From contig JALDTO010000214.1 of the NCBI GenBank assembly GCA_023515725.1, positions 124,001-188,000 on the forward strand: a stretch of DNA of 64,000 bases, written 5' to 3'. The DNA is from Amoeboaphelidium protococcarum X5. Its lineage: Eukaryota; Fungi; Aphelidiomycota. Positions within the stretch are counted from its first letter, which is position 1. Every line of letters begins with the position of its first letter. Positions 1-64,000 of this stretch are shown here, piece after piece. The notes beneath the pieces are model-generated. The model saw only the letters and a program-made list of their open reading frames with translations. It ran no database searches and had not been told where the DNA came from. Both the position numbers and the translations under genes were made by a program.

Positions 1-98
1 GTTCGCTGCACTGTAAAAGCATTTCTTCTCGATGATAGCTGAGATGCATATCGCCTTTAAGCTAACGACAAAATACAAGATAATCTGGATTATATCAT
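1..98 (-). CDS. 5' end of a gene running off the window; mitochondrial presequence-like N-terminus
   Basis: ATG at 98 gives MIQSRLSCILSLAQRRYASQLSSRRNAFTVQR (TAA=Q): Arg/Ser-rich, no acidic residues, RRY-AS cleavage-like motif. Confidence 0.45.
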
Positions 99-705
99 CT
101 CAATTACAGAGTATGTGGTTATTGTTGTTGATGCTTTTTAACCTGAATCAATCTGGGCGAAAGAAAGAAGGAGGAAAGAAAGGTTTAATCAACGACGAGA
201 GAGACAGTCCTCACAAGAAGATTTCAGATCGCTCGTCGCAATAAAAAATTGTTGGAGCTAATTCGTATTTACTTAAAAGAGCATTATCAACACTCACTTT
301 TAGTATGCTCAGAAGAATTATAGTCACGATGTGAGAACAAAGTTACAATTAGCTGATTGAAATCCAAACGCATCTTCACATAAGAAGCTAAACTCAATAT
401 GACTCACATGTCATACACGCCGTGTACACAGAGAGAAACAAGTCGCGCTCTGCTATCTTATGTTATGCTGACGATGTAAGACTGCGTAATGTATGATACT
501 TAGACGGCATGGTGATGAAACTCTCAAAACAAATCTTTGACGCGTGAGTCTTGGCCGTCGCCGAGTGATTCCATCAAACAAATCTCATCACCCGGTTGCC
601 ATTTAAAATTGTTTCAACTGTCAGTCCTCCCTCTCTTCTTAACTATTACGATATCTGAAAATCTGATACATTTATAAACTTGTTTGCTGTTTTAATATCT
701 ATTCC

Positions 706-1422
706 ATGATGAATTTCAAAGTTGTATTGGTTGCTTTTGTGGGCTTATTTAGCGTGGCTGAGGCTGGTGTCTTTGGTATCTCTACTCCTAACACGGCAAC
801 TCAGGGCGACAATCTGTTCCTTAGCTGGCGTTATCAAGAGCAGGATGGTGCATCGGATACGATTCAGTTTCAGATTGTGAGTGGTCCTGCAGAGAACATT
901 GATGTCGTTGGTTAGCTGTGTGAGGATCAAGAAATCTTTGTCAGTGATCTGCAAGTATCATGCACATTCCCTTTCATTGAACCAAAGTCTGAGTACGCTA
1001 TTCGCTCTGTGCAACAAGTCAATGGTTAGAATTTGTATGCCTACTCTGGTCGCTTTGCTGTCAGTGCTGGCTCCACTACTTCCACATCAACTAGTACCTC
1101 ATCTGACGCTTCTTCCTCTAGCAGTAGCAGCAGCAGCTCTTCAGAAACTGTCACCACGTCAACTTCAGAGGCGAGTGAAACGGTTTCAGACGCGTCCATC
1201 ACCACTACGCCATACTTCACCTCTGTGATCATGACTACAAGCATCATGTCCGATTCTACCAAGGTGAAGACTGTCATGACTACCGGAACTACAGTTACTC
1301 CTACTACTTCTGTAAATGCTACTGCCGAAGGTAATGACGTAAACAGTTCTTCCAGTTCTATTAACGCGCTCCTGTCTATAACTTTTGTGGCTCTGTCCTC
1401 CGCTTGGATGTTATTGCTATGA
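706..1422 (+). CDS. Secreted Ser/Thr-rich, probably GPI-anchored surface protein (238 aa)
   Basis: ORFs 706 and 1033 join in frame through TAG=Q; signal peptide, small globular domain, S/T-rich stalk, hydrophobic C-terminal tail; TGA stop. Confidence 0.8.
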
Positions 1423-1601
1423 GATGCAAACTTTTGATACGATGACCAACACTGCATGAATATGATACGAGATGAATTGAGTAATGAGATTGACATTTTT
1501 AATCCTTATTCTACTTCGTGGATGATGACAATCTCTGTTTTTGTTCTTTGATTCGATCACCGAAAGTTATCTCAAACTTTTAGTCATACGACCGATTAGT
1601 T

Positions 1602-2591
1602 ATGAATCTTCTACATGCATCTTATAGACATCCGGTGGCTCGTGAATGGTAGAAGCAGTACGCTTTTAAAGCTGAGAATATGATGTACCCAGTGTTTGTG
1701 ATGGATTAACGCGATTCTAAATAAGAGATCGAGTCAATGCCTGGTCAATATCGCTACGGAATAAATAATGTTGTGGTGGAACTTGAACCGCTGATTAACA
1801 ATGGCTTGTCTTCAATTATACTCTTCCCTGTGGTGACTGATAGTTCTATCAAGAGATCAGACCCGTCCGCTGCTATAAATTCCAATCATCTGTGTGATGT
1901 GATACCTTTGATCAAAAAGGCTTATCCTAAGCTTTTTATCGCTTGCGACGTGTGTCTCTGTGCGTGGACTGACCATGGCCATTGCGGCGTTCTGGATAAA
2001 TACGGCCATATGGATAATATAAAAACTACACAGGCTCTTGCCTTAATGGCGTCTAGACTTGCCAGCGCTGGAGCAGATTGTATAGCTCCATCTGATATGT
2101 CAGACGGACGCGTCAAGTCTATTAAAGATCAGTTGATCGCTGATGGATTTGGAAGCTCTGTATTGTTGATGAGCTACAGTGCTAAATTTGCCAGCGCTTT
2201 CTATGGTCCTTTCCGAGATGCTGCTTAATCAAGCCCCGCCGAGGGAGATCGTAAATGTTATCAACTGCCGGCAGGTGCGAAAGGACTGGCCATGCGTGCA
2301 ATACATCGAGATGTACAAGAAGGCGCGGATATTGTCATGGTTAAGCCTGGGTATCCGTATCTAGATGTTGTGTCTGATGCCAAACAGATGGCTCCAAACC
2401 ATGCCATAGCTGTCTACCAAGTGTCGGGTGAGTATTCAATGCTGTATCACGCTGCGAATACATTTGGCCTTGTGGATTATTAGTCAGGTGTTATGGAAGC
2501 TATCGAAGCTTACGCCAGAGCTGGTGCTACAGTCATTATCAGTTACTTTACTCCTTAAGTTTTGTTATGGCTGAAGCAATGTTAAAAGTGA
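1602..2591 (+). CDS. HEM2: Porphobilinogen synthase (delta-aminolevulinate dehydratase)
   Basis: Motifs [54 protein letters not shown]; one frame with TAR=Q. Confidence 0.97.
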
Positions 2592-2725
2592 CGATATATA
2601 TATCGAGCGATAGCAGATCACTTACTGCACTGTTCGTTCTTCAAGTTCTACTTGGCAATGAAAATAGTAGAAACTGCTACTGATACATTTGATCTTATAT
2701 TATAACCCCAATTCAACTTTAATTA
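2497..2725 (+). repeat. Direct repeat copy A: HEM2 3' end plus downstream spacer
   Basis: cttacgccagagctggt at 2509 and 4330; tactgatacat at 2678 and 4477; intervening sequence alignable by eye. Confidence 0.8.
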
Positions 2726-3121
2726 ATATTCATACACAGCAACAGCATCAACACAATCACTTTCCACTTTATCTGACAACCATCCTTCAAATGGTTTCGC
2801 CAACTTTGACTCTCCTTCTATCGCATTGAAGACGGGTTTAAAGCAGTCCAGCGCCTCACGCTAATCTTCACCTAAGTTGTCACACACAATGGAGTAGACT
2901 TCCTCCCAACTCATGTGTCTAAACCGCGCAGTCAGGCCAAGATGTCCTTACTTAACTCTCGAGCGTTTGATATAATTAGCCTCCGGAAGAACCCCCAGAG
3001 TCTATAGATTTGAGTAGGAATGCTTCTCCTTAACGAGATCCTGATATCTAAATATCATATCCGCAGCCACCATGTGAGCTTCTTCGGATAAAATCTTCTC
3101 TTCAAGAAATTATATCTTCAT
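2618..3121 (-). CDS. Hypothetical protein (167 aa) inside the ~1.8 kb islet
   Basis: ATG..TGA open frame MKIQFLEEKILSEEAHMVAADMIFRYQ...; no recognisable family; C-terminus runs into repeat copy A. Confidence 0.5.
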
Positions 3122-3339
3122 TTTCAACTCTTGAGTTTACCAATTTTTATGCCGATATCCTCATATTTAAATCAGATACTTACAAATCTAGACCTGGTAT
3201 CCTACTAGCATACGAAGATACATTATCGCGTAAGATTATATTATGATCACATGATTTGAGATACAGTCTTCTTAACAGCTTATTTTGGGCTTGAATTGAC
3301 ATTTCATCCAATTTTTCAATCATACGTCTCTATAACTTG

Positions 3340-4209
3340 AATGGACGCAGATTGTAAATTTATACCAACACGGCGTGTTTCTTTTCTCTACTCTCCGTCT
3401 ACATACCTTCCGTTAGTAGAGCTTGGATACTAGAACGACTTGAAACATTATCACCACGGCTATATACTTTGGAGTCAGAGCTAAAGGAAGACGTACCGCT
3501 TCAGTGTAGACGTCTGGCAGTGTAATATCGATTAGAGAAACAGAATGAGAATCTGTAAGGTGTAAATGAACGCATCAAATTAGAAGCAAAAGGCTTTAAC
3601 AACATCTTTCGCAGCATTTTTTCAAATTAGACGTAATATGATATCAACAATATAATGTGGTAACGCGTTTTGGCTGTGTAGTATTATGAGCAAATGAAGA
3701 ATTTCAGATCGTTTCACCCGATAAAGCCAAGCAAAAGAGAGGCTACCGTAATCTAGGTGAAACGACGCGAGCGGTGTAGGGAGACTCCATTGTCTAAATG
3801 CTAGTTGACTGTGAACTTGCATTTCAAAAGACGTGTTCTGCAATGAATAGAATACAGAGAGCTAGGGGTGTCCGTTGGCATTATGTTTATTTAGTGCTAC
3901 GAGCATAGGTGGGTTTGTGATGACACCTTAAGGTTGGGAACAAAAGTAGATACGTTGCAATGTGGGCAAGATCTAGAGAATCTAACTTGGCAGAACATCA
4001 ATTGCAATCAGTTGAGATTACAAACACTATATAACAAATTCAATAATGGGATGTCACAGAATACAGTGCGTAATAAAATTCAGAACAAAGCTATAGAAAT
4101 ATAGATATTTGCACTTCTTACTGGATCTCGATACTCTTAGCTTAAAACGGTAATGACAATCCCGAGATTTCCATATGACCGGATAAGCAGATTTTTACAC
4201 CTATTCTGA
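3340..4209 (+). pseudogene. Probable degenerate gene (~290 codons, helical/coiled-coil-like)
   Basis: One frame (RAWILERLETLSPRLYTLESELKE...RFLHLF) broken only by TGA at 3844; no in-frame start ATG found at the 5' end. Confidence 0.35.
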
Positions 4210-4316
4210 TAATGAAACTTGTGACCAGGGGCTCATCATTATTGTAAATGGAATGACAGCTCCAAGCTGTCTGTAAGTTTTAAGGTAGCCAGGCGTTAAT
4301 TACTTCTAGTAAGGAG

Positions 4317-4525
4317 TAAGCTTATGAACCTTACGCCAGAGCTGGTTCTACGGTCAGTATCAATTGCTTTACTCCTCATGTAAAGAAATGACTCATGCGC
4401 TTATAATGGTGGTGTTGTATATCAAATGCTTAGCTATCTATGTGCGTTCTAAGAGGCAAATAAATGTAACGAGTGTTACTGATACATCTGTTCTTATACA
4501 TATAACTCAATTCAATATAATAATA
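4317..4525 (+). repeat. Direct repeat copy B: decayed HEM2 C-terminal fragment plus spacer
   Basis: Translates EPYARAGSTVSINCFTPHV versus HEM2 [19 protein letters not shown]. Confidence 0.8.
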
Positions 4526-4528
4526 AGA

Positions 4529-5178
4529 TCAGAACAAGATGCATCCACCAGACTTCTTTTTACCTTTACCAGCTCCAGCGCCAGCCTTGGACTTGATCTT
4601 CCAAATTTCTCTAATCAGCTAATGGAATGACTCGCTTACATTGATGTTGCTCTACAAATAAAATTATTATTACATTATGACAATCACAAGATATGAAATT
4701 AAACACTTACTTTAGCTGAAGTTTCAATGTACGGACACTTGACACCAGTGCACCACTCCTTGGCCTGCTCCTTGTCCACCTCTCTCTTATCCTCCATATC
4801 GCATTTGTTACCGGCAACAACAAACGGCACCTTTGTGGTATTCCTCATGTTCACGATGGATTCACGCAACTGTTTAGTCTCCTAGAAAGAGTTCTTATCA
4901 TTGATAGCAAACACCAACAGAAAGGCTTCTCCAGACATCAAATGCTAGTCTCTGAGAGCAGTGTACTCTTGCTGACCAGCAGTATCCACAATGTTTATCG
5001 TGACCGGCACATCATCCACAGTGATATTCTTGCGGTAATTCTCTTCAATAGTAGGATCGTACTCATTACTAAACTCATCCTTCAAAAATCTAATACTCAG
5101 ACAAGACTTTCCAACACCACCACTGCCCACAACCACGACACTATGAGACTCTGCTTATGCTTTCACTGGAGGAGCCAT
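4529..5178 (-). CDS. Ras-family small GTPase
   Basis: GSGGVGKS, YDPTIEENY, DTAGQ, NKCD, ETSAK, CaaX CILF; intron 4652-4710. Confidence 0.95.
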
Positions 5179-5440
5179 TTATTATTCCAACACTATCTAC
5201 TAGCTCTTTTTATTGAAGCTATCAAAATGAACAAATGAACAATAATACTACTCAAAGAACCGACTGAATAAAATATTCTACTTGAACTTTACACAGCAAT
5301 GTGGCACTATTTACTAGCTCTGGAATTAAGTCAAAATACAGTAGCGCTAGATGCCACTCTGTTATTCTGAATTCTGTTTCGAGGTGAACAAGGAAACAGT
5401 TAAGCGTTGCCGTCGTTGAATGTTTCTCTTCTCTTTGCCG

Positions 5441-5459
5441 CTCTCTCTCTCTCTCTCTC
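5441..5459 (+). repeat. (CT)n microsatellite in the Ras/HOM2 divergent promoter
   Basis: ctctctctctctctctctc. Confidence 0.8.
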
Positions 5460-5855
5460 GCTTTGGTTTGAATTTACGAAGAATCAATTGGTAAAGTTTC
5501 AACGCCCGTTGTCAAGAAACATTCAAGTGCTGTGCAATGCGCTGCGATGAAGATAACATACTATCACTTCGGAGTCCGCAATTTATATATTTTAAATTCT
5601 TATTTTTCCTATAGCACACGTGTACTGCATTTTATTTATTCCCTCTGAAATTATTCTATCTAACGCAAGTTATTGTAAATGAATTGTTCACACGCGCAAG
5701 CAATTGGCTAAAATCATTCTTGTCCAACTCGTTTCCCTTAAGTCGTTCGCTGCTAAGCCATTTGTGTTAAACTCGTTTGATTGAAATTTAGAAAGACTCA
5801 GCACACTCGCGTTCTGATTGACCATTCATAAATAAACCGTATTTTCTATCATACA

Positions 5856-6926
5856 ATGTCTACTGAAAAGATCAAGTGTGGTATTTTAGGGGCGACTGGA
5901 ATGGTTGGTCAAAGATTCATTCAATTGCTGGAATCCCATCCGTGGTTCGAAGTGGGAGCTGTTGGTGCATCATTCAAGTCTGCTGGAATGCCCTATGTCG
6001 AAGCGTGTAAGCAGTGGAAGTTGGACACTAGTATCCCCGCACAAGTCGCAAGTCTTCAAGTATAGCTTTGTGAGCCTTAAAACTTCACTGGGTGTCGCGT
6101 CATATTCTCCGGACTGGACAGTGATGTTGCCGGCGAGATTGAATAAGAGTTTAGACGGAGCGGATTCGCAGTGTTTAGCAACGCCAAGAGCCACCGCATG
6201 GATGAGTTGGTACCTCTTGCCGTGCCATTGGTCAATCCTTAGCATATGCAAATGGTTAAGCATTAGTAGGCAGTGTTACAACTTTAGAATTGTGGTTTTA
6301 TCGTGACAAATGCCAACTGTTCCTCCACAGGCTTGGTGGTTCCCTTGAAAGCTCTTCATGACGCCTATGGATTACAGCAAGTTCATGTATGTACAATGCA
6401 AGCAATCAGTGGCGCAGGATATCCTGGAGTTAGTGCTATGGACATTGTGGGTAATGTGATTCCATACATTGGAGATGAAGAGCATAAGATTGAGACCGAG
6501 CCTCTAAAGATTCTAGGTGAGTTGAGTGGGAATAAGTTCATTGATCAGAAGATTATGATTGATGCCGTGTGTCATCGAGTACCCGTTATAGATGGCCACA
6601 CTGAGACGGTCTCAATCAAGTTCTTAAAACCTCCTAAGGATATTAATGAAGTGTCCAAGGTTCTTAGAGAGTACAAGTGTGAAGCCTAAAGTTTAAATCT
6701 TCCATCTGCACCTGAGAAATGTATTATAGTTCGAGATGAAAGCAATAGACCTCAGCCACGACTGGATCTGATGAATGAACGTGGATTTGCGGTCACTGTT
6801 GGTAGATTGAGGAAGGGGAATTATTGGGAGTTGACATTTACTTTACTGTCTCATAATACTATTCTAGGTGCCGCTGGAAGTGCCATTATGAATGCCGAGT
6901 ATGCACAAAAGAAGGGTCTTTTATGA
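5856..6926 (+). CDS. HOM2: Aspartate-semialdehyde dehydrogenase
   Basis: [18 protein letters not shown] (catalytic Cys), [28 protein letters not shown]. Confidence 0.96.
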
Positions 6927-7134
6927 TAATCTATTTCAGAAATATTCATATAAGTGTTCACTGTTGTTGATCATGACACATTTATACGTACAATCTTTAC
7001 CTTATTCGGTACATTAAATCTCTTTTAGTTACGCGTCGCGTTATTACCAGTTGTTTAATTGACGCTCATTAACTAGAAATTTTTAGTAAAACTTACCAAC
7101 TTTTCTCTGTTACAACTTGGAGAAAGCAGTTAAG

Positions 7135-8196
7135 ATGAGCAAGACTGTTAGAGTTAGAGTCCCCGCTTCATCGGCCAATATTGGATGTGCGTTCGATACT
7201 GCTGGCATTGCATTGAACCTTTTTTTAACTGTTGAAGTCAGCACTGTCACCACTGCCGGATATTTGATTGAATGCTCTGGCACTGAGTCTGCCGGCATCA
7301 GTCATGGCGAAGACAATCTAATTCTACAGGCGTTCTTATATCTATACTCTAGAGTCGCTTTGAAGTAAACAGACTTATGGACAGGTGGTCAGTATTCAGT
7401 CAATATTTTACCAAGCGGACTCCGCATGAAGATTGACAACCAAGTTCCTTTATCTCGTGGTCTTGGATCGTCTGCGTCTGCAATAGTAGCAGGTATGATG
7501 GCTTGTAATGAAATTTACGATCTCAAGTTGGATCGGCACACGCTATTTGATTATATTCTAGAAGTTGAAAGTCATCCTGATAACGTGGGTGCCTGTCTAT
7601 TTGGCGGCCTTGTTATTGGATATAATCGCAGTGATGAGGAGAGGTAGTAAACAAGTAATGATGGTACAATTAGACATCTCTGTGGATTTTAAAAGCTCTC
7701 ATGGAACTCTAATATTAAGTTGGTGGTGGTCATTCCTGAATATTAATTAAGTACTTCTGAAGCGCGTAAAGCATTGCCAGAGTTTTATTCTCGTGCAGCC
7801 ACGGTATAGAATTTGCAACGGATGGCGGTCTTTGTTGCAATGTTATCACGGAAAGAGCACAGCAGTATTGACCGTGACTTGGCATTGGACATGTATGAAC
7901 TTCTTAAAGATAAGATACATTAGCCGTATCGATCGCCGCTCGTTCCAGGCCTCACTTATATGCTCTCTAACATGAATCCTGTTAACACGCCGGGGCTTAT
8001 TGGCATCGTATTAAGTGGTGCTGGACCTTCAATACTCGCGCTCTGCTACGACAACTCTGAAGATGCAATTGGATCCAAAATGGTGGAGATTGTGCAGTCA
8101 CAGGATGCGTCTTAGTTTGGAGTTAGCTAGATTAAAGCGAGATTTGTAAAGTTGCAGGTGGTTGACGAAGGCGCTGTAGTACTACATGATGATTGA
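7135..8196 (+). CDS. THR1: Homoserine kinase
   Basis: VRVPASSANIG, PLSRGLGSSASA, ESHPDNV, DKIHQPYR, LSGAGPS. Confidence 0.95.
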
Positions 8197-8406
8197 GTAA
8201 AGTTGAGCCACATTTCATACCTTTTAAATACTCGATTTTGATAAACAATAGCATGCCCCATTTTCGCGCACTAATCACCCGGATGGATAATCTCTATTTC
8301 GCGTCGCGTGTTGTTTTGTTTCAGGCCTCTGACTGTTCGATACTACTTACCTCTTTTAACCTCATACACATACTCATTACCGGAACATTGACCATAATTT
8401 TCCAAG

Positions 8407-10024
8407 ATGACTCTAAAGTATGATATCGTATGCTAATGCAGTCTTACTCTAATTGGCTGTAAATGTAGCTAATTGGATTCATTGCAAGAACAAGCTGAAA
8501 CAGTCTATGGTAAAGTGGATGACCTACAGCTAGACTTGGAGAGTGTGTAAGACAAGAAGTAAAAGCTTAAGGTAACATCAACTATTGGGAATGTATAGTT
8601 CATTTGCAATATCTCGTATACGGTGTAGGAATAATTCACGATGGCTCAAGAAAAGTTTATAAAGTCTTAGACTATGAAGTTATTTTTGGAGGAGTTGATG
8701 AAGGTTGATCCCTCAAAGTCTACTGAGCAGTTTGACACGTTACAAAGCAGTATGGTTTCAACATACTTTATTAATGACACCATCATAAGCTGTCATCAAA
8801 TGTAGGCGCAGATGTAAAGAAACTGTCCGAGGCGTATCAAGAAATTATTGATTAGATGGGAAGCTCACGTAAAGAAGTTTATGACGGGCTTGATCAGATT
8901 TAAATTACGCGCGAAGAGATCAACAAGCGCATGGCTGAAACAAATTAGATTTTGGCTGATAATATTCATAAGGTATTTTGCGCAACCATTATCATCAGTT
9001 CATTTTAATTATTCTCTGGTAGAGCAATGAAGTTAAACACCTGGTTGAGGTGGAAAAGATTTTTGAAAGGCCTACTCTGCAGCAGGTTGAACAGGAGGTT
9101 GAGTAGCAGGTATTTTATACATCTAACAGACCATTGTCAATATAAAGATCATAATCTATCGCGTAGAACAAGGAAAGAATTGCACTGGAAGGGCAATTGA
9201 ACGACATGACGGGAGAACTGTATGAGAGCAGCGCGAAGAAGGAAGAATTGGAATCTGAAATTCAAGCTTTGAAACAGAATTTACTTATGAAACAGTAAGC
9301 ATTAGACGATCAGCGCATCTAGAATGAAAAGTTTAAGCAGAAGTCTGAATCTTTGCGTGTAAAGTATGAGAGCTGTTTGCAATTTCTGGAGAGACATCTT
9401 GGGTATCAGTTGGCTATTGATTCTGAGCAGAATGTGATGACTGTTTAGTTTGAGAGCGGCACTTAAAAAGCGACTACTGCTATAATTGACTTCGCTTAGG
9501 ACTTGTCTGTCAATCAAGTCAAGGTATGTATTTTAAATAAGCGTCAGTCTGTAAATTAGTAATGTATTGTAGTGGGACTCAAACTTTCCTCTGGATGATA
9601 TAACTGCAAATGTAAAGCAGGCCAGTCTGCATATGCTGATCATTCAACTGCAGTCACGCCTACGCACGTTTGAGAGACGTCTGCACGAGGTGGAGAATTT
9701 GAAGAAACAATATCGCGTGGATTATAACGTTGCCAAACATCCAGACACTATGATTGTGCAAAAGAAGGACGTGATTTTGGCTTTGAAATTGGATCGCTGG
9801 TATCCTATGGATCTCTCCATAGTCACAGGCGGCGAAAGTAATAGCGGATTTGAGTTAATTAATGTATAGCCAACATCAATTGCTGATAAAGTGCAGGTAA
9901 GCTTCGTTTTAGCGTTAGACTCATAGTCTTATTTTTTGTGCACGGTGACTTGTAGGACGTTCAAAAATCTAATAACTTCAGCACGGTCACCGAGATGGTA
10001 GCTCATGTCATGAAAGCTGTATGA
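8407..10024 (+). CDS. Coiled-coil protein with C-terminal RWD-like region; possible kinetochore (Zwint/Kre28-like) subunit
   Basis: 8 exons; introns 8418-8468, 8572-8628, 8750-8805, 8973-9022, 9110-9166, 9524-9572, 9897-9955 give one open frame; heptad-rich N-half; LKLDRWYP motif. The function is inference. Confidence 0.6.
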
Positions 10025-10073
10025 ATGAACTCGTATACAAAGGTACGTCGATAATGAACATGTTTAAATCAAG

Positions 10074-10394
10074 TCAAAATGCATCTCCTTCATAGTTTGG
10101 AATTAGAACGGAAACTGACGCGCCATTTAGCAGCATTTCCGGGCATTTTCTAATAGAACTTTAACCGTCAGATTTAATCTCCTTCTCTTATACGTCACTC
10201 AGGACTATGTTTACGAATTCATCAAATCCCACCAGATTCCCAATAATTTCACTCTAATCCTTTAGTACTATCCACAATCTCTTTCCAATTGACTTATCCA
10301 TAAGCTCTACATTAGATGCATCACTCAGAGACTATAAAGCTATCGATAAATCAGGTAATATAAATATACCTAAAGGCAATACTATGTTGTCCAT
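10074..10394 (-). CDS. LSM5: U6 snRNA-associated Sm-like protein LSm5
   Basis: MDNIVLPL|ELMDKSIGKRLWIVLKDQSEIIGNLVGFDEFVNIVL...MLLNG; intron 10307-10369; absent from the ORF track. Confidence 0.9.
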
Positions 10395-10774
10395 ACTGTA
10401 TTCAACAAGAAGCTTGGCGCGATACACAAATAGGCACTAAAATGAAAGCTAATCGCCGTGCTGATTGAGAAGGAAAAGAGAGATTTAGAACGCGTCTGTT
10501 TGAGCTAAATCTGTAACTATCAAATTGTTGGAACAGTGTGGGGATATGCAGACAGAAATGTTTGAAGTACCTGTTTATTCAATTCATAGCTGGAACACTG
10601 CAGGATGAATGGTAATCATATTCTTTCCATCATGTTCGCCCATGATCTTTAACCTTCTACGTGCGATAAATTGAGAGAGCTCTGATCGAGCATTGGTGAT
10701 TTCTTCGCGCAGATTGTTTTATCATTATATTACTCGCGTCATATTAAAATAAACCGCTGATATTGATATTAGTA

Positions 10775-13057
10775 ATGCTGCGCGTAATTAAAAACTAGTA
10801 ATTATTAAAAGGAAAGAAGCTCATAGTAAACACAGCTTACTTGAACACTGCTAGGCATTTCGCTGTTGGTAAATAAGGATTTAGACTGAGAACAGATTAG
10901 AATGCGGGTGGTAAGTTCCCAGCGCTGTCTCAATATGCTGCAGATTTGACAGAGCTGGCATAGTAAGGTAAGCTGGATCCCGTCATTGGCAGAGAGGAGG
11001 AAATTAGAAGGACCATCTAAGTTTTATCACGTCGTACCAAGAACAATCCAGTGTTGATCGGCGAGGCTGGTGTCGGTAAAACTGCCATCATTGAAGGTTT
11101 AGCTCAGCGTATTGCAAAAGGTGAGGTGCCAGACTCAATCAAGGATAAGAAGGTGTTTGCTCTAGATTTGGGATCCCTCATTGCAGGTGCCAAGTACCGA
11201 GGTGAGTTTGAGGATAGATTGAAGGCTGTATTGAAGGATATCACTGATTCGGAGGGACAGGTGATTCTATTCGTGGATGAGATGCATATGCTCTTAGGCT
11301 TGGGCAAGGCAGAAGGCTCTATGGACGCTGGTAATATGCTGAAGCCAATGTTGGCGCGCGGCAAGTTTTATTGCTGTGGAGCCACCACTATTGATGAATA
11401 TCGAAAGTACATCGAGAAGGACGCTGCTCTGGCGCGTAGATTTCAAGCGATCATGGTCGATGAGCCGACTGTGGAAGATACAATCACTATTCTCCGTGGC
11501 TTGCGCGATAAGTATGAAGTTCATCATGGAGTGTAAATTGCCGATAATGCATTAGTGTCTGCTGCTGTTAATTCAAAGCGCTATATCGCGGATAGATTTC
11601 TACCAGACAAGGCGGTGGATTTAGTGGATGAAGCGTGTAGTAAACTGCGAATGGAGCAGGAATCAAAACCAGAATCTATTGAATAGCTGGATAGATCTAT
11701 CATCACAATGCAGATTGAACTGGAATCTTTGAAAAAGGAAACCGATCCTGCCAGTGTGTAACGACGTGAATTACTTGCTGAGTAGATTAGGGAGAAGTAG
11801 GGTCAATCCAGAGAGCTCAGCGAGAAGTGGCAGCAACAGAAGGAGAGATTGGATGTGATCAAAGAGAAGAAGATGGAATTAGAGCGTGCGCGTCATGATT
11901 TGGAACTTGCATCTAGAAGTGGAGATCTTGGCCGTGCAAGTGAACTCCGTTATGGTGTTATTCCGCAGTTGGAGGCTTCGATTCCAAAGGTTGATACACT
12001 GGATGAAGACGCTGTTGATGAAGGTGAAGATTTGATGGTGAGGGAGAAGGTGACGAGTCGAGACATAGCTAATGTTGTCAGTCGAGCCACAGGTATTCCC
12101 GTGTCGAATTTAATGCGAGGTGAGAGGGAGAAATTGATCCATATGGAGGAAGCTCTGACGCGTCGAGTAGTTGGTCAAGATGAAGCTATTAGAGCTGTGG
12201 CGCAGGCTGTTCGTTTATCTCGTGCTGGACTTCATGCTGGTAACCGACCTATCGCATCATTCATGTTTTTAGGTGGTACTGGAGTTGGTAAGACGGAGCT
12301 GTGTAAGGCTCTAGCAGAATTCTTATTTAATACGGAGAATGCCATTACAAGGATTGATATGAGTGAGTACATGGAAAAGCATTCCGTGAGTAAGCTCATA
12401 GGTGCTCCTGCAGGCTATGTGGGATACGAAGAATCTGGACAGCTGACTGAGGCTATGCGCAGGAAACCGTACTCCATCTTGATGTTGGATGAATTTGAAA
12501 AGGCTCATAGGGATGTATCCAATCTTCTCCTTCAGGTGTTGGATGAAGGACATTTGACTGATAACAAAGGACGCAAGATTGATTTCAGGAACGCTATGAT
12601 TATAATGACTAGTAATTTGGGTTCGGAAGTGCTGGCAGAGTAAGCCACATCCAGCTCTGATAGTGGCATAGTTCCTGATTTCCAGAAATAGGAAGTATTT
12701 GAAGTTGTAAGACGTCACTACTCTCCAGAGTTTATAAACAGAATAGATGACCTGATTGTGTTCAACAGACTAGACCGCAAAGTGCTTAGAGATATCCTTG
12801 AGCTGCGTCTGGGTGACGTTTCTAAGAGACTAGAGAGCCGTCAGTTGAAGATGGAAGTGTCTGAATAAGCCAAGAAATGGCTAGCTGATCAGGGATATGA
12901 TCCAGTGTATGGCGCAAGACCTCTAAATCGTCTTATCCAAAAGCAGTTGCTCAATCCAATGTCTATGCTAATACTGGAGGGAAACATTAAGAATGGCGAT
13001 ACTTTTATGGTTGACACTGATAAGGATGACGGTATCAAGATAAGTAAGAAGATTTGA
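10775..13057 (+). CDS. HSP78: Mitochondrial ClpB-type disaggregase Hsp78
   Basis: Basic presequence, no Clp-N domain, [43 protein letters not shown]. Confidence 0.93.
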
Positions 13058-13166
13058 TGACTGTGGGGTATTGCTGTTTGTGGAATGGACCAGAGTATTA
13101 TCAGATAGAATATCACTGAATTTTTAATAAAGAGAAATTGTATAGCTTTCTTATAATTCAATCTTC

Positions 13167-15107
13167 TCAGTTATCAATCGATATTTCTTCCACATTATAC
13201 AGAGCATTGTTAATATCATCCTATGCATCATCACTGTTGATATCAGAGTCAAGCTCTATAGAATCTTCCAATAGATCTGCATCATTTTTACATTGATAGT
13301 TCTAACCATGAGCGAGACCACCATTTCGAAACTGTCCGTGTATAGATTTATTCATGAATAGTAGACGCTTGGTGGAATACTTTGACTCATACGTCAAATT
13401 CACCATCTCAGGGTGCATTGTAGAGCATAGAGCGGACATACAATTCACAGTTCCAGCAGAGTATTTAGGCAACGTATAGCTAAATTAATAAGTGGGATCA
13501 ATTAAGTTGCTATTAGATTTCACAGATTTAACTAGACTGGAAAAGGCATTCTAGACAATTACGCGAATATTATCTGCACCCAATCCAAATAGATTACTTT
13601 TCAACAAATATAAAAGTTGACTCAGTACCAACAACATGCCAAGCTTATTGATTTTCTCAGTCAAAGACGTCGTGTTAAAGAACTGTTTCAACTCATACTA
13701 TGAGAGCAGTTTTTGAGCAATAAAAACATGTTACAGATCGGCCCATAATTTGTTATAACCAATTTCAATGAGGAGCTGCAATGATGGCGACACTTCAACG
13801 TCTTCCGAAGGCTCCTACAACCAGTAATCAAACTAAGATGAAAGATTAGACTGCTTCTCTTGCAAATCAACAATATGACGATCACTGTGGAGATAATTGC
13901 TTTCGCTGATTAACTAAGACAGTTACGTATCATTGTTCTTCTTCAGTGAGGGATGCAAAGTTCCAGACTCGAGGGAATCAGCAATAGCATTCATTACCTA
14001 TACATAATCTGTCTAGTTTACCGTTTACTAGCAGAATATCCACAGAAAGTCACAAAAGTCCCAATCCTGTCGGAACATCTTCCTATCTAAATCACTGCCA
14101 AGAATATCGTCTTAATCGTCAATGTCGTGTTATTGCAACTGTTGAAAATATTCAATAGCTCTACCTTACAAATAAGATTCCAAGAAATTATCCACCTACA
14201 TACTAGCACTCACTTTATTCTTCAAACCAGTCCAAAGATCTACGCCTTGATCAGCATTTCTAATCTTATTCAAATTGACCAACGCCAAGTATTGATGTTT
14301 AATCTACTACAATTGGGACGAGCCTTCAAACGACATTGGACATAATTTCACATTTAATGAGGCTTCAAAGTTTTAAGGTGCTTTATCAAGTGCTACTTCA
14401 GAACCAGCTTAATTAAGAGCATAGCTTAGACGGACATTAATCTAATTCTTTAAGTCGTACTAAGAGAGGTAATCATTGTTCATTAGATTGTAATTGCAAT
14501 TGACGCGGCAACTATCTCTTGCGGACCACGGAATACCAGCTTATACAGTTGAAAGACCACAATTTTCACTATCAATTAGCTGAATCTAATCATCTTAAAT
14601 TTAAACACCACAATATCCAGTAGCACTATTCTCGAACTAGCATAGTATTAAAATACACCGACTGTCTTCCTCATTAATCGCCAGAAATCCGTTCTGAAAC
14701 GCGACTGAAACAAGAGAGCAGAAATAACGCGCAACATTTACAGAGACAGGCACAAAGTTGGCACCAGGCGTCTAAAACGGGTCCAAATTGGCAGAAATTT
14801 GAGTATTTAAGTCTATGTCCAGAATTCTCGTATGCTGTCTCTCCTTATGGTTATTCATCTGAGATTACGAGGAGAAGACCAAATGGTAGTCATCAACTCC
14901 AAACGCGGTAGAAATTAAATCACCATTTCGAGCACTGCATCTGACAATACTACAAGTTGCATCCAATTCAAATACCTACAAACTAAAACTAATACATACA
15001 ATAATGGTACTCAGAACCACAAAATAAAATACCTTATGCAAGTCTGCAGAAGACTGTTGCAAAGCAGCGTTGAGATTATCTATATGCTGTTATTTGAACA
15101 AATCCAT
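13167..15107 (-). CDS. ZWILCH: Zwilch-like kinetochore RZZ subunit (627 aa)
   Basis: RQDWDFCDFLW, SGTLHPSLKKNNDTQLSQLI and LLIEIGYNKLWAD resemble Zwilch R-DLDFAEQLW / GDIQPW / LLEIGLDKLKKD (recalled); intron 14976-15032. Confidence 0.72.
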
Positions 15108-15374
15108 GATTGCAAGCAATGCTCCAAGAAAAAGGTCATAAGTAGTAGTATCACTCACTGAAACAGAAACGTCGCTCCACATCGGTAAAAGTAAAACTGA
15201 GAGAAATTTCAACACAAAAAGACAGCTATAGAGCGATAAACAATCACTCTCAATAAGTGATGCAGTCTGTCAATTTCAAAAAGAAATAATAATATAACAA
15301 AAATAAGGCTAGTAAATTATTTCCAGATCATGCGATCAATATACACCGCTCCGACACACATACTACGACGGCAA

Positions 15375-16424
15375 TCACTTGGTACTCTTCTCATTCAACT
15401 TGGCAGCCAACTCCTTCTGCACATTGTCCACCTTGGACTTCTCACTCAATGGAACGACACTGCGCAGATCATTGACAATATCCTTGGTCTTGCCAAAGTA
15501 GATATCTTGAAGTGAGTGTCTCATCTTAAACTCCATATCCTCGATCAGTCTGCCAATGTTGGCAATATGAGATGCATGATTATCCTTCTCTCTTCCACTT
15601 GGGCCGGAGGATACCAACTCCAGAGGCAGATCAGACTCCACCTATCTCGTCATTGAGCCAGACAAGTTGACATCACCAGTCTGAGGCTTATTAGTCAACA
15701 TATACAACATGACTGTGGATGTCAGTTTGTAGTGGGCATTAGTCTTCTTGGTCTCGTGCACCTCTACTACATGAATAGAGTCCCAACTGCCTTTCACCTT
15801 CTTTCCACCATCAGCGCCTACAATGATGATCATTAAACGATGTATCAATCAAGTAAATATAGGTTATAAATGCACAGAACTCTTACTCTTCTTGATAAGA
15901 ACAACAGCTGCAAATCCATCATCAAGATCCCACATATAGACTGACGACACACCACCTTCAAAGTACAAGTCGCGATAGGTATCAAATGCCTCATTAGCAG
16001 CGACTTCCATCTTTCTAAGAGAGTCCGACGGTACAGCTCCATCAGGTAATGACGGCTCATACTAGTTAGACCACGGACTTCTACATAAATTACAAAGTAT
16101 ATAACAAAAGCAATGAGCGAATTAAGTAAGTCTAAGTAAATTAGCAAGCGTACCTGTAAGAATCGCCGTCTCTGTTATAATCACACAGCAAATACTCTCT
16201 GTTGGTCTTCTTGCAGAGCTAAACTTTCAAAGGCTGATCCACAGCAGACAACAAGTCCTCAGTAAGATCTGGCTAGATATCAATTAATGCTGCCAAATTC
16301 TCCTCAACTTTCTGAGGTGGCAGTCTCCTCATAAGATCCAATGCACAATCCAACGAATCAGCCTACATATTTAAAGATGAAAGAAGGATGTTACAACATT
16401 AACCGCAGAGGACGAGCATACCAT
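15375..16424 (-). CDS. CAP2: F-actin capping protein beta subunit
   Basis: [46 protein letters not shown]; introns 16363-16421, 16081-16153, 15818-15886. Confidence 0.97.
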
Positions 16425-16776
16425 TTCTCAGAGTATAGAGAATACTTTCAGTTGATAAAGATATTATAGCTATGTCTAGATAGTCAGAAAATGTCTTATT
16501 ATACCCACTCACACACACACACACTTTATAATAAGAGAACGGACAAGAAACCAACAATTCCCCAAAGCACAAACGGGCGAAACGAAGCGACGGCAAAACG
16601 CCAAATTTAACGTTTAGTCGAGCGAGATTCAGCTGAAGGCGACTGTATAAGAAGAGAGATATCAGTTCAGCACTATCCCCCATCGATAAAAAGTATTAAA
16701 ATATAATATTTAAATTGGGAAAAAAAGGAATTAAAAATTCTATTCAGTTAAATGTGATATTAATTCAACGGGACAA

Positions 16777-17154
16777 TCAAATCAACAGCTTCTCGATGGA
16801 CAGCTTGATGGCCTGAATCTGATTGCGCAATTCAGACGCGTCGTTGCTGGTCACGGAGCAAGAGATCACTGGGCGAGTGACGCCGCATGCTCTGCCCAGA
16901 GCAGTCTTGCTAGGCACAAACACGTACGGAACATTCTTATCTTCACACAGTAGAGGCAGATGCAAGATGATTTCAATAGGAGAGGCATCGGCAGCCATCA
17001 CGATAAACTCAGAGATACCGCGATTCAGAGTCTTGGTGGCCTCATTGGCTCCCTTCTTCAGCTGCTTGTAGTGAGAAGCCTACTGTACTAGATCCAAGAT
17101 TTTCTGACTCAACTCAGAGTCTGCCAGTGGGTATGCTTTAGGATTAACGCTCAT
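16777..17154 (-). CDS. SNU13: Snu13 / 15.5K L7Ae RNA-binding protein
   Basis: [41 protein letters not shown]. Confidence 0.97.
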
Positions 17155-17417
17155 TATTCTAGTATGCAATTGGTTATCTATCACTTCCTCTATTTTTTAA
17201 ATATAAAAAGGATCAAGTTTGATTGATTTTCAATGGGAAAGAGAGAGACAGGCTACGCGGCATTTTTTCGTTTTCTCTAGCAATTTTAGGGGCCGGGGGC
17301 TTTTAGCCTTTAGCAGAGAATTGCTACGCAGTACGCTCTTAAACTGCCTCTTTATTTCCATCACAGCTATAGTAGGAAACGGCTGATTGACTTTTAGAGA
17401 ATACGACTTATTAAATT

Positions 17418-17666
17418 ATGGAGTCGATGAGGAAGGAATGTACTGAATTGAAGTAGAATTATGAGGATTGTTTTAATTAGTGGTATGCTGACGTGTTTTT
17501 GCAGTAAACTAAAGATAATCGACTGCAGGTTGATGAGAACAATAATGAGCCATGTAAAGAGCTGTTTGACGAATATCGCGCCTGTATCATTATTGCTCTC
17601 AGAGAGAAGAAGCTGGATCAGGCAATAGACAAGGCCAAGAAGCAGTAATCTAATAGCAACTAATGA
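17418..17666 (+). CDS. MDM35: Mdm35/TRIAP1 twin-Cx9C mitochondrial intermembrane-space protein
   Basis: MESMRKECTELKQNYEDCFNQWY...PCKELFDEYRAC. Confidence 0.88.
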
Positions 17667-17790
17667 ATGAATGTATTCTGTTAAATTACAAAAGTAGAGA
17701 GTTGAACATATTTTCTTGGGATTTTAAATAGGACAGAACGTGATTAGGTAGCGTTCCATGATGCACATACAAATATTACTCCGAATGTAT

Positions 17791-20106
17791 TCAGTCTTTT
17801 AATGGACTTTTGAGACCACCTTTGAGCGGCTTCTTAACATTGCCAGAGCCAAAGGAGAATTTGGCGCGCAGATCGAGATTATGCTGAGTCAGCTATTGTA
17901 TGCTGGCCTCCAGTTTAGCCACCTACTTCTCGTGAGCCATCTGATTAGAAGCCAGCTTCTAGTTGAACTCCTGGAATAACTTTTCCAAATCAGCAATCCT
18001 AGCATTTCTATTAGAAATCTTGCGCTGTGCTATATCAAAATTGGTTTTAAGAGCCAGATTTTAATCAACCAACTGCTTCTGAACTGTCGTCAGTTGATCA
18101 ATTGATTTCTCCAAAACTTGCATTTTACGCTGATACTCTCTCTAATTCTGAGAATTTTAAAGCTGCCGGTTCTTATCCTACGCCTCATCCAGCTGTACTT
18201 ATAAATCAACCACTTTCTGACACCTGTCTTGCAAGTCTACCATGAGAGATTTAAGCTATTCATCCACAGGTTTCTCGCTAGCATTGAATTATGATGACCT
18301 CAACTGCTCCAGTTCCTACTCTTTACGCGACAAGCTCTACTTGAGTAATTCAATTTCTTGATTATAGTCATCTTGGTTATGACTAAATGAACCGACTTTC
18401 TCAGAAGTATCAGCATTCTAGCCATCTCCTTGTGGGACATTTTGAGATTCTTCAAAAGTCTTTTAGAGCAAAGTATTTTACTCTTTCAATGCTTCAAACG
18501 TGATAACTAAGTCTTAATGCTCCAAATTCTATTTTTCCAATTACAATTTCAAGTCAGAATACTTGGCAGTGAGTTCATGATTATCAACTTCAAATTGAGA
18601 ACATTAAGCCTTTGCGGTGGTCAATTCATCGCTGAGAGAAGCAATTAGATTACGATGATCGTCCAACTCCTTCTCCTTCTAGGCCAATTAATCATTCAGC
18701 TCATTCTCACGATCCATAAATTCTTGTCGTTCATCAATAGTCAGTGTGAGAGGAGAGCCAGAGCGTGGAATCTTGGCAGATTAAGATGCTGATGAAGATG
18801 ATGAAGCCGCCTCTCTCGTAGGAGTAATATTACCATTGAGTTGAGAGCTTGAGACTAGGGATGCTCTCTTTTCCTCACTGACTTGCCCACCTGAACGCCA
18901 TATTTACAGTTCCGCTTCCAAGCTCTAAATGTACTGTTGCATGTTGACCATACTCATATTCAATTTCTTCACTTACACCTTCAGTTCACTATTTGACAGC
19001 TCCACATTGACTACAGCCTTATTCTTTATAGTTTTAGCTCGAGTACCGAAGCGAAGAGTCGACACCGTCTCTGCTTCATTGAATGATGATGGCGAACAGT
19101 TAATTATCAGAGTTGTCTTTGAGTTGCCTCCCAGCGATTCTTATAATATACGAGTAAGTTTAGAGTCTCTATATGGAATGTGAGTCGATTTACCATCAGT
19201 CAAGTTGTTGATAACCATACCAAGTGCACTCAGCGATTTATTGATCTTCTTGGCTTCCTCCAGAGTCTATCCCGTGGCTCCAGTCTTGCCAACCTTTTCA
19301 CTTCCAGCTAAATCTGTGAGATATAATCGCCCACTTTTGATTGTACCAGTCGCAGTATCTTTCTGATTAATAGTGATGATAAAGATTGAATGAGACCGAG
19401 AACTTTGTTCATTCATATTAGTTGCAGACACTTAACGATAACTTTCCCCCGTTCTTAGCACCTCATAAACTTCATCCACATTACTGACATAAACCTCCTA
19501 CAAACCTTTGATGTAAACACCACGCGATTTGTCTTCATGAATAGGAAGATTATCATTCTATGGGCACAACAAATCCCGAATCTTCTCCATGTAAATCTCG
19601 ATAAACGATGTCTACACAGTGAATTCAAATTATGGAGGTGCATCCTCAATCCGCTTAAATATTGCCTCAGCAAGTCTTGGTGTGAGACCCTTACGAGATT
19701 CATCATCAATATCACTGCCCATCATTGTATAAGATTTACCACTCGAAGTCTAACCATAACAGAACAGAGTGGAATTGAAACCATCGAAACATTAATCAAT
19801 CAGTGGGAGACCACAAAGTTCAAAAACTTGCCTCTACTCAGAGCTACCATCAAATACGTGGTCGAAAGTAAAGTTTCCAGAAAATTCATTGCCTATAATC
19901 TTGACGGATGTACAGTCACCACTAACTTCCATTATCTCTTGGCCATCCTGACTCTTCTCCAGTTGATTCTGAGGCCGAAATCTACAATAATACAAGTCGA
20001 AATATCGCAGATCAAGTGAATACTTTAACTCTTACCTACAAACCACTTTGATATTAGAGCTCTACTAGCTCTATGACTGCTAACTTGGAGACCTCTGCTC
20101 ATCCAT
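17791..20106 (-). CDS. Kinesin-1 heavy chain
   Basis: [34 protein letters not shown], coiled-coil stalk, fungal-type tail [15 protein letters not shown]; intron 19982-20035. Confidence 0.93.
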
Positions 20107-20340
20107 ATTTTTAAATTTCTAAATCGTTTCAACACGCGCTGAGGAAAGAGAAATTTGTTGATCGCCGCGCCGTCTTTGAATGCACTAGGAGCGTTTTGGC
20201 ATACACGCGTCTTCTGTTACATGCGACCTTGCCATAAAATCTATACCATAATAGATGAAAGTAATACCAAGTATAAATAATCTAATCATCGTATTTAAAC
20301 ATAAACTTTATTTGGAAAATCAAAAGTTTCAAATTTCTGT

Positions 20341-22672
20341 TCATCTCTTGCGTTTGGATTTAGATTTCAACTGAGGACTACCTTCTTCAGTTTAATCAAG
20401 TTTGGTGGAAGATTAAGACATAAGCCTTGAGTGAGCCAGAGCATTAACATTACCATCTGGTTTCAACAAAACCATCTTACAATCTTCGTCCTTTGTCACC
20501 ACGATTCGCTCCTCATTCGCCAGGTGCAGTGTGGAGATGAACCATCGCGATACATTCCATCCGGGCAATCTCTGGACTAGCTGAGAGAAATCCAATCGCT
20601 TCTCCTCTTACACCTTGTCTTGAAAAGTCTCAAGCACACTTTCACGCACAATATCTACATCGAATACACCGCGGATGTGTTATTCGTGCAAAAGAGGCTA
20701 CAATCTATTCTCCCACGACTTTACATTCTTGGACAGATTAGACTCTATCCTTCGCTCGTAGTCATTGGCTAGTTGCATGTAATTCTTAATTTTTAATCGG
20801 CAAAGATCTTCAAATGACTAGATTGGCTTCTCAACTACAACCTGGTCAACTATGAAACCAGCTGAGGAATTAGATGGCTCTATATCCATATCTGTGCCTT
20901 GTGAGTGAGTACTTTGCCTATTACTCTCTTCATTAAGAGAATCATGAAGATCTGCAGACAGAATATCAGCATTAGTGTCGAAATCATCATCATCTTCAAC
21001 ATCGTGGGCACCAGGGACATGATTTTCATTATGACTAGTTATACTATCGTCCTCTCCACCCATCGAGCCTTAGTCAAGGTAATTTTCAAACGATGGCATC
21101 TCAAGCACGCTGGCATCCTGCTCCTCAGTCACCTCAATCTCTTTATACAGTTTTTCTTGTTTAGGCTTCATGATCTTGTCTCTTCTCTCCTTTTCTTTCA
21201 CATACAGATATTCGAATTGAGGATCAATGTTATGGAATAAATCCTTGGGTATGCGTGACTTTAGTTTGGCTTACTGCACTTCTTTAATGAATACAGGCAG
21301 AGGCTTGAGTTTCGGTTTGTGCTCCATGTTGGCCGAAATCACCTTCTCTACAATTTTAAATTACCTGTTTACGGCTCCCTTCTTGAATGGTTTTGACGTC
21401 TAGTCTTCCTCATGAGGATCCATAAACTACCAAAATGTAAGATGATTCTATAATCTTTTAGCGCGCTTAGGAGGAGTAGCTTCAACTGTCACTTTCCTAG
21501 TCACGAGCTTCTTTGGTGGAGTCTTTAATTTCTACAGATTCCGGATATTTAAAGAACTCTTCCTGGGATTCGAAATATCTTCCACCGTGGAGTAATGAGG
21601 ATGGACAATGTTCTCAATACCTTCCTCATCATCACCATCACTGTCGTCATTCTACATGTCACTATTAGAATTGTCATTCTGTAAATCAGGTACAGAGTCA
21701 CCAGCCTTAGACAACGATTATCCACCATTAGATTCATGCATGTGCGCCAATTAACTAGAGCTCTGCGGCTCTCCACTGAATCCAAAATCATAAGGCTGAT
21801 TATTATTACCATTATTATCAAAGTTTCCATCATCAACCTATGCCACATCAATATCTGGAATAGTGAGATCAGCAACATTGAAAGCAAAACTAGAGCGACG
21901 AGCTGAATACTCATCTGAATGGTCAATTTGAGAGAGGACTGCTTTAGAAAAGAACATTCCATTGACAGCTATGAAAGCTTGATTGATCTCAAAATCTGAT
22001 TTCGAACCAATAGATTCACCGTCTGCAGTCAAAATCTCAAAATTACCACTACCAGCGCCGCCAATAGACTTTAAGCTAGAACTGGAGGATCCATAAAATA
22101 CGAGCACATTTTCACACTTAAAACTGTCCATACAAACAGGCTCTTCATTCGCATTAAAGTCCTTCTTCTACAGAGCTGAATCTAAACAATCAAAAGAGTC
22201 GAAAATCCCGTTAGCATTACGCTGCCGACCTTTCAGCTTGCCGTTATTGCCTTCACCGTCCTGTGCTTACCCATCATCTGAATTATTATCATTATCGTCA
22301 TCATCTCCGCCATCTTAATTTTTACGATCACCAGATGAAGAGCCTCTATTGAAAATATAATCATGAGCCTCCTAAGTCATGGAATACAGATATTAGACTT
22401 TCTTCGAGTATATATTCGCACTATTCTAAATTAATAAAGCAGCCTACGCAAAGTTGACTCCATTTCCACCATCTGCATCTGAATTTTATTATTATAGAGT
22501 CTACGTCATCTTGTCCATTTCATCGACATACTCAGTCAACTCCTATGCCAAATCAATATCCCAATTATCCGCAAGGACTCTACATGAACAGTCAAGATAC
22601 AGATTTCAGTAACGTATACATGATAATTTACCTGAGTGGCTTCAATAACTAGAGATACTTGACACTGTCCAT
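20341..22672 (-). CDS. NCAPH2: Condensin II kleisin subunit CAP-H2
   Basis: LLKPLRVLADNWDIDLA, NFAQAALLIQNSANIYSKKVQYLY, C-terminal VSRWFISTLHLAN; intron 22580-22631. Confidence 0.88.
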
Positions 22673-22928
22673 TATATGTGGTCGAATAATGTCCCCTCTG
22701 ATAGATATTCAGTATAATGTTGAATATGTCAAGTTGGTGAGTTGTTTCAAGCCAATAAAATACTCTTTGGCGTTTCAGAAAGAAGAAATTCAGAACGCGC
22801 GATTCACCGTTTCAACTTTGCCGGTTCATTCATTCTTATACCCTTCGTGTCACTTGTTATTACAGTATTCTCTGCTTGTTCACTATTTGTACATTTAAAG
22901 CATCCACTTACAATTGGATAATATTTGA

Positions 22929-23464
22929 ATGGAGAATTTACCGTAGTAGACTGCAGAAAAACCTGTGACTCAAGCTTCATCACCATTTTTGGACTGTAAG
23001 AAGGGCGGATACGCTTTGAGAAATGCCACCAGTCCATTGGCTGCTGCAGATGGTACGTAGAAAGAGTCTAAAGCTGCATCTGTCCCAGCGTAAAAGCAAA
23101 GACCATTAAAGCCTATTTCCAAGAAGATTAATCACACCGTGATGTAAGATTTATATTTTGATATCTGCCATGTCTAAGAGATCGTGTATGAAAATGGCTC
23201 ATTATTTAAAATTGTAGGTCATCTCCCAGTGATAAGATTCAATCTCCCACTACAAAGCAGTTGGAGGCGATGAAGAAAAAGTCTAAAGTTGGTGGTGGTA
23301 GTGGATTACGTGGAAAGCTGCTGGCTGACGTGTTCAAGAAGGAAATGGCTGCGAAAACAGCAGCTGCAACTACTGGAATGAAGAAGATGGAGCTGAGACG
23401 CAAATCAGAAGATTCCGCTTAAAGTACTAATGGAGGCGATATCGACACGAAGAGTGAAGAATGA
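22929..23464 (+). CDS. Spo12-family small protein
   Basis: Splicing 23144-23217 yields MSSPSDKIQSPTTKQL, matching the Spo12 SP(S/T)D-xxSP-xxKL motif. Confidence 0.6.
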
Positions 23465-23488
23465 CAATGTTCTAACATGGCATCAATA

Positions 23489-24318
23489 TCATGACTACAC
23501 AATCTCATTATCAATATCTTTAGTATGAAAAATGAATCTTGATATCATACTTACATTCTACTACTTGGCGTAGGATGTGACAGTGTCCAAATTGATTATA
23601 CTTCCATCAGAATTTATATCGCGACTTTATCGATGACGTTTGTTCTTCTCATATGATGCCTTAAGCTGAGTGTATGTCTATGGAGTATCATCAGACTTTA
23701 ATAACCTCTATGAATTCAGGACAGTGCCAACTTATGGTGGATTCTTGCGTTCTACATTACTTAATTTTAGTATCGCATGTTGTATATACTGCCGCCAATT
23801 TTATTACATACTTACTCCTGTTGGAATCATTCAAACTACTCTAGGATAATGATATCTCATCAGCGTATAGAGACTGATGTTACTTGCGTATGCCATTACT
23901 CCTAGCCGTGCGTCCATTGACGAATCCAAGACACTTTTCCAAATGCTGAGCAAATCTCTGTGATGGAAAGTTCTTATTACAGGATAGACACTCTGACATG
24001 CTCATACTATTCATCACTGACTGCTCGGTATTCCCAAAAATATCGTATCCATCAGAATTCTAAGTTTACAAGAGACAACTACAGAACTAATGATAATGAT
24101 ACAAGAATACTCACTAAGTTCTACTATAACAAGCCAGTGTCAGAAATAACCTACGTGGATTTGCAGTCTTTGCACTGACTGTGTAAGATCTTGTAGTCTT
24201 TGTGAACATCAAATACAACATCCATCATCTCTCGCTTAAGCATATCATCTAAAATATTTTATACGACAACTTCTCTGACTTGCTGAACTTTTTAGCTTGC
24301 ACGTTTAGACTATGGCAT
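23489..24318 (-). CDS. SGF11: SAGA DUB-module subunit Sgf11/ATXN7L3-like
   Basis: N-terminal helix ILDDMLKREMMDVVFDVHK, DIFG, zinc finger ECLSCNKNFPSQRFAQHLEKCLG; introns 24079-24154 and 23752-23815; 3' end less certain. Confidence 0.82.
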
Positions 24319-24710
24319 TGCAAAAGATAATGTGATGAAGGGTGTTGATATCTGTTATTTTAATATTAGGAAAAGGAGTTAAATTAATTAATTGATCGAC
24401 AAGTGTTTTATGTATATTCAAAGAGTTAGATAGCAACCCTCTAATACTGAGAATGATATATTACCTAATTATATATGAACTATATGAGCAAAAGATTGTG
24501 ATATCCCTTCATTGTGGGGAGCAATGTCAAGCGTCCCGTGTCATTAATTGATCCACAGTAGACGCGTGCACTGAGAGTTTCTCCATTGCTCGATAAGTTT
24601 CATGAATTTCTTCTTCTTGATCAAGAAGGTATTATCAGTTATCAAAGTGAAGATTACCATTTTACTATACTTTCTCACTCACTCACTCACTTACTCTTTT
24701 ACATTGAAGG

Positions 24711-26693
24711 ATGAAACGACCTCCGGGAGACTTGATATTGAATGTGGATATTAATGGCGATGTGTAGTCAATTCATTTGAAGGCATGTGAGACTATAGAG
24801 CAGGCTGCTATGCGTCTGATCATCTCTAAGCCTGCTTGCTTCAACAGCTCTATGCTTTCTGATTTGGTATAATTGTTAACTGCTGCTGCTGAGAAGAAGT
24901 TGTTGGATTTTAACTAACAATACTAGTAGTAATAGGCCGCGATAGAGCCAGACTATGACTTAATACAGTTGTGGTGGTAGAAAAAGATTCAGACATCCTA
25001 TCGAAAGTATTATTAGCCAAGTGAAAGTGCCAATGTCTTGACATGTTTAGCTGAGTTATATAATGATTCTGCGGCATTTGACTGTATAATGAAGTTTATG
25101 GGAGATTCATCTAGGCGGATTGATTCGATGATTGCGCAGCATTCCAAGTAGATTCAAGAGTTTAGAGCATAATACTCCGCCGCCGACTTGAAATCATCAA
25201 GTGCCATGCAGAGATTCACAGAGGACAAGGAGATTCTATAGGCTACTCTTAAAAGTGAACTTGATGATTTACACTGACAGTAGAAGGAGACTTTTATGAA
25301 GCTTCTGAATAGTTTGAGAGAAGGAGGATAGGTTTCTGGTCTGATTCAGGATACAACTAAGGTGTCAGTAACAGATCCGGTTGTATCTAAACGCAATTCT
25401 TTACAATAGATTGAATAGCATGTGGATATGGGAAGTGTTTAAAAGTTGCAAGATATGGGTTTTGACCCTAAAGTTTCCAAGAGGGCGTTAGTTATGTCGA
25501 AAGGGGATGTAAATCAAGCTCTTACTCTTCTGTTGGACGGTGCAGTACGTGTGGATGACGACTCTTCTACTACCGGTAAAACATCTGATGAGTATGTCAT
25601 TGTTGAGCAAAATTAGGCACCATTGAGTAATAACTCTCTTTTGAATTAAGGATAGGGAATGGCTGCACAAAACTTTAAAAAGTTGGGATCATGGTTTGAA
25701 AAGGCCAGATCATAAATTGATAGACTCTCCGACAGTCAAGTTAGTAGTCAGATGCATGAATAACCGCCTCAGACTGAGAGTTTTACTATAACACTCGGTA
25801 CTCACATTTAGCATACGTAAAATGTGCGTCTTACTGTGTAGAAGTATTCTGATTTCGTTCGTCACCCAATGTCTGCTCTAGAACGCGACGCTTTACGTGC
25901 ATAAACTCTTGTCACTTTGCTGTCGAATAAAGCTGTCGCGTTAGTAAATATTCTGCCTATTTAGTAATGGGAAAGCTTCAAGGCTGGCAAGTTTAACGAT
26001 ATCTTTCATAGGGCGTGTAATTATGAAACCGAGTATGTGTTTGATCCCTTGGACGTATAGCTTCGAAGTATTGAAGACGAGTATACAAATCGCATTAGCG
26101 GAAAAATTGAATTTTGTGAAGGAGATATTCTAGTTACGAAGCATTCTAATCTGCCTCAGGTGTCCACGGTATGTCATTTGATTTGCGATGAATTCACATT
26201 CGAAGCTGAATTGAGTTCTAAATCAAATATCATTGCTGGTCTTCGGAACTTATTTGGAATTGCAAACAAGTATGGTATTCATGAACTCATAGTACCAGTG
26301 CTTGCATATCCGGACTAGTACACTCCACCGGCGGGAGCATCTGGAAAAGTATAGCAGTTGCAATCTAATAGCAAGAGTTTCTCTCTAACGCGTTCAGGAT
26401 CATTTGGCGCGCTCGCGTAACTTGTTTCCCAGTCAGGCAACTCATCAGGATAAGATCTACATCTGGACTCTTCTCACCTTCTTAAAAGAAGCGAGTGTAT
26501 TCTCAAAATGCTCAAATCTTGTTGGATGGAGTCTTTAATGACTAGGGGTGGCGAGGATTCAGTTCAAGATGGAAACTCTGGGTTGGAAGTGATATAGCTA
26601 GTTATTCCACCCAAGTTGCTACAGCTTAAAGAGAATTCTGGCCTATTCGCAGGCGTGTCGTCCCAAATCAGGAATATTTTTAAAGCCATCTGA
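24711..26693 (+). CDS. C12orf4/FERRY3 (DUF2362) homolog with internal UBA-like domain
   Basis: ESFTITLG, GDILVTKHSNLPQVSTVCHL, IAGLRNL, LKRSECILKMLK; UBA-like VQKLQDMGF...KGDVNQALTLLL. Confidence 0.78.
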
Positions 26694-26703
26694 AACAATC
26701 AAT
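26640..26703 (+). repeat. Boundary repeat copy 1 (live 3' end of the C12orf4 homolog)
   Basis: catctgaaacaatcaat identical at 26687 and 28481; degenerate copy near 30273. Confidence 0.8.
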
Positions 26704-26988
26704 ATCTCAATTTAATCTATTATGCTATTGACGATAGAAGTGAACGCTTAAGTCCTAAAATCATCATTTTTTGTGTACTCTGGCTTTTAAAGTTCGCGTG
26801 TATCAGGCATATTCTTGCCTAAAAGACATGTTAAAATTGTAATCTTGTGCAACTCTTACGCATCCATCGGGAGCCGCGTACCTGATTGGCCAAGATATAT
26901 TTAAAACCATTTTTGTAGCATTCCAGATTGCTTAGTCTTCTCTTAAAAAGTTTACTCTGCCTTTTTAAAATCGTGTTAGCTCATTTCT

Positions 26989-28341
26989 ATGGTTATAGTG
27001 TCCGATATATTGCGTTATACTGCTCCGCCTAGAGAGCATGTTGATAGGGATAATGGAAGCTCTGAAGAACCAACCAAGCCAAAGAATCCTCTTGTTATTG
27101 ATAATGATCACATTTGCCAACGGTGGACCCATTTTAATGAAGACATTATTGTGCCATTTAATGATTTTATTTAGAATAAGCTGGAAGTTGATTGTGATAT
27201 CAGATTGAAAACTAAAAATCCCGTAATAGTTGGTGAATAGTCCTTGTATGGAGTATTGGTGTCGTATTATTGTACTCTTATTGAAGAGTTGTTTTCAGCA
27301 CTTGGACATGACATCCGCATTGAATAAGGCTCTCAGGATGTGATTCTTGATCCTGATTTTGTAGTCAGTTATCAGAAAGATCCCTCTCTGGAACCTACTT
27401 ACATTCTTCCTATTGAGGTTAAAACGGACTGGGCATTTGATGTTTAAGGTCAGTTGTACGATTTGAATATTCTCAATACTTCCAAGGTCAAGGATGCAGT
27501 CTAGTAGATTTATGGGTATATGACGGCTAATCATTTCAGATATGGGATATTGTGCACTTATGAACGTTTTTATTTTATGAGACGTGGTGGATATAATGGC
27601 TAGCAGAAGACAATGCTTGAGATTAGCGATGTGGTTGATTACCAATAATTAGAGCCTTTTACTATAATGAAGGCGTTGTGTGCCATCGTTCACCTTGCTA
27701 AGACTGATTTTTTCTTGTAGTCTCCATTCGGTACTCCACATGTTACGAGGGAGTCATTTCCTGGGAATCAGGAAGTATAATTTGTCAAGTAATAGATCAA
27801 GTTTCATGATATATGCTTTGGACAACGCGTCACTCGCTCTAGTGTTGGATCTATAGTCAAATATGGAGAAGATTCTGAGTTATTGATGAAAATTGTGGAT
27901 TGTCTCAAGCATAAGAATGAATTTTAGATTGAGAAGCTTTAAACAGAGGTGAAAGCTTACCAATTATTAGCAGAGTTGCAAGGAATCTGTATTCCAACCT
28001 TCCATGGCTATTTCTGCGGCAGTGGCTGGGTTGACTTTATCGTCATGAAGAATGTGGGTACTTCTATAAGAAGACAACTATGGAATGGTGTTGTATAGGC
28101 CACGCCATCGTTCCAAGAAGAAGTTATATTTTAAGTGGCAATTATTCTACAAGAATTGCACAGACGTGGAGTTGCGCATGGCGATGTCAGACTGCCCAAT
28201 GTTGTGCGAGATGATCAAGATTAACTGTTTCTGATTGATTTCTCGGATGCTGTCTTTAGATGTGATGATGAGTTGGAGTTCAACGCCGAATGTAAGAGAG
28301 ATTGGGAGTTTTTGGCCAATTTATTTAATGTAAACTATTGA
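26989..28341 (+). CDS. PD-(D/E)XK restriction-endonuclease-fold + atypical kinase protein, copy 1 (450 aa)
   Basis: LDPDFVV...LPIEVKT...AVQQIYGYM...YGILCTY (nuclease); LMK, EVKAYQLL, HGDVRLPNVV, LIDFS (kinase); intronless. Confidence 0.85.
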
Positions 28342-28433
28342 TCAACTGGTTAATTGCATTATTGCTGGAATAATAAATATATTTGAAATTGCTTACGAAA
28401 ATGGCACCTATTGGTGACAATCTTACAGAACTG

Positions 28434-28497
28434 TGACTCTTTGCAAGCCGGTCTTCCAGTATAAGGAACATTTTGAAAGTCATCTGAAACAATCAAT
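28434..28497 (+). repeat. Boundary repeat copy 2 (decayed C12orf4 C-terminus)
   Basis: Reads LFASRSSSIRNILKVI* versus live LFAGVSSQIRNIFKAI*. Confidence 0.8.
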
Positions 28498-28791
28498 TCA
28501 AATTATAGCTTTTACCGAATTAAGTGAGGCCTTAACTCTTAACGATGAAGAAAGAGAGACTTACGTTGTAATTCTCAGAAACATTTAAAGATATCGAAGA
28601 TCTTATCTAGCCCTTCAATTAATTTGTGTTACTTTCGCGTTGAACTGATTAGACGGGATCACTTGCACATCGAATTCATCGCGATTCTGATAGGTCAATG
28701 TTTTATCAGTTTGAAACAATTCAATTCTTTTTCGTCTTTCTCATTTTCTTTTCTAAACAATTTACGAGTTTAACTGTGTTTACAAAATCTT

Positions 28792-30144
28792 ATGATCAAA
28801 GTATCCGATATATTGCAGTATAACGCTCCCCCTAGAAAGCGTGTCGATAAGGGTAATAGAAGCTCCGAAAGAACAACCATTCCAAAGAATCCGCGTTATA
28901 TTGAAAATGATCACACTTGCCAAAGATGGACGTATTTTGATGAAGACATTATTGTGCCGTTTAATGATTTTATTCAGGATAAGTTAGGCTTTGATTGTAG
29001 AGACTTATTGAATACGGACGATCCTTTGGTATATGGCGAATAATCGTTGTATGTAGTTTTAGATCGGTATTATTGTAATCCCATTGAAGCGATGTTTAAA
29101 GCACTCGGAGACAAAGTCTGCATTGAAATAGGCGCTCAAAATGTGATACTTGATCCTGATTTTGTAGTCAGTTATCAGAAAGATCTCTCTCTGGAACCTA
29201 CTTACATTCTTCCTATTGAGGTTAAAACGGACTGGGCATTTGATGTTTAAGGTCAGTTGTACGATTTGAATATTCTCAATACTTCCAAGGTCAAGGATGC
29301 AGTCTAGTAGATTTATGGGTATATGACGGCTAATCATTTCAGATATGGGATATTGTGCACTTATGAACGTTTTTATTTCTTGAGACGTGGTGGATCTAAT
29401 GGTTAAGACAGGAAGCTGCTTGAGATTAGCGATGTGGTGCGTTATCAGTAATCATAGCCTTTTACTGCAATGAAGGCGTTGTGCGCGATAATCCATATGG
29501 CTAAGACTGATTTCTTCATGACATCACCTTTTAGCACTCCTATCGTGACTAGGAAATCATTGGCAGTTACAAGGGGCAATCTATATATAAAGCAGTAGAT
29601 CATGTTTCATGATATATAGTTTGGAGAGCGTATTACACGCTCCAGCGTTGGATCTATCGTAACCGTTGGGAGAAATCTGGAGTTATTGATGAAAATCGTC
29701 GACTGCTGGAAAGATAGTAATTAAGGTCAAATTGAAAAACTGAAGAAAGAGGTGAAAGCTTACCAATTATTAGCAAAGTTGCAAGGAGAGTGTATTCCAA
29801 CCTTCCATGGCTATTTCTGCGGCAGTGGTTGGGCAGATTTTATTTTAATGAAAAATGTCGGGACTCCTGTAAGTATGACGACTCCTGATGGTACTGTATA
29901 AGATACGTCATAGTTGGAAGATGAGATTAAAAGCTCCGTTTATAAGATTTTAGTAAAATTGCACCAACTTGGGGTTGCGCATGGCGATGTCAGACTGCCC
30001 AATGTTGTGCGAGATGATCAAGATTAACTGTATCTGATTGATTTCACGGAGGCTGTCTTTAAATGTGACGGTGAGGAGGAGTTCACCTCCGAATGTAAGA
30101 AAGATTTGGAATGCTTGAACAATTTGTTTAATGGAGGCCAGTGA
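28792..30144 (+). CDS. PD-(D/E)XK nuclease + kinase protein, copy 2 (450 aa)
   Basis: Same length and motifs as 26989-28341, offset 1803 bp. Confidence 0.85.
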
Positions 30145-30227
30145 TCGATTGTTTTATCATATCACTGATGTACTTAGAAATTTATTTGGAATTGATCACA
30201 AAAATGGCTCTTATTAGGGCGAACTAT

Positions 30228-30295
30228 GTCTCTTTGCACGCGTGTTTCTATCGCGATTACTCAGAAATCATTGAAAGGCATCTGTAACGAATAAT
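30228..30295 (+). repeat. Boundary repeat copy 3 (more decayed)
   Basis: tctctttgcacgcgtgt...gaaaggcatctgtaacgaataat resembles copies 1 and 2. Confidence 0.6.
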
Positions 30296-30412
30296 TAAAA
30301 TCTAAAATTGCAAACTCGTTTCACATTTTTGTTTCATCTTCTCTTCTCTGATCTCTCGCATTTGATTTTATCAGTTGCTTTGGAACTTCCATCTATTGAT
30401 CTATCCAAAGCA

Positions 30413-31792
30413 ATGACTGTTCAAGAAGCATTTTCTTAGGATGACAAGTAGTCCTTTATTCACGGTAAGAATTAAAATGATAATTAGAATAATACGATCA
30501 TGATTAATTTGTAGTTGAAGTGTGTGTAAAAGAAGACTCAACTGTGAGTCTGGACGCGTTAAAGATGCAAGTGCGTGACGTTCTCAAGTCTCTGAACAAG
30601 CTGATACTTTGCCCTTCCAATATCACGTCTCTTGTAAAGATTCCTGTAGTCCAATCTGTAATGCTATATGATGACTCCGCGTGTGAGATCCACTACATCA
30701 ATCTATCTAAAGTGTCCAGCTTCAAAATTCACATCTACGAGCTCAATCTGGAGTCGGCGATGGACGTTCGCGCCGATGAAACGGCCGATCCGCAAGATCA
30801 AATCTCGACTTTCACCGAGGATATTGTTCCGAGCAAAGCATTCGACGGACTTTGGGAGTCACTGGTATTCAAGGATGGAACTCCTGAAAAGCTGCTGAAG
30901 TACATAAGTGCCACTCTTAAGTTGTCAGACCGCAGAGTTAGTGAGAAAATCATTTCTTACAATCGCGTTATCCTTTTACATGGCGAACCAGGCAGTGGTA
31001 AGACTACCTTGTGCAAAGCCCTGGCTCAAAAGTTATCCATAAGATTTGGTGAAAGGTATTTCATGCGTATCATTAGTGATAGAGTTTGATACTATTCTGT
31101 GTAGATATTCTTATGGCAAGTTTATCGAGATTAATGCCCACTCACTATTTTCAAAGTGGTTTAGTGAGAGTGGAAAGCTGGTGATGAAGATGTTTGAATG
31201 TATCAAAAAGTCTTTGGCAGATCCACACGCTTTCGTTACCGTGCTGATTGACGAAGTTGAGTCTCTGGCTACGATAAGAAACAGTGGGAGTGAGCCATCT
31301 GATGCATTGCGCGTGGTCAATGCTCTTCTGACTCAACTCGATGGTATCAAAAGTTACCCAAATGTGTTGATAATGGCAACCTCCAATTTATCTCATTCAA
31401 TTGATTTGGCATTTATTGACCGTGCAGACATAAAGCTGCATATTGGGAAGCCGTGTCATGAAGCAATTTATCAGATACTACGTTCTGCTGTCATTGAGCT
31501 CGCAAGAACTGGCATTATTTCGTTGGGAGGTCAAACCATTATGGATTTGTACGAAATTCAAGTCTTTCTCAAGTACAATGATAAGCCGGTTCGTTAATCA
31601 GTGGAAAGCAGTATTTAACTGTGGAATATCTCGATCAGCGCCACCGGTCTAAGCGGAAGAACTTTGCGCAAGTTGCCCGTTTTGACCATTGCCAATTGTC
31701 CCAGCGAGGCACCGATATCCATTGAAGACTATCTGAATCAATTTCACAAGCAGACTACCATGGAATTTCAACAGAGAAAGCACTTTGAATGA
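30413..31792 (+). CDS. PCH2: Pch2/TRIP13 AAA+ ATPase
   Basis: [65 protein letters not shown]; introns 30465-30514, 31056-31104. Confidence 0.95.
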
Positions 31793-31980
31793 GATTATAC
31801 CGTAATTGGTAATTTATTGGTACTTCTCGTACAATACATGAAGTAAGGATGTTTAATCTTTGATCAATCTTTTCCTTCATCGCCCTTTGGATTCTCTTTT
31901 GTCTCTTTTAGCTCAAAGGTATCTGCCGTAATTAAGCCTGGTCAAGATACTTAAGGTAAAAGTTCTTTTTAATAAATTCT

Positions 31981-34900
31981 ATGAATTAATAAAAGAAGGA
32001 AGATCAGTAAGGCGAATAAGAGTTTGACCGTCCGATACCATTCTTTAGTGAGGGTCAGGATGATCCGTTCGGTGGATTTGGTCAGTAGCATTCATCTACT
32101 GGTGCTGTGGACTTTGGCAGCAACTAGACTGCGAGTGTCAACTATTAGACTGCTGATCAACAGGTGAATGGTTATGGAAACGATTTCTCAATGTCTGGTT
32201 CTTAGTACTAACAATTTGATGCTCCGATGGCACAACAGTTCAGTTCTAACCGGAATGCCGATGTTGCTTCATTCCACTTTGAATCTAATGGTGTTCCATA
32301 GTAGTAAGTTCCTTAGAATGATCCGTTTGGCTAGAATTATTCATCTTCGAACGATCCATTGCCTTATGACTAGTAGTAGAATTTTGATTTTACTGATTAA
32401 ACTTAAGCTTAGTAGTATCAGTAGAATGGCGATGCTGCTGGGACATAAGACTAGGATGATGATTTTGGGTATTTAGACGACTTTGAGGTTGAGCAGTTGT
32501 TAAAGGCGGACTATGATCGTCATCAAGATATTGATCTAAATGATAATAATACTGAGAATGTGGTCGTTGGAGCACAATAGGTGTTTAGTTCAAGTGGTTA
32601 GTAGAATCAGTTTAAAGGCAATCCTGTAGATGTAATGACCGATGACTTGGATCAACTGGTGCTGTCCCATACTCCATAAAGGACCGTCACTGCGTAAAAG
32701 CCTGATGTGTCCCAACCTGTTAAGGCAAGCGAAAGATTTTAAGCTGTTTAAGGGTAGCATGTTCCTGCCACTAATGACGATCACCTTTAATAGGATAATA
32801 CAGCAGAGCAGTTGTTTGGGGAGGATAACTTTGACCAGCAGTAATATGAGCCGTCCACATCTTTCGACTTTAAGGCTGGCGATGGTGACTAGTTAGCTAA
32901 TGAAGCTCCGCCTGGATACATGGCTGGAGATTTTGCTCAGTCTGAATATGGGGACTAATCTTAATATGCTCAATAACAGCAAGAATTAGAGCCTAATCAT
33001 CTTAATGAGTAGAATGTGTCTGGATACTAGTCTGATGCTAGCCATGCTGTGAACAACTAAGGTTATTAATCGGACACTTTTCAACGGGATTTATCTCCTC
33101 AGAAAAGCGTCAAGTCTCCTCCCGGTGGCAGTACTGTTAAACAGGCTTTGTCTGTTACTTCTTAGTATAGTGGCACGTATAGCCACAATTAGTCGGTAGA
33201 GTAGGCTTATGGTGGTTATGATTACAATGCTGCGAATGGTTCTTAACAGTATGCCTATGACTCTTCTTACAACTATTAGTATCAGCAGCAGCCTCAGAGC
33301 TAATCTTATGATCATTAGTAGTATTCTTATGGCTAGTAATCGCAATCGGTGTTATCAGATGGTCACAATTAGCAGAAGTCATTTCCACAGTCTGAAGATG
33401 ATGTTTAATGTTCAGTATCACACCGTGCCACTACCGTTGATTCAAAGCCGTGTGGTAAATGCAAGAAGATGAATGACAAGGAGGCGAATTTCTGCAGCAA
33501 GTGTGGTTCTGCTTTAGCATCTGTGATGAGCCCAGATTCGTCGGTGTAGCTGTAGAATGGCCCTAGTGCGCTGCCGTAGAGGTTACTTTCTCCTCCTAAT
33601 AGAAGCAGTTTTGGCTCATTGGACTCAAAGTTTAGTCGTTATAGCGCTCCAACGTATTACAATATTGATTAGAATTCTCATTCTGAGATGCCATAAGGTG
33701 ATTACGCAAATGGATATGCGATTGATTAAGGTTATCCTGCTGGAGCCGGTACTTACACCGGTGTCCACACCTAATTGAATGAACAACCGGAGAGTTAAGA
33801 GATTCCCCAGCAGTCTCTCACGCCTCAGCCGCCTACCGATGATAGATCATGGAAAAAAGGATGTGCTCTATTATCTTTTGGCTTTGGAGGTAGAATGATC
33901 TGCATGTTCCCCAAGTAGTCCACCAGATACATGTCTGTGAATGGTCGAATGCAGTAAGTGTCCAAATTGTATCCAGGAATGGTGGCGGTGCATAATATGT
34001 CAAAATTGGTTGATTCAGCATTCACGCAGATTATTACTCTTAATGGACCTGTTGGCAAGTTAAAGAAGAAAGATCTTTTAAAGTTCATTAGTGATCATCA
34101 GTCCGCTTCATTTAAAGATGATCATATACTGTGGAGTTTGTTAAAGACTGTAGCCGAAAGTGATGGTAAGATTTTGGCGTCTGGATTATCTCAAGCCGTG
34201 CTCAGCAAAGTTTTAGAATCTGACAAGCTGTAAAGTTTAGATTTGTAAATGTCTACTCCAACGCCTCACATTGATGTTCTTAATGAAGTGAGGACTCTAT
34301 TGATGTAAGGTAAGAGAAGCGATTGCATTCCGTTGTTACTGCGGGCGCACTTGTATGATCATGCCTTGATTATTGCTGCGCATTGCTCTAAAGAAGTGTA
34401 TAATGAAGTTTTGGTCGCAGTTGCTGCTTAGTCTGCGGATGGTGATCCTCTGAAGATTCTATATCAGTCATTCATTGGGCATATTCAGGTGTCGCCTGAT
34501 GTTGATTACTCACAAAGCTGGCGGTAGATAGTGACTACAATCGTGGCGAATAAACCTGCCCAGGAAAGTATATGCCTAATGCAGCTTGGTGATATTCTAG
34601 CAAGGTAAAATATTTATGCGTCTCATCTGTGCTACGTACTGGCATCTTCATCTCAGGATGCTCTGGCTCTGAAGATTTAGGTGCTCGGTGTGAGAAGATT
34701 GTAGCTTATCCATGGTTTTAAGCCTGGCGACTTGGCGATGAGTGAAGTGTTTGAACATTATTAGCAACTAGCATTTGGAAGTGTTAGTCCTCTCCTTGTC
34801 GGGTATAAATTATGGATGGCTGCTCTGTTGATCGATGCCGGTCACAGTGCGATTGCGGGGAAGTATTGCGAGGCTGTGGTGTCCTAAATCAAGTAATTTA

Positions 34901-36789
34901 ATAAGCCATCTCCGTACGTGAATCCATAAGTGATGAAGCTGCTGCAATCCATATCTGAATAGTTATCATCATCTGGCACTGCTGTATAAAGCGGTGGAGA
35001 TGGTTCATGGCTGGCTAAAATGCCGTAAGGTTTATTCGATGCCTTTGATCGGGGATTGACCAAGATCATTGGTGTTGAGAGTGAGCAGCAATAGTAGCAG
35101 TTGTAGTAATAGATACAATAATAGAAGCGTGCCGATACTTTGACAATGAAGAAAGACACTACTATGTAGTCTTCCACTATGTCTGCATCTGGCGGTGGCA
35201 TTTCACCTAGTAGCAAGAGTGAGCAAAGTCAGAATTTGTACTCCTCTTCTGCTACATCGTAGTAGGCTCCATAAGCGTACGGGTATTCTGATCAGTTGTA
35301 TGGTGGATATGGATATGACGCGCAATCGGTAGCTTCTACCGGTAATTAGTAAATGTCCTAGTAGAGCACTTTTACCGCACAGTCCATGTCCAACTCCACG
35401 TACGATAGCCAGAAGAATCCAGTCAAGATTTATTAAGAGTAGTAGTTGCCTCCTCAGTAGCTATAGCAAGAGCAGTCATAGTCTGGCACGGTGTCTGATC
35501 CGTATTAGTCATAGTAAAGTTATGGTGTTTATTCCTATCAGCAGTAGCAAGTGGTGACAACTGTAGATTAAGGCCAAGAAATGTATAGTAGTTCTCAAAC
35601 TTATCAGCAGTATGGACAGTATCAATAGTAGTATTCGGGATACTAGTCTTATGATGAACAGAACTAATCTTAAAAGCCGACTGGCGAAAGTAATACTGAT
35701 GATTAGACATAGTATGGTTATTAATAGTAGTAGGATTTAAATGCTGGCGGAGTTAGTTAAGCGTAGAACATTGAATAGGTGCCCAAGTAGCCATAAAGTG
35801 GCGCTCCTTAAGCTTTAAAGACTGAACAGAAGGGCGAAGAGACCTCTGTTTACTAGTAGTTCTCTGATCCGCAGCCATTAAAAGATCAGTCAGTTATTCA
35901 AAGTGAATTTGAATAGGCTCCTAATCAGTATTAGGAATAGTAGTAACACATCATTGCACCTTAGACCGCATATAACCAAGGCTAGTAGTATCAGGAGTAG
36001 TAGAAACCTGATGGGGACAATTATTTAGACGATCTTGGGTTCGGTAATAACAGTTTGTCCAAGAATAAGCCGGATAATCAGCGAGATGGTGGTAACCAGT
36101 AGAAGAGTGAATAGTCTGGTGGTGCCTCGACTCAAAGCGATTTTTAGAGTGGAGGAGATGCGATCAAGTAGGAAACGAATGCTGATGGATCCATCATCAC
36201 AACTCTCTCCAGAGCGCTATCATTTTTGAGACGGGACAAGTCTAATGCGTCGAATACAAGTCAATCCTCGGCGGGCGGTGGTGCTGGATCTTCCTCTGGC
36301 GGACCCAAGTAAGTGAATCTTGGTGAGAAGAGTAAATTCTACTATGACCCCGTTTTGAAGAAGTGGGTTAATGAGGCGGCACCTAAAGATAGTGACGATA
36401 AAGATAAGCCGCCTATAGCGCCTCCACCAAAGATGTCCATGACTCGTCCGCCATCTGCATAGCCACCTCTGCAGTCTTATAGCACTGGTAGTTTGGTGAG
36501 TCAATCAACTCCAAACTCGAGAATGACAACACCTGTTCCGCCCTCCTCGCTAAGTGGTGCGGCTGGTAGTAATATAAGTGGCTCTGAGAGTAATATGTAA
36601 TTCCCGCAGTCTCGAAAGATGGGCACGTTGAGAAGAAATGCAAGATCTCGGTATGTTGACACGTTTAATCCATCCTCTAATGATGGATCATCCGTGGCAT
36701 CTTCTGCAAGGAACTCGTCTTCATCCTTTTTACCTCCCACAGCCGCTGCAATGGTTAGTGATTAAGGAGACAGCGCAGAGTAATCATGA
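31981..36789 (+). CDS. SEC16: COPII assembly protein Sec16 (1602 aa)
   Basis: SFGFGGRM, YDHALIIA, LGDIL..ASHLCY, YKLWMA..AGKYCEAV, DDLGFGN, LGEKSKFYYDPVLKKWVN, RSRYVD; Q-rich regions largely encoded by TAR. Confidence 0.9.
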
Positions 36790-36920
36790 TATCATAATAG
36801 TAATAAAAAAGATGATTATTAGTGATAATTAAGGGAAATTAAATTCAGCATTTCTTATCATGGCTCTTAATTACAGACAGTACCTCATAGTAAACATAGC
36901 TGTGAACTACAAATGTATAA

Positions 36921-37361
36921 TCAAAGCATATTATATGTAAAGATCCAAGCCAGCAGAAAGGTTGACATTCCAGGCATGATGTGAGTCTTGAGCGCGTCTT
37001 CATAATTGTACTGTTCTGCACCAAAAACACCTTGCAGAGCATACTTGGACAACATTGATGATCCTGAAAAATATCTACACTTGATCGCTTTCATTTTATA
37101 ACCAGATTATAATAATTTGAAAGGTTTAAAAGCATTGCTTTATGGTAATAATATTCTTACATTGCAAATCCAGCATAACCAGAACTTTAACTAAAGGCGG
37201 CCATCAATCCGAGAGCGATAGCGATAACTTGATGAACTACAAAGACATTAAATACGCTCTACAATCACTAGTTTAATTGAGTAGGTATGTAAAGTACGGT
37301 TAAATTGTATTAAATATATAACTGAAATTACCTACTAGCTTTATGAGGAAGGCGACGACAT
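36921..37361 (-). CDS. Rab5ip-family (RAB5IF/OPTI or EMC6-like) small membrane protein
   Basis: HQVIAIALGLMAA..GYAGFAIYF...PGMSTFLLAWIFTYN; introns 37259-37331, 37075-37160. Confidence 0.7.
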
Positions 37362-37484
37362 TTTTGGTGCAAAAGACTTGATCAACTTTTGGATAGAAGA
37401 AACAACAAAGGGGAATAAAAGACAATAAAATACAAAAGTTCAATCCTTTTAGATAACACAGTGATAATCATAAAAGTAAATTAT

Positions 37485-38741
37485 TCATAGAGATAATGGT
37501 TCCAAGACTTCACGCGGCCCATCTCCAACTCGAGTGGATATAACGCGTTTAATAGATCCAATATCAAGTAGAATTGGATGAACCGTGCGCAATTATTACA
37601 AGATGGACAGGCTACTTTGAGGTAATTCCTTCATTATCAAACAGTGATCAGGTCGAGAACCTTATTCCAATAAAGACAAGTCGAACAATGTACTGAGAGC
37701 AGATAGAACCAGGTCATAATCTTGATCCAGAAAGTACAGGACAGCATTTGGACCAGCGTCGAACGTGTAAGCCAACACCATTCTACCTGCCGCTTGATTA
37801 AACTTGTGCACCCACGCAATCACCTGCTTTGAAGTGTCATTCAAGTAGAATATAGGAGGATAAGTGTCCATACAGACGGCATGGAAGCTGTTTGAATCCT
37901 GCATGGTGAGATGCGCGAAAGTGGCAAAGTCTTTAGCGAAAATGGCACGTTCCATCTATTCCATTCTACCAGATACAACTTCGCGTACTCTATGCTAGAA
38001 CAGGGGAGAGGTTTACACAGTCTACTGCATCCCAGCGGTAGAGCTAACATCCTTTTTGGCATCATTCACCACTAGGATAAAGGCTCTCATCTCTGGCCAG
38101 TGCTACTTGGAAGCCACTTGGACTGCAACGCTATCATGGCCACTATCCGCGGCACCCATCTCCCATTTTACATACCCGCCGAATAGACTTCTGCACGCAC
38201 TTCCACTGCCTTGCCTCGCTAGACGGCTCAACTGAGTTAAAGACTCATCACTCAAGTCATTTAGACCGTACACACTGGCAAGAGTAACGACAAAGCACGC
38301 CAATCCACTGGCGGATGAAGCTAGACCGGCAGCGGTGGGAAAATTGTTTTCGCTAACAATTCGCAATGGCCACTACGACAATGGAAGGCATTTAGAGGCG
38401 GTGGTTGTGGTGGTAGTATCCATTTGCTCCTACTCCAACTAGGCTCGCTATAAACGCAGCTAACTCACAATCTTGATCATGCGTGTACTCAGCGGCTCTT
38501 TAACTCCATTCAACCAGAACTCAACATCATCGCTACTATCGCTTGACTATTAACTTCCACCCTGAGGACTATAAACGCGTACGGTAGTCTTGGAGTGCAG
38601 GTCATCAGTGTCCAGTGTGAGTGAGAGCGAACTATTAGTGGGTAAAATTAGTTCAGTGTCGCGCTTCCCCCAATACTTCACCACCGCAATATTTACTGGC
38701 GCAATGAATGTCTTTTCAACAAATTCAACTTCTTAAGTCAT
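37485..38741 (-). CDS. MVD1: Diphosphomevalonate decarboxylase
   Basis: [52 protein letters not shown]. Confidence 0.97.
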
Positions 38742-39217
38742 ATTCGATTATAAGCGACTTTAGAAATAGACTAAACTTATTAGAGCTTTCAAGAGCTTCA
38801 GACTTGGACTTCGCGGAGTGGGAAGAGAAAAGCATCAAAACTGCGCCTTCAAACAAGGCAAGTTAAATTCAGCGTTTTCACTGTGGTGGCAACGAATCCT
38901 GAATATCTTTGTTAATATAATGACCTTATAACGGGATCAAATAATCCATCATAAGAATAAATTGTATCATGAATTTTTATTATCTGCATTCATTTTATTT
39001 AAAGCTCAGTCACAAATCCCTTATGTTCAGTTCAAACCGCGTGGCGACTAAACCCTTTACGATTTGACTTGATGAAGCGGAGAGAACTTTGATGTTATTT
39101 TTCAATCTTCACGTATTTTAACCTTACATAATGCATACAATGTTCGCGCGTAGATAACAAAGGAAGATATTACTTGAATTTATAATTATATGCGCCTCTG
39201 TCAATTCAGTATGGTCA

Positions 39218-40015
39218 ATGAATCGCCAGAATGTCAGGTATCTTTACCAAGGAGCAGCATCACAGTAGAGATAGGCTCAACCTTCGCGACCGATAGGCAG
39301 GTGGGCTCCGTCACTGGAAAGTGTCATCGAAAATCACGAGAATTATGTATAGTAACATCAGCCTCTGATAGATGATTTTAGCGATATTGGCGATCATGAA
39401 AATCTTGCTAATCCATTAACTCTTGCAGCGGCTGATATCTACTATCCTCTGCCTGATGAATAACCTAAAGTATCGCCACCCGCATCTGTATCTCATGTTG
39501 GATCAGTCGAGCGACAATCATAATCAATCGTGCCCCACGCGTAATCGCGCTCCTAGTCCAGATTGGGGCTCTTTATATCTCGGCTCCCTGGTGTAAAGTA
39601 ATATGACTCAATAATCAACAAAGGTCTGATGGGGATGCAAACTTTGGATCTACGGCTTATAGCAGAGTCTTACCTGGAAGCAAAGTTCTATACACGGCAT
39701 CGGAATGAGGCACGGTTATCTTGTATATTTAGCTTCTGCAATGGCGTTATTGCCCGCAGTAGAGATCATCCTCTTGGAATTCCGCTGGCAGTAGCGAGTG
39801 GTGTCTCTGCCATTGGAATGGAAATCGTGCTTAATCGTTTGCGGAGGTTGCGGCGTGATATATAGTAGTTTCTATGCAATCACGATGGTGGATGTTTCCT
39901 GATGGATTAGATTGAGTAATTGGACTATAGTACTCCTAAGTCTATTTCAGTGAACGTTTAGCGGTTGTTGAATGAGTTACGTGTCCATAATGAACTCCCT
40001 CTGCTCGGATAATGA
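39218..40015 (+). CDS. Hypothetical protein (265 aa)
   Basis: Open frame ATG..TGA with TAR=Q, includes ORF 39629; no motif recognised; start uncertain. Confidence 0.6.
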
Positions 40016-40115
40016 TGATTTATAAGTAGAATATAGTCAGCAGATGGAAATTAGATAATAGATCTTGTATATTAACTTTTATCTTCATTGGCAGCATACA
40101 ATATGTACATTAATA

Positions 40116-41228
40116 TCACTAAATTTTGGTTCTCTTAGATTAAGACTTTTAAGCAGTGGAAGTAGAGAGCATACCAAGACCTTCAAATTCATCATTTACC
40201 AGAATTTCATCTTCAGCAACACCGAAAGCCATTCTATTCTAAGCCTTCCTTAATGCTGTGGCTTCAAATCGCTCCTTCTACCGCCGAGCCCGCTTACCAC
40301 CTCTCTTCTTACGTGGCTCATTGATAGGAGCTTTCAAAACTTTGGCATCTTAATGTTTAGGAGGTGAGAGCATCTAATCTATCTTTTGCACCACCTCTTC
40401 CCTGAACCGCTGCCCCTCACCGCCATCAGGATTACTCTTGACAAGATCTAGGCGCGCCGAGAGGGTGACCTTGTTGCAAATCAGCTTTACACACTTCTAC
40501 TTCATGTCAGACGGTACATTATCTAGCAGATCACACTCCCACACATGACCATCTTTGTAGCCATCCAATCTCGTACCATATCCCGCTAGTGGTTTATTAG
40601 ACTTTCCAACATTCGGTAGATTACATGCGGGTATCTTACACAGAGCAGAGAGACCACCCGTAGTGGATATCAATTACGCGGCAATGCGAGTACCAACCAG
40701 AGCGGTGGTGTTTGGAGCAATATGATGCATTTGGGTGGCTATAAACTGGATGATCTACCGCTTAATCCTGTCCATTTCAATAAGATCCTGACTTAATCGG
40801 ATCACCCGATCATATTACTCATCTGATAGCTACTACATTGGAGATATTGCCGCAGCAGTGATATTGATTATCATTGCCTACTACTGAGATACAACTGCCC
40901 GGATTCGATCCAAGAGTCCATCTTCTTTCGTGATATCCACGCAATTACCAAGTATTTAAATAACTCTACCATATTCCACAGGATTCATCACTATAGTCTC
41001 CAATTCCTGGAAGCGATCTTCATACAATCGCCGTAATTCTTAATGTGCCTACAGCTGATCACTCTCCATCTATAACGTGATTAGATTAGCCTCAACCACT
41101 ATATCATACTAAGCAGTATCTATTGCAGTACTTATCTTTCTTAGTAGCGATTCCACTTTTGCCGACTAGAAAGCTATATACTTTGATACATTATTGGATT
41201 CTAGATTTTCTTAATATAGTTGCTCCAT
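40116..41228 (-). CDS. PRP31: U4/U6 snRNP protein Prp31 (compact, 370 aa)
   Basis: YEDRFQELETIVMNP, IAPNTTALVG, IPACNLP, KVTLSARLD, RKRGGKRARR. Confidence 0.88.
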
Positions 41229-41968
41229 CTTCAAGTCTTCTCAAAATATAATTAAAATAAAAGACTTAAAGAAAAAAAAGTAAATAGGAACAAAAGGATT
41301 GCGACGTATTTACATGCAGAGAGTAAAGAGAGAGAAGGACAACACTCTGTGGTGTTGATTGATGTAATACAAAACGACACGCAATGTTTTAAACTAATGA
41401 CACAATAAAATTCAAAGAACGTTAAAAGTGTGCGTTAATGCAGTTTGAGCTCGCAAAGCTTAATCAAAACCGGGAAATCTAAGTAATTAATCCATCAAGT
41501 TACAGAACGGCTTACTTCATACCATTCAACCAATGAAGATGATTTGAAGTTAACATCTAATCAGCGATCCAAAGAAACTGGATAGCATAAAAGGAGAGTA
41601 TAAATCAAATGATGACGCGTAGAGTATAAGGACAAAGAAAATACGCGATCATCCATAAGGTGAATCACACCGTCTGCTTGTACTGTACTGTAACAGATCG
41701 CTCAGTGACTCAATCGCCGTTATCGTTAAAATGAATGGATAGCGCGCGCGTTTGCAGAAAGATTACAGTATCACAGGCAGCAATTTAGTGCACTGTGAAG
41801 AACACACATTTCCTTTCTCGCGCGTTTTGTTAACGCATCAAACAAGTGTCGTTCGCATTGCTTTGGAAGAACTATTATTTTGTGGGGTTTTCTTTTCAAA
41901 TTCTATTGTCAGATTTTTGAATTCTACAGATATACTGAATAATTATAATAAAAACAAATAAAATCATT

Positions 41969-43063
41969 ATGCCAGAAAAGACTGCTGTATCGCCAACTGT
42001 TGGCACTGCGAATATCGATCCACGTAAGCCTGGTGTTGCTCATCGCCTGGAGGAGGCTGCCTTCAAAGCTGAGAACGCAATCAAGAGTGAGGCACAGGCT
42101 GTCAAGAATGAGGCTAAGCATTTGAAGAATAAGGCCAAGGGAGCTGCGAAGGAGGTTGCTGCCGAGACTAAAGGTTGGGTGGCTGCGTACAATAACTGGC
42201 GCAAGTCTTGGGGTCTTCCTAATCCTGGAAAGTTTGATGGAATGACTAATGAGGTGCGTGGTGTGTTTGCCAATCAGATGCTGTTTGATGGAGCGAAATT
42301 TGATTTTGGCAAGGTGCTATCTCCTAATTTTCAGGTTATGCACTCCTTTATGCTCGGTTCTCAGGTTGCTCCTCAGCAGTACTCGTTCGGCACGTTCTTT
42401 ACTAGCTAGTAATGGTTTTTGAGAGGTGTCATGGATAATGACTAGAACTTGAACGCGTCCGTATCCTACTCTCCGTTGAGTAATTTGTCTTTGAAATTGT
42501 CTCCAAGTATGGGCCCTCAGATGCCAACATCTGTTGGATTTGAGTTTGATTATACTGGACTGGATTACTCCACCTATGCTAGAGTTGCTCATGCAGCTGC
42601 TGGTAACTAGATCGTGTCTCTGTCCCATCTGCAATCCGTTACCAAAGGCCTGGCTGTCGGTGTTGAGGCGGCGCTGTAAAAGTTGCCTGAAGCTCAATTT
42701 ACTGAGCCTCAGTTGACCTACGTGGCCAAGTATTAGGCTCCTGATTTCAAGGCTACAGTGAGCTATTGCCAGTTGGGCATCATGCAGGCTACGTACTTTT
42801 AGAAGATTTCTGAGCAGGTGGAGTTGGGTGCTGATCTGCAGGTGGTCAATCTGAATGAGTAATAACGTGAGTCTGTGTGCACACTGGGTGCCAAGTGGGA
42901 TTTCCGTGCTGCTTCAGTGAGAGCTCAGGTTGACACCACCGGACGTGTGGCCACCTTTATGGAATAGCGTCTTGGACCTGGATTCAGTTTCCTCATGTCT
43001 GCAGATTTGAACCATGCTAAGGGAACTAGCAAGTTTGGTCTTGGTCTGCAACTGGAGAATTGA
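41969..43063 (+). CDS. TOM40: Mitochondrial import channel Tom40
   Basis: LPNPGKFDGM, LSPNFQVMHSF, EFDYTGLD, HLQSVTKGLAVGVE, KFGLGLQLE. Confidence 0.93.
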
Positions 43064-43242
43064 TTACCCTTCTGGATTGACACTATACTTTACTTTCTGC
43101 TGTTAAGGTTAACGAGAAGAAGTATTGTATTACGCGTGAATTGGTTACTATGAAATATTTCGGAATAGATAAGCATTTTAGCAATCATCATTTTCATCAA
43201 ATCTAATACCATTGTCATATCAACACTTTAACAGATCAATCA

Positions 43243-44445
43243 TCAGTACTAGCTTTGATGCATAAATATAAACATTGGGATAAGGAAGAGCCCTGCAAGA
43301 GCCGCCTTTTTCATGGCTGAACTAAATTTAATTTCCAGCTCAGGCGATGATGGTAGACCATAACAGATTGTGGCCACAATGACAAGCGATGCTCCCATAA
43401 AGAATGTGGCACTCATCACTGAGTTGAACATGAAATATGATCCAACACAACCAAGCAGGATAGCAATCGATGTAGCGAATCCTTTCGATATACTGTCGGC
43501 ATACTTGACCACTACGGCAGTCAGAAGACCACCCCACGCGTTCAAGAAAACGGCTCCAATTGCTGCCATATTATTAGAGTATCCATACAGAATTCCGTGC
43601 TCCGACACCTATTTATAGTCCAAGATGTAAACACCAAAAATGAGCGATAAAACCGAGCCACAGACTCCCATCTGCACATTACGAATCCAAAGAGAGGTGC
43701 TGCTCTTCTACTTCAAAATCTTCTCCGTGTACACACCAGCCATACCAGACAGAACAGATGCAGTAAAAGAGGCAGCGAATCCAATAACATTAGAGGAAGA
43801 CTTGGATTAAGCAGATCCAGTAGATTATAATTGCACTATGGCAACACCGACAATCAACATTCCAATAGAAACCCACTAGCGCTGAACCAAAGCACGCTGT
43901 AAGAAGAGCACTGAAAATATCGCCGTGGTAAAAATCTTCAATTACGCCAGCACTTGATACGTACCAACATCTAAATGACTAATAGCTACATACTGAAGAT
44001 TGTTCTAGATTGTGTACAAAACGGATGGTACTAGAATTTAAATAAAGTCGCTGTCTCGCCCAAAACAATCATTGATAAACTTTTAGATGGAATTGACATG
44101 ATAACCACCTTTGTTACCATTTCCAGTCTGAAGATTATTCGACACTAGAACATCTTTATCGGCATTCTAAATGCCAGCGGTGTTGTAAAAATGACAAAAT
44201 ACAGCAGTGAAGACTTTCAAGCACTCACCAAAGAACACCGCAGTTGATGTAGCATATGATGGTCCACTGACCAGCCGTGACAATCTTGTAACAAGGATGA
44301 GCGAACAATTTTGTAAAGTCAAAATCACAAGCGATGCATACTTGAGAGTATTTTTATTACTACCACTTACTCCACCTCCAAAAATACTAGCTGCAGCATC
44401 TAGAGCAGAACTTGATCTCTTATCCAACTTGGTACTAACAACCAT
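43243..44445 (-). CDS. SLC35A-type nucleotide-sugar (UDP-Gal/GlcNAc) transporter
   Basis: LKYASLVILTLQN, YTIQNNLQY, YQVLAQLKIFTTAIF, GVYTEKILK, SLWIRNVQM, VVKYADSISKGFATS. Confidence 0.92.
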
Positions 44446-44781
44446 TCCTAGCTTGTATATTAATAGTGCGATGCGATGCGATCGATTTAAAGATTTGGAA
44501 ATATAGTAAATAAGAAGCAAAGCAAAGTACAATAGCTGAGCGGTTGCGGTGCCGAAACAATAACCAAAAAAACCAACAACAACAATACCGCTTAGTGGGG
44601 AAACGGTCTCGCTCAGTCTAGAACTTGAACGGCCGCTGCTAAGTTGGCTTAGTGTCTACGCAACGATGGAATGATTAGAATTGTGTGTTTGATCAACCGT
44701 TCTGAAATTATTATCGACTCTCGCACACCATCATTTGGCTTGCTGCATCACTAAGCTGTTGCGGGTGTGTACGTCTTCTAA

Positions 44782-46062
<1,281 letters not shown>

Positions 46063-46159
46063 TCTCCCTCATATTTTGAATAGAAAACTAGATTGTGATA
46101 ATAATAAACTATAGATACAAATAGATATTCATTGATTTAATCCACCACATTCATTACAA

Positions 46160-47341
46160 TCATTACAAGTTTAAATCTTTCAGTATGATAGTGGCTATGA
46201 ATTTGGCACTACTCTAACTACACGATACCAACTACTAGGCCTTCTCGCCGTAACCAAGTGTACTAAGCAGCTTCTCCACCACAGCGATACGTTTACCAAC
46301 CACCACACCGTGAGAACATACGCGCGCAATGAAGTCAGACTCTGGAATGTTATAGCTGAATAAAACTTTTCTAAAATCTACACTCTATAATGAACAATAA
46401 ACATTATGATTGTACAAGAGCTCAACACCATCCCGCCATTCGGATTATCGATTCTGTTCTTATTACACCACTTGCTTTGACTATTCAATTGATGATTGTT
46501 TCTAAGTAATGTCAGTAGAATCCACCAGATCGACTGCAATGTCACAGACTTCAGTTTATTCTAAAAGGACACCTGTCAATTTTTACTGCCACACAATTAT
46601 ACATTAATATGAGCTCTTCTATGCTTAACGCGATTGAGACTCTTTCTACTACTACTACTACTATTATAACTATACTTAAGACAAGGGATGATCAGGCCAT
46701 ATGAGTGATGAACTCAGTGGAACGGTAACATCTTGTAAATGGCCAAAGAGTGTTCGATGAGGAAACTTCAACAAGGCTTTCATGAACTGAGAATCACTTT
46801 AAGACATGTACTCAAGCAGGGCATAACTACTGCCACTTTCAGTATACTCATCTCCCATGAATAGCTCACGACCAGTCTTTCCAACCAGATACTTCAAGTA
46901 CAGACCAGCCGCTGTACCCATCCATCCACTACCGCGTCTACTACCCAAATGTGGACTTGATACTGCATAATACCCCACTGGAACAAATTCAACGTCACTT
47001 AATATCTCGTCTTAATCATCATCCTCCTCGCAAGTATTTCCACCACGGAACAACATTGGCAGAACGTATCTCGCAATCAATCCACCCAGCGAATGACCAA
47101 GTACACTCAACTAGATCTCTTTATAGCTCTACATGTTCTGCTTTACAAACTGGCCGACTTCCTGCAAAAGCGCTTGTCCCATAGCTTGTAATCCTAAATG
47201 TGTCTTTAAGAACCCATTACACTCAGAGGCTAGAATGAACACGTCTTCCCTGTCCGCAGTCTGCTCCTTCAAATACTCCGCCATATAATCAAAGTCATGA
47301 TGTGTTCCATGCAATCCATGCACAAGCACTATCAGCGACAT
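46160..47341 (-). CDS. DUF676 putative serine lipase/esterase
   Basis: LIVLVHGLHG, GHSLGGLIARY, ASPHLGS, GKTGRELF. Confidence 0.88.
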
Positions 47342-47575
47342 CCTGCGATAAAACTTTTACTCTTAAAAGATACAATCACTTTCGCTGGTAACTGAATCTA
47401 AACGATAATCTGCTGAATTAGGGATTGGCTTACGAAAGTTGATCGATTTCCTCCGTCTCGCGTCAACGCGTCAATCAAGAGAGAGGAGTGAGTTGCAACT
47501 CCCTATACAACACTAAAATCTTACGCCTGAAGATAAATACAGTTTTGAGTTTAGATTTAAATCAAAAGTACAAAA

Positions 47576-48361
47576 ATGCTTGCGTCATCAACTATAGCGA
47601 AGAGTAAATTGAAGTAGGATACTGAGTATTTGCACCGTGGATGGCAGTTTAAATCATAGAAAGGCACTATTGCATCTGACAGAGAACTGATAGCATTTGA
47701 ACACAAGTTTGGTTACAAATCCCCGCTGATGCTATTCCCTGATAATAAATTACAGGTACAATCTCCCTCTGCGTAAATAGTTATTGAATGGAATGCTATG
47801 GATGCTTTAAAGAAAGTCAAACTGTAAAAGCCTCCGTATTCAGTCAAGAGTAGTCAGGCATGGAGGCGGGCGCGAAATCTAGGATCCGATAGTAATGATG
47901 AAGTTAAATAACAAATTGTAGAAGGGGACTATGATTGGACATACTGGTCCGATTATATGGGCACATTCAATCTTGACCAAGATAGTAGAAATAATAGCGA
48001 CAGTTTAGAATGGAATGGTGCGACACTAGCCCAACATAAGATGAATATGCACAAAATTGCGCATGGCGGAGACATCAAGTACTTTGACTCTGTGATTCTG
48101 TATGAAGATGAATTGGATGATAATGGATGCAGTCAGTTTTCAGTAAAGATTCGCGTGATGCAGGATTACTGGTTCGCTCTATGCTAGATGTAGCTATTTA
48201 TTTATGGTGTCATTAGAAAGTCATTAGAGTGTCGATACTATCATGAGTTTGGATCTCGGGTGATTTGCAGAGAGATCAAATCGCTATAGAACGACACTGG
48301 TGGCGAACAACTACAGTTACAATCTACCTGTGAGACATTTGCTAAACTGCACAGCGATTGA
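47576..48361 (+). CDS. TIP41: TIP41/TIPRL PP2A regulator
   Basis: YDWTYWSDYMG, ILYEDELDDNG, VKIRVM. Confidence 0.88.
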
Positions 48362-48554
48362 CTTTATTCTTTTACTGTAAGCCTTCTTGATTGTATATAT
48401 TATTAATTCTAATTTTATTAAAGGAACTGCTGTATAATTTATAAATTTACTTTCACTTTACTTTAATCATCACCGCTGCTAAACGTTTGTCATTTAGCGA
48501 TCTCTTTAAAATTGATCAAATTCGTTTTTATCTACAAACTAACTATAATCAATA

Positions 48555-51500
48555 ATGGGACGATCTAGACCAAGATATAATGAAAAGGCTAGAGCTTCGT
48601 CTCTGCAGAGTAAGGTTAATGTGTCCACCTTGAGATTGCATCCCAATGCTCGTAATGGTGGTTTAGTTGCGTTGAAGAAGAAGGTGAAAAGTATCAATAA
48701 TAATAAAACTGGCGAAGGTGATACTGCTGCTGTTGATTAGAATCCGGTATAGAGTCTGCATAAAGTGCTGTAAATTCAGACTGAAAGTAAAATGTCCAAG
48801 ACGCGTAAAAAGAAGCTGGAGAAGTATATCGAGAAGAAGTTGAAGAAGGAGCAGCATGGTGAACTGATGAAGAAGGTGGCACAGTCATCCAAGTCTGTGG
48901 ACTCGAGGAATGTGCTGATTAGATCTTCTGCTGGTATCTCATCTGGTGTTAATGTTACAGAGAGAGAACGCGTCAGATATGCCTTCAATGTTCATAAAGC
49001 TGGTGTTACTGTGGATAAGGACGCGTTATTTTAGTAGTAAAATGATGATTCTGATAAATTGGATATTGATGATGATCAGGAGGATGATTAGTAGTAGCAA
49101 TCAACTGAGGAAATAAAACCTACCACCAAGCATCTGGCATCTTATCCTGTAAAATTTGGCTCTGCTTTGAAATCTTAGAAGGGTAGTTTATAGGATAGTG
49201 ATGAATAGTAATAGTTGAAAAAGCGCAAACTCATGCCTGAAGTTATTTTAAATGAGTCTAGCAGTGAAAGCGATTCATCATCGGATGATGAAGTCAGTGA
49301 TAATGTCAAAGAAGTATAAGGCCTTGTTGACATATAACGTGCTGGTAATTCTACTGTCTCTGAGAGCGTAGAATCTAAATCTAAAGTTGCTCAAGATGAA
49401 ACTGTCAAGTTATCACAACCTAAGTAAGTCAATACTGTAAAAAATGAGAATACCACTCTGTAGTAATAATATGCAGATAAACCCAGAGTGCAGGCAAAGT
49501 ATGTTCTTGTTGAGAGAAATGAAGATATTCAATAGGCACGTCTATAGTTGCCTATTTTGGCTGAGGAGCATACGATTATGGAAAAGATTCTGAGTAATGA
49601 GAAAAGCACTTTCCACATGAACGATGTTCTTGTGCTATGTGGAGAGACTGGTAGTGGTAAAACTTCTCAACTACCGCAATTTTTGTTTGAATATGGCTTT
49701 GGTAGCGGTCAGAATAGTATTAAAAATACCAATAGCGGTGGTTAACCTTTCACTCCGGATGAACGTGCTGGTATGATAGGTGTCACTTAGCCGCGAAGAG
49801 TCGCTGCTGTCAGCATAGCACAAAGAGTGTAATAGGAGTTGGGAGTGGATGGTAAAGTAGCATACCAGGTCAGATATGACACCAATGTCTCATCGAGTAC
49901 GGCGATAAAGTTTATGACTGATGGTATTCTATTGAAAGAGATCAGCAAGGATCTACTACTAACTAAGTATTCTTGCATTGTGGTGGATGAGGCTCACGAG
50001 AGATCTCTCAATACCGACATTGTTATTGGACTATTGAGCAGAGTGGTGCCATTGAGACGTAAAATGTTCCAGGAGAAGCGAACCACGGTGGTCGATGGTA
50101 AGAGTGTTCGCGTTTATCCCCTAAAACTAGTAATAATGTCTGCCACTCTGCGTGTTGACGACTTTGTTCATAATCAGCAATTGTTCAAGTTGCCACCTCC
50201 CCTGATTGAAGTCAAAGCTCGTCAGTTTCCGGTCACTGTTCACTTTAATAAAAAGACTCCCGAGAATTATATCGACGCTGCGTATGATAAGGTGTGCAAG
50301 ATTCATAAGAAGCTTCCTCCAGGTGGTATTTTGGTGTTTTTGACTGGTCAGCAGGAGATAGCATAATTGATTTAGATGTTATAGAATGAGCGTGGCCTAG
50401 TGTCTGGTTAGGATGATTATGATCAATTGCCAGGTAGTGATGATTAGGATGAAGATGAGAATTTGGAAGACGGATTTACCTAGGAAGAGTTGCAGACTAA
50501 AAAGAAGTTGAAACTGCATGTCTTGCCACTATTTGCTCTTTAGTCAACAGAGCAGCAGATGCGAATCTTTGAATAAATACCTGATAATCAGCGTTTGTGC
50601 ATAGTTGCTACCAATGTCGCTGAGACTTCCCTCACCATTTCGGGAATCAAGTATGTGGTGGACTGTGGACGTGTCAAAGAACTGAGTTATGATATCGAGA
50701 GTGGTGTGAGCTCTTTCAAGAATGTGTGGACATCTAAAGCATCTGCTGATCAGAGGAGTGGACGGGCAGGTAGATGTGAAGCTGGTCACACATACCGACT
50801 TTACTCATCTGCAGTGTATTAATATCAGATGTAGTAGCACACTGCTCCGGAGATTTAGAGAATGCCTATAGATGGAGTAGTGCTGTAGATGAAGAACATG
50901 GAGATTGATAATGTGTGCAACTTTCCATTCCCGAGTCCTCCTGACAGGCAGTAGTTGCAATAGAGTGAGAAGATGCTAGTATCGCTAGGGGCACTTGACT
51001 CTTAGCGAAAGTCTATTACTCCAATGGGCCGTTCGATTGCAAACTATCCCATCCATCCACGATATGGAAAAATGATAGTGTTCTGTATTGAGAATCATCC
51101 CAAGCTATTGCCATTTAGTGTACTGATGGTAAGTGCATTGACTGTTGGAGAGATTTTTGATTAATCTGTTTGTATTCCAGGATAATTTGATTTTAGTCAA
51201 AATGATGGTGAAGATTAATAATAATAATAACAGTAAAGAGTGACGCGTAGTGAGTTTAACAACGGGTATGATAGTGATCCAATGCTGATGGCTGAAGCTG
51301 CGCTCAAGTGTATCCAACACCGAGACGTATAAGCATTCTGTGTTATATACGGCCTTAGACTTAAAGCGATGCAAGAAGTGCAGAAGTTGTCAAAATAGAT
51401 TTTCAACATTATAAATGTGGAAAGCGGAATATAAATTTCTGTAGATCAATTAAGAACATTCTAACTACATTCTGATCAAGTCCAACTACTGAAAGATGTT

Positions 51501-52319
51501 ATACTGTCAGCTAATTGTGATAGAATAGCTGTCAGATGTAAGAAGCAGCACAAAGGTTAGAAGTTGATTCCTTATAAACCAGTCTTCCAAGAGGTGATGT
51601 CTTTTAACTCGGATATTGGATAGACTGCAGCAGAGTATATCTACATTCATCCATCGAGTTGCTTGGTAAGATCTGCTCCTGAGTTTGTATTGTATCAAGA
51701 TCTTCGAAGGGCGTCTTCCTCTCCCCTATAGCAAAGTTTGATTGATATGGATCAAAGTGGTGGATAGTCCATCTAACGTAATGTTTATATGCTCAATATT
51801 ACTTAGCTAAATTCTCTGTAATCAATTGCCACTGTCAATCCATCTATATGCTCCTTTGGCAGTCCTTTGGAAAACCGTTGTCCATACCATGACAGTTAGC
51901 TGGATGCTTTGTTTGCATACTCCTCTCCCACGATTGGTAGTAATGTTGTGCTAAATCTCCCACCCACTCCGATACTGTTATCCTAATTTAAGAGTCTCTC
52001 GAATGGAGACAAGTTGCGCCAGGTGGCCAAATTGATTCTGGATGGTTCAATTTTGCCCAAGTTGAAATCTAATCTCAGGATGCTTAACGCTAAACCTTAG
52101 CTGATGATCAATCCGAAGCTTGGTATTAATAATGGCAAGATTGCGCCGTGGATCTAGTCTCTTAGTCGCCACGATGTCTTATCACATATTGATGGTGGAT
52201 TGAAGAGGCATCTTATGAGCGTTTTCAAGGAGCATAACAAGTTCTTACTGGAACCGTATTTGTAATGGATCTCGCAAGATTATGAGTAAATCATACGCAG
52301 CTAATGGCCACCTCTGTGA
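48555..52319 (+). CDS. ECM16: DEAH RNA helicase Dhr1/DHX37
   Basis: [10 protein letters not shown]-terminus, [48 protein letters not shown]. Confidence 0.93.
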
Positions 52320-52383
52320 TACTTCTTCCCGGTATAATGAATCTTGAAATGTAGAATGCAACATCAATTATTATATTTAAAAT

Positions 52384-53814
52384 TCATTACTTAGACTCGT
52401 TTTGCTGAGGATCCACTTCAGATGATAAGTCAACATCAGCGAGACTTTAATCACCCTATTGTATAGCACATCGATCTATGGTATAAAATAGCATCTAATG
52501 ATTATCCAATATATTATGCCAACCTCTGGATCCACTAGACGTGACCATAAACTTTTCTTCTGGATCAACGAAAGCTTGAGATATAAATCCACCATAATGA
52601 CCGCCAACTATTTAAAAGATATCACCAGATTAATCACCATTCGAGTCAGGATTAGACAGAGCTGCATTAACATCACAAAGTCGAATAACATCATGACTAC
52701 ATACTATAAGATGATGGTTGTCGCTTAGAGCTAGAGTATGAGATACAATACCAGAATTAGACGGTAGTTTAACATTGTGTACAAGCCTAGTGGATCGCAC
52801 ATCCCAAACATCGATAGACTCATCTCTCCTACCGCAATATATCCGTGTACCATCTGGACTCCAGCAAGCGGACATATACACATGATCTTGTGACTACTGC
52901 GGGTCAGAATCACCCTTAGGGGAGATTTTGGATTATGCATTAAACGACATCTAAGGCTTGGAAGATCTCACATCATAAATATTACTTTATCCATCAGCAA
53001 GCGAACATAAAAACTATTTATCGCTACTACTTGGTTTTAATTATAAGGACACTATTTGAGCATCACCATCACTACCATAATTCTGCGTACAAGACCCGTC
53101 ATTAAGATCCCAAAACTACACTCATACTTTCGCAATAATTATCACGTACAATTAGAACAATATAGCTGCAAGTGAATCATAGTCTGCTTACATTTATCGT
53201 AGAGTCCCAAGATCCACTTAAAAACTTTTACTCATCAGCAGTAAGAGTCAGCTGATTGACAATTGATTAATGGCCTTTAAAAGTGTGCAGACATGTACCA
53301 GAGTCATGGCGAGCGGTACACAGCGATATTGTTCCATCCTACAACAATAAAAAGTTATATACTAGAGTTAATCAACAGTAAGTCTTACGTTCTAGCCTAT
53401 TAATACCCAGAGAGCCTCTTTCTCTAGAGCCATGGACATTACTGGACGCGTCGTATGATCCAGACCAGAACTTTGAGACAGATCATCCGGATCATCTTGC
53501 ATCAGATTCAGAGGATGTCTCTATACACCAGAATTAGTCCACTGACCGCAAGAGACGCCATTCCGCCATAGAGTATCGGGAAGTCCAAGTTGAGCTGAAG
53601 GATTCAGTTTAAGTTTACCATTGAGACTGGCGAAGAAGTCGTATCGCCTCACCACACCATCATGTCCACCGCTATACACTCTTTTAATGCAGCGAGTTGC
53701 AGCGATTGCATTTATACCCACAGGCTGTTGTATGAGGCACAATGGAGTGACTTTATATCCCATGCGCTATGACGCTGACTGCTCTATATCCATAGAATCA
53801 TGATTCTCCACCAT
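52384..53814 (-). CDS. SPT8: SAGA WD40 subunit Spt8-like
   Basis: INAIAAT..VYSGGHDG..RYDF..SLNGKL, LSGSWDSTI, MSACWSPDG..IYCGRR, GGHYGG, TSSGSRGW; introns 53339-53388, 53116-53191. Confidence 0.82.
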
Positions 53815-54161
53815 GGTTTACTGTAGATTTCAAATGTAACGGCCTAGAGAAATGAAAACTCCTTCAGGCGTCGCAGTGCGAACAAGGATGAACCGTAATA
53901 AATAAGACTAAGTTTGAACACAGCGTGTCACAAAAAGCTTTAATGAAGCGACTACTTTATATACATTAAATTCAAGAAACTACACCTAATGTAGTGCGGA
54001 TTATCTTCTACACTTTCCATTCCGTCGAACAAGTAACAGTGGATTGGTCAAGTCACATGGAAGGCACTCGAAGCCCAATCACACCTTTTCAACGATTGAA
54101 CTTTCAGCAGTATTTTTTTTAATTGATCGCTGCTAAATCGCGTAAGACTTGATTTTAGCCA

Positions 54162-54479
54162 ATGCAGATATATAAATTCTGCCTATTGGCGCTTCTGTGT
54201 TTAATGGTAGCTTGCGTTAATGCACAGCCCGATAACTCGTTAGATGTCGATCTGTTCAAGCGCGCCTCGAAATCCTCATCATCATCTTCATCATCATCTG
54301 GAAAATCTGGCGGTAGATCATCAAGGCGATACATTGGCGGTGGTGGTTTCTATTCGCCTGGTGGAAATAGACCTTCGAATTCATCCGCTTCAAAAGTCGC
54401 CTTTGCTTCCAACTATTAATTGATGGCGCCGATTCTACTTAGTATCATCCCACTCATGCAACACGCGATTAGATTATGA
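54162..54479 (+). CDS. Small secreted Ser/Gly-rich protein, possibly GPI-anchored (105 aa)
   Basis: Signal peptide, LFKR dibasic site, poly-Ser/Gly core, moderately hydrophobic tail. Confidence 0.7.
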
Positions 54480-54729
54480 ATTTTTGAATAAGACACATTG
54501 TTGCCTTTACATATTGTAAAATTTTCATTATTAATATCTCGACAATAGCTTATTTGAAGTCACCAGTTTAATATCACTGCATTCTGACATGTTTGCTTGT
54601 GGAGTACTGCGTCTCACATTAAGCTTAAAGTCACAACACGGTCAACTGAAGATTCTCCTTCCGAAACAACACCGTTCATTAAAAGACTTGACTTAATACA
54701 AAGATTTGATATTTGTGTCATTTTTATAA

Positions 54730-55701
54730 ATGGAAGATCCTAGATTTGCGGATATCATTGTGAAAGACCATGAGCGAAAGTCTGTTGAAGCGAATGTGGT
54801 GATAATTGGCTTCCCTCATGATGAAGGTGTTAGGCGAAATGGTGGGCGTGTCGGAGCCAAGGATGGACCAGCTAGCTTCCGTAAATTGTTCTATAGATTA
54901 TGTTCATCAGACACTGAGAGTGGCGTGGATCTGAGTCAACTGAAGATTGTTGATTTCGGTGATGTGGATCCCTCATTGCCTTTAGAATAAGCTCACCTCA
55001 GATTGACAGAATTGGTGTATAAGGTTTTGTAAATTGGCGGTATTCCCATTATAATCGGCGGTGGTAACGATCAATCTTATCTGAATGCATCTGCCCTAAT
55101 TTAACATTTATTGGAGTTAAATAGCAATCCTCAGCGATTAGCCGAGTAAAAATTGCATGTAATCAATGTCGATGCTCACTTGGATGTGAGGCCACTAAAG
55201 AATGGCCAAGTACACTCTGGATCTCCATTTCGCCTACTGGTTGAAGATGATCGCTTCTCCAAGCAGTTGAGTGGCAAGTATATTGTGTACGCAGCACAAG
55301 GTCCACAATGTGCTTCACGTCACGTTGAATATATTAAATAATCTGGTAATCAGGTAATGTTCCTGCCTGCGGTGAAATAGTCATTATCGAATTTTGAATT
55401 GGACCGTAATTGGCTGTCTGCGGTGGCTGAGACCAAAGCTACCAGTATATTTGTATCGTTTGATATTGATTCTATTAGAGCTTCAGATTGTCCTGGAGTG
55501 AGCTGTTCATCACCAGATGGCCTATCTGCTGAAGAGGCTATAGTGATGTGCAAGCAGGCTGGTGGAGATAGTCGCGTTAGACTGATCGACTTTTCGGAAT
55601 ATAATCCAACTATTGAAGAGTATCGCACCGGCAGATTGTTGGCCATGATGGTACACGCTTTCTTGTGTGGCCTCGCTTAAAGACAATAACGTAAATAGTG
55701 A
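54730..55701 (+). CDS. hutG: Formimidoylglutamase (HutG-like, arginase/ureohydrolase family)
   Basis: GFPHDEGVRRNGGRVGA..GP, GGGNDQSY, NVDAHLDVR, HSGSPF, SFDIDS, EYNP. Confidence 0.85.
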
Positions 55702-55785
55702 ACACTAGGACATACATTAACAACTATGTTGTATTAAATCAGATTTCACACTACGACGTAAGATATCTCAAAACACGCTTCAAGT

Positions 55786-57429
55786 TCAATTCCACTTGAT
55801 ATTATTAAGATCGGCCACATTCACGATCCATTCCATATTGTTGAATTCAATCCTCCATTGAGCCATCTTGTGATGTCCGTCATAGACTTCGCAGGTGTGC
55901 GCAGATGCTTTCGGTTTGAGACTCAGCTTAAATCTCAGCGGCAAGTGACGTTTGTCTTCACTCAACAGCTCTTGCTTTATGCCCCAAACCATCGAGTTAT
56001 GGGTGGCAAGGGCGAATTGGGACAAGTTGGGGACAGTCTTGCACCGGCACGGATTCCAAGATTGTTCGTAATACTCGGGCCAACGTTTAGGGAAATTGTC
56101 CACCATGTTGTGCATCATATCGACAGGCCAGCTCTAAGAATAACGCCACAGTCCACGACTCTACACTGGGTCGGTATTCTCAATGACACTCCAGTCGGTG
56201 ATTTCACGACTCTCACTGTACGAAGCAGTGAACGACTTGGTGTAATTAAAGTTCAGTCCACCTTCCACTTGCTCACCTTTAAACCCCAGATTCATACTCA
56301 TCTGGAAACTATCGGTGGAAGACCAGCTGCGGCCAACTTCATGCTTGGTGTTCTGTGTCGGAGGAGAACTTTTCAACCAGAATACATTATCCGGATCTTG
56401 AACACCATCTTCACGTTCTGCATGTACTCCAATCTCAACATTGGACATGTAAATACCGACTCCATCAGGATGAACCATCTAAGTATTTGGATTATGAAGA
56501 CCATCAACCAGCACAAATGCATAGTACAGCTACTGGAATGGCGGTGCCTGCATATACAGATACCAGTAGGTGTTGAGTCGATGGGTTATCACTTGATCAT
56601 CCTTGAAAGGAAACGGATCACTCCACGAGACAACCCAACTCTTATAAGTGGTCTCAATCAGCTATCGCCAAACAGCACCCTCATCCACAGGAACCATAGA
56701 ACCAGTGTTTTAAACTTGGTCCATACCATCTTGGATCTTGAATTACGCATCAGTGGATTTCTATCCTTGGACGTAATTCCAACAGGTGACTTGATCAAAA
56801 TCTCCGGCACAATAATGTAAATAGTCATGCACATCTTGAGCAATTTGCGAAAGCAACTTAGAGCTATCGTTGTTATTACTACCACCAAAAGAAGCAGTGA
56901 ACACTTTAGCATCAGTTACAGCCTAGTCATTTGATGATCGCGAGTAATCAAGTCCAGAGTAAGCAGAGTGAACAATATTCCCATCCTTACCAGCAGGCAA
57001 ATCAAAGACACGATAATGCACAGCATCATGGACATCCTGGAAAGTATCAATCAATAGTAGAGCACTGCCATCACTCGTGTCCTTCATGAAGGGGAACTTG
57101 GCTTCAGTCAATAACTACTTTCTCTATTCACTACTGACATCCACAAGCATTACAGGAATTCCAAATTACAGAATTTACATTACAGATTAAAACTCTAAAT
57201 CTAACTAGAAGCCAAGAGCCACATATGCAGCCACTGTATTATTAGTAGATTCTTTATGAATGAACTACAACTAATGATCACCACTCTATTAAAGCGCCTT
57301 GACAATCTAGAACGAATCAGTGTTCTCAACTGCAATATGAGAGTCGCCAGACAACCACTGCAAAGTGACTGAAGCATGGGCAATACCAACAGCGCAAAAT
57401 CCTGCCAAAATTGTAGATATAGTAACCAT
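55786..57429 (-). CDS. Secreted leukocidin/hemolysin-like beta-pore-forming toxin candidate (547 aa)
   Basis: One intronless frame with TAR=Q; signal peptide MVTISTILAGFCAVGIAHA; SPPTQN followed by amphipathic hairpin SWSSTDSFQMSMNLGFKGEQVEGGLNFNYTKSFTASYSESREITDW, then GLWRY. The fold is inference. Confidence 0.7.
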
Positions 57430-57790
57430 ACTTCTTACAATATTTAACCACCTGATTGTAAGAAAGCACGACTACAAGTGACAATGATAAAGGACACACA
57501 AAACTAAATGAAGACAGAAAGAGAAAAACGCCCAAAACGATGATAAAACGCGCAAAACCAAAATCAGGCGCCGAATGACGCCGCGAAATGCCCAGCTAAT
57601 GTGGCGCTGAAACAAGTCCATTTTTATTGTTTCAGATCGAAAGAATGAATGGCTGGCTGTGTGATGGGCGATGCTCTGATAATTGTCTGCGCTACGTTCT
57701 CTTTCATACTCTGCACTGATGGTGATTTCGTTTCTCTTATATGAATATCTCATTCATTGATTGTCAGACTCTCATATCTCGTCACATATA

Positions 57791-59294
57791 ATGTCTTAAT
57801 TGTCTACTGCAAATTATAGTCAACAGTTAACGTAACAAACTCAGTTAGTTGGTACGTAGTAGACACAACATAGTCCGCGTGATACTCAGGATCTGAACTG
57901 TGCATGGGCAAAACTTGTTGGTCATCAAACTCATTGTAAGTACTCTATTGATATATCATCCATTGAGTTTAACAAGAGCCATTTCACTAGTATTTGTAGT
58001 GCTGTTTGAGAATTGTGTTCCTATTGGGAGACACAGGACGTGCTAGATAAGAATTAATGACTTGCACGTTTCTAACCATCATTGCAGTGTGCAACGCGGC
58101 GCTGATGGAATTGTTTCACTCACTGACCTTTCGACAAATGGCACGTTCCTTAATGGCATACAGGTCGGTAAAGGCAATCAGGTGCCACTGCAACACAATG
58201 ATCACATCGAGTTACTGAAGGGACGGATTTTCTTCATCTTTCTTGACTTGGAGGATTCAAAGATGATGTCTGATAGCGTCAACGATCTTGCCCCGTGTCA
58301 GGAAAAGTATTATGTCTTGAACAAGGTTCTGGGAGAGGGTAACTTTGCAACTGTGCAATTGGCTATACAGAAAGGTAGTATGGAGCGTGCAGCATGTAAG
58401 ATTATTTAAAAGTCAAAGTTGGATCTGCATATCAACAAGAAATAGTTTCAGCATCTCAGAAATGAAGTTCAAGTCTTGCAATCGATCAATCATCCTAATT
58501 TAGTGCAGTTGCTGGATGTTTATGAGACTGACAAGTCTATCTACCTAATGCTGGAGTACGTTGGTGATGGCGGAGAGCTGTTTATGCGTCTGCAAAGCCG
58601 TATTGAACTGTATGAGCAGGTGCCAGACGATTTGAAACCTCGTACTTTTCCAGGATTGGATCCACTCGAAGTATAATTTGTGTTCTACTAATTGCTGCTT
58701 GGTACCTAGTATTTGCATGAACATGATATTAGTCATAGAGACTTGAAGTTGGAGAATATACTACTGGAGACCAATGACAGATTTACTCGCGTCTGTATCA
58801 CTGATTTTGGACTGAGTAAGATTCAAAGTAATAAGACTCGTCTGCAGACAATGTGCGGAACTCTGATATACGTAGCTCCTGAAGTCTTAATGAACACCAA
58901 GGAAGATTCAGGATATTCTAATAAATGCGACTGCTGGTCTTTAGGAGTCATTCTTTACATGCTAGCTTCAGCTTCAATGCCGTTTATTGATGGAGGAGAT
59001 GACCAGCAGTTGAAGTATCTGATCACACGCGGAATCTACGAATTTGATGATCCTGTTTGGGATCTATTTGATCCATCAATCACTGATTTGATAAGCAAGT
59101 TGCTGATTGTTGATGTTGGTATGAGATACTCTATCAGTCAAGCCTTGAATCACCCGTGTGTACAATCAGACATATTCAAGCTGTCGAGATTGTATGAAAG
59201 TGTGACGCTCAAGTCTCAAAGCGAGACAATCACCGACGATGAACTGTACGCAAAGACTGAGATTGACTCCTCTCGTAATATCATCTACTACTGA
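57791..59294 (+). CDS. Chk2/Cds1/Mek1-family FHA-kinase
   Basis: N-terminal SQ/TQ cluster, FHA (IGR, VSNHH, STNGTFLNG), kinase HRDLKLEN, DFGLSK, TMCGT; intron 57936-57999. Confidence 0.9.
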
Positions 59295-59666
59295 CTTACA
59301 CATTAAATCTATACTTGAAATATTTAATATCAAGGACGCAATTAACCGTTGATTATCTAATAAAATACGTTGATATGTGAAAGCAAGTAAGAATCTTCGT
59401 AGCCACAGTACAACTTTCCAATCAACATTCAGTCTATGCTCAATAATCTTATCACTATAGACTTGAATGACATTGAAGGCGTTGCTTCAAGCTACTGAAC
59501 GCTTTTAGATACGAACTAATACGAATCGCAAATGTGTCTGTAGAATAGGAACAGGCATGACAAGCTGGACGCGCAATTAGAGTAGAAATGATTAAAATCT
59601 AATTTTTATAAAGACGACGCTTCGTAATCAATCAATATGTCATCAACAAACGGGAAACTTCATCCA

Positions 59667-60272
59667 TCAATTGATTCGCGTTGCGTTCAGCGTGTAATTT
59701 GAGCAAGGATGCTTGCCATTGTTCTTTACGCAGACTCCACTTTGGGAATCCAATTTAAATTTCCATTTATGCTTAGGACACACCAACACAGTCTGATCCT
59801 CAATGTCCAGCCATCCAGTGCTGAGATCGGCTTACTTGTGTGGACATAGTCTATCACATTCAAACTTTCCACTGGCAGTGTTAATAATCAATCGCTATGA
59901 ATTACTCGGCGACACTTGAATCCCAGTGGTTGACAATTATACATCCCTACTACTGGACTACGACTATAACTATGATTATTACAATTATATCACAGAAGAG
60001 GGCAGTATATTTTACGGTGCCAAAGATGTATCATTATTCTGTACAACAGGAGAATTCTTCTGATGTTGAGATTAAATATCAGACGGCTGATTCGACTAAT
60101 CTCTGCTAGCCATGTATTGATTAAAGATGGAAAACTATCCAAATTTCATAGACTTTTTCTTATTTGAATGCCCACCACCACCACTTGCTGATGAGCTACC
60201 ACTGGACGACATTGAACTCCCCGATGACGATCTTTACCGTGAAAACATGTTGAATAAGCCTTTTCTGATCAT
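59667..60272 (-). CDS. Low-complexity protein with C-terminal Rieske [2Fe-2S] domain (201 aa)
   Basis: RLCPHKQADL...LVCPKHKWKF Rieske ligand motifs; absent from the ORF track. Confidence 0.75.
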
Positions 60273-60716
60273 TCAAAAAGAGGCATTTCGTTGGAAAGAA
60301 GAAATCACCTGAGAGCAAAAAGTTTATGGAAACTGCGTGAGACTCTCAAAGCCAGGAACCAAAGAAACGAATTAACCAACTATTCATTCAAACATCCAGA
60401 ATAATTATTGTTATTAATGCGTAATAATATAGACGATAAATGGCTTGAATGAATTGTAACGTTATTTAATGACATGAATTATCAAGGGCTATTCATTCAA
60501 GGCAGAATTGGTGCTTGAGGTTATCGATGAAGCATCGCAGTTGAAACGACAATCTCTGCAGATCGAGTGAGTTAGTTGTGCTGCCCACAATTCAAACGGA
60601 GCGAATATAAAGGAAGACTAGCTGTCTGGCTGGCTATATTAAATGCTGAAGATTAGACGCGTCTTTGTGTAGAATTTTACAACACATTTCCGGCAATAAT
60701 CTATCTACCGCATTGT

Positions 60717-61367
60717 TCATGTGGGAGACCGTCCCTAAACCCAACTAAACTCGGAACAAGATTGAAATTATGACTATGAATTTTAAATGTCTAATTATTA
60801 AATATACTTCATGCTGTGAGATGAGGTTTTTTGTTCTAGTTAGAGACGTATGAGTTCGTAGAGAGGCAATATTTTACGGAGAGGAGGCCGAATGTTGGGG
60901 AACAGTATAACTATACTTGAATCATACAACACCAATGCGATGTAAAATTTGACTTGAAATCCAACTAGTCCTTCACAAATTAACACATCTTTAATATCCA
61001 CCATGCTAATAAATCTATTTCGATCAGTAAAAGCATTGTGACTTATTAATTGAATACCGATTCCATCTATACATACCACAGTCTCTTCTGTAACAGAGTG
61101 GAGCCAATAGAAGAGATGCACCAATGATGCAATTAAACAAATAGAGTAGTGCATGAAATAGAATTATAGCAATAGCCGCAATTTATATGAAAAGCTATTG
61201 AATACTCCAAGTTCAACTGGTCCAACAACTAAGTCACTGTTTAAAGTTTAGAGAGATACCAGAGCAGTACAAGCACAAATCGCCATGGCAGTGAGGAGGA
61301 GAATCGATACTCTAAGTATCCGAGATAGTTTATTATCTTAGGCCTTGCTAAATGTGAAATTTGTCAT
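60717..61367 (-). CDS. PIGH: PIG-H/Gpi15 GPI-GlcNAc transferase subunit
   Basis: Two TM segments, EETVVCIDGIGIQL, RFI..IKDVLICEG, FYIAL, LFPNIRP. Confidence 0.82.
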
Positions 61368-61807
61368 TAAAAAAGATTTCTTTAAAAATTAAAATACACA
61401 CTATACTCATAGTAATGGAAGAGGGGAGAATACACTTGTTCTTACTGTGTCTTCCCGGCGCCAATCGAAAACGCGAGATATTTCACACAACTGAAACCAT
61501 GTCGGTAGAATCGAAGCGAAAAAGTCATCAGATTTGTGTTGCAGACTACTGTCGGCCACATAGGATGTGCACTGGAATTGTACGTCGAAAATCCCATATT
61601 TGAGACTGTGCTTTTTTTAAACTTTGGCTTGGCTTCAGGATAAATTAGCTTTGTGTTCAATTAAAATAATTCGCATCAGCTAATCAGCGATTGTGTTTAG
61701 ATCATTGTGCGACCAGTCGTTGATTATGAATCGCTTCTGTAACGGGATACTGTGTTACTTCTTCTTTGTGTAAATCACAATCTCTTATCAAAAGTTTTGC
61801 CTATACC

Positions 61808-62653
61808 ATGGTATCCTATGTTGATATCATCTTTCTGGTGTCATCTTTCCTTGTCATTCATGTCGCGTCAGCTGTTTCAAGTGAATTTCAAGAAATGCTC
61901 AATCTCGTGAATGCTGAACGCGCATCTAAAGGGGCCCCGGCCGTTTGTTTGAACGCTAAACTGAACCAAGTGGCGTAGCGCTATGCATAGGTACTCGATG
62001 CTGCTGGAGCTATGGAGCACGAAGGTGTTGACGGGACCGATTTACCTACGCGTTTGTAGGCTGCAGGCTTTCCATACTCCTCTGCAGGAGAAGTCTTGGC
62101 GAAATGCTCCAAGCCTCAAGATGCTGTACGAGGTTGGATTAATTCTCCTTCACATCACAGCGCAATGATCGATCCAAAGTATCAATTAGCTGGTATTGGA
62201 CAAAGCGGCTTAAAGTGGGTCATGTACTATGCAGCGTCTGGTGAGGAGAAATGTTCTTCTGAATTGCCTGCAACATCTCCATCCCCAAGCGCAAAAGCTT
62301 ATCACTCCACTGATTCCCCCGCCTCTGATGTCGATGCCCATACATAAACTTAATCGTTGCCATTGTAAAGCATTTTATCTGCGCCGATTGCTGTTGGTTA
62401 GCCCTCGTCGTCTAATCCTCCGGCTACACCAACTTCATCGCCATCTGGTTCTCCTTCTCCCGCCGATAGTGCCGCTTCGTAAGAAGAAATATTTCTCGAT
62501 CTCTCTAGCTAAAGCAGTTTGGATACATTGAAATCCATTATCATTGGTATATTTCCTGGTCTGGCAGAATCGTCCGAGTAGCTGGATCAGCTAAATCAAG
62601 CGTTGGAGCGCCACGGAATTGGCAAAGGCGGTGTCACCTACATGGCTGGCTGA
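61808..62653 (+). CDS. Secreted CAP (SCP/PR-1) domain protein with Pro/Ser-rich tail
   Basis: Signal peptide; MLNLVNAERA..G, LNAKLNQVAQ, MEHEG, GEVLA, GWINSPSHHSAM. Confidence 0.88.
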
Positions 62654-62840
62654 CCTCTAGAGCATGTAATAAATGTATCAACTAGTCTATAATGAATAAT
62701 TTTCCCATACGTTAGAGATTCCTCGATTTGTTCTATTTAAATTTATTGGGCCTCAAATGACCCTCTCATAAAAATTTTAACTACATCAAAACGTTTAAAG
62801 CCGCTTTAGAATCGTTGTTTTCTATTAAATCATGCCATCA

Positions 62841-64000
62841 TCAAGACTGTGACAGCTTCTAAACTTCACCAGCAATAGCTATAGCAGACGGTCTCATAGA
62901 AGAATCTTGAGCCCAAGCAAGTTGAACAACCTGAAATAGCATATGTGCACGGCTTTCCAGAAATTGAGCTTCAGGCCTTGCACCTTGCAGCACCAGCTCA
63001 GCAACTTACGCTGCATTGAAGCCTTCCCATGCCTTTGTGCGCGTCAATATCTCAAACATCACCACAGCACCAGCATAAACATCGCTTGAAGGAAGAAGAT
63101 GCTCAGGCACTTATAATTATTACAAAACTTCTGGAGCAGCATACTTAATAGAGTGACCTTTCAACAAATTCCATTATAAGCCTTTGACAAAGTTTGCCTG
63201 AGACTGGATTGTGCAGATACCAAAGTCTGTCAAAACCGCACGCAAAACTCTATTACTGCCTTGCTATACCAAATAATTACCGGATTTGATGTCATTGTGG
63301 ACGACAGAATTGAAATGCAGGATAGAAAGCGAAGTCATTACGTCCAAACATAAAATCTGCTGTTACTCCATTGAATAGTCGACCTGTTGAAAAGGCAAAG
63401 CTTGGCCCAGAATCAGCTGTTCCAAAGACCCCAGTTCATAATTGATCATAAGCAATACATTGTGCAGAGTATCGAAACCAACCAGCTTTGCAATCTAGTC
63501 ATCGTCTTTGAATCTCCACATCAGAGCAATCTCCTGATGAACGCTATCCTTCTGCACTTTGCCAATGAAGCATTTAGCTGCAACCAATCTTGTACTACTT
63601 GTAGCAAACGGATGCAAAGTCGGAAAAGACAAAATCTCTGCAACCTAAATCTCAGCTTATCCGCCCTTGTTGATAAAGAAAATTGGGTACCATTCTAAAA
63701 TTTATAACACGCTTCAACTCCAAGTATGCTGGCACAGCAACTTCCATCGAAGAATTCATAAACGTTGTACCACCCATCGCTGTACCTCCTATTTAAATCG
63801 CCGAACCAATTGCCGCATTTAATGTTTGATCAGTCATACCTCCAGTATTCCTTAATAACAGCATCTTGGAAGACCTCATGCGAGCCTTGATGTATCTGCG
63901 CCTGATGCAATACATAGACAGCAGAACCAACACTAAAATCAAAAAGCAGACAATCGCATTAACAATGATGTACACGGTCATCGTAGAGGACTAGGTACCA
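62841..64000 (-). CDS. Receptor-like transmembrane kinase, 3' part, with apparent +1 frameshift (pseudogene or sequence error)
   Basis: TM helix ending CIRRR, VPAYLEL, then kinase INKGG, AAK, HNDIKSGN, DFG, YAAPE; the TM and kinase frames differ by 1 nt at the A4 run 63679-63682. Confidence 0.8.

What the first reader, a model, noticed from the sequence alone, without database searches (positions are those of the whole stretch)
26989..30144. Tandem nuclease+kinase genes with a Spok/Crinkler-like toxin-antidote architecture
Seen: two intronless 450-codon paralogs, each with a PD-(D/E)XK core (PDF...IEVK...QIYGYM...YGILCTY) fused to an atypical kinase (HGDVRLPN, IDF). I see no signal peptide and no obvious Crinkler header. 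Established: nuclease-kinase fusions occur in Crinkler-type effectors and in Podospora Spok spore killers, where the nuclease kills and the kinase confers resistance. Inference: a self-immunising toxin, meiotic-drive element or host-directed DNase in an aphelid-like lineage, sitting in what looks like an insertion between housekeeping genes.
Basis: partly seen in the sequence, partly recalled or inferred. Interest (0 to 1): 0.85.

Follow-up and report, generated by a model that had tools for sequence, protein, structure and literature searches.

The report
Paired nuclease-kinase genes in algal parasite
Two neighbouring intact genes of an algal parasite each join a predicted DNA-cutting domain to a kinase, a widespread design that likely acts as a poison held in check by its own kinase, as in fungal spore-killer genes, though neither activity has been tested.

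Summary
Observation confirmed. Two intact 450-codon genes (table 6; 70% protein identity) each carry a PD-(D/E)XK/QxxxY nuclease motif set and a compact kinase, with no signal peptide or Crinkler header. The closest relatives are Amoeboaphelidium protococcarum proteins. The family is widespread: 485 clusters at 50% identity, named hits in chytrids, Glomeromycota and a liverwort; most full-length relatives are headerless, some carry a true Crinkler header. Both catalytic sites are conserved in over 90% of 125 aligned rows; the model is confident (pLDDT 91); the kinase fold is shown, the nuclease fold rests on motifs and weak HsdR matches. It is not a Spok (no N-terminal domain, no cysteine cluster) and not a header-bearing Crinkler. 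New here: the nuclease core of gene A was overwritten by gene B (192 identical bases), N-termini vary strongly between copies, decayed copies of the upstream gene's 3' end follow each gene, and the pair is present in every haplotype seen, so it is not a recent insertion. Self-protecting DNase toxin is the likeliest mechanism (0.45); meiotic drive is unsupported. Boldest open reading: a non-meiotic spore killer acting in fused plasmodia.

The parts
26989..28341 (+). Gene A: 450-aa nuclease+kinase fusion (type A paralogue), table 6, intronless
28792..30144 (+). Gene B: 450-aa nuclease+kinase fusion (type B paralogue), table 6, intronless
27235..27519 (+). Gene A predicted PD-(D/E)XK catalytic motifs: E83, P122-D123 (27352-27357), E143-x-K145 (27415-27423), QxxxY 173-177 (27505-27519); same codons +1803 in gene B
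   Evidence: conserved in 113-122 of 125 rows for D123, E143, K145, Q173, Y177; in register with HsdR motifs, weak statistics
27889..28242 (+). Gene A kinase catalytic residues K301, E320, H397-G-D399, N404, D417; same codons +1803 in gene B
27340..27576 (+). Gene-conversion tract in gene A (codons 118-196; 98.7% identical to gene B, 192-base identical run 27384-27575)
   Evidence: 99% to gene B but 78% to its own type-A counterpart P0003
29143..29379 (+). Matching tract in gene B, the inferred donor
   Evidence: 92-96% to other type-B copies
28356..28505 (+). Decayed, internally deleted copy of the Fy-3 3' end (matches 26227-26290 and 26608-26714) behind gene A
   Evidence: scores 37 and 80 against background maxima 36 and 40, 129 windows
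30159..30309 (+). Second decayed copy of the Fy-3 3' end behind gene B
   Evidence: scores 50 and 45 against background maxima 29 and 40, 216 windows
25296..26693 (+). Upstream neighbour: UBA + Fy-3 (FERRY subunit) gene
   Evidence: Pfam PF10154 E 2e-32
30413..31792 (+). Downstream neighbour: Pch2/TRIP13 AAA ATPase, two short introns at about 30464-30514 and 31054-31104
   Evidence: Pfam PF23242 E 3e-20; GT-AG joints; P0008, P0009, P0012

Best explanation
These are two intact, transcribed paralogues of a widespread headerless nuclease-plus-kinase family, each likely an intracellular DNA-cutting toxin that its own kinase would hold in check. Shown: both open frames, both sets of catalytic residues, the kinase fold, family-wide conservation of both sites, transcripts in a related strain, gene conversion of the nuclease core, fast divergence elsewhere. 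Inferred: the N-terminal domain is an active DNase; the kinase neutralises it by phosphorylating itself or the target; the variable N-terminal 117 residues and kinase residues 346-392 set which toxin a given kinase can neutralise; the benefit lies in conflict between nuclei, chromosomes or co-infecting cells that share one cytoplasm, so that a spore cut off without a matching gene inherits toxin without antidote.
For: Catalytic residues of both domains kept in over 90% of 125 rows. QxxxY and PD-to-K spacing as described for SPOK3, whose best match was also HsdR; family profile aligns four HsdR motifs in register (P 0.017; controls 0.62 and 0.47); homologue P0161 hits Pfam HSDR_N at 4e-5 over the matching stretch. 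Atlas look-alikes include two SPOK2_N rows at 0.94 (44% and 98% of members). No export signal. Of 111 rows covering both sites, 99 keep both, 10 have a changed nuclease triad with intact kinase, 1 the reverse, 1 both; about 8 versus 1 after inspection (sign test p 0.04), the direction a toxin-antidote predicts. Nuclease core homogenised between paralogues, as reported for Spok3/Spok4. Copies at this locus are 82-86% identical while the adjacent Pch2 proteins are 96-99%; excess N-terminal divergence in 4 of 5 pairs tested. Overall dN/dS 0.38 between A and B: constrained, not decaying. Amoeboaphelidium amoebae fuse into one plasmodium that cleaves into uninucleate spores (PMC3975115).
Against: No activity was measured. 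CRN8 has the same two-domain logic but its kinase is not an antidote. Both SPOK3 elements outside the two catalytic domains are missing, and the cysteine cluster is needed for Spok resistance. The nuclease fold has no direct structural match: whole-model searches were filled by kinases, a nuclease-weighted profile found 0 solved structures, and the HsdR comparison has only 2-3% probability. The 10:1 asymmetry may reflect looser nuclease motifs, alignment slips or selection of hits. The locus is present in every haplotype seen and lies among housekeeping genes with no transposon noted, unlike mobile, polymorphic Spoks.
Confidence: 0.45

Rival explanations
1. Host-directed DNase effector in the manner of CRN8: the protein reaches the algal nucleus without a classical signal and damages host DNA; the kinase tunes stability or activity rather than protecting.
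For: The same module occurs behind true Crinkler headers in 6 of 29 long-N-terminus homologues; REase+kinase makes up about one sixth of CR C-termini (review PMC5289972); fast evolution and a paralogue family of at least six loci in the species fit an arms race; a PPRKR basic patch in gene B.
Against: No header or signal peptide; 56 of 91 full-length relatives are equally headerless and include a liverwort protein; the nearest tree neighbours are headerless, while header-bearing rows sit in another group.
Confidence: 0.2
2. Cell-autonomous defence nuclease: the kinase keeps the nuclease off until invading DNA (virus, transposon) or a parasite signal releases it, destroying the invader or the cell.
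For: Occurrence in free-living fungi and a plant; the review notes intracellular anti-invader roles proposed for unsecreted CR proteins; stable chromosomal position with diversifying N-termini fits an immune locus.
Against: No sensor domain is evident in 450 residues; no trigger identified; no data on induction.
Confidence: 0.2
3. Classical meiotic driver like Podospora Spok, killing non-carrier products of meiosis.
For: Architecture and conversion pattern resemble Spok3/Spok4; the neighbour Pch2 is a meiotic checkpoint gene (role recalled).
Against: Meiosis not shown in aphelids; pair present in all haplotypes seen; Spok-defining parts absent; adjacency to Pch2 needs no explanation in a gene-dense genome.
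Confidence: 0.07
4. Domesticated or relic enzyme with a housekeeping role (DNA repair, recycling of ingested host DNA) and no conflict function.
For: Fixed position, purifying selection (dN/dS 0.38), composition like the neighbours, transcripts present.
Against: Much faster divergence than Pch2, patchy many-copy family, mosaic paralogues.
Confidence: 0.08

Closest known systems
Spok spore killers (Podospora SPOK1-4, Fusarium FuSpoks)
   Same: Nuclease before kinase in one intracellular protein; PD-(D/E)XK with QxxxY and HsdR-like core; compact kinase; tandem paralogues with a converted nuclease domain; SPOK2_N clusters among Atlas look-alikes.
   Different: 450 residues against at least 700; no coiled coil or domain 1, no C-x3-C-x13-C cluster; stable locus among housekeeping genes, no Starship or transposon seen; toxin and antidote activity untested; no direct sequence comparison with a Spok was made.
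Crinkler/CR proteins with REase+kinase C-terminus (for example P. infestans CRN8; fungal PF20147 proteins)
   Same: Same C-terminal module: PF20147-bearing proteins are direct phmmer hits (P0073 at 1e-18, and five more).
   Different: No ubiquitin-like header or signal peptide; non-RD catalytic loop (HGD) where CRN8 has RD; in CRN8 the kinase is not an antidote.
Uncharacterised headerless 420-480-aa 'kinase domain' proteins of chytrids, Basidiomycota, Ascomycota and Calypogeia
   Same: Full-length alignment from the first residues, both active sites; this is the family the genes belong to.
   Different: Only 25-35% identity; A. protococcarum copies form their own expansion (10 of 11 in one clade, SH-aLRT 99). 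No function found in print in my searches.
Type I restriction subunit HsdR nuclease domain
   Same: Motifs I, II, III and QxxxY align in register.
   Different: No helicase, no methylase partner; similarity statistically weak.

Membership tests
Spok | PD-(D/E)XK nuclease motifs with QxxxY | tested here: met
   against the description
Spok | C-terminal kinase with catalytic aspartate | tested here: met
Spok | N-terminal coiled coil and domain 1 (about 200 residues before the nuclease) | tested here: not met
   PD motif at residue 122; the protein is 450 aa; model shows no such domain
Spok | C-x3-C-x13-C-x5-H-x7-H cluster before the kinase | tested here: not met
   pattern C-x3-C-x10..16-C absent from both proteins
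Spok | Kinase-inactive allele toxic, rescued by wild type; spore killing | not testable with these tools
   needs expression assays; only an indirect 10:1 asymmetry
Spok | Presence/absence polymorphism or carriage on a mobile element | tested here: inconclusive
   pair seen in all haplotypes examined; contigs show presence, not absence
Crinkler (CRN) effector | N-terminal ubiquitin-like header (PF20147, LxLFLAK) | tested here: not met
   header found in 6 of 29 longer homologues
Crinkler (CRN) effector | Translocation into host cell and nucleus | not testable with these tools
   no localisation data
CR-type REase+kinase module | Sequence homology across both domains to header-bearing CR proteins | tested here: met
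PD-(D/E)XK superfamily | Catalytic motifs on an alpha-beta-beta-beta-alpha-beta core | tested here: met
   helix 83-104, strands 108-113, 124-129, 137-144, helix 165-180, strands 185-212 at pLDDT about 90; motifs conserved
PD-(D/E)XK superfamily | Structural or profile match to a solved member | tested here: inconclusive
   fold lists filled by kinases; hhalign to HsdR P 0.014-0.024, probability 2-3%; domain could not be folded alone

The most novel reading that the evidence does not exclude
A spore killer that needs no meiosis: amoebae of different genotype fuse into one plasmodium in the algal cell, toxin variants mix in the shared cytoplasm, and after cleavage only zoospores whose own kinase matches survive. 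The locus is then fixed as a gene but drives allele against allele, which would explain a homogenised nuclease core with hypervariable N-termini, and would make the minimal 450-residue protein the ancestral, two-domain form of Spok-like drivers across early-diverging fungi.
Probability: 0.17. Interest if true: 0.85.

Novelty: new member of a known kind. Interest (0 to 1): 0.45.

Why it matters
How one Spok protein is both poison and antidote is an open question. A natural 450-residue version with only the two catalytic domains, a confident model, and paralogues and alleles that share the nuclease but differ in two short regions would be a compact test system for that question, and would show whether kinase-based self-protection is general to the hundreds of uncharacterised headerless relatives. 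If it distorts spore output in fused plasmodia, it would extend spore killing beyond meiosis and to the sister group of fungi. If not, it is one more member of a known, widespread toxin architecture.

Tried and rejected
No whole genome is held, so no genome census; family size rests on 20 of 149 representative hits looked up by name (5 were A. protococcarum). First fold with 5 sequences failed (pLDDT 31). Fold searches returned only kinase matches in the listed rows; two Pandoravirus DUF5898 models aligned over most of the length but with rmsd 14-15, a lead only. Nuclease-weighted profile: 0 PDB hits, no Pfam hit for the window domain, no plasmid match. No relatives found in viral contigs (0 of 70 pattern matches) or prokaryote genomes (0 of 23); these pattern scans are insensitive. 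21 distant metagenome loci were mostly short; the five longest inspected showed no tandem copy or long transposase-like frame (not scanned against Pfam). No RNA holder was listed on record. No joint skipping both genes in the four DNA-type runs; contigs cannot show absence. The joints between genes A and B reflect mosaic paralogues, not rearrangement. The 843-aa record P0010 joining a type-B gene to Pch2 is taken as a gene-model merger, since separate records exist for both. A third fragment elsewhere in the window was not found. A domain-only Atlas search did not complete. Zhang et al. 2016 is not held. No earlier scan findings. No complex prediction was run.

Full report
Observation. Both frames are real under table 6: 26989-28341 and 28792-30144, 450 codons each, broken under the standard code. 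They are 70% identical as protein and 79% as DNA, gapless, 1803 bases apart. Neither has a hydrophobic N-terminus, an LxLFLAK-like word or a Pfam Crinkler hit. The closest relatives are A. protococcarum proteins at 71-82%, so the aphelid guess holds at organism level.

Family. 56 of 91 rows of at least 400 residues starting with Met begin where the window proteins begin. Of 29 rows picked for longer N-termini, 6 carry PF20147; 0 of the other 96 do. Named relatives are chytrids (Geranomyces, Gaertneriomyces, Borealophlyctis, Rhizophlyctis, Entophlyctis), Paraglomus and the liverwort Calypogeia. The Atlas ranks headerless 456-472-residue fungal clusters first (0.98-0.99), SPOK2_N rows at 0.94 and a Crinkler row at 0.94 (leads, no alignment). 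In a quick tree of 107 of 125 rows, 10 of 11 A. protococcarum proteins form one clade (SH-aLRT 99) and the six header-bearing rows lie in a separate 22-row group mixed with headerless ones (midpoint root). The species has at least six such loci, one of them another close pair, P0038/P0187 with consecutive locus tags.

Locus. Each gene is followed by a decayed, internally deleted copy of the Fy-3 3' end, giving repeat-gene-repeat-gene-repeat. One of four alignments is strong (80 against a background maximum of 40), one clear (50 against 29), two marginal (45 against 40, 37 against 36), and the segments were chosen after seeing them. This fits an old insertion with duplication of the target followed by tandem duplication (inference). 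It is not recent: composition matches the neighbours; consecutive records MP228_007166-8 and MIR68_005784-5 and the merged model P0010 place the genes beside Pch2; run X4 (possibly the window's own source) bridges gene A to gene B in two versions at equal depth; X6 bridges gene A into the spacer; the independent metagenome X8 bridges Fy-3 to gene A and holds the spacer in two versions; X14 barely covers the region. That the two versions are subgenomes of a hybrid is recalled, from no call. Contigs of four runs of one study, from a related strain, cover both genes, and 3 of 4 show GT-AG joints in Pch2 that the DNA-type runs lack, so they are transcript-derived; level and stage cannot be read.

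Evolution. There are two types, A (P0001, P0003) and B (P0002, P0004, P0005, P0010). In codons 118-196 gene A is 99% like gene B but 78% like P0003, with a 192-base identical run against 75% background: gene conversion from B into A across the nuclease core. A and B differ most at residues 346-392 (34-45% between types, 81-91% within). Residues 1-117 diverge far more than the rest in 4 of 5 pairs, including the unlinked pair P0038/P0187 (85 of 114 against 319 of 330); the pair P0001/P0003 shows no excess. Same-type copies are 82-86% identical while Pch2 copies are 96-99%. dN/dS between A and B is 0.38 overall, 0.48 in the N-terminal part; nothing exceeds 1, so positive selection is not shown.

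Mechanism. In Spok3 and Spok1 the nuclease kills through DNA damage and the kinase protects in cis and trans; one Spok3 allele carries a killing domain identical to Spok4 (PMC6660238, passages; PMC9972908, passages); Fusarium homologues act as toxin-antidotes in yeast and are proposed to hold accessory chromosomes (PMC12693581, passages). In CRN8 wild type kills and a kinase-inactive single mutant still kills (PMC3426532, passages), so the kinase is not always an antidote. For this family the only handle is indirect: of 111 rows covering both sites 99 keep both, 10 lose a nuclease residue only, 1 a kinase residue only, 1 both; 14 rows with gaps were dropped. About 8 of the 10 look real on inspection (p 0.04). 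With no export signal, a cell making an intact DNase needs a brake, and the kinase is the only candidate in the protein (inference). I put self-protecting intracellular toxin at 0.45, host effector 0.2, defence nuclease 0.2, housekeeping 0.08, classical meiotic drive 0.07. Meiosis in aphelids is open (PMC6299283, passages). Amoeboaphelidium amoebae fuse into one plasmodium that divides into uninucleate spores (PMC3975115, passages), the setting a spore killer needs without meiosis; this is the novel case, 0.17.

Known or new. The architecture is known: about one sixth of CR C-termini per a review (PMC5289972, passages), and called widespread by PMC12693581. Zhang et al. 2016 could not be read and may already list headerless forms; its supplements may bear on this. 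My eight searches (listings only unless cited above) showed no paper on such genes in aphelids; a term search of one A. protococcarum transcriptome paper found no mention of Crinkler, nuclease or Spok in the main text (PMC8657485; supplements not read), and the Paraphelidium paper reports Crinklers as apparently lacking. The library misses most subscription papers. Verdict: a real, intact, fast-evolving member of a known toxin architecture, neither a Spok nor a header-bearing Crinkler; interest 0.45.

Noticed in passing
window 20341-22518 (-): Condensin II subunit CAP-H2 (Pfam CNDH2_N and CNDH2_C); condensin II is lost in most fungi (recalled), so its presence in an aphelid may interest chromosome biologists.
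   Followed up: no
window 55786-57753 (-): 655-aa frame with no Pfam hit at 1e-8, a signal-peptide-like stretch near residue 108-128 and a C-terminal part rich in Ser/Thr beta-like segments that recalls aerolysin-type pore formers (impression only, untested); overlapped by a 402-aa antisense frame.
   Followed up: no
P0038/P0187 (A. protococcarum records with consecutive locus tags): A second close pair of the same family with the same pattern: 75% identity in the N-terminal part, 97% in the rest.
   Followed up: partly
P0044: A liverwort (Calypogeia fissa) protein on a 66-Mb contig groups near the aphelid clade; transfer or contamination not tested.
   Followed up: no
P0053: A. protococcarum paralogue with the nuclease glutamate replaced but an intact kinase: a candidate antidote-only copy.
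   Followed up: no
BFVD A0A2U7UEV6, A0A811BR09: Pandoravirus DUF5898 proteins align over most of the two-domain model, with high rmsd; possibly the same architecture in giant viruses.
   Followed up: no
window 13167-15182 (-) and 39092-40015 (+): Long frames (671 and 307 aa) with no Pfam hit at 1e-8.
   Followed up: no

Follow-up and report, generated by a model that had tools for sequence, protein, structure and literature searches.

A Candidate Secreted Pro-Toxin with a Predicted Hemolysin/Cytolysin-Type Core in the Aphelid Amoeboaphelidium protococcarum, and Its Relatives in Amoebozoa

Introduction

In Vibrio cholerae cytolysin (VCC/HlyA), the signal peptide is removed, the pro-domain is cut by a protease, and the protein passes through a pre-pore before stem insertion opens a pore of 1–2 nm (PMC4549754; statements drawn from articles cited here by PMC number refer to the portions of their text that were available). 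Toxins of the Pfam Leukocidin family (PF07968) carry an amphipathic, Ser/Thr-rich stem without a pro-domain. The hemolysin-family producers named in the available text of two reviews are all bacterial, and eukaryotes are named there for aerolysins and actinoporins (PMC9558359, PMC7914777). Another eukaryotic protein with leukocidin/VCC likeness by HHpred is the nematode-toxic P450139 of Coprinopsis cinerea, which can be set beside the present protein by description only: its likeness covers 75 residues at 63–86% HHpred probability, and a fungal protein partly like these toxins is given in the same source as not haemolytic (PMC6434838). A description of hemolysin/leukocidin-type proteins in aphelids or amoebae was not found in the literature covered, outside which most subscription journals lie. 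The available text of PMC10608142 and PMC9343445 contains nothing on the aphelid protein described here, and the supplement of the latter is unlikely to contain it, since the search there was made against a database with the Paraphelidium proteome.

The gene lies in a window of 64,000 nucleotides from A. protococcarum X5 (contig JALDTO010000214.1, positions 124,001–188,000, forward strand), for which an earlier note, made from the letters alone, had proposed a secreted leukocidin/cytolysin-like toxin. The encoded protein resembles VCC (1xez) and V. campbellii alpha-hemolysin (8jbq) in having a likely signal peptide, a predicted alpha/beta N-domain, a linker and a core in the same order, whereas its identity to them is 7–10% and it is eukaryotic. 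Unlike VCC, it has no beta-trefoil and beta-prism lectin domains (its residue 544 corresponds approximately to VCC residue 456, and its chain stops at 547), and its N-domain has about 75 residues beyond the part that aligns with VCC. It shares the amphipathic Ser/Thr-rich stem with the PF07968 toxins but has no match to PF07968, and its conserved cysteines suggest disulfides, unlike in those toxins. We consider, with a probability of roughly 0.58, that it is a secreted pro-toxin whose predicted hemolysin/VCC-type core would perforate the membranes of the algal host or of engulfed prey.

Coding Frame and Genetic Code

The features discussed in this and the following sections are as follows.

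55786..57429, minus strand: coding sequence, 547 aa, translation table 6, TGA stop, intronless
57373..57429, minus strand: likely signal peptide, aa 1–19, from a hydropathy heuristic
56767..57249, minus strand: N-terminal alpha/beta domain, aa 61–221, likely pro-domain; pLDDT 79 in its own model
56686..56766, minus strand: variable low-confidence linker, aa 222–248, candidate protease-sensitive segment
55789..56685, minus strand: cytolysin/leukocidin-like core, aa 249–547, from structure alignment of the model
56350..56364, minus strand: P356-x-T-x-N360 motif preceding the stem; in 39 sequences, P356 is nearly invariant
56200..56349, minus strand: predicted stem hairpin, aa 361–410, from sequence alternation with a Gly turn at 382–391
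56140..56196, minus strand: D412-W413 and W428-x-Y430 after the stem, conserved in alignments

The gene at 55786–57429 is real. Under table 6, the region is one frame of 547 amino acids in which 20 TAA/TAG codons are read as Gln, and the single intronless gene masked by the genetic code that had been proposed is borne out: the pieces visible under table 11 (55786–56118, 56161–56478 and 56923–57111, overlapped by out-of-frame ORFs) are joined by table 6 into one frame. A. protococcarum is known to read TAA and TAG as Gln (PMC5304391). In the window, table 6 yields 59 frames of 200 codons or more, versus 2 with table 11; when table 11 and five other codes are compared with it, table 6 alone keeps the genes open, and TGA is the stop in all 16 window genes checked. 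Core TAR codons also coincide with alignment columns in which other rows have Gln, at Q432 in 10 of 10 rows, at Q317 in 8 of 10 and at Q300 in 5 of 10. The public protein cluster of the query has three other members, all of them hypothetical proteins of A. protococcarum, and one NCBI member is 547 aa long.

The likely start is 57429, because the upstream extension is frameshifted in other alleles and close homologues begin at the counterpart of this position. A 655-aa start at the in-frame ATG at 57753 was rejected owing to the frameshifting deletions at 57743–57751 in those alleles. On the opposite strand, a frame of 402 codons (55726–56934, plus strand) overlies the core, and 352 of its codons are open even with table 11; it has no Pfam family and is taken as a shadow.

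Genomic Setting and Transcripts

The neighbouring genes encode an arginase-family protein and an FHA kinase, and there is no sign of a genomic island around 55786–57429. Its GC3 is 0.449, compared with 0.377–0.499 in 15 other window genes, and the share of TAR among its Gln codons is 0.51, compared with 0.24–0.71 in the other window genes. None of the runs is recorded as RNA. In two other minus-strand genes of the window, CT..AC-bounded segments are skipped by contigs of the runs X7, X8 and X9 and kept in the DNA-like run X1, so that X7, X8 and X9 are taken as spliced RNA. Contigs of X7 span the gene; one piece (55746–56784) has 71 differences and no gap, and no joint is listed in the gene. 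An intronless transcript thus appears to be present in a close relative, as judged from this run of one study, which bears on presence and not on level or stage.

Several other observations were made in the window. Over 54000–59500, run X1 contains two allele sets, about 90–95% alike and of similar depth in this one DNA run, a pattern that would fit a hybrid or polyploid genome. Two tandem genes on the plus strand, 26722–28341 and 28792–30144, encode proteins that are related to each other and whose C-terminus is atypical but kinase-like, with weak matches to Pkinase/RIO1; the pair is reminiscent of Crinkler-type effectors. At 61808–62653 on the plus strand lies the gene of a CAP-domain protein that looks secreted and has a tail rich in Ser and Pro.

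Domain Organization of the Protein

The 547-aa protein is likely secreted, judging from its N-terminus: the best 11 residues there have a hydropathy of 2.45, and full-length close homologues have a similar stretch. No later transmembrane helix was found by the same hydropathy heuristic, which is not SignalP (best 19-residue window, 1.37). In the N-domain, Cys207 and Cys216 are conserved across the close family. The linker is flexible or disordered in the model (pLDDT below 50 at 222–253), and its length and sequence vary between homologues; no conserved protease or dibasic site was found in it, dibasic pairs being present in 3 of the 10 linkers shown and absent from that of the query.

The core contains the order of elements that had been noticed in the sequence. 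A hairpin with a Gly turn at 361–410 is followed by D412-W413 and W428-x-Y430, as described, while the P-x-x-N element, present as P356-P-T-Q-N360, needs refinement: the proline conserved in the family is P356, so that the motif reads P-x-T-x-N. W428 is nearly invariant in 39 sequences, and D412 and W413 are invariant in 10. One face of the hairpin carries F375, M377, M379, L381 and F383 on the first strand and V388, L392, F394, Y396, F400 and Y404 on the second; the opposite face is small or polar (S, Q, S, N, G and K, then the Gly turn, then E, N, N, T, S, T, S and S). In the model, residues 358–408 lack a resolved conformation, with pLDDT below 50 in the stem, and the hairpin call comes from the sequence.

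Compared with three other A. protococcarum copies, the query is identical at 50 of 50 stem residues, at 293–295 of 299 core residues and at 135–143 of 161 N-domain residues. Identity among the copies is thus 98–99% in the core and 84–89% in the N-domain, as would be expected if the core is under constraint and the pro-part is disposable.

Predicted Fold

Sequence searches did not connect the protein with known families. The query matched none of the families in Pfam and NCBIfam and none of the PDB sequences; PF12563 gave no match to it, and profile searches of PDB with profiles of 10 and of 39 sequences gave none either. PF07968 was without a match in the query, in the 10 alignment members and in the 37 relatives, and membership of the Leukocidin family by sequence, which had been put forward for checking, must therefore be dropped: zero Pfam families for the query and none among the 37 relatives. 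The protein is neither a Pfam Leukocidin member nor a VCC orthologue, and by its predicted fold it would work like a VCC-type beta-pore-forming pro-toxin.

A full-length AlphaFold model built from 10 sequences (pLDDT 60, pTM 0.67) comprises, in order, an alpha/beta domain (about 61–221), a disordered linker (222–253) and a beta core (249–547). The best Foldseek match of this model is 8jbq, the V. campbellii pro-alpha-hemolysin (E 1.3e-9), followed by NetF, beta-toxin, LukGH and alpha-hemolysin. There are 125 matches at E of 0.001 or below, all 40 that were listed are hemolysin-family toxins, and the E values of the hemolysin-family matches range from 1e-9 to 5e-7, with identities to the structural matches of 6–14% and TM-scores by target of 0.23–0.45. 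VIA-align against 48,161 chains places 1xez, the V. cholerae cytolysin pro-toxin, on top (Z 16.1, rmsd 6.1, 313 residues), with model residues 67–544 on chain residues 21–456 and both domains in order. Ranks 1–7 all belong to the hemolysin family (Z 16.1–11.3, the six after the top at 11.3–13.3), and the first unrelated fold has Z 9.2. Aligned directly, 8jbq gives Z 16.1, rmsd 5.0 and 326 residues. For the core, model residues 249–545 align with 136–459 of the VCC pore 3o44 (Z 12.1, rmsd 3.5, 215 residues), and alpha-hemolysin 7ahl gives Z 13.7, rmsd 4.7 and 209 residues. Staphylococcal alpha-hemolysin and leukocidins, CytK, NetB/NetF and the C. perfringens beta and delta toxins resemble the core fold at Z 11–14 over about 200–240 residues. 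The start of the core coincides with that of the mature Vibrio toxins, residue 250 with 133 in 8jc7 and residue 249 with 136 in 3o44. No aerolysin-family entry was found among the Foldseek or VIA-align matches listed.

Support also comes from a distant relative, StcA of Dictyostelium discoideum (see below), for which an independent Atlas model exists (pTM 0.55). Nearest to it, over nearly the whole length, are leukocidin-like cores of uncharacterised Bacteroidota/Synergistota clusters (TM 0.59–0.66), and in two of the five clusters PF07968 is found on 21% and 13% of the members, the clusters with such members having TM 0.66 and 0.59; this likeness is between models, and those proteins were not found by sequence search. 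The StcA model is also near a leukocidin-like cluster and VCC (TM 0.51, 371 residues). The alpha-hemolysin/leukocidin/Vibrio cytolysin fold anticipated by the earlier note is ranked first by both aligners and agrees with the StcA model. A core of alpha-hemolysin/leukocidin type, with a beta-sandwich and a rim, is predicted, and the hemolysin fold would account for it.

The same alignments bear on whether the protein makes a pore at all. A secreted beta-sandwich protein of adhesin- or Ig-like kind, whose Ser/Thr-rich segment mimics a stem, would explain the missing sequence match to toxins, and adhesin and pilin domains do come next after the toxins in VIA-align, at Z 7–9. This explanation is nevertheless highly improbable: the toxins stand well above the adhesin and pilin folds in two aligners, with more residues aligned and the domain order kept, the second model of the distant relative agrees with the toxin fold, and the hairpin, which no other part exceeds in conservation, falls where the stem of the toxins lies.

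For the N-domain, the signals for the Vibrio-style cleavable prodomain that had been suggested differ. The full-length alignment is colinear, which is suggestive of a Vibrio-type pro-domain, whereas the match of the domain alone, modelled from 24 sequences (pLDDT 79), is weak, with only Z 4.1. The VCC pro-domain is then at rank 8 of 48,161 and is not separated from SepF-like folds (Z 5.0); residues 67–147 align with 21–104 of 1xez (Z 4.1, rmsd 3.7, 70 residues). In Foldseek, the domain alone finds nothing at E of 0.001 or below, 8jbq having E 1.1.

Family Members and Phylogeny

A word-indexed search gave 9 clusters and a full HMMER scan 50 proteins at E of 0.001 or below, 20 of which were looked up by name. 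The family is common to aphelids and Amoebozoa, as far as sequence homology tells. Pelomyxa schiedti has a relative at E 1.7e-61, and the other named eukaryotic matches are from Synstelium, Heterostelium, Polysphondylium, Dictyostelium purpureum and D. discoideum, together with a second protein of A. occidentale; there are no fungal proteins among the 20 phmmer matches looked up by name. The cluster of the D. discoideum member contains DDB_G0267562, which is stcA. StcA is a sequence homologue with the same two-domain layout, 22% identical to the query over 310 aa of the core, and the reverse search from it recovers the query (phmmer E 9.5e-9, library size 1.8e9). P0045 (phmmer E 2.7e-12) is a false match produced by FctA repeats and does not match the core profile.

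The named bacterial matches are from Calothrix, Sulfobacillus and a Paracaedibacteraceae MAG, and a plasmid protein of Haematospirillum was found by tblastn (E 3e-13). Bacterial members are mostly core-only, with the N-domain also present in Calothrix and in one other protein. The family is rare among the prokaryotes searched: of 62 genomes from one order, the broad profile matches 1, and of 401 from one phylum it matches 2, one of these matches being the profile's own member. A DNA-pattern scan of metagenome contigs, prokaryote genomes and phage records found no close relatives, and a 22-residue match in a viral contig was disregarded.

Some members deserve separate mention. In A. occidentale, MP638_000111 (P0033/P0074) is a divergent paralogue adjoining the canonical MP638_000110, with a reshaped, less Ser/Thr-rich stem, and its NCBI model appears fused to a separate Rieske/DUF455 gene; a leukocidin-like two-component pair is a possible interpretation of the two genes. 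Next to a bacterial member with an N-domain (L004:523-3380, genome G303), immediately downstream of it, is a gene of the necrosis-inducing NPP1 family (E 2.5e-28). Among the core-only members, one is on a Haematospirillum jordaniae plasmid (L001:5872-6921), with no signal peptide seen, and one is in the Paracaedibacteraceae MAG (L002:4001-5020), with a signal-like N-terminus. Paracaedibacteraceae are amoeba endosymbionts, and these may possibly have served as a transfer route. The environmental homologues P0007, P0008, P0027 and P0031 diverge abruptly just past T-H-x-S-(M/I/V), which suggests a shared intron that is absent from the window's gene.

An unrooted IQ-TREE phylogeny with long branches was made from 41 core domains and 297 columns, leaving out fragments, near-duplicates, P0045 and the L004 protein. 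The query groups with A. occidentale in a clade of 11 rows (97/98). The 19-row side holding this clade (100/99) includes Pelomyxa and no named bacterium, 14 of its 19 rows being without a name; all four named bacteria and the dictyostelids, StcA in its separate clade, are on the opposite side. The named Amoebozoa do not form one group, since two changes are needed on the unrooted tree. Recent bacterial transfer of the aphelid gene is not supported, because GC3 and TAR use are native, A. occidentale has an orthologue and Pelomyxa is the nearest named non-aphelid relative. Of the horizontal acquisition that had been suggested, the recent form thus lacks support, while an old bacterial origin, and more than one transfer, may underlie the aphelid gene.

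Possible Function

By analogy with VCC, the N-domain would help folding and hold the monomer inactive along the secretory route until the linker is cleaved by a protease, either on the host surface or inside the food vacuole. The monomers would then bind lipid through the Trp/Tyr-rich rim, the lectin domains being absent, and form a ring of about 7–9, in which each would release the hairpin 361–410 into a beta-barrel of 1–2 nm. An aphelid injects itself into the algal cell and phagocytoses its cytoplasm (PMC3975115), which makes the membranes of the host and of the food vacuole the likely targets; given this lifestyle, the membranes met would be the host plasma membrane, host organelles and the food-vacuole contents. 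Counted against the pro-toxin reading are the missing toxin link at the sequence level, the moderate model and the stem pLDDT below 50.

The target may be non-algal, since the amoebal relatives eat bacteria. With the same pore mechanism, the protein would then be a phagolysosomal or secreted antibacterial of phagotrophic protists, in accordance with the named eukaryotic carriers, all of which are phagotrophs (aphelids, Pelomyxa and five dictyostelid species), and with the opportunistic bacterial flora in infected algal cultures (PMC9343445). However, characterised hemolysin-family toxins are classed as anti-eukaryotic (PMC9558359), algal cytoplasm is the food of aphelids (PMC3975115), and a long distance separates the aphelid and dictyostelid clades in the tree, so a bacterial target seems unlikely.

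StcA, the sole relative with a phenotype, comes from a developmental suppressor screen (PMC4404348), which counts against a killing role. The peak of stcA in D. discoideum falls at 20 h of development; when the gene is disrupted, the developmental block of the tgrC1-null mutant is suppressed non-cell-autonomously, and the protein has been published as lacking distinctive features (PMC4404348). These data, together with the reshaped stem of the A. occidentale tandem paralogue, would fit a domesticated toxin fold that acts as a self-directed pore or an extracellular signal, for example when the plasmodium cleaves, when spores are released or when cells communicate with one another. For the aphelid protein, such a role is decidedly unlikely: StcA's 22% core identity spans the deepest split of the tree, and nothing connects the aphelid protein with development. 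A host- or prey-directed pro-toxin is preferred. A wider proposal, tentative and well short of even odds, is an old and so far unrecognised family of pro-domain-gated hemolysin-type pores in phagotrophic protists on both Amorphea sides, namely aphelids, archamoebae and social amoebae, in which the aphelid member would be a weapon and StcA would have a developmental or cell-killing role downstream of the TgrC1 adhesion system.

Significance

The distant relatives in amoebae make it likely that a eukaryotic branch of the hemolysin-type toxins has been overlooked. Such a branch, with full-length members that carry a pro-domain, would widen the hemolysin family, and the clade, invisible to Pfam, could possibly be a source of new protein nanopores. 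The orphan Dictyostelium stcA would gain a testable molecular identity, for which a mutant already exists. For aphelids, parasites at the root of fungi that crash algal cultures, the protein would be a first candidate cytolytic effector and, if the wider proposal is true, the weapon used by this sister group of fungi to breach algal cells and digest them.
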